Below, one piece after another: positions 1-64,000 of a stretch of 64,000 nt of DNA (within the stretch, counting starts at the first letter, position 1; every line of letters begins with the position of its first letter). The stretch is from positions 64,542,001-64,606,000 of the forward strand of contig OX597816.1 of NCBI GenBank assembly GCA_951406725.2, given 5' to 3'. The position numbers and the translations under genes are program-made. The DNA is from Octopus vulgaris. Lineage: Eukaryota. The notes beneath the pieces are model-generated. The model was given only the letters and a program-made list of their open reading frames with translations, did not search any database and had not been told where the DNA came from.

Positions 1-280
1 TGTGTTAACATGTGACATTATTGACCGAGGTTACCGTGGTCTTTTCCATAGACATTTCTTTCCACGGATAAACCTTATCTGCTTCCCCCTTTATACTTTA
101 CATCATGACATTTCTGTGATACACGATCCCTATTGATGTTTTAGTTTTTTACGATCCCTTTTGAACGAAAACCTACCCCCTTTTTATTTTTATTTTTTCT
201 ACCCAAAAAGAAAAGCTCTACTTTGTAATTTGTCCCCCCTCCCCGTCTTCAGCCCTGTTGGCTAAAGAAACATATTGTAT
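1..280 (+). mobile_element. Probable 3' UTR/tail of a non-LTR retrotransposon
   Basis: Pyrimidine-rich tail ending CAGCCCTGTTGGCTAAAGAAA, similar to the ...GCCCCTTGTGGGTAGTAAAGAAA tail of the CORE-type SINEs in this window; no ORF. Confidence 0.3.
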
Positions 281-739
281 ATTCTTGTTATGGGAGAATC
301 CTGAACATCCCCACGTGACTGAAGGTGGACTAACCGAATATAATAGATAAGAACTGACTAAACCTGCAGAGAGAGGAGTTCATGGTTTTAGTTCAAACTT
401 GTTCGGTTTACCATATTAGTTCGACGTGTGTAGGTTTAACAGTCGGTAGTTTAATAGTGAATACTAAGTATCGTATCTACGTTCCAGATGTATGGAGTGC
501 GTTCTACGTTAACATATATTCCTGCAGTTTGGTTATTTTTAGATAACCACAACCGACTATTTAGTTGTGTAATACCATATTACACCGGACGTGAATACCC
601 ACGTTATAACAGTCCATAAAATCCACTGGAAAATATAGGTTTAATAGTTAAAATGTAGAATACTGCATAAAAAGTTATCTCTCAAGAAAATGACCTACAT
701 ACTTGTAGCGAATTATCTTCGAGTTTGAAATCAAAGACT

Positions 740-1600
740 GCTCAGTGTCGATTTCATCTTTTGGAAACAAAAATGTATGCAGGATACAACTCCGAAGACA
801 AAGATGGCTTGCGATTGCCAAAAAAGTGAAGATGCGGAGTGACGCATAAAATAAGCGAATATGTTGTCATGGTGTAGCATACAAATTTTTCTTTGTGTGC
901 GCCTCATGACTTTGCGTTGGTGCTGCTTCTCCAAACTGATCCAGTAGTTCCAAATAAAACCTTTTACTTCGTCCGACCACATCGAAAAGACATTTGGTGA
1001 ACGAAAGCCTTTCAAAGAGTAAAACAATGAATATCATTTTAATAGTTGTGGAGTATTGAAGTGTATTTGTTGGTCATCGTAATGCAGAGCCATTTTGTTA
1101 TTAATTCGAATTTTTTAGACCCATGTTTCATAAACTATTATGATTCTTTTCAGGAAGTTTACAGCGGCATTCGAACGATCAAAGAGCTCTTGTGCGACGG
1201 TGGTTCCATTTTCTGAAGAAGCAAATTTTGTAGTAACACAAAACATCTTCACCTCTTTTAAAATCACGGGGAGCGTCTTCGGAAATCACACGGACAGTCA
1301 AAGAATATGTTTTAGCAGTTAAAAGCACGCCATTCTTAAAGTCATTGCCATTCATTTGTGTGGAATTTCGTCTAGATTAAGAATTGTTTAAGTGGGTTTA
1401 TTTTTCATTTTAAATACTGGTACCACTTGTAACTCACCATTCAGCTCAGGTGTTCATCTTCTTTAACATCTAACATTACAAAGCAATTTCGGATTTTCTC
1501 TACTAATTCGAAATAGACTTCGTTATGAACATGTTGCTCTTTCATTTCTGTATTATTCAAAATTTTAACAAATGGTGAAATACACTACAGTCTTTGTTCA
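740..1600 (-). mobile_element. Decayed mariner (Tc1/mariner) transposase
   Basis: Minus-strand fragments: N-terminal MKEQH...VSYKWYQYL (HTH-like), AQELFDRSNAAVNFLKRIIIVYETWV (cf. IITGDETWV, first catalytic D), MLHHDNI (cf. LHHDNA); frameshifts and stops. Confidence 0.7.
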
Positions 1601-4009
1601 CTCTAGTTAGAATGCATTAATGAAAAACAAATTTGAAATGATGTGATTGTTTTTACAGAGAGAGTGGAAGTCACCCCATACACAGCGCTGAATTGATGGA
1701 CACGCTGCTCGGGTTGGTTGTTCGTTTACTTTGTTTTCTAAACGATCTGTCATGTGAACAACACTGTCACATCCTGACGTAGGAAATATCGGTGGGATTG
1801 TGATGGAACAGCAACGTATTATTATTCACTCAGGCCTATAGTAAAACTGCCTTGTAGAATCACATTCAGGGACTATTTAACTTTTCGTGATACCAAAAAG
1901 TAATGGTCGAGATGTAATGGCAAGAACCTCCCAGCATAGCTATATCCCGATACGTAACACTAAAATATTTTTAAAGGCTAGCATGAAACAGATGTAAGGT
2001 ACGTAAATCTGGGCTTGCATTCAGCATATTTTGATATAATTGAAACTTGTATTAAGCACTGAAGAAACGTATTCGAACGCGATTTCCTTCACCGTTGTCA
2101 TTCAAAGAATGTGGTCAGAGAATTGCTGCTTTAATGGCTTAAGTTAGTACTACATACATTTTAAAAAGATTATTCGGAGAGGTATTATATTGTTAGTTTA
2201 CAAATTGAATCAGCAAACATCTGTGACATCAAATGCTTTATTTAGGAAATCAGGTCAGAAATTACAATACTGATTATACAGTCTTTGACTGCGAATACGA
2301 CGAAGAGGTTATGGCATTAAAGCAATTAATAGTTAAACAGCGTGTTTTGAATTACTGAGTGGCGTTGAAATCTCTTCAAACAGAATATGGAAACTAGTTT
2401 CATGTTAATGTAGATGCAAAACATTTACTTCTACTGCGTGACAAATGTCCTTGACAAAGGCAATTAAGCATCAAAAACTGTTTTCTCACCTGAACCAAAT
2501 GAGTTGGCTTGTACGACTCAATTTAACCTGGTAGAAATTATAGCCAGGTCTCTTTAATATCTCATCCTACTGTCTTAAAACATTATACGTACAGTGATGT
2601 ATCACTAGATACACTGCATGAAAAAAGACTATGAAGCCACAGTTGAGAGAGTATAGGTGACGTAATTGCTTACTCGGGATTGAACCTGAACCAAACTACA
2701 AAAAAAACTTCTTCCTCGTCAAAATATTAAAAAAAAAACGCTTCTATACCAGGGTAATCTGGTTGTTTGTTTATCAAATATGTAGTGAGAAAACTACTGA
2801 AGAATAAGTACTTTGTTTTGTGTAGCTTTAATGTTGACTCACGATTTGAAGTGTCTGATTATAGTACTTTGTTATTATTTGCATTACATAATTGACATCT
2901 AAAGGACTTTGAATGGTGGTGAATGCAGCACCGGTACCAGAACTGGCAAACGTTGGCAAACGTTAGTCTGGTTGGCCAGCATCCAAATAAGTGTAACCCG
3001 CTTACCCTCTCTCCTCACCCTCTCTCTGTCTTTCTTTATGTCTCTTTTTCTTTCTCTCTCTCTCACTGTTTTTCACATTCTGTCACTCTCTATCTATCTG
3101 TCTCTTTCTTACTTACTCTCTTTCTTTCTCTCTCACTCACTTGCTTTAACTCTCCTATGTATAAATATGTAATTGTAATTGAAAAGTCATTGCTGGAATA
3201 ACAGTATGATATTCATGGCTTCTGCTCGCACCACTTCATATCGTTGTCTTCGCACGTTTATGCTATGATCACCCAGTTTTGAAAATAATGGTAAAGTTTG
3301 TCATATTATATCTGTAAAATTAACCCTAGCGAAATACATCTCATAAAAGCCTAACTTTAAAACATTCATCGACGAAAGAATAAAACATTAAAAAAATGTT
3401 GATCAATGTCATCTTTCTTCTAAATGTTAGTGATATATTTAAGTTCAGTTCTCGCAGCAACAACAATTAATTGTGATAATGGTATTTTCCAATCTGTTAT
3501 ATTTTCATTTATCTCTAAGTTTATTTTCATTGCTGTATTTTTGTCTTTCGCTCTGACCTTTAGAAAGATTAAAAATACACAGAAAGAAAGAATAAATTCA
3601 AAGCGTCTTATGTTACCTGGTTTTTGTACGCTCACAAATTATATATCTCCCATCAAAGTTGGTTTGGTTAAGTTTCAAATATAACAGAAGAGAGCATAAC
3701 AAGTGATACACAAAGAACAAAAAAAAAACATGCCAACACATACATATAAAGATATGTGATGAAGCACACATACACTCGTTCAAATAAATATAACAACATG
3801 CATGCAAAGTACTAATGGATAACACATGAAACATGCCGACATACAAACATATACGCAGGAGCTCAGGCACGTAAGTGGATGTATGGAAACCCTACAGACA
3901 CATACAATCATACGCGCCTATGCACATGCACATATGCGTATGTATATGTGCATATATTATATACATGTGTGTGTATGTAAGTGTGTGTGTATCATGTATA
4001 GACACACAT

Positions 4010-4097
4010 AAATACATACATATATATATATATCCATATATATACATATATATATATACATATATATACATATATACATATATATATACATATATAC

Positions 4098-4128
<31 letters not shown>

Positions 4129-4191
4129 CATATATATATACATATATATATATATATACATATATATATACATATACATATATATACATAT

Positions 4192-4222
<31 letters not shown>

Positions 4223-4223
4223 C

Positions 4224-4272
<49 letters not shown>

Positions 4273-4291
4273 CATATACATATATATATAT

Positions 4292-4350
<59 letters not shown>

Positions 4351-4357
4351 TATATAT
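4010..4357. repeat. Compound (TA)n/(TACA)n microsatellite
   Basis: Direct reading; source of the YI/IH ORFs. Confidence 0.95.
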
Positions 4358-4816
4358 AATCTAGTCTGGAGAGATTATTTTCTTTTCATTCAACAAAAAC
4401 TGCAGCAAGAATTCAAATATGAGGAGAAGGAAAAGCAAAAATGAAATAAATACTTAAATTAAAGAAGCAAAAAAAACAAAAAAAAACAATCAAACTACAT
4501 AACAATACAAAATAGAATTAGTAGCGAAACAAACACTATCTCATGTACGTCTTTTTGTTTTTCTAGTTCATGTTCACCATTTTTTCTTGACATTTTTTTC
4601 TCTGCGTCTAGCAAGAAAAGCTGCTCCTTATCTTTTCATGGTAACTCACCTCTCTCTCTCCCTCGCTCCCTCTCCCTCTCACTCTATCTCTTTTTCTCAC
4701 CATTTCCTTCTACCATGCTACTCTACTTTTTTTTCTCTTATTATTGCTAATGTTATTTTTATTATCAATCTACTTATCCTTCGTCTTCATAGTATTATTG
4801 TTAATCATATTATCGT

Positions 4817-4854
4817 TATTATTATTATCATCATTATTATTATTATTATTATTA

Positions 4855-4897
<43 letters not shown>
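4817..4897. repeat. (ATT)n microsatellite
   Basis: Direct reading; source of the poly-I/poly-L ORFs. Confidence 0.95.
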
Positions 4898-4898
<1 letters not shown>

Positions 4899-5369
4899 TT
4901 TATTAGTGCTATTATTATTTTATTTCACATTTCTTTTTTTTTGTTTTTTGTTGTTTTTTTTTTCTGCAGTTACTTTTGGAAACACTTCAAGCTGTAAAAT
5001 ACACAGTGACTGAAAATAATTATCTGAGATATTTGTTAGTAATAAAATAACACTCGTGTCGAAAATAAAGCAAACTTATAAAACATAAACAAAAATGAAT
5101 TCTGATCTCGGAAAGGAGGGAGTGGAAACATCATCATTCCGTTTTATTGAGATTGTGTATGCGATTATCACATGTTCATGCTGGATTACCAGCACCAATG
5201 CTTTTAGTCCACCTGAGAGGATAATTTGAAGTTGTGTTGCAGTCTATATACACACTGTGTTTTTGTGTGGTTTATTGTATTTGTTTAGTTAACTATTGTA
5301 AACATAATCTGTTATTCATCCTATCAAAAACGCATTCATATATATATATGTGTGTGTGTGTGTGCACAA

Positions 5370-5405
<36 letters not shown>

Positions 5406-5406
5406 T

Positions 5407-5459
<53 letters not shown>

Positions 5460-5496
5460 GGATGGATGGATGGATGGATGGATGGATGGATGGATG

Positions 5497-5586
<90 letters not shown>
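5370..5586. repeat. (GATA)n-(GGAT)n-(GATA)n compound microsatellite
   Basis: Direct reading. Confidence 0.95.
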
Positions 5587-5587
<1 letters not shown>

Positions 5588-6279
5588 GTTTGTTATTCTT
5601 TCAGCTATTCTTCTGAAAGCTATCGCCTAAGATTTAGTTTCACCCACACATTTCAACCAAGAAAACTTATAGCTGCTCACGTCATTCTAACGTGTTGCAA
5701 TAACAAAGACGTGAATTAATATAGGTGACAGAAGTTCCATAGCGCCGTATCGAATGTTTTGCATGGTTTTTTCTTTTCTGATTTTGTGCGACCTAACTTT
5801 CAATACCTCCATAAGTAACTTTGATTTTATCATCTCCACGAAACCGATATAAGCACGGTAATGGATTAGTGGAAACATAAGAACGTCAGGCCGGATGCCT
5901 TCCAGTATTTAATCCGGCTGCTTGTACTCTGAGTTGAAAATGCATGGTCTACATGAAATAGAGAAAGGGGAGTGCTGGGGCTTTTGCTGCACACAGATAA
6001 TGTCAGACAGATATTGAAAAATATTAGATGTCATTAATCGATAGATAAAATGCGTTATTTGAGAATGAATATTTCGTTGCCTGTTCAGGATTCGTTCAAA
6101 TTCTATAAAATAAAGCAGGCGCAGGCGTGGCTGTGTGGTAAGAAGATTGCTTACCAACCACATGGTTCCGGGTTGAGTCCTACAGTGTGGCACCTCGGAC
6201 AAGTGTCTTCTACTATAGCCTCGGGCCGACCAAAGCTTTGTGAGTGGATTTCGTGGACGGAAAGTGAAAGAAGCTCGTC

Positions 6280-6335
<56 letters not shown>

Positions 6336-6365
6336 GCACTGATATTCGCATCCTTATATATATAT

Positions 6366-6692
6366 ATCATCATCATCATCATCATTTAGCGTCCGCTTTC
6401 CATGCTAGCATGGGTTAGACGGTTCAACTGGGGTCTGGGAAGCCAGAATGCTGCACCAGGACCAGTCTGACCTGGCAATGTTTCTACGGCTGGATGCCCT
6501 TCCTAACGCCAACCACTTCATGCGTGTAGTGGGTGCTTTTTACGTGCCACCGGCACAGCTGCCAGACGGGGCTGGCAAACGGCCACGGTCGGATGATGCT
6601 TTTTACGTGCCACCGGCACGGGGGCCAGGCGGGGCTGGCAACGGCCACGATCGGATGGTGCTTTTTACGTGCCACCGGCACTGGTATCACAG
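6366..6692 (-). mobile_element. Retroposon 3' end with (GAT)n tail (RTE-associated type), containing three ~62-bp repeats
   Basis: (CAT)n at 6368-6384; motif GCTTTTACGTGCCACCGGCAC at ~6535, ~6598, ~6660. Confidence 0.6.
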
Positions 6693-6724
<32 letters not shown>

Positions 6725-6729
<5 letters not shown>

Positions 6730-7200
6730 TAAATAAGGGTAGAAATTGATATTAATCAATTAAAACCAGTGGCCTGGCATATTTTTAATAAAATCCGAAG
6801 ATTAAAATGTTTTTACATACACAATTTAGAGGACTGACCACTAAGAAAAAATGGGCAGCCTGTATGCTAGATATAGACGTCAAAATCGAAATTTTCCACG
6901 AAGAATGTGTTCTCAACAAAAAAAAGTCAGCAAAAAACCTAAGTGTAAAACGTGATGATCTTGCAGATGTTTGCGTATCCATATACGTAAATATTAACAA
7001 GTGAAACTAATTAGTAAATAAGTAATGTTTTTTTTTATCTCGTGTATTTTTATTTGTCTTGCTTATTTTTACACTTTGTTTTTTTGCTGAATTTTTTCTT
7101 TAGAACACATTCTTCGTGAAAAATGGCGATTTTGATGTCTATATGTAGCATACAGGCTGTCCATTTTTTTAGTGGTCAGGCCTCTAAATTTTGTATGTAT
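6725..7200 (+). mobile_element. Foldback (inverted-repeat) element inserted in (TA)n, with a degenerate hammerhead motif in the loop; Penelope pLTR-like
   Basis: Arms ~6814-6950 and ~7066-7200 are reverse complements; the loop has TGATGA-T-CTTG...CAAG-T-GAAAC-TAATTA-GTA; a related copy lies on the minus strand at ~48594-48740. Confidence 0.65.
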
Positions 7201-7201
7201 A

Positions 7202-7238
<37 letters not shown>

Positions 7239-8910
7239 ATGTGCGTGAGTGTGTGTGTGTGTGTGTTTGTATGCTTGTGTGTCTGTGTTCGTTCTCCCAC
7301 CATCACATGACAACCGATGCTGGTGTGTTTACGTCCCCGTAACCTAGCGGTTCGGCAAAACAGACCGATAGAATAAGTACTAGGCTTACAAAGAATAAGT
7401 TCTGGGATCGATTTGTTCGACTAAAGGCGGTGCTCCAGCATGGTCACAGTCAAACGACTGAAACAAATAAAACAATTCCCACCACCGTGCTATATTACCA
7501 GACTTCTGTCCATCGTAGCATATTCAAGGCGTCTATTAAATTCATATCTATGCATAGAGAACAACAATATTCTTGAAGTGAATTCTGAAATATTCGTAAA
7601 ACGTACCTGAACCTTTTTTAACAGGCATAGCCTCTTCTAGTTACGTTTTAAGTTTTTGATGTCGCACAGTTCTGTAACTCTGCTTGCCATACATTTCTGC
7701 TCGCATACGTATTTAGGTACACAAAAATTAGTAATTACCTACTCCCTATGTATCTGTGCACGCAGATACGCAAGCACACATGATTTTTTTTTTAAATGCG
7801 CGCATAGTCAAATTTGATAATTTTACTCATTTATTTTTCTCACACACGCTCTTACAAATTCAGAAAAAATAACCATCACGCAGAGTCTCTTATACAAACT
7901 ATATAGGAGAAAGTTACGTTATTTGACCGCTAAATAATAACGATGCCAGTATTATGTTTCACTCAGTTCACCTAGTAATTTTAAGTATACAAAAAAAAAT
8001 CTTTGAATATATTTCTATAGAAGTTACTAATTTTTCATGCACCAGATATTTCTCAGATTTTTGCTGATGTTTTTTTCAGCTATTCTTTCAGTATTTATTC
8101 CGGATGATTGTACACTGAGTTTAAACCGCATGGACTACATGGAATATAGGAAGCAGAGTGTTGGAGCTTTTGTAGCACACATATAATATCGCACTGATAT
8201 TCGCATCCTTAGATGTCATTAGAGTAGTGAATTTAACTGGGTATTTAATTAAACTTTTATTCAGGAAGTTTGAGCCAAAACCAAATTGCAGTACTTCTGA
8301 AACTTGTAGGAAGAAATGATTGTAAATACTTCAACGTCACCTGATTTAGATCGTCAACCTTGTACTTTGAGACACTTTAACGGAGTCCACAATGTTGCAA
8401 GCATTCGAAGCAAGGCTCCAGTTTCAGAGTACCTAAAAGTCTCTGAGACCCTGTAAATCTCATGGGCTCGGTCTTCCCATCTTTTAGCCAGGAGGCTAAA
8501 AGATTTAAAACAAAGAAAAGTTCATATATTTCCATAATTGCATCTAATCGATGGCTAAGGCATCTAATCGATGGATAAGGCGTATTTTGCTTGAAGACCT
8601 GCATTTCCACCCGTATAAATTGGACGGCAGTTGAATCCCATGGAACTATGCACACAGCAACGCTTGGGAGAGTCGGGACCAACTTCCAAGATCACCTTCA
8701 GAAATGCATTAATGAAAACTGACACCACACGATGAATGTTGTTTTCCACAATTGATTTTGACAAATGCTAATACAAACACATTGGGGGTCAATAAAATTT
8801 GCAGCTAAAATTAATGATTTTGTCAATTTTTCAAAAACGTGCGTCCTCCCTGCCCCACCCTATATTAGACAAGCGACAGAGTTGATTCTTCTCTCTCTCA
8901 CTTTCTCTTA

Positions 8911-8942
<32 letters not shown>

Positions 8943-9790
8943 ATCTCTTTATCTCTTTTCTATCTCTTTCTCATTCTCTCACAAAAACATACACACGAAC
9001 TATTTTGTGTGTTTCAGCCTTGAGTGTGAAGACTCCCGCCAGAATTCAAATGACCCAGAAAAACCTATGTCACGACTATGTGATTATGACCCGATCAGAA
9101 CATGAAGACCCCACACCACAATGCCGCTATCGATTTCATTTGATAATGATGTTGTTCCGGGTCCGGAGGAACTCCACTAAATGAAAGTATGTAAGGAAAA
9201 AACCGCCCCCAGTTATATTTTTGGTGTAGATATACAGTAATCTCCCAACCGACGTTTTCTGTAACGGAGATTCCGATTCTGATAAAAAATCGACGTTTCA
9301 AAGTTTAAATTTCACACTTCCCACCCCAATTTTTCTCAAAGTGTTTTGTTCAAAAATTTCAATTTAAAAATAAAAGAAAGAAGATTGGCACCACCTCTCA
9401 CTCAGCGCACATCCACTCAAATATTCCGGATGTTTTCAAACTCGTTCGCTCACTTACGCATGAGTAGGCGGGAGTTACAGCTGCTTCCACAACCCTAATC
9501 AAATTGTTTAATCATTGGCACTATTTCCATCTCGCTCTAATTCTATGCGTTTTTCATATTGATATAACTTCACGTCAGACGTGATAAGTCACGCCTGAGA
9601 TCAGTGGCGCTCCACTAGAGACCATACGTTATTTATCAGTCATTATATATATTTCTTTACTGCCCACAAGGGGCTAAACATAGAGGGGGCAAACAGGGAC
9701 AGACAAAGGGATTAAGTCTATTACATCGACTCCAGTGCGGAATAAAAGAAGATACTATTTTGACTAGACTATATAATGACTGATAAATAG

Positions 9791-10021
9791 GGCGGCGAGC
9801 TGGCACAAACGTTAGCACGCCGGGCGAAATGCTTATCAATATTTCGTCTGTCTTTACATTCTGAGTTCAAATTCCGCCGAGGTCGACTTTGCCTTTCATC
9901 CTTTCGGGGTCGATAAATTAAGTACCAGTTTCGCACTGGGGTCGATGTGATCGACTTAATCCCTTCGTCTGTCCTTGTTTGTCCCCATCTATGTTTAGCC
10001 CCTTGTGGGTAGTAAAGAAAT
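9791..10021 (+). mobile_element. tRNA-derived CORE-type SINE family B (Octopus OR-like), full length
   Basis: A-box-like GAGCTGGCACAAACGTTAG, B-box GAGTTCAAATTCC, body GTCGACTTTGCCTTTCATCCTTTCGGGGTCGATAAA, tail GCCCCTTGTGGGTAGTAAAGAAA; many copies in the window. Confidence 0.9.
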
Positions 10022-10041
10022 ATATATGTAAATATATATAT

Positions 10042-10088
<47 letters not shown>

Positions 10089-10450
10089 ATGAATGTATGT
10101 ATATATATACATATATATATATATATTTATAAAATGTAATATTTTGAATTCGCCTTAAATGGTCCCTTTACATACTGAATACTTGGTGAAATTGATTAAT
10201 AATTAATTAATTTTACCCTCAATTGTTGAAATTATAATTCATTTCTCTCTGTTTAATGCTTCGGTTTTCACCGATAAAATTATGGTGTTTGCTAGATTAG
10301 ACCACGTGGGTGGAAAGGGGAGGGCAGAAATTCTTCGCTTGCATTTTTTGAATTTGTTGGCACTGTTAGTCTGAACGGATCTTCGGAGGTGAAAAGTCGC
10401 CAAAAGGGTATGCTCCTACTTTCAGTGTTTACAAATCCGAATTAAGGAAT

Positions 10451-10512
10451 TTTGGGCTGACGAAAGAAATGTCGAATTGTATTTGGCTGATCTAGAAACG
10501 TACGTTCTCAAA
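10451..10512 (+). ncRNA. Type I hammerhead ribozyme motif (unit 1)
   Basis: Stem I TTTGGG/CTCAAA; core CTGACGA; stem II AGA..GTCGAAT-tgt-ATTTGGC..TCT; GAAAC; palindromic stem III AACGTACGTT; GUU triplet; non-canonical A.A at the base of stem II. Confidence 0.7.
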
Positions 10513-11018
10513 TAACCTTTGCATTTGTGATTTTTTAATGTTTTTACCCCCATACCTTCGTGGGCTATTCTGAGTAAGCACTATCTGAGAGAAATTTTCT
10601 TTAAGTATTAGAATTCGGTTAAAAAAATTTTTTTTTGGCTGCTATTTCTAATGAGTTCAGTATGTGGCAAAGTAATTTATTTTACTAAGCCCTTTATAAA
10701 ATGTAATATTTTGAATTCGCCTTAAATGGTCCCTTTACATACTGAATACTTGGTGAAATTGATTAATAATTAATTAATTTTACCCTCAATTGTTGAAATT
10801 ATAATTCATTTCTCTCTGTTTAATGCTTCGGTTTTCACCGATAAAATTATGGTGTTTGCTAGATTAGACCACGTGGGTGGAAAGAGGAGGGCAGAAATTC
10901 TTCGCTTGCATATTTTGAATTTGTTGGCACTGTTAGTCTGAACGGATCTTCGGAGGTGAAAAGTCGCCAAAAGGGTATGCTCCTACTTTCAGTGTTTACA
11001 AATCCGAATTAAGGAATA

Positions 11019-11078
11019 TTGGGCTGACGAAAGAAATGTCGAATTGTATTTGGCTGATCTAGAAACGTACGTTCTCAA
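11019..11078 (+). ncRNA. Type I hammerhead ribozyme motif (unit 2)
   Basis: Same core and stems II/III as 10451-10512, 567 bp downstream; stem I TTGGG/CTCAA. Confidence 0.7.
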
Positions 11079-11365
11079 ATAACCTTTGCATTTGTGATTT
11101 TTTAATGTTTTTACCCCCATACCTTCGTGGGCTATTCTGAGTAAGCACTATCTGAGAGAAATTTTCTTTAAGTATTAGAATTCGGCTAAAAAAATTTTTT
11201 TTTTGGCTGCTATTTCTAATGAGTTCAGTATGTGGCAAAGTAATTTATTTTACTAAGCCCTTTATAAAATGTAATATTTTGAATTCGCCTTAAATGGTCC
11301 CTTTACATACTGAATACTTGGTGAAATTGATTAATAATTAATTAATTTTACCCTCAATTGTTGAA

Positions 11366-14300
11366 CTAGGCTTTAATTATAGTTAGTCTTTATTGATATT
11401 TCTTTGTTTTAATTAGTTCATTTTTAATGTATATTAATTTAACAGTTTATGGTATGTTAAAACTTTAATAATTTATATTAGATTTTTTTATTTTCTTTAT
11501 TTATATATTTTTTTATTTTTTTATTTTTTTATTTTTATTTTATTTTATTATGTATTTTTATTATGCATTTGTTATATGTATTTTGGAGGATATATTTATT
11601 TGTTGATGGGTGTTATTTAGTGGTGTTTTTATTGAGTTTTGTATGTATGTGTGAATGTTTATGATCCCTTTGTTTTTTATTTGGTATGTTGAATTGACAG
11701 ATTTTATTTGGGTATTGTCTGTTATAATAAAGTACACACACCCATAACAAATATAAGTGCCCACTTCATTCGCTGTACCTGGAATTGCATGTGAGCCTCA
11801 ACATATACACCTAACGGCCACTCCCGCCCCACACGGATAAATAAACACATACATCCCCAAAAATGGGCGTAATCCCACTCACACCAATCATATGTATACA
11901 ATTATACACACTAGAATAATACATAACTAACCCAAATATACAGAACATACCAAAAATCACCAACTAACCACCATCACAAATGAAACCCACACCCATACAA
12001 TGACAAAACTCCCCCCTCCATACCCAATTTACACCCACATAGCAATCCCAATATATTCATCCATACATTGACGCACGTGCGTGAAGCACATGCACACAAT
12101 AAATACGTACAACCCCCCAATACACACTCATATACATACGTATCAAGCTCGACATCCACAGCGATACGCTTACACCCACTCACACCCAGATGGGTGAATT
12201 GCACAACCAGGGAACGCACACACACACGTGTGCGTTTTTTGATTGTGCAACTCGCCCATATGCATGTATGCGGGCGCGATTACATTGTTGCATATATCGA
12301 GCCCAAATAGCATGCATATGTACATGTGAGGGGGTACACGCAAATGACGTGCGCGTGTACCCCCTGCATTTATACCCGTGCGTGAATATACACATGGAGA
12401 CTACTACACAGGTATAAATGTGTATAGTAATGGGAGCCCCATCACTACACTCAATGTATACTCTCACCCATCCGCACGGATGTGAAAGTGAATCTCCGGT
12501 GTATATGTTGAGGCTTATATGTAGCGCTGTGGAGGCGAACGTCGTTGAAATTGTGAATGAATGGGTGGAGTTGGGAATTGTAACCGGGTGGTGGACTAGC
12601 GTTGCTTGGAATTGTGAATGGAATAGTGTAGTAGTGAGGTAGGCATCGAGAATAGGTTTGGGTTACTGCAAGTTGTTTGTTAGAGCTGCTAAGGTGAGCT
12701 AAAGCTCATAAATGTATATAATGATTTTGCATGGTAGTTTTTTAAAGAATCCATTCATAATAAATTTTTTTAAGTAGTGTTGGTTTGCCACGTGGATATA
12801 GTTTTTAGTTCCATTTATTCTATTTCTCCATTCATAATTTAAATGACGTTTACTTTCCATGGCGCGTATTCTTTTTTTAACATAAGTTATTTCTATGGTA
12901 ACGTAATTTTGGTTTAATTTTTTTAACGGCTAAGAATTTAATTTCACTTCATAATTTGAAACTGACTTGTAAGTATGTATTTTATTTATCCTTATGTCAT
13001 ATTGTTATTTTTGATATTCTGGTTAATTACGATGTATTTAATGTTGTTTTCATAGGAGTGTTTATGTATATGAGATTGTGTGTGAGTTTTTAGTTGTATA
13101 ATTTATTTATCTGTATGAGTGTGGGTGTGTAAATATTGTTGTATATATTGAGTTTAGTGAGTATGTATATGCGTATATGTGAGGGAGTATATGTATCTGT
13201 TCTGTGTGTGTGTTTTGCGTGTGTGTGTGTTTGTGTGTGAATGTGTATATGGGTTTGTTATTTAGGTTTTGGGATGTATGTGTTAATTTGTCTGTGTGGG
13301 GAGGGAGTGGGTTTTGGTGTATATTGAGGTTTATAAGTTAGTATAGGTATGTGTATAAGTCGTGGGTCTGAGGTTTATGTGTGTGTATTTGTGTGTGAAT
13401 GTTTAGGTTAGGGGGATTGCTATATAGGTTTGTTATAGAGTTTAGCAAAGGGAGATTTTATCGTTATATGTTTTTAAGAGTTTTGGTTTATCATGGTTTT
13501 TTTAGGGAATTCGTGGTAATTTGTCTATTTTCGATGTTGGTTGTTTTATTACATTGTTTCATTCATAATTTTTGAGTGGTGTTCGTTTTGCCACGTGAAT
13601 ATTATTTTTAATTCCATTTATTCCATTTCTCCATTCATTAATTTAGAGATGTTCGTTTCCAGAGTGGTTATACTTTTTATACATATGTTAAGTTCCTTGG
13701 TAAAGTAATTTTGTTTGGTGTATATGTTGAGGCTTATATGTACTTGTGGGTGTGTGTGAGTGGGGTGGGTGTTTGTATTTGTTATGGGTGTGTGGTTTAT
13801 GTGTGTGTATTTGTGTGTGAATGTATAGGTTAAAGGGATTGCTATATAAGTATGTTATAGTGTTTAGTAAAGGGAGGTTTTATCATTTCTGTTTTGTGAG
13901 TTTTAGATTATCATGGTAGTTTTATAAAAGAATCCATTCATAATTTTTGTGTTTTTTTGTCTGTGTGGGGTTGAGTGGGTTTTTGGAGTATATGTTGAGG
14001 TTTATATGTATGTATTGGTATGTGTAAGTGGTGTGGGTATTTGTATATGTCGTGGGTGTGTGGTTTACGTGTGTGTATTTGTGTGTGAATGTTTAGGTTA
14101 GGGGGATTGCTATATAGGTATGTTATAGAGTTTAGTAAAGGGAGATTTTATCATTATATGTTTTTATGAGTTTTGGTTTATCATGGTGGGTTTGTTAAGG
14201 AATTCGTAGTAATTTGTGTCTATTTGCGATGTCTGTTGTTTTATTGCATTATTTCATTCATAATTTTTAAGTAGTGTTCGTTTTACCAAGTGAATATAAT

Positions 14301-15032
14301 TTTTAATTCCATTTATTCCATTTCTCCGTTCATAATTTTGAGTGATGTCCGTTTTCTAGAGCGTGAATGTGGGTTGTATGTGTGTGTGTGTGGGAGTATG
14401 AATAAGTATTGTCTTGAAGTATTTAGCTATTTTATTTATTTATAGTTGCCTAGACGTTTTTATGTGTATGTATAGGGATATATATATATAGGTGTGTGAT
14501 TTAGTGTATGTAGTTAGATATGGTTATATATAATTAGGTATATGTGTATGGGTGTATATATAGTTTATTATTATATTATTATTATTTTTTTGTTTTGTTT
14601 TATATTTTATATTTTATATTTTATATTTTATATTTTATATTTAATTGTTGATAGGTTTATTTTAGTTTATATATTGTTTATATATTGATTATATATGGAT
14701 TATATATAGGTTATATATGGATTATATATTTATATTTTTTCATTCATACTTTAATTATTTTAAAATTATTATTTTTATATTTTAAAATATTGATATTTTA
14801 GATTGGAAGTCCACCTGAAGATTGTCGATCAAGACAAGAAACGATTGTAGTGGCGGTTTTTTTTACTATTTATTAAAATTTTATGTATTGATTAAGTCTT
14901 TCCTTGTTTGTTTTGCAAAATAGTGGTTTTGTCTCTAATAATATTTTATAATATTTTACTATAAAATTGGATTTAATCCTAAATCTGATTTTTTTCCCTG
15001 TAAATTTGGATTTATTCCCTAATATTTATTAT
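11366..15032 (+). mobile_element. Long non-coding, strand-skewed element with internal direct and inverted repeats and a 3' hammerhead; putative non-autonomous Penelope-like element
   Basis: C/A-rich block ~11730-12480 is an inverted paralogue of the G/T-rich blocks in 12498-14060; direct repeats at ~13372/13794/14062 and ~12754/13561/14255; ends at (TA)n near 15033. Confidence 0.6.
14811..14853 (+). ncRNA. Minimal type I hammerhead ribozyme, all core nucleotides intact
   Basis: CCAC-CTGAAGA-TTGTC-gatcaa-GACAA-GAAAC-gatt-GTA-GTGG: stem I CCAC/GTGG, stem II TTGTC/GACAA, near-palindromic stem III ACGATTGT, GUA cleavage triplet. Confidence 0.85.
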
Positions 15033-17224
15033 TTATATATATATATATATATATATGTATACATACATATATTGCACACATGCTATAGGCATCCACATAA
15101 TTCCAGACAACCAAATTCACTCACAAGGCATTCTTCGTTCCGGGGCTATAGAAGAAGACGTTTTGCCCAAAGTACCGGAGATTGGCACTAGAACTGCGCC
15201 CGTATGGCTGGAAATCGAACTTCTTCGCCTCAGTTTTGCCTCCAACTATATACTTTTAAAAAAGTTTTCTTACGTTTCGCTGTTGTTTCTTTCATAGATC
15301 CTCACTATAAATATTAATTCATATTTTGCTTTCAATCTCTATACTTTCTGAAAAATGTATCTCTATTAAACGATAAGCTATTGTTTCTGGTTATCTTAAA
15401 CTGTTCTTTTCATTTTTACATTTTATTTGAAATCAATTGTACGTGAATTATTTAAACGCATACATCTGTCCTTTCCGCATTTTTCTTATGAATATTTCTT
15501 TAGACAAAGTTTGGCGTCACTGGCTTTTTACATCTAAAATCTAATACCAAGCAATCAAACTATACTCGGGCAGACTCTGGTTCACTGCTGCGGTATACTA
15601 GTGGAGAAAAACCTTCGTAGATTTCGCCTAACTGGCGAGCAAAAACCAGGTTCCTACACAAGACATGAAACTTTGTTTCTTTCTAAGTGTGTGCATGTGT
15701 GTACCTGTGTATGCATGCATGTGTGTATGTGAAATTAAAAACGAGTCTATTTTTGTTCGGAATAGTTAATTAACGCTAGTTCTGTTTTAATGTTTCTCCA
15801 ATTAAAGATAAATTACAATTCATTTAGAATGTTTCTTTCCTTCAGCCATTCAGAACATTCAGAGTTAATTCTCTTAGCTCCTTCTTCATAACCAATAATA
15901 ACATGTTCGGTACCCTTCACAATATATTCTGACTGGTATTTGCTTAATAGACCTCAACACACACACGCACACATTCACACATGCACACACACATACACAC
16001 ATATATGCTATGTCTGCGTGTGTCAGTATTCGTATTTTGTACTAAAACTTTTGCTTTTATTTATTAGGTAATTTTTATTAATTTATCTTAGAATTAAAAC
16101 CATTACACTCATCAGCTCTTTTAGAAGAAGCTGCCAAACTTTATTGTAGAAAGTGCAGAATACACTACCGCTGATGTGCTGCCTGAATTTGAAAAAGTGC
16201 ATCAAGATCTCTTCAGACGGGAGTACACTTCCAAATGCTAACAAGAGAAACGATTCTGCTAAAGGCATCCATTGGATAGCTGCTAGTATTAAACAAAGAT
16301 TATATTAAATCTTACTCAAATACTCAATAAAATTCCAAACACTTTCGTCGACTCGATATCATTCAAGGCTTTTATCAAATGAAGGACACTACAAGATATA
16401 CTCCTCGCAATGCGTAGTGCAGCGTGGCGGTGGGCAAGCCCGGATGTACGTGATTGCAAATCTAACTTCTTAACCAGACAGCCATGACCGCGCGCATTTA
16501 CTATCTTAGTATAATCACTTGCACCCTGCAATTCATAAAAGCTGAAAGTAAATTGAAGTAAAATTTTCTCTCTTACATCAAACAGAGATTTGAAGCAGAA
16601 AGTAATTTCCTGTGGATATTAACATCTCCAGATAGCTCAAGTCTTTGTTTATGTTAATGCATTTCTAGATAGTTATATTTAAATGGAATCTTTCTGCTTA
16701 CTTAGCATTCTCCTCTTGCTTCGATTGGCATATATCATTTATTCCCATTTCACACTTTCTTGCCACAACTAACGTCTTTTTCTGACTAGCTATCAATAAG
16801 GTTGAAGAATTGATTCCCATGTTTAACAATAAATTTAGCATTTATTCTTATCCATGACCTCTGATTTCTTTCATTACTTCTAATATCTATTTGAAATCGA
16901 TGTATACAATCCATTAATACATGCGCTGCATGATGGTTGCTTGATTAGAAAGTTCGCTTGGGAATCTGCAGTTGTGGATGCGATCTTGCTACGTGACACC
17001 GAATGCGAGTGTCATTTACCGTAGCCGTTTTTTACAGAATATATTTTGAATGAAATATGGGAGGATGGAGACTATACAGAAGCCTGTCATATGCTTGTTC
17101 ATTATTGTTTTATTATTTTATATTTTACTTATTTCAGCCGTTGACCTTCGGCATAACCGGGAGTACAATCTCTAAGGGTTTATCCCTGCACACACACACA
17201 CACACACACACATACGTACATATA

Positions 17225-17276
<52 letters not shown>

Positions 17277-17778
17277 ACATTTAAACACATAAGAGATGGC
17301 CATAATAGGACATCTGACTCACTAGAAAGAGCAGTTAAACTCCAAACTACTAATAGCTGTAATTCTGAAAGGGAATGAGAAATAAAAAACGTTTGCCCTA
17401 TCTTTCCTGGACTATGCATAGTTTCGGTAATCTTTTGTAAATAAAATTAAATGATTTTAATTTACAGTTGGCGTTGCCATCGTCAGCAGGAAGCCAAGGC
17501 TAACATATAGGCACAAGGCGATAAAGACCATGTCTCGTGTGTATATGTTATAACATTTCAAAATCCACCACGCACGCGCGGTTGTTTCGACAGTAACTAC
17601 AAGTGCCGATTTTCTTTCAAAATTATCCAAAAAACCTTTTATCATGAATTAATAAATCTTAGGGTAGCAAAAAAAGTTTAGAAAAATTCTTTGCTACTGG
17701 TGGTCTAGCGAGAAAGAAAAACTAGTCAATAGACTATATATTATTCATAGAAAATACAGTGTGAAACGTTTTTATTTC

Positions 17779-18150
17779 TCATTCCCTATAGCATATAAGG
17801 TGGAGATTGTAGTGTATGGATCTGTCTGGAATGGTACACGTTTGTGCCTCCTCGACAATTCCACCCACGACACGCGCCAACCTTTTTGGTAATACCTTGG
17901 CCAAAATCTTCAGCTCTGCGTTAAGCAGTGTGATGGTCAGAAAATTGTCTATAATGTCCCCATTATTTGGGTCCTTTCTAAGCAATGTCACCTCCCCTCG
18001 ACTCACAGATCTGGATTTGAACCCTTTCTGATGCCAGTTCGTAAAACTACATGCCAGTAGGTGCCCCAACAAGTCTGGCATACTATAATATAACTCGTAC
18101 GGAAGACCATTTAGCCCCGGCAACTTGTCCGCGCCGCGAACCGCAGGAGA
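17779..18150 (-). mobile_element. L1/Tx1-clade LINE reverse transcriptase N-terminal fragment
   Basis: ORF 17779-18123: PGLNGLPYELY (cf. PGxDGLPxEFY), NFLTITLLNAELKILAKVL (cf. RPITLLNxDxKILAK), QTCTIPDRSIHYN. Confidence 0.85.
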
Positions 18151-18449
18151 TTGACAGGGTAGTAAAAATTTCGATGCCTTTTATACCCAATGATTCAAAG
18201 TTTTGCACGTGCATTATGCTTTTCATAAAGATGTGTTTGTGAGCATTAGCAGGTTCACGAAAATTGAGCGAGTTCGAACCCTACATTTAATCCTTGTGTT
18301 TTCAAAAAAAGAACGCTGCTGTGGGTCAGTGACACCATTCTGATGTCAAATTACCTACGAATGTGATAAAAGCCATGCCATATAATTTCAATATCGTGCA
18401 ACGTGAAACAAATAGTCTATTACAGTGCGACGTTTCTTTTGTAGTTCAG

Positions 18450-18941
<492 letters not shown>

Positions 18942-20235
18942 GTGTGTGTATTTATGTATATATGTATATATAGATGTGCATATGGCTGTGTGAGTGTCTT
19001 ATTCCTGTGTGTGTACACACGTATATGTATATGTTTGTGTAAATATATATACATGTGTATCTGTGTTTGGGTGTGCGTGTATGTAAGTACTTACCTGTCT
19101 GAATATATTTCTATATGTGAGTACACTCATCTGTCACCTATATACATCGACAGATATTTAACCGTCAATGAAAACGAAACATTTAAAGAAGCTGATTGCG
19201 ATATTTGTTCTGCGGCGATTTAGAACGATCTTGATAACGCTCTTGCCGTCCAAAAATGCAGTGATTCAACGATTGGTTAGTTGCAAACCTGTAACTACTG
19301 TCGCTATCAAACTATTGTTCACCAAATGTGGTAAAAAGAAAAAAAATTTAAATAGCAAACAAAAATACATCTCCCCTTTGATATCGGCAATTTCTACTTC
19401 CAGATAATTTTATTTCATGCCTATAAACGTATTTACCGACTCTATTTTAGTATATATGTAGTGGTGCGTTTAAATGTCAAACCATATACCAATATATTTA
19501 CATCAGTCACTGACAACCAGACAAATGAGATGATTTTCTTTTTTCTTCTTATCTGTTTCGTCTTTAATTTTTTTGCATATGTCCATACCCACCTCCGGGG
19601 CGCTCGTAAACAATCTATCGATACACTCAGAACATCGTTTCCTAAGTTTATACCTAATTAAAGTTTATTAGAAGGCGTTTGATCACAGAATTCTTTTATC
19701 AAGTAAAGCTATATCTTGTATTTCATACAGAAGTCTGTGTTATACGTTTGTTAATAGATAGGTAGCGTCGTCGTTGTCGCTGCAGTCGTTTCAAAATAAG
19801 GCAGCCTTAGTAGTGCGGACATAAGATCAAACGAATTTCAGCGGTAACTAATTCTATTTATTATTTATTATCTATTTTATATAACTGTGACTTAGTTTTA
19901 CAATGTATCTTAATTTTAAGACGGTAGACAGTAAAAAGTCAGACTAGAGAGGTTTTATCTCCGTTGAATTGCAGGTACAGTTTAGCCAACCAGATCCTAT
20001 GCAGTTTCTGCCAACCCAATGTCAATCATAAAGTATGTGTGGATCAGAATTTAGAAAATGACACTTGTCGAAGACACTATGCAGTTGGATCGATCCCGTG
20101 ACTTCCTAGATGTGAAGCGAAATTCTTGACCATTTGATCATAGTGGTTTCAATTCATGTCTAAAATAAAAAATAAAAATAGCGTCGTAGTATATTCAAAG
20201 CATTGTGATGCGGAAGAAAAAGAAAAACATAATAT

Positions 20236-20535
20236 TGCAATGGCCCACTGGTTACAGTAGCGGACTCGCGGTCGGTGGATCGCGGTTTCGATTCCCAGAC
20301 CGGGCGTTGTGTGTGTTTATTGAGCGAGAACACCTAAAGCTCCACGAGGCCCCGGCAGGGGAAGTGGCGAACCCTGCTGTACTCTTTCACCCCAACTTTC
20401 TCTCACTCTCCCTGTTTCTCGAGTAACACAGCGATGGACTGGCGTCCTGTCCAGCTGGGAGGAACACATACGCTACAGAAACCTAGAAACTGGGCACATG
20501 AGCCTGGAGAGGCTTGAAAAGGGCGCATAAATAAA
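20236..20535 (+). mobile_element. tRNA-derived SINE family C, tail type 1
   Basis: Head GCAATGGCCCACTGGTTA...GGTTTCGATTCCC (A/B boxes); tail ...AAGGGCGCATAAATAAA; the same structure occurs at 62705-63018 (-). Confidence 0.85.
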
Positions 20536-20699
20536 AAGAAAAGGAGTGTTTCCAACAATGCGAAAGAAAAATTGGGTAACCTTTAAATATTTCAGACAAA
20601 ATAGCCCATCAGCAGATGCGAACGTTTCAGAAATGGGTCAATGCAGCCATTCTGATAGCCGATTGGAGAGTAACTCCGCATTGTCCGGTGAATATTTGA

Positions 20700-21089
20700 G
20701 TAACTGCTGCTGCTGTTGCTGTTGAGCGAACGGTCTTCGTCCCAAAGCTCGCAAGATGGGTGAAGTCCGAAACGTGGTCTTTTGCTATTCGTAAGACCCA
20801 CAGAAGAGAAAGCAGGTCAACCCCCGAGACCAAGAGCATTGACGGATGGATGAATGCGCATCCAGGCTCAGCAGTTGCGTAGGAAGTCGGGGACAAGAAA
20901 CAAGAAGAAAGAGTGAGAGAAAGTTGGGACGAAAAAGTACAACAGGGGTCGCCCCCACCCCCTGCCGGAGCCTCGTGGAGCTTTAGGTATTTTCGCTCAA
21001 TAAACACACACAACGCCCGGTCTGGGAATCGAAACCGCGATCCTCTGACCGCGAGTCCGCTGCCCTAACCACTGGGCCATTGTGCCTCC
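20700..21089 (-). mobile_element. SINE family C head with tail type 2, ending in (CAG)n-like repeats
   Basis: Head matches the 20236 copy; the sequence diverges after CTCTCACTCTTTCTTC. Confidence 0.75.
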
Positions 21090-21274
21090 TGCTGCTGCTA
21101 TAACATTCACCTGACAAAGCAGTGCCACTTCTGTATTACTGTATTCTTTTTTTAAAGAAAAAAATATTCCCCATAAACATACAAATGTACACATTTATAC
21201 AAACATGCATAAAGAATATTCGAGGAAAATTTGGCTCTCTTTTATGTCTCCTTTTTCACGAGCAGATTGCTGTA

Positions 21275-21893
21275 CAGTAATCACTCGCCACATCGCGGTT
21301 CACCGTCAGTACATCGCGGATTTTTCTGGATAATATATGTGAATTTATATCGCGGACTCTTCAATATATCGCGACCGATAGATATTTATATCTTTTTAGA
21401 TTTTTATCATTTCTGTGGTAAAATAAGCATTTTCACGTCTAAACATTATTAAATCAATAAATAAAAATACTGTACAGTACCGCACTGTATAACATACTAC
21501 TTACAAAATATTAAAAGTAAATACGTAGTCTACTGTAGATGGGTAAATAAAGAATCGCACATACTGTACAGGAATCGAAACTCGGGGCGGGGGGCGAGTA
21601 TGTGGTGTTGTTTTGCATTTATAATAAAATAGATACTCTTTTATTCTTTTACTTGTTTCAGTCATTTAACTGTGGCCATGCTGGAGCATCGCCTTTAGTC
21701 GAGCAAATCGACCCCAGTACTTATTCTTTGTAAGCCTAGTACCTATTCTATCGGTTTTTTTACGAACCGCTAAGTTACGGGGACATAAACACACCAGCAT
21801 CGGTTGTCAAGTGATGTTGGGGAGTGTGACAAACACAGACACAGAAACATATACTTACACATGCTCACACACACATATATATATAAATATATA

Positions 21894-21992
<99 letters not shown>

Positions 21993-22286
21993 GGCTTCTT
22001 TCAGTTTCCGTGTGCCAAATCCACTCACAAGGCTTTGGTCGGCCCAAGGCTATAGTAGAAGACACTTGACCAAGGTGCCACCCAGTGGGACTGAACCCGG
22101 GACCATATGGTACGTAAGCAATCTACTTACTACACAGCCACTCCTACACCTACATATACAAATATACAGATATATACAAATTATAGAAATAATAAATGAA
22201 ATATACAGTACTGTCTCTACTTCGCGGATTTTCACATATAGCGGGGTGTTTTGGAATGTAAAATCTGCGATAGTCGAGCATTGCTG
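21275..22286. mobile_element. Tigger/pogo-like MITE with a nested family-A SINE
   Basis: TA-flanked imperfect TIRs ta|CAGTAATCACTCGCCACATCGCGG and CTGCGATAGTCGAGCATTGCTG|ta; SINE A (-) at ~21635-22150 inside. Confidence 0.7.
21635..22150 (-). mobile_element. SINE family A
   Basis: Reverse complement of the 60959-61415 copy, with an internal (CA)/(TA) tract. Confidence 0.9.
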
Positions 22287-22353
22287 TATTGGTGAATAGC
22301 CAACGGCGTAGGAGAGCATAAGCTATAGTTGCATTTGAGAAAAAATCGCTGAC

Positions 22354-22560
22354 ATGGAGGACCGGAACGCATTGGAATATTGGGAAGGAGTCACTTATAT
22401 CACGATGACGCGTACTAGGTACCAAAATGCCGACGTCGAAACTGTTAACCAATGCTCTGTGAATACTGTAAAGGCTGTACGATGTGGCAGCTGCGATGGA
22501 GAATATGAAGCTGTAGCTAGCAAAAGTCACTCTCCAGGCTTTCTGGCTGCATTCACCTGC
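22354..22560 (+). mobile_element. Possible Tc1-like transposase N-terminal (HTH) remnant
   Basis: MEDRNALEYW...NADVETVNQCSVNTVKAVR...YEAVASKSHS resembles a Tc1-type HTH start; weak. Confidence 0.35.
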
Positions 22561-22662
22561 CGGAAATTATCCTTGCATCTTTGCTAAAGACCTTAGGTTT
22601 CTCTCACACAGTGAAGATGCTGGGAAACCATGATTAAATCCCTGGTTAGAGAAGGCTGTTGA

Positions 22663-23160
22663 TCTTCTTCTTCTTCTTCTTCTTCTTCTTCTTCTTCTTC
22701 TTCTTCTTCTTCTTCTTCTTCTTCTTCTTCTTCTTCTTCCAGACTCACGCCATTAGCCACAAAGAATAATCTCTAATTCGAGCCTACTCTAAGCTACTAA
22801 CAATGCGTGTGGCAACCTGAAGTTCCACCCACCACACGCGATAGACTGGCGGTTGCACGGGCGCGAAAGCTACGTTGTTATCCTCATTCCGTAAACGGTG
22901 GCTTTTAACGGGTGGAGAGCTGAACCATCCTGGGGTACAGAGGATTCGCAATCTAGACTAGGGTCTGAAATTTTACCACACCACGGCAGGTTACACCATG
23001 ATTCCTCTGTTTTGTGGCAGAAGTAGGAAGAAAGAGTGAGAGAAAGTTGTGATGAAAGAGTACAGCGGGGTTCAACACTCACAATGCCCGGTCTGGGAAT
23101 CGAAACCGCGTTCTTACGACCACGAGTCCGCTGCCCTAACCAGTGGGCCATTGCGCTTCC
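22663..23160 (-). mobile_element. SINE family C head with tail type 3 and (GAA)n terminus
   Basis: (TTC)n at 22663-22739; closely similar second copy at 29339-29847. Confidence 0.85.
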
Positions 23161-23513
23161 ACCGGTCGTTGCTGGAAGGCCATATGTGTGGAGACGGTAT
23201 CGGCTCCCTGCAATATCTGGCAACAGTCAAAAGTGGTTGTCGGAGAGAACAGTCAAAGGTAGTTGCCCAAATTTCTTCCTAATTTACCCGATTTGTAATT
23301 CCACGGATTACAATACGGTGTGAGGTAGGGAATAGTTGAGAAAGACATCAACTTCTCCGCATGCAACAACAACGCCGAAATTATAATCCAGACAGAGTAG
23401 ATATAGATTCCTTAATAGTATAGCATTGGTATTTTCTTTTTCGTTAATATTTAGCTTTCTGTGAACAACCGCTGGGCAACTGATTTTCACAACAGTATGC
23501 ACGTATGTACGTA

Positions 23514-23949
<436 letters not shown>

Positions 23950-23960
23950 ACACAAACACA

Positions 23961-24071
<111 letters not shown>

Positions 24072-24708
24072 CATATATGCCAGTATGTGTATGTATCTCT
24101 GTATATATGTCTATATGCTTATTAATGTGTGTGTGTGCGTGTTAATGGAATATGACAGACAGAAACTTCGTTGATTTACTTGCAATACGATCTCTGCTAT
24201 GTATTTCTAACGTTCGTGTTTCTACTAATTTCTACGTTCATTCTTCTTTCTCTCATTATTCTAAATACTTCGTCCCACAAGAGAGGAAATTTCTCTTATA
24301 TATTTTCTCTAATTATTAGTCTTTTAATGAAGGACAAAGTTTGAAACTATTTAATTTAAAATGTTTTTGCAGCGTCTATTATTCCCAGTATGCTAATTGG
24401 ACATATGTTGAAATATAACATATGCTTAGTGTACATCTTCATCCAATTAAGAAACGTAGTGTATAAATAGTTATAAATACTATTATTTACCCTTCCCATA
24501 CAGAAATATATAACATAACTATCTATTGTAGCTTACTAAATGACAGTTGAGAGATCCAAGATTGAATATATTTATTTTATGTATTTGTGCGAAGTTATGA
24601 AGAAAAAGGAAGACACCATTTTTTTTTTTTTTTATCGAATAGGAATTGAGTTCATGCGAAAATAAAAACACCACTTTAATAAAATTGATGTGTATATTTA
24701 CTATACAG

Positions 24709-25300
24709 ACTGCTGACGTTTGGTTGTGCTTCTGAAATTACCGAAGCAGAAAAGATAAATGGAATAAATGGAGAAATAGCACAGTTACCGATCAAGTGGA
24801 AACTAGCTAGCTTCTACAAAGTCCTGTTCATCGAAAGACAAATTGGTAAACGGAGTGGAAAGATTCCAGTAATCAGAGAACTAGATGAAAGCAGCAACAC
24901 TTATGAAGCAGCAATGTCATTAGTGAAATCTAGCACGCTTCGCAAATTATGATCTTATCGGCAAATCTATTTAGGCAAAAATTCCAAAATACCAACCAAT
25001 GTAGCTGTCGCCTTCGTTTTCAAGAAATAAATATAATTCTTGATGTGAAAATTATAGATAACTGATACAATAACACAAGGGCTTTTCTATGATGGAATGG
25101 GTGCGTTAGCATTTGAATTGCTATTAGTTGCAATATAACCTGGAAATTAAATATGTCGTTACAATCAATATCCTACGTGGAACAGCATTTGAAAGAATCA
25201 ACCTTGATATGCGTCAAGTGAAATGGTTTCAAGCAAGCTCCACCGATTCCACCCTATAATTAAATTTTGACATTCAATAAGGATTTGTCGAAAATCTCAT
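24709..25300 (+). mobile_element. Possible highly decayed Helitron PIF1-helicase C-terminal region
   Basis: 80-codon stop-free frame (LLTFGCASEITEAEKINGINGEIAQLP...), then fragments QGLFYDG (cf. GLCNG), KYVVTINILRG (cf. NVIEATILTG) and FKQAPPIP..LTFNK (cf. FKRLQFP..MTINK). Confidence 0.3.
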
Positions 25301-26159
25301 TCTTGGATTTGGTCGATGATTCCTACCTACCGTTTATGAGCAATGGTTGTTAAAGTGCAGAGAGTACAGATGAGACGAAAGGAAAATGCTATCATCAATA
25401 GATAATTGGAAAGCCATGTTGTATTTAAACTGATTTCTAGTTTTATTTATTGCTAGCTGGAATAACTGTGAAACTTATTAAAACCTCCCACCTTTCGAAC
25501 ATGAGTAAGACGTTCCTTTCTCATTTCATGGGAGTTGTGTTGTTTGGTGTTTGAATAAAATTCTCAAACTTATTTCTCGAGATCACTGGAATATTTTATT
25601 AGAAGCGAGTAATAATATAACCGTAAAATCTTGTATGGTTTAAGATCAGACGAAAACCATATATTTGATAAAGCAGTGACTTTATAGAAACGGTACAGTG
25701 CTTTGCTTAAACCATATCAGAACGTTTAGCGCGTCTAACAAAATGACCTGTACTATTTGCTCTGTCACCTGACATTCCGAGCTCAAAATTTACCAAGATG
25801 GATTTTGTATTCCACCCTTCGAGTTGCCATAAAATAAAGTACCAATCAAGTACATGAAAAACTTCATTCAATAGACTACCACTTTCTTGTATTTTGTCAC
25901 CACTTGCCGAAGTCGAAAAGTTTTATTTTGCAAAATATTATTAAGGTGTTATATTGGCGCAATTGTTCGAGCGTCGTTTAAATGCTTTGCTATATATGAT
26001 CAGGCTCTTGACATTTCGAATCCAAATCATATCGAGGTTAAATTAGACATATGTCTTTCAGGGATCGATCAAATAAAATAGTAGCATGAGTGCTGGCATC
26101 AATTTATTCGACTGTGGCCCCCAACCCCATAGAAACTGATGAGCTGTGATATTTATTTA

Positions 26160-26390
26160 CTTCTTTATTGCCCACAGAGGGCTAAACACAGAGGGGACAA
26201 ACAAGGACAGACAAAGGATGAAGTCGATTACAGCGACCCCAGTGCATAACTGGTACTTATTTAACCGACCCCGAAAAGATGAAAGGTAAATTCGACCGCG
26301 GAGGAATTTGAACTCAGAACGTAACGGCAGACGAAATACTGATAAGCATTTCGCCCGGCGTGCTAACGTTTCTGCCAGCTCACCACCCTG
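26160..26390 (-). mobile_element. SINE family B
   Basis: Reverse complement of 9791-10021. Confidence 0.85.
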
Positions 26391-26986
26391 ACCTGTGATA
26401 ATATTAGGAATCGATATCTGGTTTGGTTGTATCTATAAAACGCCCGATTGAATTACCTTTAAAAAGATCAAATTTGCATCGAATTCATTGGAATTGATCC
26501 ACAGCTTATTCTTCCAAAGTATGTGGTCTGTCGTTGATGGTACAATTCAAATATATAACTTAATTCTACAATGATCAGAGTTAAACATTTTGCTTTTATT
26601 GACATGAGAGTATAATCAAAATGTCAGTTATTAAATCAAAAAGTATTACTTTCAGAATATTAAAGTATTTTCATTCCAAAATCTCATATAGATTCTGAAA
26701 ATAGAGTTTCCATTATTATTACTAGCCAATTCACCTCCTAAATCACACTCTACTGATTTGGTATTGGTTTCAAATCTTCAGCACAAGGCCAGCGATTTCG
26801 TGAGAGGGAGCTAATGATGAAAGTGACCTCGGCGTGATTTGAAATCAGAACGTAAAGAAGGACGAAATGCTGCTAAAAGTTTTTCCCGGTTTCATAACGG
26901 CTTGATACCGATTTGATATTAAATGAATATCAAATAGGTATGTACAAAGGAAATAATATTGCGGTCATTATTAATACAAATAAAAA

Positions 26987-27575
26987 GGCGGCGAGCTGGC
27001 GGAAACGTTAGCGCGCCGGGCGAAATTATTAGTGGTATTTCGTCTGCCGTTACGTTCTGAGTTTAAATTCCGCCGAGGTCGACTTTGCCTTTCATCCTTT
27101 CGGGGTCGATAAATTAAGTACCAGTTACGCTCTGGGGTCGATCTAATCGACCTAATCCGTGTGTCTGTCCTTGTTTATCCTCTCTATGTTTTGCCCCTTG
27201 TGGGTAGTAAAGAAATAGGTATTTCGTCTGCTGCTACGTTCTGAGTTCAAATTCCGCCGAGGTCGACTTTGCCTTTCGTCCTTTCGGAGTCGATTAAATA
27301 AGTACCAGTTACGCACTGGGGGTCGATATAATTGTCTTAATCCCTTTGTCTCCTCTGTGTTTAGCCCCTTGTGGGTAGTAAAGAAATAGGTATTTCCTCT
27401 GCCGTTGCGTTCTGAGTTCAAATTCCGCCGAGGTCGTCTTTGCCTTTCATCATTTCGGGGTCGATAAATTAAGTACCAGTTACGCACTGGGGTCGATATA
27501 ATCGACTTAATATTTTTGTCTGTCCTTGATTGTCTCTTCTATGTTTAGCCCCTTGTGGGCAATAAAGAAATAAGA
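26987..27575 (+). mobile_element. SINE family B: one full copy plus two headless tandem copies
   Basis: Body repeats rejoin at AAAGAAATA|GGTATTTC at ~27218 and ~27389. Confidence 0.9.
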
Positions 27576-27878
27576 ATCGTTAGCACGCGGTACAAAATGC
27601 TTTGCGAAATTTCGTCTTAGTCCTAAACCTTCCGAGTTTGACTTTGCCCTTCATCATTTCGGTGTCGATAAAATAATTACGAATTAGCCTTGAGATTAAT
27701 GTAATCGTATTTCTACCTGTAGCGTAAAGAATCATTACAACATAAATATGAATGCATAAAATACTCAATTGGAACAGGAATATTTACAATGTTATTATGT
27801 AGTAGGTAATGAAGTTAATGAATCAAAAGGTAGTAGATTGACAGAATCTTTACAGCATAGAACCAAATAATACAGTTG

Positions 27879-28185
27879 TATATTTAAGTAATGAGGAATT
27901 ATGTACATTATTTACACGGGCATATAGCGTAGTGGCGAAGAGCGCGGGCTACTAACCCCAAGATTCCGATTTCGATTCTAGGCAGTGACCTGAATATTAA
28001 TAATAATATAAATAATAATAATAATAATAATAACATAGAAAAATACCTTAGGAATGAGAATCCAAGTTCGAAATTTCCCCAAGACACCTGATGAAGGCTG
28101 GAGCGTATATCAGCCGAAACGTTGTATTAAGAATTAACTAGATTAGGACAAATATCCCTTCAAATGTAAATAATGTAAATAATGC
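27879..28185 (+). mobile_element. tRNA-headed element with a hammerhead-bearing tail (family E)
   Basis: tRNA-like head 27918-27990 (TAGCGTAGTGG; loop CTACTAA; TTCGATTC), (TAA)n spacer, HHR at 28083-28128; tail homologue at 59970-60160, head homologue on the minus strand at ~58030-58120. Confidence 0.75.
28083..28128 (+). ncRNA. Minimal hammerhead ribozyme motif (one stem I mismatch)
   Basis: GACAC-CTGATGA-A-GGCTG-gagcgtatat-CAGCC-GAAAC-GTT-GTATT; loopless palindromic stem III AACGTT. Confidence 0.7.
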
Positions 28186-28679
28186 GAACAAAATAAATTG
28201 CGAAATTTATTCTGTCCCTCAGCGCCGTGAATTCAGATCCCAGTGAGGCCAACTTTGCATTTGTTCCTCCCTAGGTTGATAAATTAGAGGTGTAGTCATG
28301 TCTTGGCGAGGATTTAATGGACTAATATCTTCCACTAAAACTCCAGACTTTGTACCTTTGGTAGAAATAATTAATACAGAGGACTAAGGAAATGTCATCG
28401 ATTCTGTCCGTTTATACAAATGTTATAACTACTGAGGTATTTGTAACGAGTACCTAGCCATCATTCCATACGAAACGTTTTTTAAAATGTGTGATGCTGG
28501 CCGTAACAGAATCAAACCTAACGAACGGAAAGAATTGAATGAATAACTTATTCACGTAATAGAACCTATACACATAACATATACATAACATATGACTTAC
28601 CAAAACAAAGAACTTAAGACTTGAGAAACAGAAATTACCCTGAATATATGGTTTTAAAAGATGATAATGTTAAGTTTTG

Positions 28680-28885
28680 GCAGAAACGTTAGCACGTCGA
28701 GCGAAATGCTTAACTGTAATTCGTCTGTCTTTACGTTCTTAGTTCAAATTCCGCCGAAGTCGACTTTGCCTTTCATCCTTTCGGGGTCGATAAATTAGGT
28801 ACTTGTTGCGTACTGACTTCGATCTAATCGACTGGCCTCTTCCCCAAAATATTTCGGGCCTCGCGCCTAGAGTAGAAAAGAATGT
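28680..28885 (+). mobile_element. SINE family B variant with an alternative tail
   Basis: GCAGAAACGTTAGCACG...GTTCAAATTCCGCCG...; tail GCCTAGAGTAGAAAAGAAT. Confidence 0.8.
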
Positions 28886-29338
28886 TAAGTTTAAATTATG
28901 ACGTTTAAATTCTAACGGCGCCTCATCAGTTCACTGCCGCTATACAAAATGGAAAACAGCCTATTTAATTTTTTTTTTTACCTCGTTAACGTAACGGATA
29001 CACAAACATATTTATTCTTCATACACGTTCCTGGTTTCGTTATCACGAGAGATATTAAACTAACTTAGACACTTAGTCAATAAGCAGTCTTAAATAGTCT
29101 TTCTCTTTGCAACTAACATTTTCAATGTTGATTTGATAAAAAATCTAAAACAAACAAAAATGGAGAAAAATATTAAGCCACCAAATTCTGTATTAAAATT
29201 CAATCGTAGGTGTTGATGCTAAAAGGAAAAATTGCCAGTGATCTTTTATCCACTGATTAATCTATGATACAAATTTAGTACACAGGAATTCCTCGTGTGC
29301 TATTGTCATTATCGATGATGCTTCTGCTACTGCTTTTG

Positions 29339-29847
29339 TCTTCTTCTTCTTCTTCTTCTTCTTCTTCTTCTTCCAGACTCACGCCATCAGCCACAAAGTA
29401 TAATCTCTAATTCGAGCTTATTCTAAGCTACTAAGAATGCGTGTGGCAACTTTAAGATCCAACCACCACACGCAATAGACTGGCGGTTGCAAGGGAGCGA
29501 AAGCTATGTTGTTATCCTCATTCCGTAAACGGTGGCTTTTTAACGGGTGGAGAGCTAAACCATCTTTGAGTACAGAGGATTCGCAATCTAAACTAGGTTC
29601 TGAAAGTTTACCACACCATAGTGAATTACACCATGGTTCCTTTGCGTTGTGGCAGAAGTAGGAAGAAAGGGTGAGAGAAAGTTGTGGTGAAAGAGTACAG
29701 CGGCGTTCACCCACCCCCACCCGCCGGAGTCTCGTGGAGCTTAGGTGTTTTTGCTCAATAAACACTCACAATGCCCGGTCTGGGAATCGAAACCGCGTTC
29801 TTACGACCGCGAGTCCGCTGCCTCAACCACTGGGCCATTGCGCCTCT
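29339..29847 (-). mobile_element. SINE family C head with tail type 3 and (GAA)n terminus
   Basis: Collinear with 22663-23160. Confidence 0.85.
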
Positions 29848-31161
29848 TCACTGCTGTTGTTGCGGTTGTCGTTACTGTTGCTGATATTGTTGTTCTCTTT
29901 CTTCCTGTTCTTGCTCACCCACGTCAATCCTAACCAAATAGATCTATGATTTTAAAAAATGTCCTTCGTCATATCATTGCAGGTAAAATTATTCTTTATA
30001 TGAATATCCAGTCTTTATATGAGGTAGTAACATGTGATTTGAGATATGCTTGCCCGCTTTATCAAGAAGCTTTAAAGAATCGCATATCTACAAGCTCATT
30101 AGCTCGTCTAATACTGTTGATCTTGTTAGTGTTTGGGTTTTGCCCTATATTGACCAAGAATAAGTCGATCTAGTATCAAAGACATTCCAACCGTAATTAT
30201 ACTATCATCTTACCATACACATGGAATCCAGGCCACATTACCCACTAATTTCGGACAATAGATGTGATTTCAAGGAGATCGACGTTATACTTAGCAGGTT
30301 TGCCTACCACTTGCTGACTCTCTTATCAGTTTAGATGCTCACCATCTCGTGTTACGATAAACTGTAAATTATTTACTGATGATCAATAAAATAAACTTAA
30401 TATATACAGAAAACCCAGGGTCAATTTATGTAAAATATTAAGATAATAGATATAACTTGAGGGAGATTTGACAGCTATTGCTGGCGGGTAGAATTAATAA
30501 TTGGAAGCTCAGAAGTTCATGAAGAGGATCTTCACCTTCTGTCTTATGATATTCTGTAAATCATTTACAAATGACAATGACAGACAAACTCAAAAAGCAT
30601 TCGTTGAATCTAGAAATATATAATAATTTTTTTAAAAAATCTATTTGATACAAAATATGGAGACGCGTTTCAAAATCTGTGTTTATGGTCGACTATAAAC
30701 AGGTGTGGAGGGTTGCGATGGCGTTAATAAATCTCAAGCATATTCATATAAAATTCATACACATCATCAAATCAAATAAAGACAGTTGTCTATACCAGAT
30801 ACGACTTTGGAAATGATTCAGCCACTACTTAAGTTTGGTAAATATTAGATTTAGTATTTTAATAAAGAGTAGCTTTAATATCCGGAAAACAGAAGTAGAA
30901 ATGTATACAAGCTAAGTTTTATGATTACTGAATCATTCAATCAGCTCACGATTTAACTCTTCCAACAAAATGAATATCGTATATGTGCGTCTTATTCGTT
31001 TAAGTGTGTGAAAGGCGCGTGCATGTTTATATACATATGCATAAACATACACACACTCACGCATACACAAACACACATATACAAAATTTTAGCCATTCTA
31101 TAAGATTAAAATGCATATATACATATGCACGCACATACATGCATGTATACTTGTATTTCAT

Positions 31162-31193
<32 letters not shown>

Positions 31194-31216
31194 CATACGT
31201 ACATATATATATGTAA

Positions 31217-31247
<31 letters not shown>

Positions 31248-31261
31248 TATACAAACACACA

Positions 31262-31297
<36 letters not shown>

Positions 31298-31349
31298 GAC
31301 AAGTAGACACGCATGTATATATATATATATGCATACGTACATATATATG

Positions 31350-31387
<38 letters not shown>

Positions 31388-32009
31388 TATACAAACACAC
31401 ATACATATATAATATATATACATATATGGCAAGTAGGCACGCATGTATATATTATAATATATACGCACATAAAATGTACTTGTGTATGTTTACATACATG
31501 TATGTTTGTAAATATATGTATGTATGTATATGTTTATATACATACATATATATGTATATATACATGTGTTTATGTATCCTTACACACCCATGCATACGCA
31601 CATATGCGCACACACACACATACACACGCACGCACACATCTAAAATATGACGTTTTAATACTGATGGTTGATTGAACAGAAGACAATAAAATTAGACTTC
31701 GCTTCAATGCATCGAGGAGAGGTTGGTAGAATGGCAATCAGTTTCTGATGAAAGGCCAATTGTGTTGGTGATGAGCCATTAGAATATTAATGTTCGGTAT
31801 TTTTCATTATGTCGCAAAAGCCATATTGTATTTACAGCATCTTCCATTTCGATAATTATGCTTGTGGGTTTTTCCTTGATAATACTGACATACAAGCACA
31901 TATACACACGCACAACTCACGTACGTACGCACGCACGCCCAACACACACACATATGCACACATGTGTGTGTATATATATATATATATGTGTATGTATGTA
32001 TATGTATAT

Positions 32010-32063
<54 letters not shown>

Positions 32064-32773
32064 GTATGTATATGTATACGTGCATACATATATTTATACA
32101 TGCATGTATATATTGTTGAAAACTTGAAGAAAACGAATTATTGTATGGGATACTGAACTGAAATCTAATATTCTCTTATGACTTTTATATAAACACACAA
32201 TGCCTTATATTCTGTTCAGAATATCTGATATGAGGGCGTTGTATCGATGTATAGAAAACTCTTTCAAAATACTATTATGAGGCAACACGAAACATATTTC
32301 TATTAAATGCAAAGAATTAATTACAAAACCGATGTTCAGAAAAAAAGGAAAGGAAAATTACTTTGGATACTTTTACAAAACTTTAATGGCAAAACGGAAA
32401 AACGGAATAAGATTTTAGATTTTAAGTGAATGAACTGCGAGCCAAAATTATAATTAAGGAATATTTCCCAATTCAGTTAACTCTATTCTCTGTGAATGTA
32501 AAATTATCAGTAGTCCAGTGGAAATATTTATTGGAAAATGATGTTATATAGCTCTTATACACGAACGGCTGACAAACAAGACGTACACACATTATTAAAA
32601 TGAAACATACAATATAAACATGCATTCAAGTACGTGTGCTTGTCTATTTTCCATGTACTCATATGTGTATACATACATATATATATACTAATTCAATGAG
32701 TGCGTTTATAATAATTCAATGAGTGCGTAAAACAACAACGCGGTAACGTGGTACATGAAGGAAAGAAAAGGTA

Positions 32774-32808
32774 GTTTTACGTTTCGAGCAAAGCTCTTCT
32801 TCAGAAAC
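32774..32808 (-). ncRNA. Minimal hammerhead ribozyme, intact core
   Basis: Minus strand GTTT-CTGAAGA-A-GAGC-ttt-GCTC-GAAAC-GTA-AAAC; stem I GTTT/AAAC, stem II GAGC/GCTC, loopless stem III ACGT, GUA triplet. Confidence 0.8.
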
Positions 32809-32949
32809 AGGAGACAGAGGAAAGTCCAAGAGGGACGAAAAATTCGCCAAAAATGTAGTTACATTGTGAATATATGTGTGTGTGTGTGTGTGTGAGTGTG
32901 TGTGCGCGTGTGTGTGTGCATGTGTGTGTGTATGTGTGTGTTTCAAACC

Positions 32950-33238
32950 GACTCATTAGCCACAAAGGCACTATCTTAATGAGGTGACAAGGGAGACAAT
33001 GCTCCCTACGGTCGCAAACATAGCCATATCACCGGTGATTTCAACGATTATTCTTATAAGCTGAGGAAGTGAGCTGAAGAAGTGAGCTTAACCCTAGGCG
33101 CGGTAAAAGCCACTGATAAGAATGAAGATGCTCTACATCAAAATTCGAAATCACGGTGATATGGCTATGTCTATGACCGTAGGGAACTTTTTCTGCCTTA
33201 CCAGCTTATTAAGATAGTGCTCTTGTGGCTATTGAGTC
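32950..33238. mobile_element. Foldback/MITE-like element with ~90-bp inverted arms
   Basis: GACTCATTAGCCACAAAGGCACTATCTTAAT / ATTAAGATAGTGCTCTTGTGGCTATTGAGTC and CATAGCCATATCACCG / CGGTGATATGGCTATG. Confidence 0.8.
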
Positions 33239-33280
33239 TACAAAGTTGCCTTTAGGCTGTTAAATTACTAATAACCCACC

Positions 33281-33348
<68 letters not shown>

Positions 33349-33599
33349 TACGACGGGCTTCTTTCAGTTTTCGTCCTTCCACCAAATCCACTGACAGGAC
33401 TTTGGTCAACCCCGAAGGTTCTAACAGAAAACAGACACTTGAACAAAATGCCATGCTATGAGACTGTACTCCTTCAACAAATGAAGCAGAATGTTTCAGG
33501 AAAATTCCTGATATCCAATAAACGTTACAAATAGCAAACGAAGAAACAAGGATTTATGCCAAACTTGTTCATTAGAATACAAAACACTATGAACAGCTT

Positions 33600-34590
33600 C
33601 ATTTGCAACAAGAGATATGACCGGAGAGAAGATTGTGCACAAGAAGTACCTAAAACGGGCATAGAATACAGATGCCGATGACGTGAAGATAGTGCAGTTG
33701 TACAAAAGTATTGGGCTGAAAGCTAAGACTAAAGGCTTGAAACTTGCTACATAAAGTCAGAGTATTGCATTGAGGTTACATTCGCTTTATCAATGATCTA
33801 TAATGCAGGATCTATGAAAATCATAAAGAAGCCATCGACGACATTGTCTCTGGATACTTGTAAGTAGCGATTACCGAATATATCCGCAGGTGTAATACAG
33901 CAGAGGCATCACTGCATTGAAAGATATACAGTTGCAAAATTAAGACTACTGAATAGTGGTCTGAACAAATACCAAACTCGGCCACTGGCATCAATGATGT
34001 CTTCATATTCTGAAATATTCGCCATTATATTGGCATAGAGATAAACACCAGCCGACCTGGAATCGGTATCATGGAGTTAGAGGCTAGGACATGCACATTT
34101 ATTAATAATACAGTTACAAAATTATGACTCCTGAGTAGATAGGTCTGAATAAATACCAAACTCGGTCACTGGTAACAATGATGTCTTCATATTCTGAAAT
34201 ATTCCCCTCTACTCTGACATAGAAATGAACACCAGCCCACCTGGCATCGGTATCATGGAGTAAGAGACTAGGACATACATATTTATTGATAATACATTAC
34301 TTTCTGAATGAAATACTTCTTCAAGGTCTTAGTGAATGTTTACGTGTACAAAGATTTGAAGATCGAAATCAACTAGATGTGGATTGCGGATCCTGAAATA
34401 ACATCGGTAGTAGTTAGAGAATTAGGGTTCATAAACGAGGAAAAGAACAGTTCACTACGTTTATTATGGGTAACGTGAAAATTTATGTTGTCCAGAATAT
34501 CGCACTGTTTGGTACAACACAGATACTACGGAAATTCCAGTCACTGAAGTGAGACTTTCACTAGACTACCTCAAGCACCTAATTTTGACC
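33600..34590 (+). mobile_element. Decayed R4/Dong-type LINE 3' region with an internal ~184-bp duplication
   Basis: CRIYENHKEAIDDIVSG..ITEYIRRCN (CCHC/RHN region) and EINTSRP (cf. RPD, RLE domain); GGTCTGAA..AAATACCAAACTCGG repeated at 33958 and 34142. Confidence 0.6.
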
Positions 34591-34631
34591 TGGCTCTATA
34601 GAATATAAAGTGGGAAGTATAAAATGTCAAC

Positions 34632-34841
<210 letters not shown>

Positions 34842-34879
34842 TACGACGATGGTAATAATGATTTCCAACGTATTAACTA

Positions 34880-35075
34880 TTTTACCTGTTTCAGTCATTT
34901 GACTGCGGGCATGCTGGAGCACCGCCTTTAGTCGAACAAATCGACCCCAGGACGTATTCTTTGTAAGCCTAGTACTTATTCTATCGATACGTTATGTGGA
35001 CGTAAACACACCAGCATCTGTTGTCAAGCGATGTTGTGGGGACAAATACAGACACACAAACACATACAAACACAT

Positions 35076-35125
<50 letters not shown>

Positions 35126-35288
35126 GGCGGGCTTCTTTCAGTTTCCGTCAACCAAATCCACTCACAAGGCTTTGGTCGGCCCGAGGCTATAGCAGAAGAC
35201 ACTTGCCCAAGGTGCCATGCAGTGGGACTGGACCGTGAACCATGTGGTTGGGAGGCAAGCTTCTTACCACAGTACCACTCCTGCGCCT
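34880..35288 (-). mobile_element. SINE family A
   Basis: Reverse complement of 60959-61415. Confidence 0.9.
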
Positions 35289-36071
35289 AACAAGAACTAT
35301 ATAAAATTTTATTAGTATTAGTATTAATAGTGCTAAATATAATGATGGTGGAAATGTTAAATTTTTTTGTGCATGCGATATAACCACATCTAACGACCAC
35401 ATTGCAATGCAACAATACTTTGCAATAAATTATTATTTCAAATACTTAGAAGTAACTAAAACTAACTCAGCAGTTTTGAAAATATAATTATAGAGAAGAG
35501 TGTCTTTGCAAGAAAGACACTGTAATTTAATAGACGCTTTCTCCGATCTTCAATTAGAAAGCAACAAAATGAAATATATTGAAATATGCACCTGTGTCTT
35601 GTGACTGAAAACCATCTTGCATCGGCAAAAATAATTAAACATAAAAATGAAGAAAACGCACGTATGTATGTAGTGATAATAATTTCTAACATAGCCATTG
35701 CGTACACACAGTGTAGAGAGTGTAGGAAAAAATAAAACTTTTCAAAAGTGGCTTATTATCTTTTACGTGTTTCAGTCATTGGACTGCGGTCATACTGGAG
35801 AACTGCACTAATGTGTTTAGTTGATCAAATCCACTCCAGTACTTATATTTAACTCTCTTACTTATACTATCGGTTTCTGTTCTCGAGCTGCTAAGTTACG
35901 GAAATGCTACCAAACCAACTCCGGTTATCAGTTAGTGTGTGCGGAGTAACAATCACTCAGACACAATCACGTGTATATATATATATATATATACCGGAGT
36001 AAACACATAAATGTGAAACAAGGGGTAACAAAGAGTACTCAAATACCAGAGGTAGGGTAACATGCTTTATG

Positions 36072-36142
36072 TAAAAGCAGCAGAAATTTAATAAAATCTG
36101 TTACTCCGAGTAACAGCTTTTGTTACATTTCTGCTGCTTTTA
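36072..36142. repeat. Near-palindrome within a (TA)n-embedded element
   Basis: TAAAAGCAGCAGAAAT / ATTTCTGCTGCTTTTA with centre TGTTACTC-c-GAGTAACA. Confidence 0.85.
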
Positions 36143-36200
36143 AATACAGTACATATATATATACTTGCAAATGAATGGGTGGCGTTCGATTATATAATAG

Positions 36201-36248
<48 letters not shown>

Positions 36249-36288
36249 CACCTACCTGTCTTCGTCTTTTGTTTTTTTTGTGAATTCT

Positions 36289-36349
<61 letters not shown>

Positions 36350-36966
36350 CATATATATGTACATACCTACATATATATGTATATACACATGTATATCTGG
36401 TACAGGACGTCACGTAAACGTGAACAACAAGAAAAACGAGAACATGAAAAACAAAGACATGGCAAACCAACTTTTTTCGAACAACGAAATAAACAACTAG
36501 AAAAACAAGCAATATAAAGAACAATCCCTTCATCAGTTGTCCACTGTTTTATCTACTCCGCATTTTGAGGTTAGGACAAGATGCGTCTTCGTCAAAACTG
36601 TCGTTCCCGCAAAGCAAAATAAATTAGAATTTGGTATTTGCAGAGGGTTAAATTTGGTAACAAAAACAGGACAGTTAAAACAAACGGTAAGGGCTGGTAA
36701 ACCATATCGAGGTGAAGTGGTGAAAGCTGGAGAATCAAGATTTGACAGGCGACAGATAAAAATGTGTGCTGTCCATTGTAGTGTAAGGAGAAGAAAGAAA
36801 GATAGCCGGTGGTCATGTGAGAGCAACGAGAAGGTCAAGGCGGAAGAGAGAGACAGGTACAGAACGGTGAAGGGGAGTAGATGAATTAGAGGAAGGGTGG
36901 GAGAGAAAACAGAATGAAAGAAGCAGAGAGGGAGAATATAGATAGTGATAAAATAATGATAGAAAT

Positions 36967-37026
36967 CAATTGCAGCGTGGAAGGTGTTTATAAGCCATTT
37001 AAGAGACACCTTCCACGCTGCAATTG
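36967..37026. repeat. Perfect 21-bp inverted repeat with an 18-nt spacer
   Basis: CAATTGCAGCGTGGAAGGTGT (36967-36987) / ACACCTTCCACGCTGCAATTG (37006-37026). Confidence 0.95.
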
Positions 37027-37194
37027 TTTTCGTTCCAGCACACGATTTCAGATCAAGTCACTCGCTATGCAAGTACATCGCCGTAATGAGAGAAATGTTG
37101 CATCGGAATTATTAAGTTAACCTTACTGGGAAATGGATGTGTGACGTTCGATCATATAATAACGTACATAACATATATATATATATATAGTAGG

Positions 37195-37420
37195 ACAATA
37201 AGGTGCCAATGTTTTCTGGAAAGAGCAGTCGATAACCGTACGATTTTATGTAAAGCTTCACTGAATGTGTAGAAGCAAGGATGTGTGCGAGTGGCGGTCG
37301 AAAATTTTTTGGGATATTCGACACTCGCACACATCTTTGCCTCCGTAATTCAGTGAAGCCTTACATAGCGTTACGGTTATCGCCTGCTATTTCCAACAAA
37401 TATTTGTGCCTTGTTGTGCC
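37195..37420. repeat. Long imperfect foldback (~100-bp arms)
   Basis: CGATAACCGTA/TACGGTTATCG, GCTTCACTGAAT/ATTCAGTGAAGC, GATGTGTGCGAGTG/CACTCGCACACATC. Confidence 0.85.
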
Positions 37421-39292
37421 ACTATTTCCTGTTTATAATTCAACCTTTACGGTACTTATTGCTGGAAAATAATGCTATTGTATTTTAATATTATTTATAA
37501 TTTATATATTTATCTATACACACACACACATACACAAGGCGAAGATAGAGAGTGCAAATAATGAGAATGATGTGTGTGTATATGGAGAGAGACAAATGAC
37601 ATAGTAGTTAAGGGCTTGCATTCCTGATCGAAAAGTTGTGGTTTCGAATCCCTGGACTGGGCAATGCCTTTGTGTGCTGAAGCAAAACACTTCATTTCAA
37701 ATTCCTCAAGTCCACCCAAAATCCCGGGAAACCTGCGTATGAGCCAATGACTCAAGAATGATCGTTGATCCTTTTTTCACAACATACATACACAGACACG
37801 GTGCGCGAGTGCGCGCATACTCACACATCCGTCGATTTTATCCGCACAGTTCTGGTTCAGCAGTGCAGCACTGCTTTTGTATGTACGTTTCTCAGTTTAG
37901 TTTTCTTTCCATTTTACTTTCGCCTTACTCTGTAAATTGTGAGAGTTAGCTAGAAAATAAACTAAAGTATCAACTTAGAATTATTGGTTTTATTATATAT
38001 TCTTAATTATTTTTTGGATTGAAAGGAAGAATTTCAAATATCATGAAAGTCAATTTCTCTGGAATCGATATTTAATATATTTAACCAATTCCAATATGCT
38101 AAGGCTTCGACAGAGTCTATGAAACGGTTTTATATAAACGAAACGGCTATAAGATAAATATCTAAAAGCGGATGAAAATCATATCGAATGTAATTCTGGA
38201 TTTTCAGTAACTTTAAAGATACATCTATTTTAGTAAATGGTTCTATGTGGTTTATGGTTGTCTTTTTTTCTCCCTTTATTTATTAATAATGTCGTTAGGT
38301 ACCAATATTGGTTTTATTTATATGATTTCCCTTTATTCAGTAACTCGCGGAAACCATTCTACCTTAGAAACAGAGGGACAACTGCATTATATATTTGTGT
38401 ATCTATATCTTTGTACGTATTATATGAATATACATATATGCATGCATTCATGCATGTATATGTGTGTCTTTGTATGTGTATCAGTGACAGTGTCTGTGTG
38501 TGTGTGTGTGTGTATGTGCGGGGGTGCATTGTATGTGTGAGTATAACCGTGTGTGTGTTAATGAGATCTATATATATTATATACACAAAATATACGCACA
38601 CATCTAAATGAATGTAAATTTATGTTCAATGTACGAGCCTAATTGATACCTTATATTTATTCATTTTTCATTTTTCTATTTATTCATTGATGGCGATGAT
38701 ATATAGTTACTTTCCTAAAACCATAAGGAAAGTTACTGAAAAATCCTAACCTAGATTTCGTTACAAAAGTTCTTTTGTGAAAGATAAGAAGGATATAAAA
38801 TATATTTATGGTGAGCTATATTCTGATAGAAAAGGTAATCCTGGTTATTCTCTCTATAAGCCCCGATATATTGTCAATAAAATGCTTTTCTGTAGTTTAT
38901 CATATGGGCAGATAGAAGTTATCAGAGAATCATACAGACTGATTCAGTTTTTATTGTGTATGATAGCTTATACGTAAGTTATTGGTTTTCAGCTATGAAT
39001 GAAGATCACCTGGGTTTCTTGATAAGGAGTTGTCTGTTGAGGTCATTAATGAATAACTATGTCTCAGTAAGTAAACTACTCAGAGAATGCGCTTCCTCAT
39101 AAATAAGACCAGAGTTGATCGTTTCTGTTCGGAAATGCCATATATATGAATGTATAGGCAGATATATAAGCCTTTATATGTGTATGCATATGAATATATA
39201 TGCGATTGCATCTACGAATGTAAATGTAAAAATAAGGAGGAAAATTTGAAACAAAAAGCATAAACTTTTAAGCTAGTGAGTACACACATATG

Positions 39293-39344
<52 letters not shown>

Positions 39345-39403
39345 TACATATATATGTATATATATGTATATATATATGATATTGATATATATATATGATA
39401 TTG

Positions 39404-39438
<35 letters not shown>

Positions 39439-39509
39439 ATATTCAAAAATGATGTACAATATAAGGAGCAGAAGAATTAAGACTATGTATATAAATACAT
39501 ACATTCACG

Positions 39510-39551
<42 letters not shown>

Positions 39552-41031
39552 ATTATGCATACTTCCTTACGTACACAAACACACACACTCACATATATAT
39601 AAATTATCATTACTTTTCGAGCAAATGCAATAGAATAATGTTAGACAATGAAAGAGAATCGGTTGATATTTTCACATGACTAGTACATTTCGGCTAAGTA
39701 CGTATTTCGCTTAATATAAATCATATTCATCATTTGAAATTTCCCACAAGATGACAGATAAAATCATGTGCAGAAGATTTGCGACGGCTCTATCAACGAG
39801 TGGAATAAGGACGTTAATTCTAAAAGTACATTCTCTGATTTTAGTGTAGAATAAGAAGAGCTTGCCATTTTCTCAAGAGCCAATTGAAAATTAATTCATG
39901 AATGTACCTTTCTTAATGTGTTTTTATGTGAGAATAAACTTAATGTTTGATGCACATTTTCTGAAAGACTTTGCCAATAGTGTAGTGTAGTGTGTGTGTG
40001 TGTGTGCGTGTGTGTGTGTGTGGGTGTGTGTCTGTGTGTGTCTGTGTGTGTGTCTGTGTGTGTGTTCGCATCCACAGAAATAACTGATAATCGGTTTTCA
40101 GTTTCTGAATAATATTTCTGGTTTTATCCTCCTAAGAACTTAATTTATATTTCTGAAAGAAGAAAATTTATGAGAAAGTTGGTACTGTTAAATTCCCAAT
40201 AAGTGTTTGTATGTTGCATGTTTGTAGTCTAAATATGTTTAGTCTTGCAATCACGTAGATCCGCAAGCGACCACGTTGTCCTGCATCTATCGTAACTACT
40301 TGTAGTAAAGCTTTCGGTTGACCAGTATTTTGCAAAAAAAAATAATGAGAGCGAAACCAGGCAGGAGTTCTCTGAGACAAACTAGAAATTTATATACTCC
40401 TTTACTTGTCACAGTCATTTGACTGTGGCCATGTTTCGGTTTATTTTATCTTACACAACATATGAATTCATTGCTATGTTTAATAATTTACTAAACTCCA
40501 GCACCCTTTTTCATATACAGTTATTTAAAATTGGAATTAAACCTATAAAGTTAAAAATATGTATTATTTTAAATTTTGTATTCTATCGAAAGGTTGTCGT
40601 GGCCTTTTTTAAACCTTTTCAAAATAGCCTACTTTTGTACCTTTTCGTATAGCAATTTCAATTCAGTAATCTTTAAAATATATAAATACAGTTTTATTCT
40701 ACATCTTTCTTGCGTTTACAAGGATTTAGGCGGCGGAAATCCTGAATGTGTGAATTTAGTGCCACCTAGTGATTATAGATTAAAAAGCCAATAACTCCGA
40801 AGCTATTTCCGAAACTATTTTCCGAAACTGCAAAGCTGGAATTTCAGATATACTATTTCTGCATAGCATTGAGTCATCACGCCAAGTTTTTGTAAAACTT
40901 GAGCAGTGGTTACGAACCGCCCCCTAGAATTTTGCATGAATTGGGTCAAAAGGGATGATCGATTATTTTTTTGAAATTATTCATCGAATTACAGTATGGC
41001 GTTATAAGGTTGTGGAAATGTCATAACGCTA

Positions 41032-41077
<46 letters not shown>

Positions 41078-41129
41078 TCATCTCATAAATATTGCGTTTT
41101 CTAATATTCCACTTATTTTTCAAAATTAA

Positions 41130-41860
41130 GATGATAAACAAAGTTCTTTTTTTTTTATCAAAAAAACTGCAGAATAAATGATAATCAAATTGGGTAACGT
41201 CCAGCGAATATGGTGAGTGGGGAATTGTTTCCCATTCAAACTGCTCCTGCATTTGGAATGTAATCCTCGCTTTTTATGGCCGAGCATTATTCTGATGAAA
41301 GAATACCTTTTATCTTTAAATCAAAGATGGACGTTTTTCTTCTAGCGATGACTTAAGATCTCCTTTGTTATCATTTGGTTGGGGGTAAAAAGTTCAAACT
41401 TAAGAGAGTAACCTTTTCATACCTCACCAATCAGATAACACCTGATGTGGGTGAATACCTTCTTCAGCCTGGGGTGCTGGTGTTTCTCCTTTCCCTACCA
41501 CTGTCTTCGGCGCTTGACATCTTTATAGCGAACTCATTTCTCGTCACCCATCACTGTTCGGTTCAAAAAAGGTTCATTCGTTTGAGGTGTCAGCATAGAG
41601 GAGCATACATTCGCTCCATGTGCGCACTTACACTCGGAAAGTTTGTGAAGAACCCTTTGACCCAATTTGCTGACTTTTCCGATAGCACGAAGGTGTCAAT
41701 AAATAGTTCAATCCAATTTTCTATATGTTCCCCAATAGTTACGATGGGATTTTGTTCCACCAGGGTTTGCAGGTCTATCGATCTCTACAAATATTCCAAG
41801 ACGAAGTTCGTCTTCTAGGCTGTGAATGCACACTATCATTGTAGCCCACTTCCTCTGATT
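41130..41860 (-). mobile_element. Decayed mariner transposase (element 1)
   Basis: HLRAIGKVSKLGQRVLHKL (cf. WVPHEL), VMGDEK, WETIPHSPYSLDVTQFDYHLF (cf. YSPDLAPSDYHLF). Confidence 0.85.
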
Positions 41861-41939
41861 ACAGCAGTGCTTCGAAGGAAGCTGTGTAGTGTTTTATTGA
41901 CTCATTAACCAGAGAAGGTTGAGCAGAGAATCTGCATCA

Positions 41940-42608
41940 AAGTTAGCCACAAGCTCGGCGATACCTGCTCAGTGACCTACGCAAAGTTTTCAAAAACGTT
42001 TTCATCGTTCTCGACACAATCAAAGAGATCTTGTGCAAATGAAACCAGGGCGTCGTTTTGGTTAGCTGAAAGTAGTTTTGGCACAAAAATAGCATACGCG
42101 CGGCTCTTACCCAAATCTTCAGTGATAATGGACTGAACTGAACCGAAACTAATCTGCACATCCTCTCATCTCTGACAGATAGTGATTCGACGATTTCCCT
42201 TACTGCTGCACGCATATCTGCGATGTTTTTCTCAGTTCTACTGGTTGTGGGTCTCCCAGAACGTTCGTCAATATTAACAATTTTTCGGTAATATTGGAAA
42301 CTTCTTAAGCAATTGTACACTTCTGTGCAGCTTATATACTCCTCTCCATACACTTTCTGCAACTTCGCGTAGGACTATGAGCAGGTATCACCATGACCAC
42401 TTTCTCTGTCATGGTCAATGCGGCGATCGCACGCGGCATACCTCCCTCCCAGGCACTGATGCTAACAACGGAATTGAGCTAGAGCGTTAAAACGTATTGA
42501 GCATGCACAGGAATTTCACGGTCAATCTTTACCAAGCGGCTTTACTCTGAATACTTTAGCTTCGTTACTATGGCAATAGTCCGGATATCTATTGATCAGA
42601 CCTCGTAT
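41940..42608 (-). mobile_element. 5' part of a second mariner element, with its left TIR
   Basis: Minus strand ta|CGAGGTCTGATCAATAGATATCCGG; MQKVYGEEYIS..VYN...DERSGRPTTSRT (HTH + GRP); FVPKLLS. Confidence 0.85.
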
Positions 42609-42982
42609 AAGGGCATTTCACCAAGATACGCTGTACTGATATGGATCACTAAGATCGTATTTGATAAGTGAACTTCTAAACTATGCCAATACCTGTACAT
42701 ACATTCATGTACACACTCATATATATATATGTGTGTGTGTGTATATATATATACATACTGACATACATGTGTGTTTGTATGTGCGTTTATGTGCGCGTGA
42801 GTGCGTATACATACATATACACATATATGCAAACATATGAGTACATACGTTTATGTGGGGGCGTATGTGTATATATGGTTGTGTGTGTATTTGTAAATAT
42901 ATATATCTATACACACACAAACACACACAAACACATACATATGCATATATATGTGTGTATGTATATATATGTGTGTGTGTAT

Positions 42983-43029
<47 letters not shown>

Positions 43030-44021
43030 TAAACATATGTATACACGCACATATATATACACACACATATACGTATGATTGTGCGTGTTATTTACATATA
43101 CGTGTATGCATTAGCGTATACGCACGTATGTGTGTGTGCGCGCGCGTGTACACGCACGTATATGTGTGTGCGTGCGCGCGCGGGTGTACGTTCGTGTGTC
43201 CGTGCTTGCAACCGTGCATACGTGAGTGCGTGTTTATGTTGTTTCCATAATTGTCGAAGATCTTCGTATTAACTAGGTTGACCTTGTTTCATTCTTATCT
43301 CGTAATTGGTTCAGTGAAGTATGAAATGGTGTCCATTATTTTCACTTTGTTTGATGCCAGAGAAGAAAGTATAGCGTGAGTGGGTGAATCATAATATCCT
43401 GGGAATTATCCCTTATAGGATTTGGTTCAACTCTTTACGTTCTGAATTCAAACTTCGTCGGGGTCAAATTTGTCTTTCATTGTTCAAGATTTCTATGGTC
43501 ATGAAAGTAGCAGTCAAGTACACAGTAAAGTAGAATTAATTGAGTGTCGATCTGTGCCAACATCATTGTGCTATAATGAAGAGTGACAGAATAAATCCTG
43601 AATCCCCGCCCAACCGTAGGATTTCGGTAAGTGATGTGGTGCTTCGACACACGGTTTCATATACATTTTCCTCACCTCATTATTTCCTATGGTATCACTA
43701 TTACAGCTATTACAAACAACTGGCAGATATGCGTACACATCCTATTTCACTTTTACACATACGCACACATTCCCACACGTACGCGCACAAATACACACAC
43801 ACACACACATAGCATCTCCCTCTCTCTGTCACTCGCTTTCTCTCTCTCGCTCTCTCTCTTTTTCTCTCTCCTTAAATATCTGTCAATGCAATCTCCACTA
43901 AAAGGGCAATTCAAAAATAAAAGGAACTTAGGCAGGGGAGTGAATTTTACTAAGTTTTATTATATATTCACAGTAGTGTTTAGATTTGAATGAAAATATC
44001 TCTGTTGCAAAAATGTCTAAT

Positions 44022-44070
44022 TATCTCCGCCTGTGACGGGGAGAACAGGGTTTGATTCCCCGCCGGGGAG
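44022..44070 (+). pseudogene. tRNA-Asp(GTC)-derived fragment (3' two-thirds; anticodon reads GTG)
   Basis: TATCTCCGCCTGTGACGGGGAGAACAGGGTTTGATTCCCCGCCGGGGAG aligns to eukaryotic tRNA-Asp TATCCCCGCCTGTCACGCGGGAGACCGGGGTTCGATTCCCCGACGGGGAG; followed by T-runs, no CCA. Confidence 0.8.
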
Positions 44071-44090
44071 GCATACGTATTTTCTTTTTA

Positions 44091-44251
44091 GGCCAGGAGT
44101 GGCTCTGTGATAAGTAGCATATTTACTAACCACATGGTTCCATGTTCAGTCCTACTGCGTGGCACATTGGGTAAGTGTTTTCTACTATAGCCTCGGGCCG
44201 ATCAAAGCCTTGTGAGTGGATTTGGTAGACGGAAACTAAAAGAAGTCCGTC

Positions 44252-44289
<38 letters not shown>

Positions 44290-44510
44290 GACGGATTTCT
44301 TTTAGTTTGTGTCTGTGTTTGTCGCCCCAAAATCGCTTGACAACCGCTGGTGGTATGTTTACGTCATTGTAACTTAGCGGCTCGGCAAAAGTTAAACGAT
44401 AGAACAAGTACTAGACTGCCAAAGAATAAGTCCTGGGGTCCATTTGTTCGATTGAAGGCGGTGCTACAGCATGGCCACAGTCAAATGACTGAAACACATA
44501 AAACAATAAA
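44091..44510 (+). mobile_element. SINE family A
   Basis: Collinear with 60959-61415. Confidence 0.85.
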
Positions 44511-44649
44511 ATAATTTCTTATTGCAAGATGGAGTGTATAATTCATTTTATGATTTGAGAAGTGGCTTCTCTGTACCTCATGCTGAGCAAACATTTATTT
44601 TCGCTTCGTTTGTTAATATACAGTACAGTTATTAATAAAAAAAAAATAA

Positions 44650-44893
44650 TAAATGCGCCCTTTTTAAAACCTTGCCAGGTTCATGGGTCCGGTTCCAGGT
44701 TTCTATGGTGTAAGTATTCCCCAGCTGGACGGAACGCCAGTCCATCGCAGGATTACTCATTTTTGCCAGCTGAGTGGACTGGAGCAACGTGAAATGAAGT
44801 TTTTTTGCTCAAGAACACAATGCGTCGCCCGGTCCAGGAACCGAAACCACAATCTTGCGATCATGAGCCTAATGCCCTAACCACTAAGCTTCC
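44650..44893 (-). mobile_element. tRNA-derived SINE (D-like centre with a C-type-1 tail)
   Basis: Shares GCTCAAGAACACAA with 23618-23949 and CCAGCTGGACGG..GCCAGTCCATCGCAG with 20236-20535. Confidence 0.7.
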
Positions 44894-44922
44894 ACACAGT
44901 TATTAATATTAGATTATTAGTT

Positions 44923-45130
44923 AAGGCAGTGAGCTGACAGAATCGTTAGCATGCGGGGGAAAATGCTTTGCGGTATTTCGTCCGTCTTTATGTTCTGAGT
45001 TCAAATTCCTCTGAAAATCGACTTTGCCATATATGCTTTCAGGGTCGATAAAATTAGAACCAGCTAAACACTGGGGTCGATGTAATCGACTTACTCCTTC
45101 CACTGATATTGTTGGCCTTGAGCCAACAAT
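44923..45130 (+). mobile_element. SINE family B, diverged
   Basis: GGCAGTGAGCTGACAGAATCGTTAGC...GAGTTCAAATTCC. Confidence 0.75.
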
Positions 45131-45994
45131 AATCATTAGATTATTAGTAAATATTAGAGATATTAGTATTAGTACTAAAGCGGCGAGCTGACAGACTGTT
45201 TACGGCGTTGGACCAAATGTTTGGCAGCATATTTTTCAGCATTTTACGGACTGCCTAGGTCAACGTTGTCCTTCTTTCCACCGAAATCATTAAATTAGTA
45301 CCACTATGTAATCTACTTGCCCTCTCATCTTAAACTGCTGCCCTTACGCTAAAATTAATACAATTTTAGTGCTACACAGAACTTTCGACTAGAAGAAATG
45401 TTAGAGAATGAGACAAGATACCAATACCATATGTTATTCACGTTTGACTAATACTGTACTTAGTTCATGTATTCTCGGGTCATCTTAAACTTCCTGGATT
45501 GTTAAAATAAAATACAAATAAAGTACTGTCTGGATATAAGTTCTTATGCGCTACTCTCAAAGATATGTGTCAGAGCTAGAAGTTAATATCAAACTAAGTC
45601 AATGAATATTATACAAAACAGTCAAATACCAGGAAAAATGTACCGAGTATGTATTTCTAACTCTTTATATTGTGCTATAAAGCAATGATCTCGCAAGCCC
45701 GTTAGAACGTCGGACAAATGCTCTACGACAATTCTCTTGGTTCTTTACCTTCTGAGATAAAATCCTGCTGAAGTCGGCTTTGCCTTTCACCAATTACAAC
45801 GATTTTCCATTCCAGTACTGGCGTCGACCTAATCGATTTCTTCCAGCACCTCGAACCTGTTGGCCTACAACGCACCGACAGCCTGTTCAGAGTAATGTTC
45901 TAACGTTACTTACTATGGGAACCGGGTAAGCGTCCACATGGACCCGAAGGCTTACGAAAAAATTATTTATGTATGTTTTTTATTATTTTACATA

Positions 45995-46330
45995 TTACTG
46001 TCATTCGACTGCCGCCATGCTGGAGCACCGTTTTGAAGGAACTTTAGTCGCACAAATCGACTCCAGGACTTATTCTTTTTAAAAAAAACTAATACTTATT
46101 CTCTCAGTCTCTTTTGCCGGGGACGTAAACACACCAGCATCGGTTATCAGTGGTGCTGGGCAGACAAACACAGACACAATGACATGCACACACGCATACA
46201 CACACACACACACATACATACACACACACACATACACACACATATACGACGGGCGTCTTTCAGTCCAAGCCTAGGGGATGGGGCCATGCAGTAGGGTTAA
46301 TCGCGCAAACGTGATTGGAAATCAAGCTTC
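45995..46330 (-). mobile_element. SINE family A, partly deleted
   Basis: GCCATGCTGGAGCACCG, GGGACGTAAACACACCAGCATCGGTT. Confidence 0.75.
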
Positions 46331-47119
46331 CTTTGAGCCTATTCATTAAAAATTATTTAAATTCTAATTATTTCAATTATTTTAATGCTTATTTAAATTC
46401 TTTCTCGAAGGTAGGAGTTGGTTTCTAGCAAAGATACAAGGCTCCATCGTTGGAATGTAGGTTAAGAAAACAATGTCACATTTTAAACACGGGAAAATTC
46501 TTGCATATATTTACTATTCCACTTACAGGTTGTTTGTAGGTATGTCGGTGTGTGTGTGTGTGTGTGTGTTTCTTTGAATATCATTTAAGTTCTTGACAAA
46601 CTTCAAACCAGTTACTAACAAAGCAACAAAACTTTTTTTAAGTTTAGAGGGTTCCCAGTGTTTGTAAGTATATGGTTGAGTTGTAATGTTAATGGAACTG
46701 TCGAAGTGTACACCCATATATGTGCATCTGTTCATACAAGAATCCCACACTGAGATTTTTGGGAAGGTCTCACTGTGTCATTGATAGAGAGAATTTGAGG
46801 AATCTGCGTCAGTTTCTTTCGCTCTTTTTTTCCATGAAATTGACAATTTCTAGGTAGAATATATATATGTATGTATGTACGTCATTCAGTTTTATTTCAA
46901 GATTTCTTGCCAATAGAGAAAGAACCGATTTCTAACATACTTCCAAGATTTCTACACTGGAATTCAACAACCTTAATAGGCTATTTATGTATGTATATAT
47001 TCTCATATATAGTCGCATGTCTAGATACACTCATATATACTTAAATGATGTATGCATGTGTGTAGCCACTACACACATTTTGTCTCTCCTTATTTCTCTC
47101 CTTGTTTTTTTCTGTGTCC

Positions 47120-47155
47120 CTTTCTGTAGAAGAGCGTAGGCTCGAAACGTAAAAG
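47120..47155 (+). ncRNA. Hammerhead-like motif with core variant CUGUAGA
   Basis: CTTT-CTGTAGA-A-GAGC-gtag-GCTC-GAAAC-GTA-AAAG; stems intact, conserved A6 replaced by U. Confidence 0.55.
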
Positions 47156-47316
47156 ACTGTTTCTATTCCTGAGCGTTATACTAATACATCTGTTTGTTTT
47201 GTACATCACCTGTCTTCGTCTCTTGTTTTTTTTTTCGTAAACTCTCCCTATATAGATATGTATGTATGTATGTATGTTTGTATGTATGTATGTATGTATG
47301 TATGTATGTATGTATG

Positions 47317-47361
<45 letters not shown>

Positions 47362-47642
47362 ATGGATGGATGGATTTATGTATGTAGGTACTTATGTATA
47401 TATTTTGCTATTGATAGCGACTATTTTTATATACATTGTTACTACCGTAGAACGAACACTAGCCGAGCGTGTACGTGTATCATAGTGAGTGAGCATCACA
47501 CTCTGGGAATTGTCGTAGCTTTTTATGTTATGATGGCATTTGGAAAATCATACATTCGTGTCTATTTTTGTACATTACCATAGTTTTGTGTACAATACAC
47601 ACACACACACATACACACACATACACACACACACACACACAT

Positions 47643-47711
<69 letters not shown>

Positions 47712-48299
47712 GTATGTATGTATGTATGTATGTATGTATATTAAGTTAGAGAGAGAGAAAGATTACTCATAAATGTTTAAAGGTTTTCTGTTACATTTCC
47801 AATCATTTTCGCGCTATGATAAACTAATTTCCGTTTAAATATTAATTTCCGTTACTTCTAGCAATAAAATATTATATTTTTTAAAAATTTTTGTTCTAAA
47901 TCAAGGAGTAGAAAATTGAAATAAAATAACACAAAATGTCATTTCACTAGCTAAATCAAATATATATTCTCTCAGATTTGTTTTTAGTATTGACAATTTC
48001 AACGTCACTCCGTTAAAAAACATTTTGATTATGCTTCAAAACTGCAGTGTATAAATACATCAAAACCTAGATTCAGTTTTGGAAAATAATATTCCACAAA
48101 GCATTTTCGCTGTTTTTACAATCATTTATTTTGTGTTATTATTATTCTAATTTCGGATTTTTGAAACTGTGTGAATGATTCCATGGGTAGCAGGATAACG
48201 CTGCTACATGCATGCGTAGTGCTGCTTCTTCCGCTGTTTTTGCAGTTGTTCTTTAGCGGAGGACAGTCCTGTGGTGGAGTTGTTTTTTTTTATCTTTAA

Positions 48300-48512
48300 C
48301 TTCTTTTAGTCATTGGACTATGCTCATACTGAAACACCACGTTGTATGGTTTAGTCAAACAAATTGGCCTCAGTACGCAATTTTACGTCGGATCCTTTAC
48401 CAAAGCGCTAAGTTACGAGAAGGTAGCTCCAGTTGCCAAGCGATGTGTAGTGGTGAAAAGCATAAGCACAAACACGCACATGCGCACACACGACACACTC
48501 ATATACAAATAC

Positions 48513-48589
<77 letters not shown>

Positions 48590-48930
48590 TTGACGTCTAT
48601 ATCTAGCATGTTGACTGTCCACTTTTTCGTGTTCAGTCCTTAATTGGTATATATTAATATTTTAATCTTCGGATTCTTTTTAATGTGCTAGACCACTGGT
48701 TTTAATTGACGAATATCAATTTTTACCCTTAATTTTTAAATATATATATACACATACATACATACGTACGACGGGCTCCGACAGTTTTTCGTCTACCAAA
48801 TTCACACACAAGACATTGGTCGACCGGGACCTACGGCAGAAGACCTTCTGTTCCAATGTGTGATTCAAAAGGACTGACTCGGGTCCACGAACCTGCAAAG
48901 CGAGCTCCTCAGTAACATACCCATGTGTGC
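48300..48930 (-). mobile_element. Diverged SINE family A with a nested fragment of the 6725 foldback family
   Basis: 48594-48740 is the reverse complement of ~6728-6885 and sits inside the SINE's (TA)n. Confidence 0.7.
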
Positions 48931-51107
48931 GACTCTATGATCGTTGATATTTCGGCCATGTACATCCCGTTATTTGTACAATCATTGCATCCATAACATT
49001 ATCCAATAATAACATTACTTTTCTAAGATAGTAGGATGTCATTTTGGAGGGTGCGACAGTTATTTCTAGTAGGTTGAGCGAAGAAAAGCTTATTTTTGTT
49101 GAACATGTCCACGATCATAATTTCGCTTGGTCAAGCACAACCCTACTAGGCTTTTGTAAAAAAGTATTCGAATAACACAATTCCCAAATCAAATTTAATT
49201 TGTAGGCGGGATACGCCTCCAAACAGCAATTCTCACAATTAAATGAGAAAAACAAAATGCTCTACTGTAGGCAGACCAAAGCCCAGAATCCAGTGAGGAT
49301 TCCTTGCTTGTACAAAAAATAAATAGCACAAAAAAGGAACCCCACTGGACCCAAAAAGCAAAAAGTCTTACCTTACAGTAGGGCCTCTCTCATTAACAAC
49401 TTTCGTCCATTGCAAACCAGCGTTGCGACTTCTACAGGTGAGTGAAGAAAACTAAACGGTCAGAACCGGAAACGAGCATTTTACCATATAGCCACTTTTA
49501 TTGTTTCTTTTTTTTTTTTCAGTTATTGAACATCAATCATGCTGAAGCGCGACGTCTTCAATTTTTAAACGATTAAATCACTGTCAGTACATATTTCAGC
49601 TCTGTTATTTAGTCTAGCGTTTTGTTGACTTTTTTTTGTCTTGTTTTTTTTTGTGTGGTGGGATGTTGTTCTGCTAATTTACGAAACAGAATGATTCTCA
49701 CACCAATTGTCAAGCGGTAAAACAGAAGCTCGCATACATACATGCATATGCATCCATACATGCAAACATACATATATATGCATACATAAATATGCATACA
49801 TACATCCATAAATACATATATATATATATATATATTTATTTATATTTATATTTATATTTATATATGTATATATATATACATATATATATATATGCACACA
49901 CATCTATAAATGCATATATACATGTATATGCATATACATACAGATATGTACATACATGCATACATACATACACATATTCATACATACATACATACATACA
50001 TACATACACACAGAGAAAGAGAGACATTATACACTTATCGGTCAGATTCGCTCAAAAGGTGTTGATCGAACTGGTATAATAATAGAAGACACTTTCTCAC
50101 GTAGTTTCGTAACGGCCCTCTTAACCACATCCTGTTTTATCAATATACTTACAGAAACAGAACTGTCAAATCTCTCCCTAATCACCGAAGAAAAATCATT
50201 CAGAAATCAAGGTGCAACAAATCTAGATCAAATCTAAAAACAATTATTTGTCAAGAGAGTGATTTGTTACATTTTTGAACCTGGATAGTCGAATAAATCA
50301 ACTCAATACTTGAGCTGTGCTTTATTTTAACTCTTTATATAGGAAGGAAGGATTGACGACTAAGTCTAAAATACATTAAATAGAGCGCGGATATATGTTT
50401 TTTTATTTTAATTATTCCTTTTACCCTTATTTATTTACTTGTTTTTCTTTTTGTGGAATTTTAGAGAAAAAATAATGGCACGTGTGACTCTTTTCAAGGA
50501 CTCTATGACTGGTGGAAGAAATTACATATTCTCTAGCATTAGACATGACCCAAAATTCTTAAAACAGAGTCAGCTCAGCTAAAGACAACAAAAGTCACAG
50601 GGGTGGATTACAATTACAGATTTAAGAGACTCTAATTTTATTAATAAAATATATAACTTTATTCCTTTTTTCCTCCCGTCTTTCTATCCTTAGACAGAGA
50701 ATGATACTTAGAACAAGAAAATATATGTATAGCTGCTATATCTATAAAGATATTCTAACTCTTAATAAACACAAATCAATCACGGATGCAGATTTATAAC
50801 TCCATAATTAAAACTACAAAATACAAGATCAAGCATATGCGATAAATGCGATTAAAATTCTATTAGATAGTGCTGGATTAACTATTTATCTATTTAGTCA
50901 TAATTTATTTATTTACGTTCTTATGAAATATTTTGCGTGATCATCAGTACATTCTTTCGCTCAAAACTGGCTTTTTTAAATTTGTTTTGTTTTATTTTCT
51001 GAACGATATCTAAATCAAGGATTGTCTTCTCTGTGTTGTATCAAATTCAATAGTTCAACAGTTATTTGCAGCAAATAGTTTACGATTCCTTAATTACCAA
51101 CACTATA

Positions 51108-51354
51108 CTCTTTTACTCTTTTACTTGTTTCAGTCATTTGATTGTGGCCATGCTGGAGCACCGCCTTTAGTCGAGCAAATCGACGCTAGGACTTATTCAT
51201 TCTAAGCATAGTACTTATTCTATCGGCGTCTTTTGCTGAACCGCTAAATTACGGGGACGTAAACACACGGTTGTCAAGCGATGTTGGGGGGAGAAAGACA
51301 GACACACAAACATACACACACACACACACACTCACACACATACACACTCACGCA

Positions 51355-51400
<46 letters not shown>

Positions 51401-51568
51401 CATATATACGACGGTCTTCTTTCGGTTTCCGTCTACCAAATCCACTCACAAGGCTTTGGTCGGCCAGAGGCTATAGTAGAAGACATTTGCCCAAGGTGCC
51501 ACGCAGTGGGAATGAACCTAGAACCATGTAGTTGGTAAGCAAGCTACTTACCACACAGTCACTCGCCT
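51108..51568 (-). mobile_element. SINE family A
   Basis: Reverse complement of 60959-61415. Confidence 0.9.
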
Positions 51569-53509
51569 AAATTGTATATAACAATTTTAATCGTGAGCCA
51601 ACGAAGGAACTTCTCTGTGAATAATCAACATGCTAAAAAAACACACAAATCTCCATCAAATCTATACGGAAGGGCATTAAAAGGAGAAAGATGCTTTGCA
51701 TAATATAGTCTCGAATACATACATGGACGTGATGATCATGGCTGAGGCCTCTTTAGTCGTTTGTCGCTTCGATGAATTATGATTTGATGCCAGCTTCTGA
51801 ACAGCAAGTGTTTAAATCGAGAGCCCTTCTAATCCATAATACTAGCAATCAATTAACAGGCATATGCATCTCTTTTTGACAGAAACAACTGCGGAATTTC
51901 CTTTAGTTTAATTACATTCAGTAATCTGATACGAAAAACGAATAATTTATACTGCAACTCACTCCTCTCTCCTTATGTTTTATTTATATTCTTTTTTTTT
52001 TATACAAATAAACGCCAATTTCATGTCCTATCCGTATGCGCTTTTACCTCCCTATCTAACTACCACGATCCTTCTCTCGCGTGCGGTGAAGGTTAAAAGT
52101 TAGCTAATCATCTCATGGCAATAAATACTATGGTATTTCCCATGACATACCATTTCCAGTTGAATTTAATTATAAATACATTTCTCAGAAACGTATGCCA
52201 ACTGAACTGATCCAGTTATTGCCAATCGAGCAAATCTATAACCAAAAGATTTCAGCTGTGTCCACTATATTATACAATGAATCCAGGGATTTAGTTAACA
52301 TTTTTATCAGGGCTCTACGGCCACGTAGGAAGCTACTTTCATGGTGTGATTTGGCTGATATTTCTAGCTGGCCTTATGTCTGCATAGAAGGTCCAATTTC
52401 GCTCGAGTTCGTGAGTGTGTGATAACAAAATATAGTTTGATGGTTTTCAGAAATACCTATAACAATTTCATCATTAATCATACTCATACGTCGGAACTAT
52501 TTTACCAGAGAAACCATAGTGCGATTATAAGGTTTGTGATTAAAGAACTATGCAAGTGGATCTCAGTCGAGGATGAATTGCCAATTGCTCTATCTGTTGA
52601 AATTAAGTTCTAATTGTATTAACGGGTAAGTGGTGGAGAAATCAAAAACCCATTCATGACCTTGACGCAATCCACAAGCAGAGCCAACGTGAGCCTGTCA
52701 CAAATGCAAGTCATTGGATTATAGGTAACTTCCATCTGACTGTACAGCAATCCGTCTCCCTAGTTTCAAATACAGACTCTAAGCTCACATCGCTGTACTA
52801 AACTTAAATTACTAAATATTCAGCTCAGTGGGACGAACCAGGATACTCGTGATTGCAAAGCGAACTTATTAAGCCATTCAGTTTTGCTGCCTCTAGTTGC
52901 AATTTATAAGAGGTAACATTTTATCGAGAAACTATTATTTGATAAAGCAGATATCATGTCATGTCAGACGTGTCCAATAACATGTATTCACAGCCAGCAT
53001 GCTTAAGCAAAAGTTGTTACCATCGGAATATAGGAAGCCACTGGTGTTGCGAACACCCAGCCGAATAAGATTTCGTTATATGCAAACAGAATCAGTATTA
53101 GATTAAAATAGCTTAATATAGATCCGTCGTGACAAGCATTGATTGGTTGGACATTTGATTTCTCCAATTACGTTTTGCATCGTTTACAAATGGGATAGAG
53201 AGATACAGAGGGAATTAACATGAAAGGTTCAGGATAAAGTCACAGACGAGGTTTCATGATAGGCAATGAGTGAAGAACGCTACACACACACACAGTGAGT
53301 GAAAAAATCATAAAGACGGAAGAGGCAGAACAGGGGGAGTAAATGACAGTGTATTGAATATTTAGTAATAATTAGCGTACATTTAAACACCAAGATAATT
53401 GGTAAAAACTAAGCTATGATTATCGTGTGAATGAAATATTTCCCTATATTACCTATGGTGACAAAATGATAGTTCCAAAGTTACCTGCTATACGGTGGGT
53501 AGCACGCTA

Positions 53510-53511
53510 TC

Positions 53512-53546
<35 letters not shown>

Positions 53547-53592
53547 TGTATGTATGTATGTATGTATGTATGTATGTATGAATGAATGTGTG

Positions 53593-53651
<59 letters not shown>

Positions 53652-53830
53652 GACAGATAGACTGACAGACAGATATATATAGACAGATATGTAGATAGAA
53701 AGATAGATAGATATATTGATAGATAGATAAACATACAGATAGGTAGAGAGAGAGAGAGAGAGAGAAAGATTGAGACAGAGAGTAAACAATGAGAAAACAA
53801 AGAGAGACAGAGAGACAGGCAAGCAGAGAG
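53510..53830. repeat. (TATG)n-(TATC)n-(GATA/GA)n compound microsatellite
   Basis: Direct reading. Confidence 0.9.
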
Positions 53831-55839
53831 AGAGGCAAGCAGAGAGACAAGCATTGAATGACTAATTTACCATCCTTTTGTTTACCGGTCTTCATTGTGG
53901 AACTTAGATTAGAAGATATATTATCGTGCTAGCTCCATAGCAAAACTGATTGCATGTTTAATGCTGCAGATAAGTTCCTATATTTACTCAGATTAGTCAT
54001 GACACGAACACTCCTTTAATTTATACATGCATCGTGCATGATGTACCTGCCTTGATTTATATCTAAAAACGGAATTTTTGATCACAAAATAGTTATTTTG
54101 AATAAGAAAATAATGATTTCTGGCAAAGACACAAGCGTACGCTTTTGCAGAGGAAAGTCTAATATAGTTGAATATATCGTCCCCATTACTTGATTGGTAG
54201 TATGTTTCGTCAGATCCGGGGAGAATTGAAGTCAGAAACTAAGGGACCGTAACTAAATATCGTAATGCATTTTCGCCGTTGCTCTACACATCCATCGCCC
54301 TTAATTAAGTAAATAACATTTACCCATTTATGCCTCTTGTATATTTGTACCCTGAATAGCTCGACATTTATATCCACGACAGAATAATACACTTTCCAAT
54401 TATTGTAAGTATTACTATATAATTGATTTATCTCTGTATTTCTAAACTTAAAGCCATTGCTTCCATCTGAGACATAACCTTTCGTTTAAACATTGAATGC
54501 TACTTCGAAAAACATCGTGGCATAAATCAATTTATTATGCTTTTATTACTATTCTTTTACTCTTCAAAATAGCGATAGTGTTTTATTATGCTCGTTTCAT
54601 TTCTCAATACACGGTTCAATATTGCATACGAGTAATTCCATCGAATAACAAAGCTGCCAACGTGTTTAATACTTCCTGATGTAAGAAAGTTTGGATAGAG
54701 GAAAAGTTATATTTGGAAATATGTCGATAATAATATCATTCTGAACAATATCCATAAAAAAAAAACACTTGTATTCATTCATATATTTTTGTTGGTATTT
54801 TTGGTGTCAAACAATTTGAACAATTAACGAACCTTGCTATCCATCCTTGTGTGTCTAAAAACAACATATGCTGTTCTTAATGGCACAAACATGGCAATAG
54901 AATTTTAAGAAATAAAAACAAAATCGATAGGCAAATGCTTTTTATATCATGCAGATTAATGGCCAGTAGAAATTTGACGAATATTATTTCTATATTTAAT
55001 GTCGGCCTTATGGATAATGACGCTACTTTGTGAAATATAATAGACGGAGGAATATTATTTTTAAGCAAATCAGCAATTACTTAAAATATATGTAGATGTT
55101 GAAAGAGCCACAAATAGTAATTGATGAATATAATGGTTTTTCACAGAACTACATTGCTGTGTTTCGTATTAGTACGTATGTATATATGTATATACATTTA
55201 TGCAAATATATGCATATATGCTTCAACGTATACACGTTTACTTGTGTACACGTGTGGAGGCTGTTGTGTGTGCTGTGCGTATGAGCCAGTCTGCATGTAT
55301 AGCAAATAAGGTCATGTGAAATAATTAGTGAGTTCTTTCTTTGGTTGTGATGCAACTGATGAGATTTTATAAAAGGCTTAAAGCATTGTACCGACGGTAA
55401 ATCAGATAGCTAGAACCTAGTTCTGTGTCTGCTATATGAAATCCAGGTTGGTAGTTTATAGTCATAGAATATTTACTATTTCGGTTCAATGATGAGTTGC
55501 TCCCATCCACAATATCCTTTCCAGGTTTAGATCAATCATTCAACATATTCAGAGTTCTATGTCTTCTCTGTGAATACAGCTCATTATTGATGAGAGCATA
55601 ACCACCATATCGTGTCGGGACTGCCTCTTTTCCAAGTATGTTGATCTGTTCTCTGTAAACTGACATGACATTTATTCGATCAACAACAACATTCAATAAA
55701 ATAGTATTTCTTATATCGTCGACACGTTCTATCGTGTCAGTAATAAAATAGTACCACCGAGAGTATTTCTGTTATAGATTTCTATCACCACGTATCCTCA
55801 CAAACAAGGATCAGTAAAGTTATTTTACATATCTCTTTT

Positions 55840-56047
55840 AATTGTTTCACTCATTTGACTGCGGCCATACTGGAGCACCGCCTTTAGTCGAGCAAATCAA
55901 CCCCCAGAACTTATTCTTTGTAAGCCTAGTACTTATTCTATCGGTCTCTTTTGCCGCACCGCTAATTTACGGGGACGTAAACACACCAGCATCGGTTGTC
56001 AAGCGAAGCTGGGGGGACAAACACAGACACACAAACATTCACACACT

Positions 56048-56101
<54 letters not shown>

Positions 56102-56258
56102 TACGACGGGCTTCTTTCAGTTTCCATCTACCAAATCCACTCACAAGGCTTTGGTCGGCTCGAGGCTATAGTAGAAGATACTTGCCCAGTAGAAGACTGA
56201 ATTCGGAACCATGTGGTTGGTAAGCAAGCTACCTACTACGCAGCCAATCCTGCGCCTA
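55840..56258 (-). mobile_element. SINE family A
   Basis: Reverse complement of 60959-61415. Confidence 0.9.
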
Positions 56259-56926
56259 TATGGGAATATTTTCCTTCAACATATCAAAAATGTTCGCCCA
56301 ATTATATACTGCTTAATACATGATAATTATTTAGTAGTGCTTCAGTAAATTTCTTCTACACTCGTCTTGTAGTCATTATTCTTAGAGACATCACTAACGA
56401 CAATTCTGCCTGGCTCTCTAAATTTCCTACACAAACAGCACTAGCGATGTTGGGAACAAGTTAACGCGCTTACCTACGTATATCGCTGAAACAGACATCG
56501 TTTTTTGTTCACGTTTTGATTTCTTTCGCGCTCCCCAGAGCGATTCATTAACCTGTTCGTTGCTTGGGTCATCTATACAGCCATACTACCTGCCGAATGT
56601 CGCTTTACAAACATTGGTTAACAAACGCCATCGATGAATTTCCTATTTAAAAAAAGTGTACATGTAACAGCAATCATCAATATTTTCAGCAATTACTCTC
56701 TTCCTTAAAATATAGACTCCTAACGTAAGAACAGATCCTCAAGTTCTATGGGAAAGTGAAATTCAGTTATGTCGTCCACACGACCTGTGGTTCAAAAGAA
56801 TTTCTTCTATCCACTCGATAGAGATTAAGGGCAAATTTTTGTGTCAATTTGAGTGAGAACTCAAAAAAGTGTAATTAAATGCTACAAATTATTTTCCATC
56901 GCTCAATCCAAAGATTTTATAGTTTA

Positions 56927-57097
56927 TGCGTAGGAGTGATTGTGTGGTAAGTAGCTTGCTTACCAACCACATGGTTCCGGGTTCAGTCTCACTGCGTGAC
57001 ACTTTGCGCAAGTATCTTCTACTATAGCCTCGGGCCGACCAATGCCTTGTGAGTGGATTTGGTAGATGGAAACTGAAAGAAGCCCGTCGTATATATG

Positions 57098-57153
<56 letters not shown>

Positions 57154-57272
57154 ACAATTGAGGGTAAAATTAATTAGTTATTAATCAATTTCACCAAGTA
57201 TTCAGTATGTAAAAGGACCATTTAAGGCGAATTCAAAATATTACGTTATATAATTAGGGCTTAGTAAATTAA

Positions 57273-57326
<54 letters not shown>

Positions 57327-57715
57327 TGTTTGTTTGCAGGAGTTGGTGTGTGATAAGAAGCTTGCTTCCCGACCACAAGTTTCCGGGTCCAGCCCTACTT
57401 GCATGGCACCTTGGGCAAGTGTCTACTACTACAGCTTCGGGCAGACCAAAGCCTTGTGAGTGGATTTGTTGAATGGAAACTGTAAGAAGCCCGTCCTATA
57501 TATATATATATATATGTCTGTGTTTGTCCATCTACAATCGCTTGACAACCGATGTTGGTGTGTTTACGTCCCCGTAACTTAGCGGTTCGACAAATGTGAC
57601 CGATAGCACAAGTTTCTAGGGTTTCAAAACTAAGTTCTGGAGTTCATTTCTTTAACTAAAGGTGATGTTCTGGCATGGCTGCAGTCAAATGACTGAAACA
57701 AGCAAAAGAATAGCA
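56927..57715 (+). mobile_element. SINE family A, two heads (56927 and ~57336) with one 3' half
   Basis: Two GGAGT..GTGTG.TAAG heads separated by (TA)n that contains the 57151-57275 insert. Confidence 0.8.
57151..57275 (-). mobile_element. Solo terminal fragment of the 567-bp hammerhead repeat family
   Basis: TCAACAATTGAGGGTAAAATTAATT...GGGCTTAGTAAA is the reverse complement of ~11245-11364; flanked by (TA)n on both sides. Confidence 0.9.
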
Positions 57716-57747
57716 GAATACAAATACATATCAATATACACACACAC

Positions 57748-57784
<37 letters not shown>

Positions 57785-58029
57785 TATACATACATACACA
57801 CAAACACATATATATAATATATATATACAGACACACACACACATATGTGTGTGTGTGTGTGTGTCTATGTATTTATCGATCTACCATCCAAAATTCAAAA
57901 ATGGACTCTTCCAGTCTCACTTGTCTAGAAATGCCTACAAATGTCATGTGCCCTACAACTTACCTTATTTTTCGATGTTCTTCTTCTCCTTCTCTTCCTC
58001 CTCCTTCTTCTTCGTTTCTTCTTTTCCTC

Positions 58030-58120
58030 TTATTATTTTTCAGGTCACTGCCTGGAATCGAACTCGAAATCTTGGGGTTAGTAGCCTGCGCTTTTAACCA
58101 CTACGCCATATGACCGTGGG
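58030..58120 (-). mobile_element. Family E tRNA-like head
   Basis: Minus strand GGTCATATGGCGTAGTGGTTAAAAGCGCAGGCTACTAACCCCAAGATTTCGAGTTCGATTCCAGGCAGTGACC. Confidence 0.8.
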
Positions 58121-58129
58121 CCCAATCCG

Positions 58130-59799
58130 ACGCAAATGGATTATGGACTAATGGAAAATGTATGGCGAATTTGAGGACGGACCTGACAGCATACGGAAGA
58201 AGTTTAGGGACAGTAGAAATTAGGAGGGACATTTTCCAAGAGGACTTCCTGTCCCCACTGATCTTTGTACTATGCTTGATACCACTGACACTGATTCTGA
58301 GGAACGCAAAAGCTGGGTATGTTTTCAATAGCCGCCAACAAAAAGTCAACCATTTGTTATTCATGGATGACTTCAAACTGCATGGTAAAGATGAAGCCCG
58401 AGTCAGTTCGTTGATACGGTGTATACCTTCAGTGCTAATATCAGAATGAAGTTCGGACCGAGAAAGTGTGGTGTGCTAATCTTGAAGAGAGGCAAAATCA
58501 AATGTATGAACGGGCTATAAGTACTTGGGGATATTAGAAATGGATAAATTGATGGAGAAATAAATGACAGAAAAATTTAAGGTGGAGTACTTGCGCAGAC
58601 TGAGACTGCTCCTTAAGTCGAAATTAAACGGACGGAATAAGATCGAGGCTATCATCACCTGGGCGATTTCACTCCTGAGATATGGAGCAGGGGTAATCTC
58701 ATGGACAGTAGACGAACCAAACAGCTTGGACAGAAAGACAAGGAAGTTCCTAACTAGATATGGGTCACTCCACACCAAAAGTGACACAGACAGACTGTAT
58801 ATACACAGAAAAAGAGGGGAAGAGGACTGATTGGATGCGAACACAGCATTAAAGCAAAAGAAAACAATATAGCATGGTATGTAAATGATGTTAGAAGTAA
58901 GAAGGTCAGGCTTGTGTAGAATGAAAGATTGCAAAGATAAAGCACTATACAAGAAACTGAAAATAGGTGGGTAAAGGAAAGAATGCATGGTCAATTTCAT
59001 AGAGACGTTGAAGATAAGACATATAGAGAAAAAGATGGCTGTGGATGACTAAAAGTGATTTAAAATCGGAAGCGGAGGCTCTAATCTTTGCTGCCCAAGA
59101 GCAAGCACTGCATAAAATACAGAATAGACAACACAGCAGAAAGTTATAAGCGCAGATCCTTTGGACAAAACGGTGAAACCGTATGGCATATTACCAGCCA
59201 ATGTACGCTACTAGCCGAGAAGGAATTTAACAGACGCCACGACAATATAGCCAGCTTGTCCATTGGACACTTTGCCACACGTATGGACTTGACAGAGCAA
59301 AAAATTGGAATGACCACAAACCTGAAGGCATCGTCTAAAATAGAAATGCAAAGATCCTATGGGATTTTATGATTCAGTGCGACCATGAGGTAGAGAATAG
59401 GAAGCCAGACATGTCTTAATTGAGAAAGAAAACAAACTATGATGAATCACAGAAATAGCATACCCAGCTGACAACAAGTTATGCGATAAAGAAGAAAGCA
59501 AAGTTGAGAGATACGACAGGTTAGCTTGGGAAGTTAAGCAGTTGTGTTCGATGAAAAAGATGGCAGTATTATCAATAATTATTGGAGCCCTGGGAACAGT
59601 GAGCAAAAATCTCCAGAAGTACATGGAACAAATAGGGTCTGCGATAAGGGTGGAACACTTGCAGAGAACAGCACTGCTTGGAACCGCTTGAATACTCCGG
59701 AAGGTGCTCGAAAAATAAGAGGTGTTACCTTAGTTTACTGGTAGTGAACAGCTGACACTGTAGTACAGCTCCAGCGTTAGAAGCTGTGCAAAGGCAATG

Positions 59800-59852
<53 letters not shown>
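58130..59852 (+). mobile_element. 5'-truncated R4/Dong-clade non-LTR retrotransposon (RT + CCHC + restriction-like endonuclease), frameshifted, with (TAA)n tail
   Basis: RDIFQEDFLSPLIF, NHLLFMDD (RT catalytic motif), KSKLNGRNKIEAI, DRLYIHRK, ETVWHITSQC..RRHDN, KILWDF..ENRKPD; ends in (TAA)n at 59799-59852, consistent with Dong-type (TAA)n targeting. Confidence 0.92.
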
Positions 59853-59853
<1 letters not shown>

Positions 59854-59966
59854 TTTCTTTATTACCCACAAGGGGCTAAACACAGAGGGGACAAACAAGG
59901 ACAGACAAACGGATTAAGTCGATTCCATCGACCCCAGTGCGTAACTGGTACTTAATTTATCGACTT
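59853..59966 (-). mobile_element. SINE family B 3' fragment
   Basis: TTTCTTTATTACCCACAAGGGGCTAAACACAGAGGGGAC. Confidence 0.85.
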
Positions 59967-59969
59967 CGT

Positions 59970-60160
59970 AATAATAACATCGGAAAATACCTTAGGAATG
60001 AGAATCCAGGTTCGAAATTTCCCTAAGACACCTGATGAAGGCTGGATGGTATATTAGCCGAAACTTTGTGATAACAACAAACAAGATGAGGACAAATATC
60101 CGGCAAATGTAAATAATGTAAATAATGTACATAATTCATCATCTCCTAAATATAGAACTA
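59970..60160 (+). mobile_element. Family E tail with a mutated hammerhead (60027-60071)
   Basis: GACAC-CTGATGA-A-GGCTG..TAGCC-GAAAC-TTT (G to T at the triplet); collinear with 28030-28185. Confidence 0.75.
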
Positions 60161-60958
60161 CAACATGCCTGTTGTAATCTCAGATTAATTATTAAAATTG
60201 CGGCCCGTGTCATCTAAAAGCCTTTGTCCTGATGATAGGAGTATTGCCAAAGTCAAAACTTCAAATCGATCAGTCATCCTATATACAGTTACACGAAATA
60301 TATTAAGGTTTAACTTATTTAGTTTTGCCAAAGAAATATACGGCTCTGTCCAGTGAGTAAAACCTACTAACTATTGAAACTTTGGCTGAAAGTTCAACAC
60401 TCCAAAGTCGATACCATCTGTTTTTCTCTTGATCTTTTTTTTCACTATTTAGCAACAGTAAAAGCATGACCTTTGGAAGCTCTTCACATGAATATACATA
60501 GCGGATATACACATTTATTTAGCAATATTTTATCGAAAAAATGCAGTTGCAATGATATCTTAATAATTCATTGCTGTAGAATTTATCCTTCTTTAAATAG
60601 ATAGTAAATCAATCGATATATCCAACAGCTTCTAGCAAATATGCCAGAGCTATGTTTTTGGCGTCTATATACTTTTCCTCTTCCAAAGGATTTGAGATTA
60701 GCATATAAAGCTGATGAAATACTGTCAGTTGTACGGCTTTACAACTATGTGCTCTGTCTATTCTAAATCCTATCTATCCAACTGGATTTATTTCATTCTG
60801 CCTCGATATATTTCGGCTTTGATAACTCTAACATATTTCTTATAAACTATTACCAAATCCAACACTTCACATTTCTCTTTCTATCTCTCTGTTCCTCTTT
60901 CTCGCTTTATTTATGTTTCACTTGCCAGTCTCTATTAAGCAGCATTAATAAGAATATA

Positions 60959-61120
60959 GGCGCAGGAGTGGCTGTGTGGTAAGTAGCTTGCTTATCAACC
61001 ACATGGTTCCGGGTTCAGTCCCACTACGTGGCACGTTGGCCGAGTGTCTACTATAGCCTCGGGCCGACCAAAACCTTGTGAATGGATTTGGTAGACGGAA
61101 ACTGAAAAAAGCCCGTCGTA

Positions 61121-61163
<43 letters not shown>

Positions 61164-61415
61164 ATATATACATATACATATATATATATTTGTATATATA
61201 TATGTGTGTGTGTCAGTGTTTGTCCCCACAACATCGCTTGACAACCGATGCTGGTGTGTTTATGTCCTTGTAACTTAGCGGTTCGGCAAAAGAGACCGAT
61301 AGAATAAGTATTAGGCTTACAAAGAATAAGTCCTGGGGTCGATTTGCTCGACTAAAGGCGGTGCTCCACATGGCCGCAGTCAAATGACTGAAACAAGTAA
61401 AAGAGAAAAGAGAGT
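60959..61415 (+). mobile_element. SINE family A, near full-length reference copy
   Basis: GGCGCAGGAGTGGCTGTGTGGTAAG (A box) ... GGTTCAGTCCC (B box) ... internal (TA)n ... GACTGAAACAAGTAAAAGAG tail. Confidence 0.92.
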
Positions 61416-62704
61416 ATATATTATCTATCGTACCTCGAAGGGTTCTCTAAATTCTGGCTCAACCTGCTAAAAAATAACAGCCGAACTTCTAAAATTCCAC
61501 TGTACTCAACTAACGGAGGAATTGTATTGGGCAATGTCGTTCTAGATATCAACAATAGGGTGCTCAAGACAGGAAGGTTTTTGACCGCATATCTGCCGAA
61601 TCAGGTCTTGCAACATCCACATAGTATCTGATTTCACTATTTTTAAAACTACTACTATTATTTTCATATCTAAGTGAAAGGAAACAAAGCTGATATAACG
61701 TCTCAAAGATTAGCAATTAAGCTTGGATTTAGCACCTATACTTTGCTTAGATTATAGTGTGAAATTTGAGATACGGTTTAAATGAATGCGAATTATTAAA
61801 GCCGTTTCAAATACCGGCATTTAATGTCCATGGGCAAAGCTGAGGCGTTACATCATCCATTTTCTCCTCCCACTAATTGGTAGGGCTGTTATGCCTTGTC
61901 GCAAATATATTAGTTCAAGTATCTTTGATTTTATTTTTGTTTTGGGGTGGGTTTTTTTCATTTATAAATTGGAATGCAAACCATATCCACCCACCCAACA
62001 CAACCAGCTGTGGCTTTTAATTGGGAAAGTAATTAACTCAGATATATTTGCATTGGAATAGAAAGGGGATGATGAAATTCAAATGTTTCACAGGAAGTGT
62101 CAATATGCCTGAAACCATCAAGAAAAAGAAAAACAAAATTGGAAGAAAAGAAAAGAAAGAACAATGAAAATTATATTTCAGTTCATTCTCGAATGGAGAA
62201 TTATATTGAAAAGCTAATTAGTCCAAGCTCCTCTGTGAATTATAGCAAAATTTTCCACTAGAAAAGATGCCAGCCATTGGTTTTAAATTTCATAAACGTA
62301 TTGACATATTCTTTTATTTTTATTTCATTTATGTTGATTAATGGATATTGAATAAACTGCTACATCCCAATATGCACTTTAATCCTTGTAACGAGATTTT
62401 CAGTTTGCAAACTGTGCGTTGCTATTAACTCAGACTCAAAGCTCGGCATCTAATCACCCCACTTAATATGCTACATCTTTACATGGACGTGGTTAGCTTT
62501 CGCATAATGATTCATTCATTTCACTGTAAGAAGGCTGAATTTTGTCACGTAAACATAAAATCACTCGTAATTATCTAGCGATCTGATGTCTTTGTTTCAT
62601 TTCCTATGATATCTCAACCGCTAGAAATAGCAAACAAATCTCCCCTCGAATCTCACTTGAGTACATTAAAAATAGAGGGCATCTTGTATAATATATTATT
62701 ATTT

Positions 62705-63018
62705 TTTATTTATTTATACGCCCTTTTCAAGCATAGCCAGGTTCTTAGGCCTGGTTTCCCGGTATTTATGGCGTATGTGTTCCCTACAGCTGGACGGGAC
62801 GCCAGTCAAATGCAGCGTTACTCAAGAAACAGGAAGAAAGAGTGAGAGAAAGTTGGGGCGAAAGAGTACAACAGGGGTCGCCACCACCACCTGCCGGAAC
62901 CTCGTGGTTCTTTAGGTGTTTTCGCTCAGTAAACACACACAACGCCCGGTCTGGGAATCGAAACCGCCATCCTCCGACCGCGAGACCGCTGCCCTAACCA
63001 CTGGGCCATTGCGCCTTC
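62705..63018 (-). mobile_element. SINE family C, tail type 1
   Basis: Reverse complement of 20236-20535. Confidence 0.85.
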
Positions 63019-63439
63019 ACTGTATAATATATTACCAGGATAAATTGTATAAATATAACAAAGAATTGTCATTCTTGGAACACTATGTCATTGCTCAGTT
63101 AGATCAGTATCCACAGTTAAGCTGGACCTAAGCAAGAAAAAATTCTGGTTTTGCGGCGTTTTGTTAGTAACAAAACACACATTTACGATGTTTGAACAAC
63201 GTGGCATGCTATGTTTCTACGATGTGGCATGCATGCTATGCAGACGTTACTATATACGTTCGAAGTTAATGCATATATTTGCACCTGAGAAGATTAACAT
63301 AGCAAGACGATTTACATAATTTACTTACATGAACCGTGTTGAGAAACAATTACGGCATCTATTGGGTGAGCATTATAACACAGCGCGAGATTTACGCGTA
63401 CAATTAATCGTCACCAACTACTTCCATTCCAACACTCTG

Positions 63440-64000
63440 CTCAAAACAGACATCAAATAAACCTGATGATCGCCATGTTCCGTTACCTGATTGACTTTCG
63501 AATGACTTGATCATTTCAAAGAGCAGCCTGCGACATAGAGATATGCAACAAGATCAAGTCAGCCAGAGGAGATGCATTAAGTACAGCCTCTGGGAATGAC
63601 CCATTACTACCGGTCAAAATATTGACCAATCAAAGTGAAGAATTTTCCTCAATCCAGTATATGGTATCCTCTTTGAAACCCACCAGCAATATAAGCTTAA
63701 CTGAACTGAGTCTCTCACAGTGGATTGATTTCAAGCCAGTTCAAGAAAGTTCACCGCTTTTTTTTCAAAGTAACGCTACCTTGTTGCATAATTAGACACA
63801 AATACATCCCCAACTGATATAAAACTGCAGTAAGAAGCCAAGTCTAAAAAACAATGAGGTATCGTCCATTACCGCCTGTGAAGACATTCTACGAAGATTT
63901 GATGCCGGTCGCCTCTGATGACACGAGGAATCAAAATTCCACTAAGTCCACTCAGAGCAAGACAACACCAATGAAACCACAATGGGTAATCCATGAGGAT
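63440..64000 (+). mobile_element. Highly decayed RTE-like LINE RT C-terminal region
   Basis: FRYL...CDIEICNKIKSA (cf. FKYLGS..IDxEIxxRIxKA), HKYIPN (cf. DKIPN), KTFYEDL (cf. FYGEL). Confidence 0.5.

Follow-up and report, generated by a model that had tools for sequence, protein, structure and literature searches.

The untranslated tail of a Hydra-clade Penelope-like element in Octopus vulgaris carries inherited sense-strand A>G changes that probably derive from ADAR editing

The window analyzed here is a 64,000-nucleotide stretch of the Octopus vulgaris genome (contig OX597816.1, positions 64,542,001 to 64,606,000 of the forward strand). The feature under study occupies ~3.7 kb of its plus strand and is the 3' untranslated region (UTR) of a 5'-truncated Penelope-like element (PLE). 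A sequence-only reading of this DNA had placed an element at 11730-14853; comparison with other copies extends it on both sides, to the limits given in Table 1. The repeat is dispersed, with 565 candidates in the 2.8-Gb genome of the species, of which the 40 that were scored are 92-100% identical; copies elsewhere in the genome, whose absence would have counted against that reading, are thus plentiful. In 37 copies selected by their UTR, the part that aligns with the window begins no earlier than 11366 and stops near 14950 or 15040, and inverted and partial tandem copies often lie upstream. The 3' ends of all 12 copies inspected for this property reach into TA-rich repeats. A further 33 loci were fetched by protein similarity.

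Table 1. Features of the composite insertion (positions in the window; WC, Watson-Crick pairs)
Feature	Position	Strand	Basis or pairing
(TA)n microsatellite, 5' side of the composite insertion	10020-10131		Sequence
Separate element, a 567-bp retrozyme-like repeat in 2.2 tandem copies	10126-11365	+	Separate family
Putative 5'-truncated Hydra-clade PLE, 3' UTR/pseudo-LTR	11366-15038 (3' end approximate)	+	Comparison with other genomic copies
Block reversed in the sister subfamily L076	11735-12725	+	Flipped in the ancestor of the window's clade
Arm pairing with 13713-13794	11735-11815	+	62 WC, 16 G.U, 0 A.C, 3 other
Fold-back hairpin, A.C-rich on the plus strand	11996-12449	+	11996-12222 with 12227-12449: 130 WC, 57 A.C, 15 G.U, 21 other
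Strongest arm, missed by the sequence-only reading	12525-12725	+	With 13460-13666: 114 WC, 63 G.U, 3 A.C, 16 other
Partner of 12525-12725, one of three internal direct repeats	13460-13666	+	Duplex search
Partner of 11735-11815, one of three internal direct repeats	13713-13794	+	Duplex search
Pseudo-LTR hammerhead motif (type I), cut predicted after 14849	14811-14853	+	Motif comparison
(TA)n microsatellite target, 3' junction	15022-15072		Sequence

The window copy has no ORF, the longest stop-to-stop frame within 9000-17000 being 160 residues. In full copies, the stop codon of the ORF lies ~75 nucleotides upstream of the homologous UTR, and 18 of the 37 UTR-selected copies have, on their upstream side, at least 1.5 kb of an ORF that encodes a reverse transcriptase (RT)-endonuclease. 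Intact frames of 838-862 codons are present in copies L016, L021, L023, L024, and L043. The element had been called non-autonomous, or a long noncoding RNA, and these upstream frames contradict both descriptions. An early guess that the stretch was an insertion of a mitochondrial control region was abandoned once the upstream ORF was found in other copies. By its motifs and by alignment with 14 homologues, the 837-residue product of the single ORF comprises an RT followed by a C-terminal GIY-YIG-type endonuclease; one homologue is named from Octopus bimaculoides. It contains QIDID, YRDD (position 359), and YIG (730), together with KWK at 43 (RWK or RWR in most homologues), DKT, changed from DKG, at 128, CxCx5C at 688, CxxC at 794, and CxH at 823. 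The GIY-YIG core is of the type without CCHH, the cysteine pair between the two core motifs being absent from the alignment. A Pfam search with this protein and four homologues gave no significant match, and assignment to the Hydra clade rests on motifs: protein motifs, (TA)n target, and hammerhead (14811-14853) all match the description of that clade in PMC8557442. The element therefore appears to be an autonomous Hydra-clade PLE, with the stretch in the window as its untranslated tail. The unit from ribozyme to ribozyme is ~6.3 kb (range, 5.6-6.8 kb), of which ~3.8 kb follows the stop codon.

The near-canonical hammerhead reported by the sequence-only reading is present on the same strand as the arms. 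Its core and stems are kept across subfamilies, loop II being variable, and it was located in one (L055) of the five most distant copies inspected. An Rfam search of the whole window at gathering score, and of 10000-15200 by E-value, returned no ribozyme family and only weak microRNA-like matches, and an automated hammerhead pattern missed several subfamilies as well as the motif of the adjoining array. That motif, a hammerhead-like sequence at 11019-11078, belongs to the 567-bp array, a high-copy family (1,780 candidates) that adjoins only one of the 37 UTR-selected PLE copies (L024); in the window, the truncated PLE follows the array directly, and the junction is close to the array's natural 3' end. 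The proposed ~3.8-kb unit cut at 11073 and 14849 thus combines ribozymes of two families, and an RNA of 3.8 kb between these positions is at most a feature of the present locus. The ribozyme sites should not be taken as RNA ends because, as reported in PMC11167929, a PLE hammerhead need not cut for insertion.

The short pairings on which the sequence-only reading was built are reproduced exactly. Positions 11737-11764 pair with 13765-13792 through 24 Watson-Crick and 4 G.U pairs, 11787-11811 pair with 13717-13741 and with the identical 12498-12522 through 22 and 3, and an 8-mer near 11835 pairs with one near 13286 through 6 and 2, all without A.C. A duplex search that scored G.U and A.C alike showed these to be parts of longer arms. 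The arm at 11735-11815 also pairs with 13948-14062 and 13290-13390, and that at 12525-12725 also pairs with 12689-12865 and 14163-14330. Alignment scores of the two arms with their main partners, 108 and 123, are far above the best of 40 local shuffles each (34 and 31), and the plus strand of 11366-14960 folds at -1004 kcal/mol as compared with -642 kcal/mol for the minus strand. A retroelement RNA with long sense-strand duplexes, as had been proposed, is supported. The statement that the arms differ only by G.U fails for the longer alignments, which contain transversion mismatches, and for the fold-back hairpin, where A.C predominates (Table 1). G.U outnumbers A.C in most arms. The share of G.U among G.U plus A.C is 1.00 and 0.95 for the 16:0 and 63:3 arms, but composition-matched shuffles already give ~0.81, so that the ratio on its own is modest evidence (p = 0.02 and 0.003).

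The A.C-rich hairpin is accounted for by subfamily L076, which groups as sister to the window's clade in a tree of the ORFs and carries window positions 11735-12725 in reverse. There, the reversed block forms a 431-bp sense-strand hairpin with 253 Watson-Crick pairs, 169 G.U, 1 A.C, and 8 other; four further copies of the hairpin have 156-171 G.U and 0-3 A.C, and the five copies lie on four contigs. Because L076 holds the same block reversed and saturated with G.U, the window hairpin is the relic of a G.U-saturated hairpin that was flipped after conversion. In the 7 of 43 copies displayed, the number of A.C pairs in the hairpin after the flip declines from 76-86 in older copies to 55-66 in younger ones, and G.U in the newly created duplex rises from 6-20 to 25-33. 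Thus the wobble bias follows whichever strand is sense. Of the 56 differences between the window arm 12525-12725 and the flipped L076 sequence, 44 are A>G.

The direction of change in the L076 hairpin was read against L074, in which the homologue of one arm is unpaired. The outgroup base is A in 41 of the 42 U.G columns and T in all 78 G.U columns; therefore the wobbles derive from A-U rather than G-C pairs. On the two arms, 40 of 72 (56%) and 79 of 136 (58%) adenosines have changed to G, with 11 other changes, whereas none of the 358 adenosines in three unpaired stretches of UTR from the two copies compared has. When the five hairpin copies are compared with four unpaired outgroup copies, 107-115 A>G changes are found among 200-205 A, and T>C is found at no more than 1 of 205 sites. 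Ninety-eight of the A>G changes are common to all five hairpin copies and represent one inherited burst, to which a few changes were added later.

A similar restriction is seen in a tree of 43 UTRs (the window and the 42 of 70 loci with a collinear match), in which counts are approximate because the copies recombine and were sampled by best score. Its internal branches have 67 A>G as compared with 8 T>C, and the A>G changes affect 61 of 461 A in duplex columns and 6 of 256 outside them (p = 3e-7). Synonymous sites of 46 ORFs, with a low-complexity linker left out, are symmetric (A>G 16/210, T>C 33/427). Majority-based polarity and the first parsimony polarity were misleading on G>A before an outer outgroup was added, and within the flipped block parsimony misassigned 21 of 25 G>A events before L076 was used; such errors remain elsewhere. 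Inverted copies made at insertion (26 loci) contain 58 G.U and 47 A.C, and L063 has a copy-specific perfect palindrome with 373 of 373 Watson-Crick pairs.

A>G changes alone, on the transcribed strand and restricted to duplex arms, are a feature of an ADAR-type signature, and this is the pattern observed. Sequence context, which the sequence-only reading had named as a check, agrees on the 5' side and is equivocal on the 3' side. The changed fraction depends on the 5' neighbor (U 0.61, A 0.56, C 0.40, G 0.31; four-way p = 0.005), and the order U > A > C > G is the in vitro preference of ADAR. The depletion of 5' G (8 of 26 with G changed, 155 of 283 otherwise; p = 0.02) corresponds to the upstream G depletion that is described as a shared ADAR motif in PMC5625713. 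The 3' neighbor has no significant effect in the cleanest set (p = 0.43); in another set, A is highest (0.35 versus 0.15-0.27), and a downstream A preference is reported for invertebrates in the same source.

Not all of the material shows the A>G excess. The spectrum of private variants, which have little of it (1.48 versus 1.05 per 1000), is uninformative. Assembled contigs of sequencing runs (three presumed RNA, one other) cover ORF and UTR and have none relative to L023; they carry neither strand nor level information and were not counted as evidence. Three of 17 subfamily UTRs contain no long duplex. The L066 hairpin predates the split of its relatives, which already have G at 55 of 68 U.G columns, so that A>G cannot be polarized there. 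In five of nine hairpins, the G.U:A.C ratio does not exceed that expected from composition, and for the microsatellite-type hairpins of L114, L061, and L067, shuffles reproduce the G.U bias, and the ratio was not counted as evidence.

The reading that we favor, with a probability of roughly 0.8, is that the stretch is a PLE 3' UTR whose arms carry inherited sense-strand A>G changes, likely produced by ADAR editing and copied into DNA by RT. Fixation of ADAR edits by reverse transcription was the second of two alternatives offered by the sequence-only reading, and the polarized A>G in duplexes supports it. In this scheme, the RT of the element would create inverted and tandem duplications in the UTR, presumably by template switching, and these would begin as perfect palindromes like that of L063. 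The sense RNA would fold into duplexes, much as predicted, in which an ADAR, presumably acting in the germline, would deaminate about half of the paired adenosines; the RT would then copy inosine as G, fixing the edits in daughter copies. Flipping of a block would turn its G.U pairs into A.C, and new A>G would accumulate on the new sense strand. Perfect pairing at birth, A>G restricted to duplexes (~55% of paired A, on both arms, in lineages that continued to transpose), inheritance of the changes, and reversal after the flip are observed in the copies themselves. The tail is most likely tolerated, accreted sequence rather than a designed scaffold, and its G.U-rich state would limit further editing because G.U wobbles suppress ADAR bystander editing, as described in PMC11994451.

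Selection for paired arms, the other alternative of the sequence-only reading, would make the tail a functional RNA scaffold in which only G.U-yielding changes survive and no special mutagen is needed. The very few transversion mismatches of the L076 hairpin, the somewhat lower frequency of transversions in duplex columns, and the long hairpins found just 3' of the ORF in most subfamilies agree with such a function. Purifying selection is nevertheless insufficient because A/G divergence in duplex columns (0.063-0.095) is about 4-fold that of unpaired UTR (0.016-0.021) and more than 20-fold that of synonymous ORF sites (0.002-0.004), that is, faster than the neutral references. In addition, changes from G-C to G.U would be equally tolerated yet are almost absent from L076, repair of G.U to G-C hardly ever occurs, the arms differ among subfamilies, and a 1-kb flip has been tolerated. 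We consider a scaffold improbable.

A general strand-asymmetric process, such as transcription-associated deamination or wobble misincorporation during sense-strand synthesis, could produce both A>G and C>T throughout the element, so that any inverted repeat would come to read as G.U. Part of the data is of this kind. The UTRs are C-poor, shuffles reproduce much of the G.U:A.C ratio, and C>T on the sense strand is high both inside and outside duplexes and at synonymous ORF sites (C>T 27/54 versus G>A 12/56; p = 0.003). Among 191 internal changes in the youngest lineage, 63 are C>T and 19 are A>G, and in the flipped block the numbers are 33 and 29. In the block singled out by the sequence-only reading, 9 of 12 polarizable wobbles come from A>G and 3 from C>T, with 4 more unpolarized. 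The sense-strand C>T bias is weaker than the A>G bias, is not limited to duplexes, and adds a minority of the wobbles; a strand-asymmetric process likely accounts for it. For A>G, this explanation is contradicted by the unchanged adenosines of the unpaired UTR, by the symmetry in the ORF, and by the arrival of the common changes as a single burst confined to the hairpin, and as a full account it is very improbable. We give the least credence to a structure-specific agent other than ADAR, either the element's own RT misreading A in hairpins or another adenosine deaminase. The choice of ADAR as the enzyme is itself an inference, and the lack of a significant 3'-neighbor preference leaves room for a different agent, but the two arms are changed equally, the 5' order fits ADAR, and coleoid ADARs are described in PMC9068888 as broadly expressed and as editing repeats.

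Five other families were sampled (20 loci). In the family of L111-L114 (32% protein identity), the tail is ~3 kb and consists largely of TA/TG runs; in L114, it has 386 TG and 17 CA as compared with 368 and 404 in the window background. Differences between these UTRs, which are unpolarized, are mostly A/G (for example 82/112 and 93/138, as compared with 13/62 and 7/33 in the ORF), which suggests that captured (TA)n targets were edited in the same way. All four copies also contain a captured piece of the 567-bp repeat. A second family (L107, L108, and L110) has shorter G.U-leaning hairpins, and the three remaining families have short tails without them. A broader proposal, which we advance tentatively and regard as doubtful, is that germline ADAR repeatedly acts as a heritable mutagen on active retrotransposons in O. 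vulgaris, that Hydra tails reach several kilobases through inversions of their own sequence and through capture of (TA)n targets and retrozymes, that ADAR turns these into duplexes saturated with G.U, and that converted lineages are favored because their RNA escapes further editing and dsRNA surveillance. Were this true, recurrent germline ADAR editing would also generate TG/TA repeats with a strand bias in the genome.

If the favored reading is right, RNA editing has been written back into an animal genome and inherited, and more than half of the paired adenosines of a hairpin were changed in one burst in a lineage whose element was still spreading. The dated series from perfect palindrome to saturated hairpin to flipped and re-edited block could be used to test germline ADAR activity, and it bears on the effect of ADAR on transposons, which is called unexplored in cephalopods in PMC9068888. 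The known size range of Hydra elements would be doubled. The series also carries a caution: where the arms of a retroelement differ only by G.U, the pattern can be a trace of mutation and need not prove selection for structure.

Elements of this kind are already known, as are the editing of repeat RNAs by ADAR and the traces that APOBEC leaves in the DNA of retroelements. In the literature searched, we found no account of ADAR-type edits passed down the lineage of an active retrotransposon, nor of long G.U-rich PLE tails, although subscription papers or supplements may contain one. In ADAR-type A>G hypermutation of retroviral genomes, edited RNA is reverse-transcribed into DNA in sporadic virus clones; the changes described here are, in contrast, repeated, at the level of lineages, and in a genomic retrotransposon. 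Like the Hydra-clade PLEs described by Craig et al. (2021, PMC8557442), the present element has a single RT and GIY-YIG-type ORF with xWK, DKT, CxCx5C, CxxC, and CxH motifs, a canonical hammerhead near the 3' end, a (TA)n target, and partial tandem and (5') inverted copies. The 27 Hydra families in the list of that source measure 1.1-3.0 kb (2,507 bp for the one from octopus), whereas the element described here reaches ~6.3 kb, and the 3.8 kb of its 3' UTR are filled with G.U-rich fold-backs. It thus departs from the "generally <3 kb" size, which the same source gives as typical and not as a strict requirement. The hammerhead sequence of the element also differs from that of Hydra-1_oBim. Non-LTR retrozymes, as described in bioRxiv 10.64898/2026.07.22.740005, fit the 567-bp tandem hammerhead repeat and not the 3.7-kb stretch: retrozymes have no coding region and consist of tandem units with their own hammerheads, whereas here an ORF lies upstream in 18 of 37 copies and the motif at 11073 belongs to the other family. 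As in DNA editing by APOBEC (Zaranek et al. 2010, PMC2873906), a host deaminase would have left clustered substitutions of one type in genomic retroelement copies, but APOBEC produces G>A on cDNA, whereas the changes here are A>G, lie on the RNA strand and only within duplexes, and have been passed on through further rounds of transposition. When ADAR hyper-edits the transcripts of repeats (Porath et al. 2017, PMC5625713), clusters of A>G likewise arise where the repeats fold on themselves, and G is depleted upstream of the edited sites; a lizard Penelope is among the elements described there as massively edited, and coleoid repeats are reported to be edited in all tissues (Albertin et al. 2022, PMC9068888). 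In those accounts the changes are in RNA only, whereas those in the octopus element are in genomic DNA and are common to descendant copies.

The 567-bp retrozyme-like repeat abuts the 5'-truncated Penelope-like element (PLE) directly in the window, and a second locus (L024) has the same repeat fused directly to a 5'-truncated PLE. In both loci, the fusion point is the natural 3' end of the repeat or lies 6 nt before it. The joins could have arisen either by template jumping of the PLE reverse transcriptase (RT) or by nested insertion into a common (TA)n target. In all four copies of a distant Hydra-clade family (L111–L114), the 3' UTR holds one inverted and one direct piece of the 567-bp repeat, located ~330–550 nt past the stop codon and followed by (TA)n; these pieces represent a captured retrozyme insertion. 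The same UTRs contain TA/TG runs over ~3 kb, in which TG greatly exceeds CA on the sense strand, and such tails may be an origin of a strand-biased microsatellite in the same genome.

Two sets of sub-lineages of the window PLE carry UTR-internal tandem duplications of 1.1–1.7 kb, indicating that the PLE tail is still growing. Across the whole PLE family, a sense-strand C>T excess is seen at both UTR and synonymous ORF sites regardless of pairing, and it predominates in the youngest lineage. The element's protein (P0001) includes a low-complexity, asparagine/lysine-rich insert of ~100 residues in the RT-linker interval that most homologues lack, and two near-complete copies are arranged head to head. 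A very young Hydra family (L115–L118 and many further matches) has a 1.1-kb tail and intact, near-identical 727-codon frames in dozens. A common short interspersed repeat also has copies at two places in the window, at one of which they are tandemly arranged with a 171-bp period.

Positions of the features (window coordinates unless a locus or protein is named)
Feature	Locus	Position
567-bp repeat/PLE junction	window	11365/11366
567-bp repeat/PLE fusion	L024	1418-1771 (oriented)
Segment duplicated	L023, L025, L027, L028, L036, L048, L049	12459-14204
Segment duplicated	L032, L034	12680-13768
Short interspersed repeat	window	9640-10025
Short interspersed repeat, tandem	window	27034-27511
Low-complexity insert	P0001	~505-610
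Head-to-head pair	L014, L082	G000:C3:63967142-63985699
PLE 3' end	PLE copies	14948-14954
PLE 3' end	PLE copies	15036-15040

The 567-bp family has two classes of end, ~58 nt apart. PLE copies also stop at two fixed 3' sites, and their spacing of ~90 nt is greater than the 30–40 bp tail described for PLEs.
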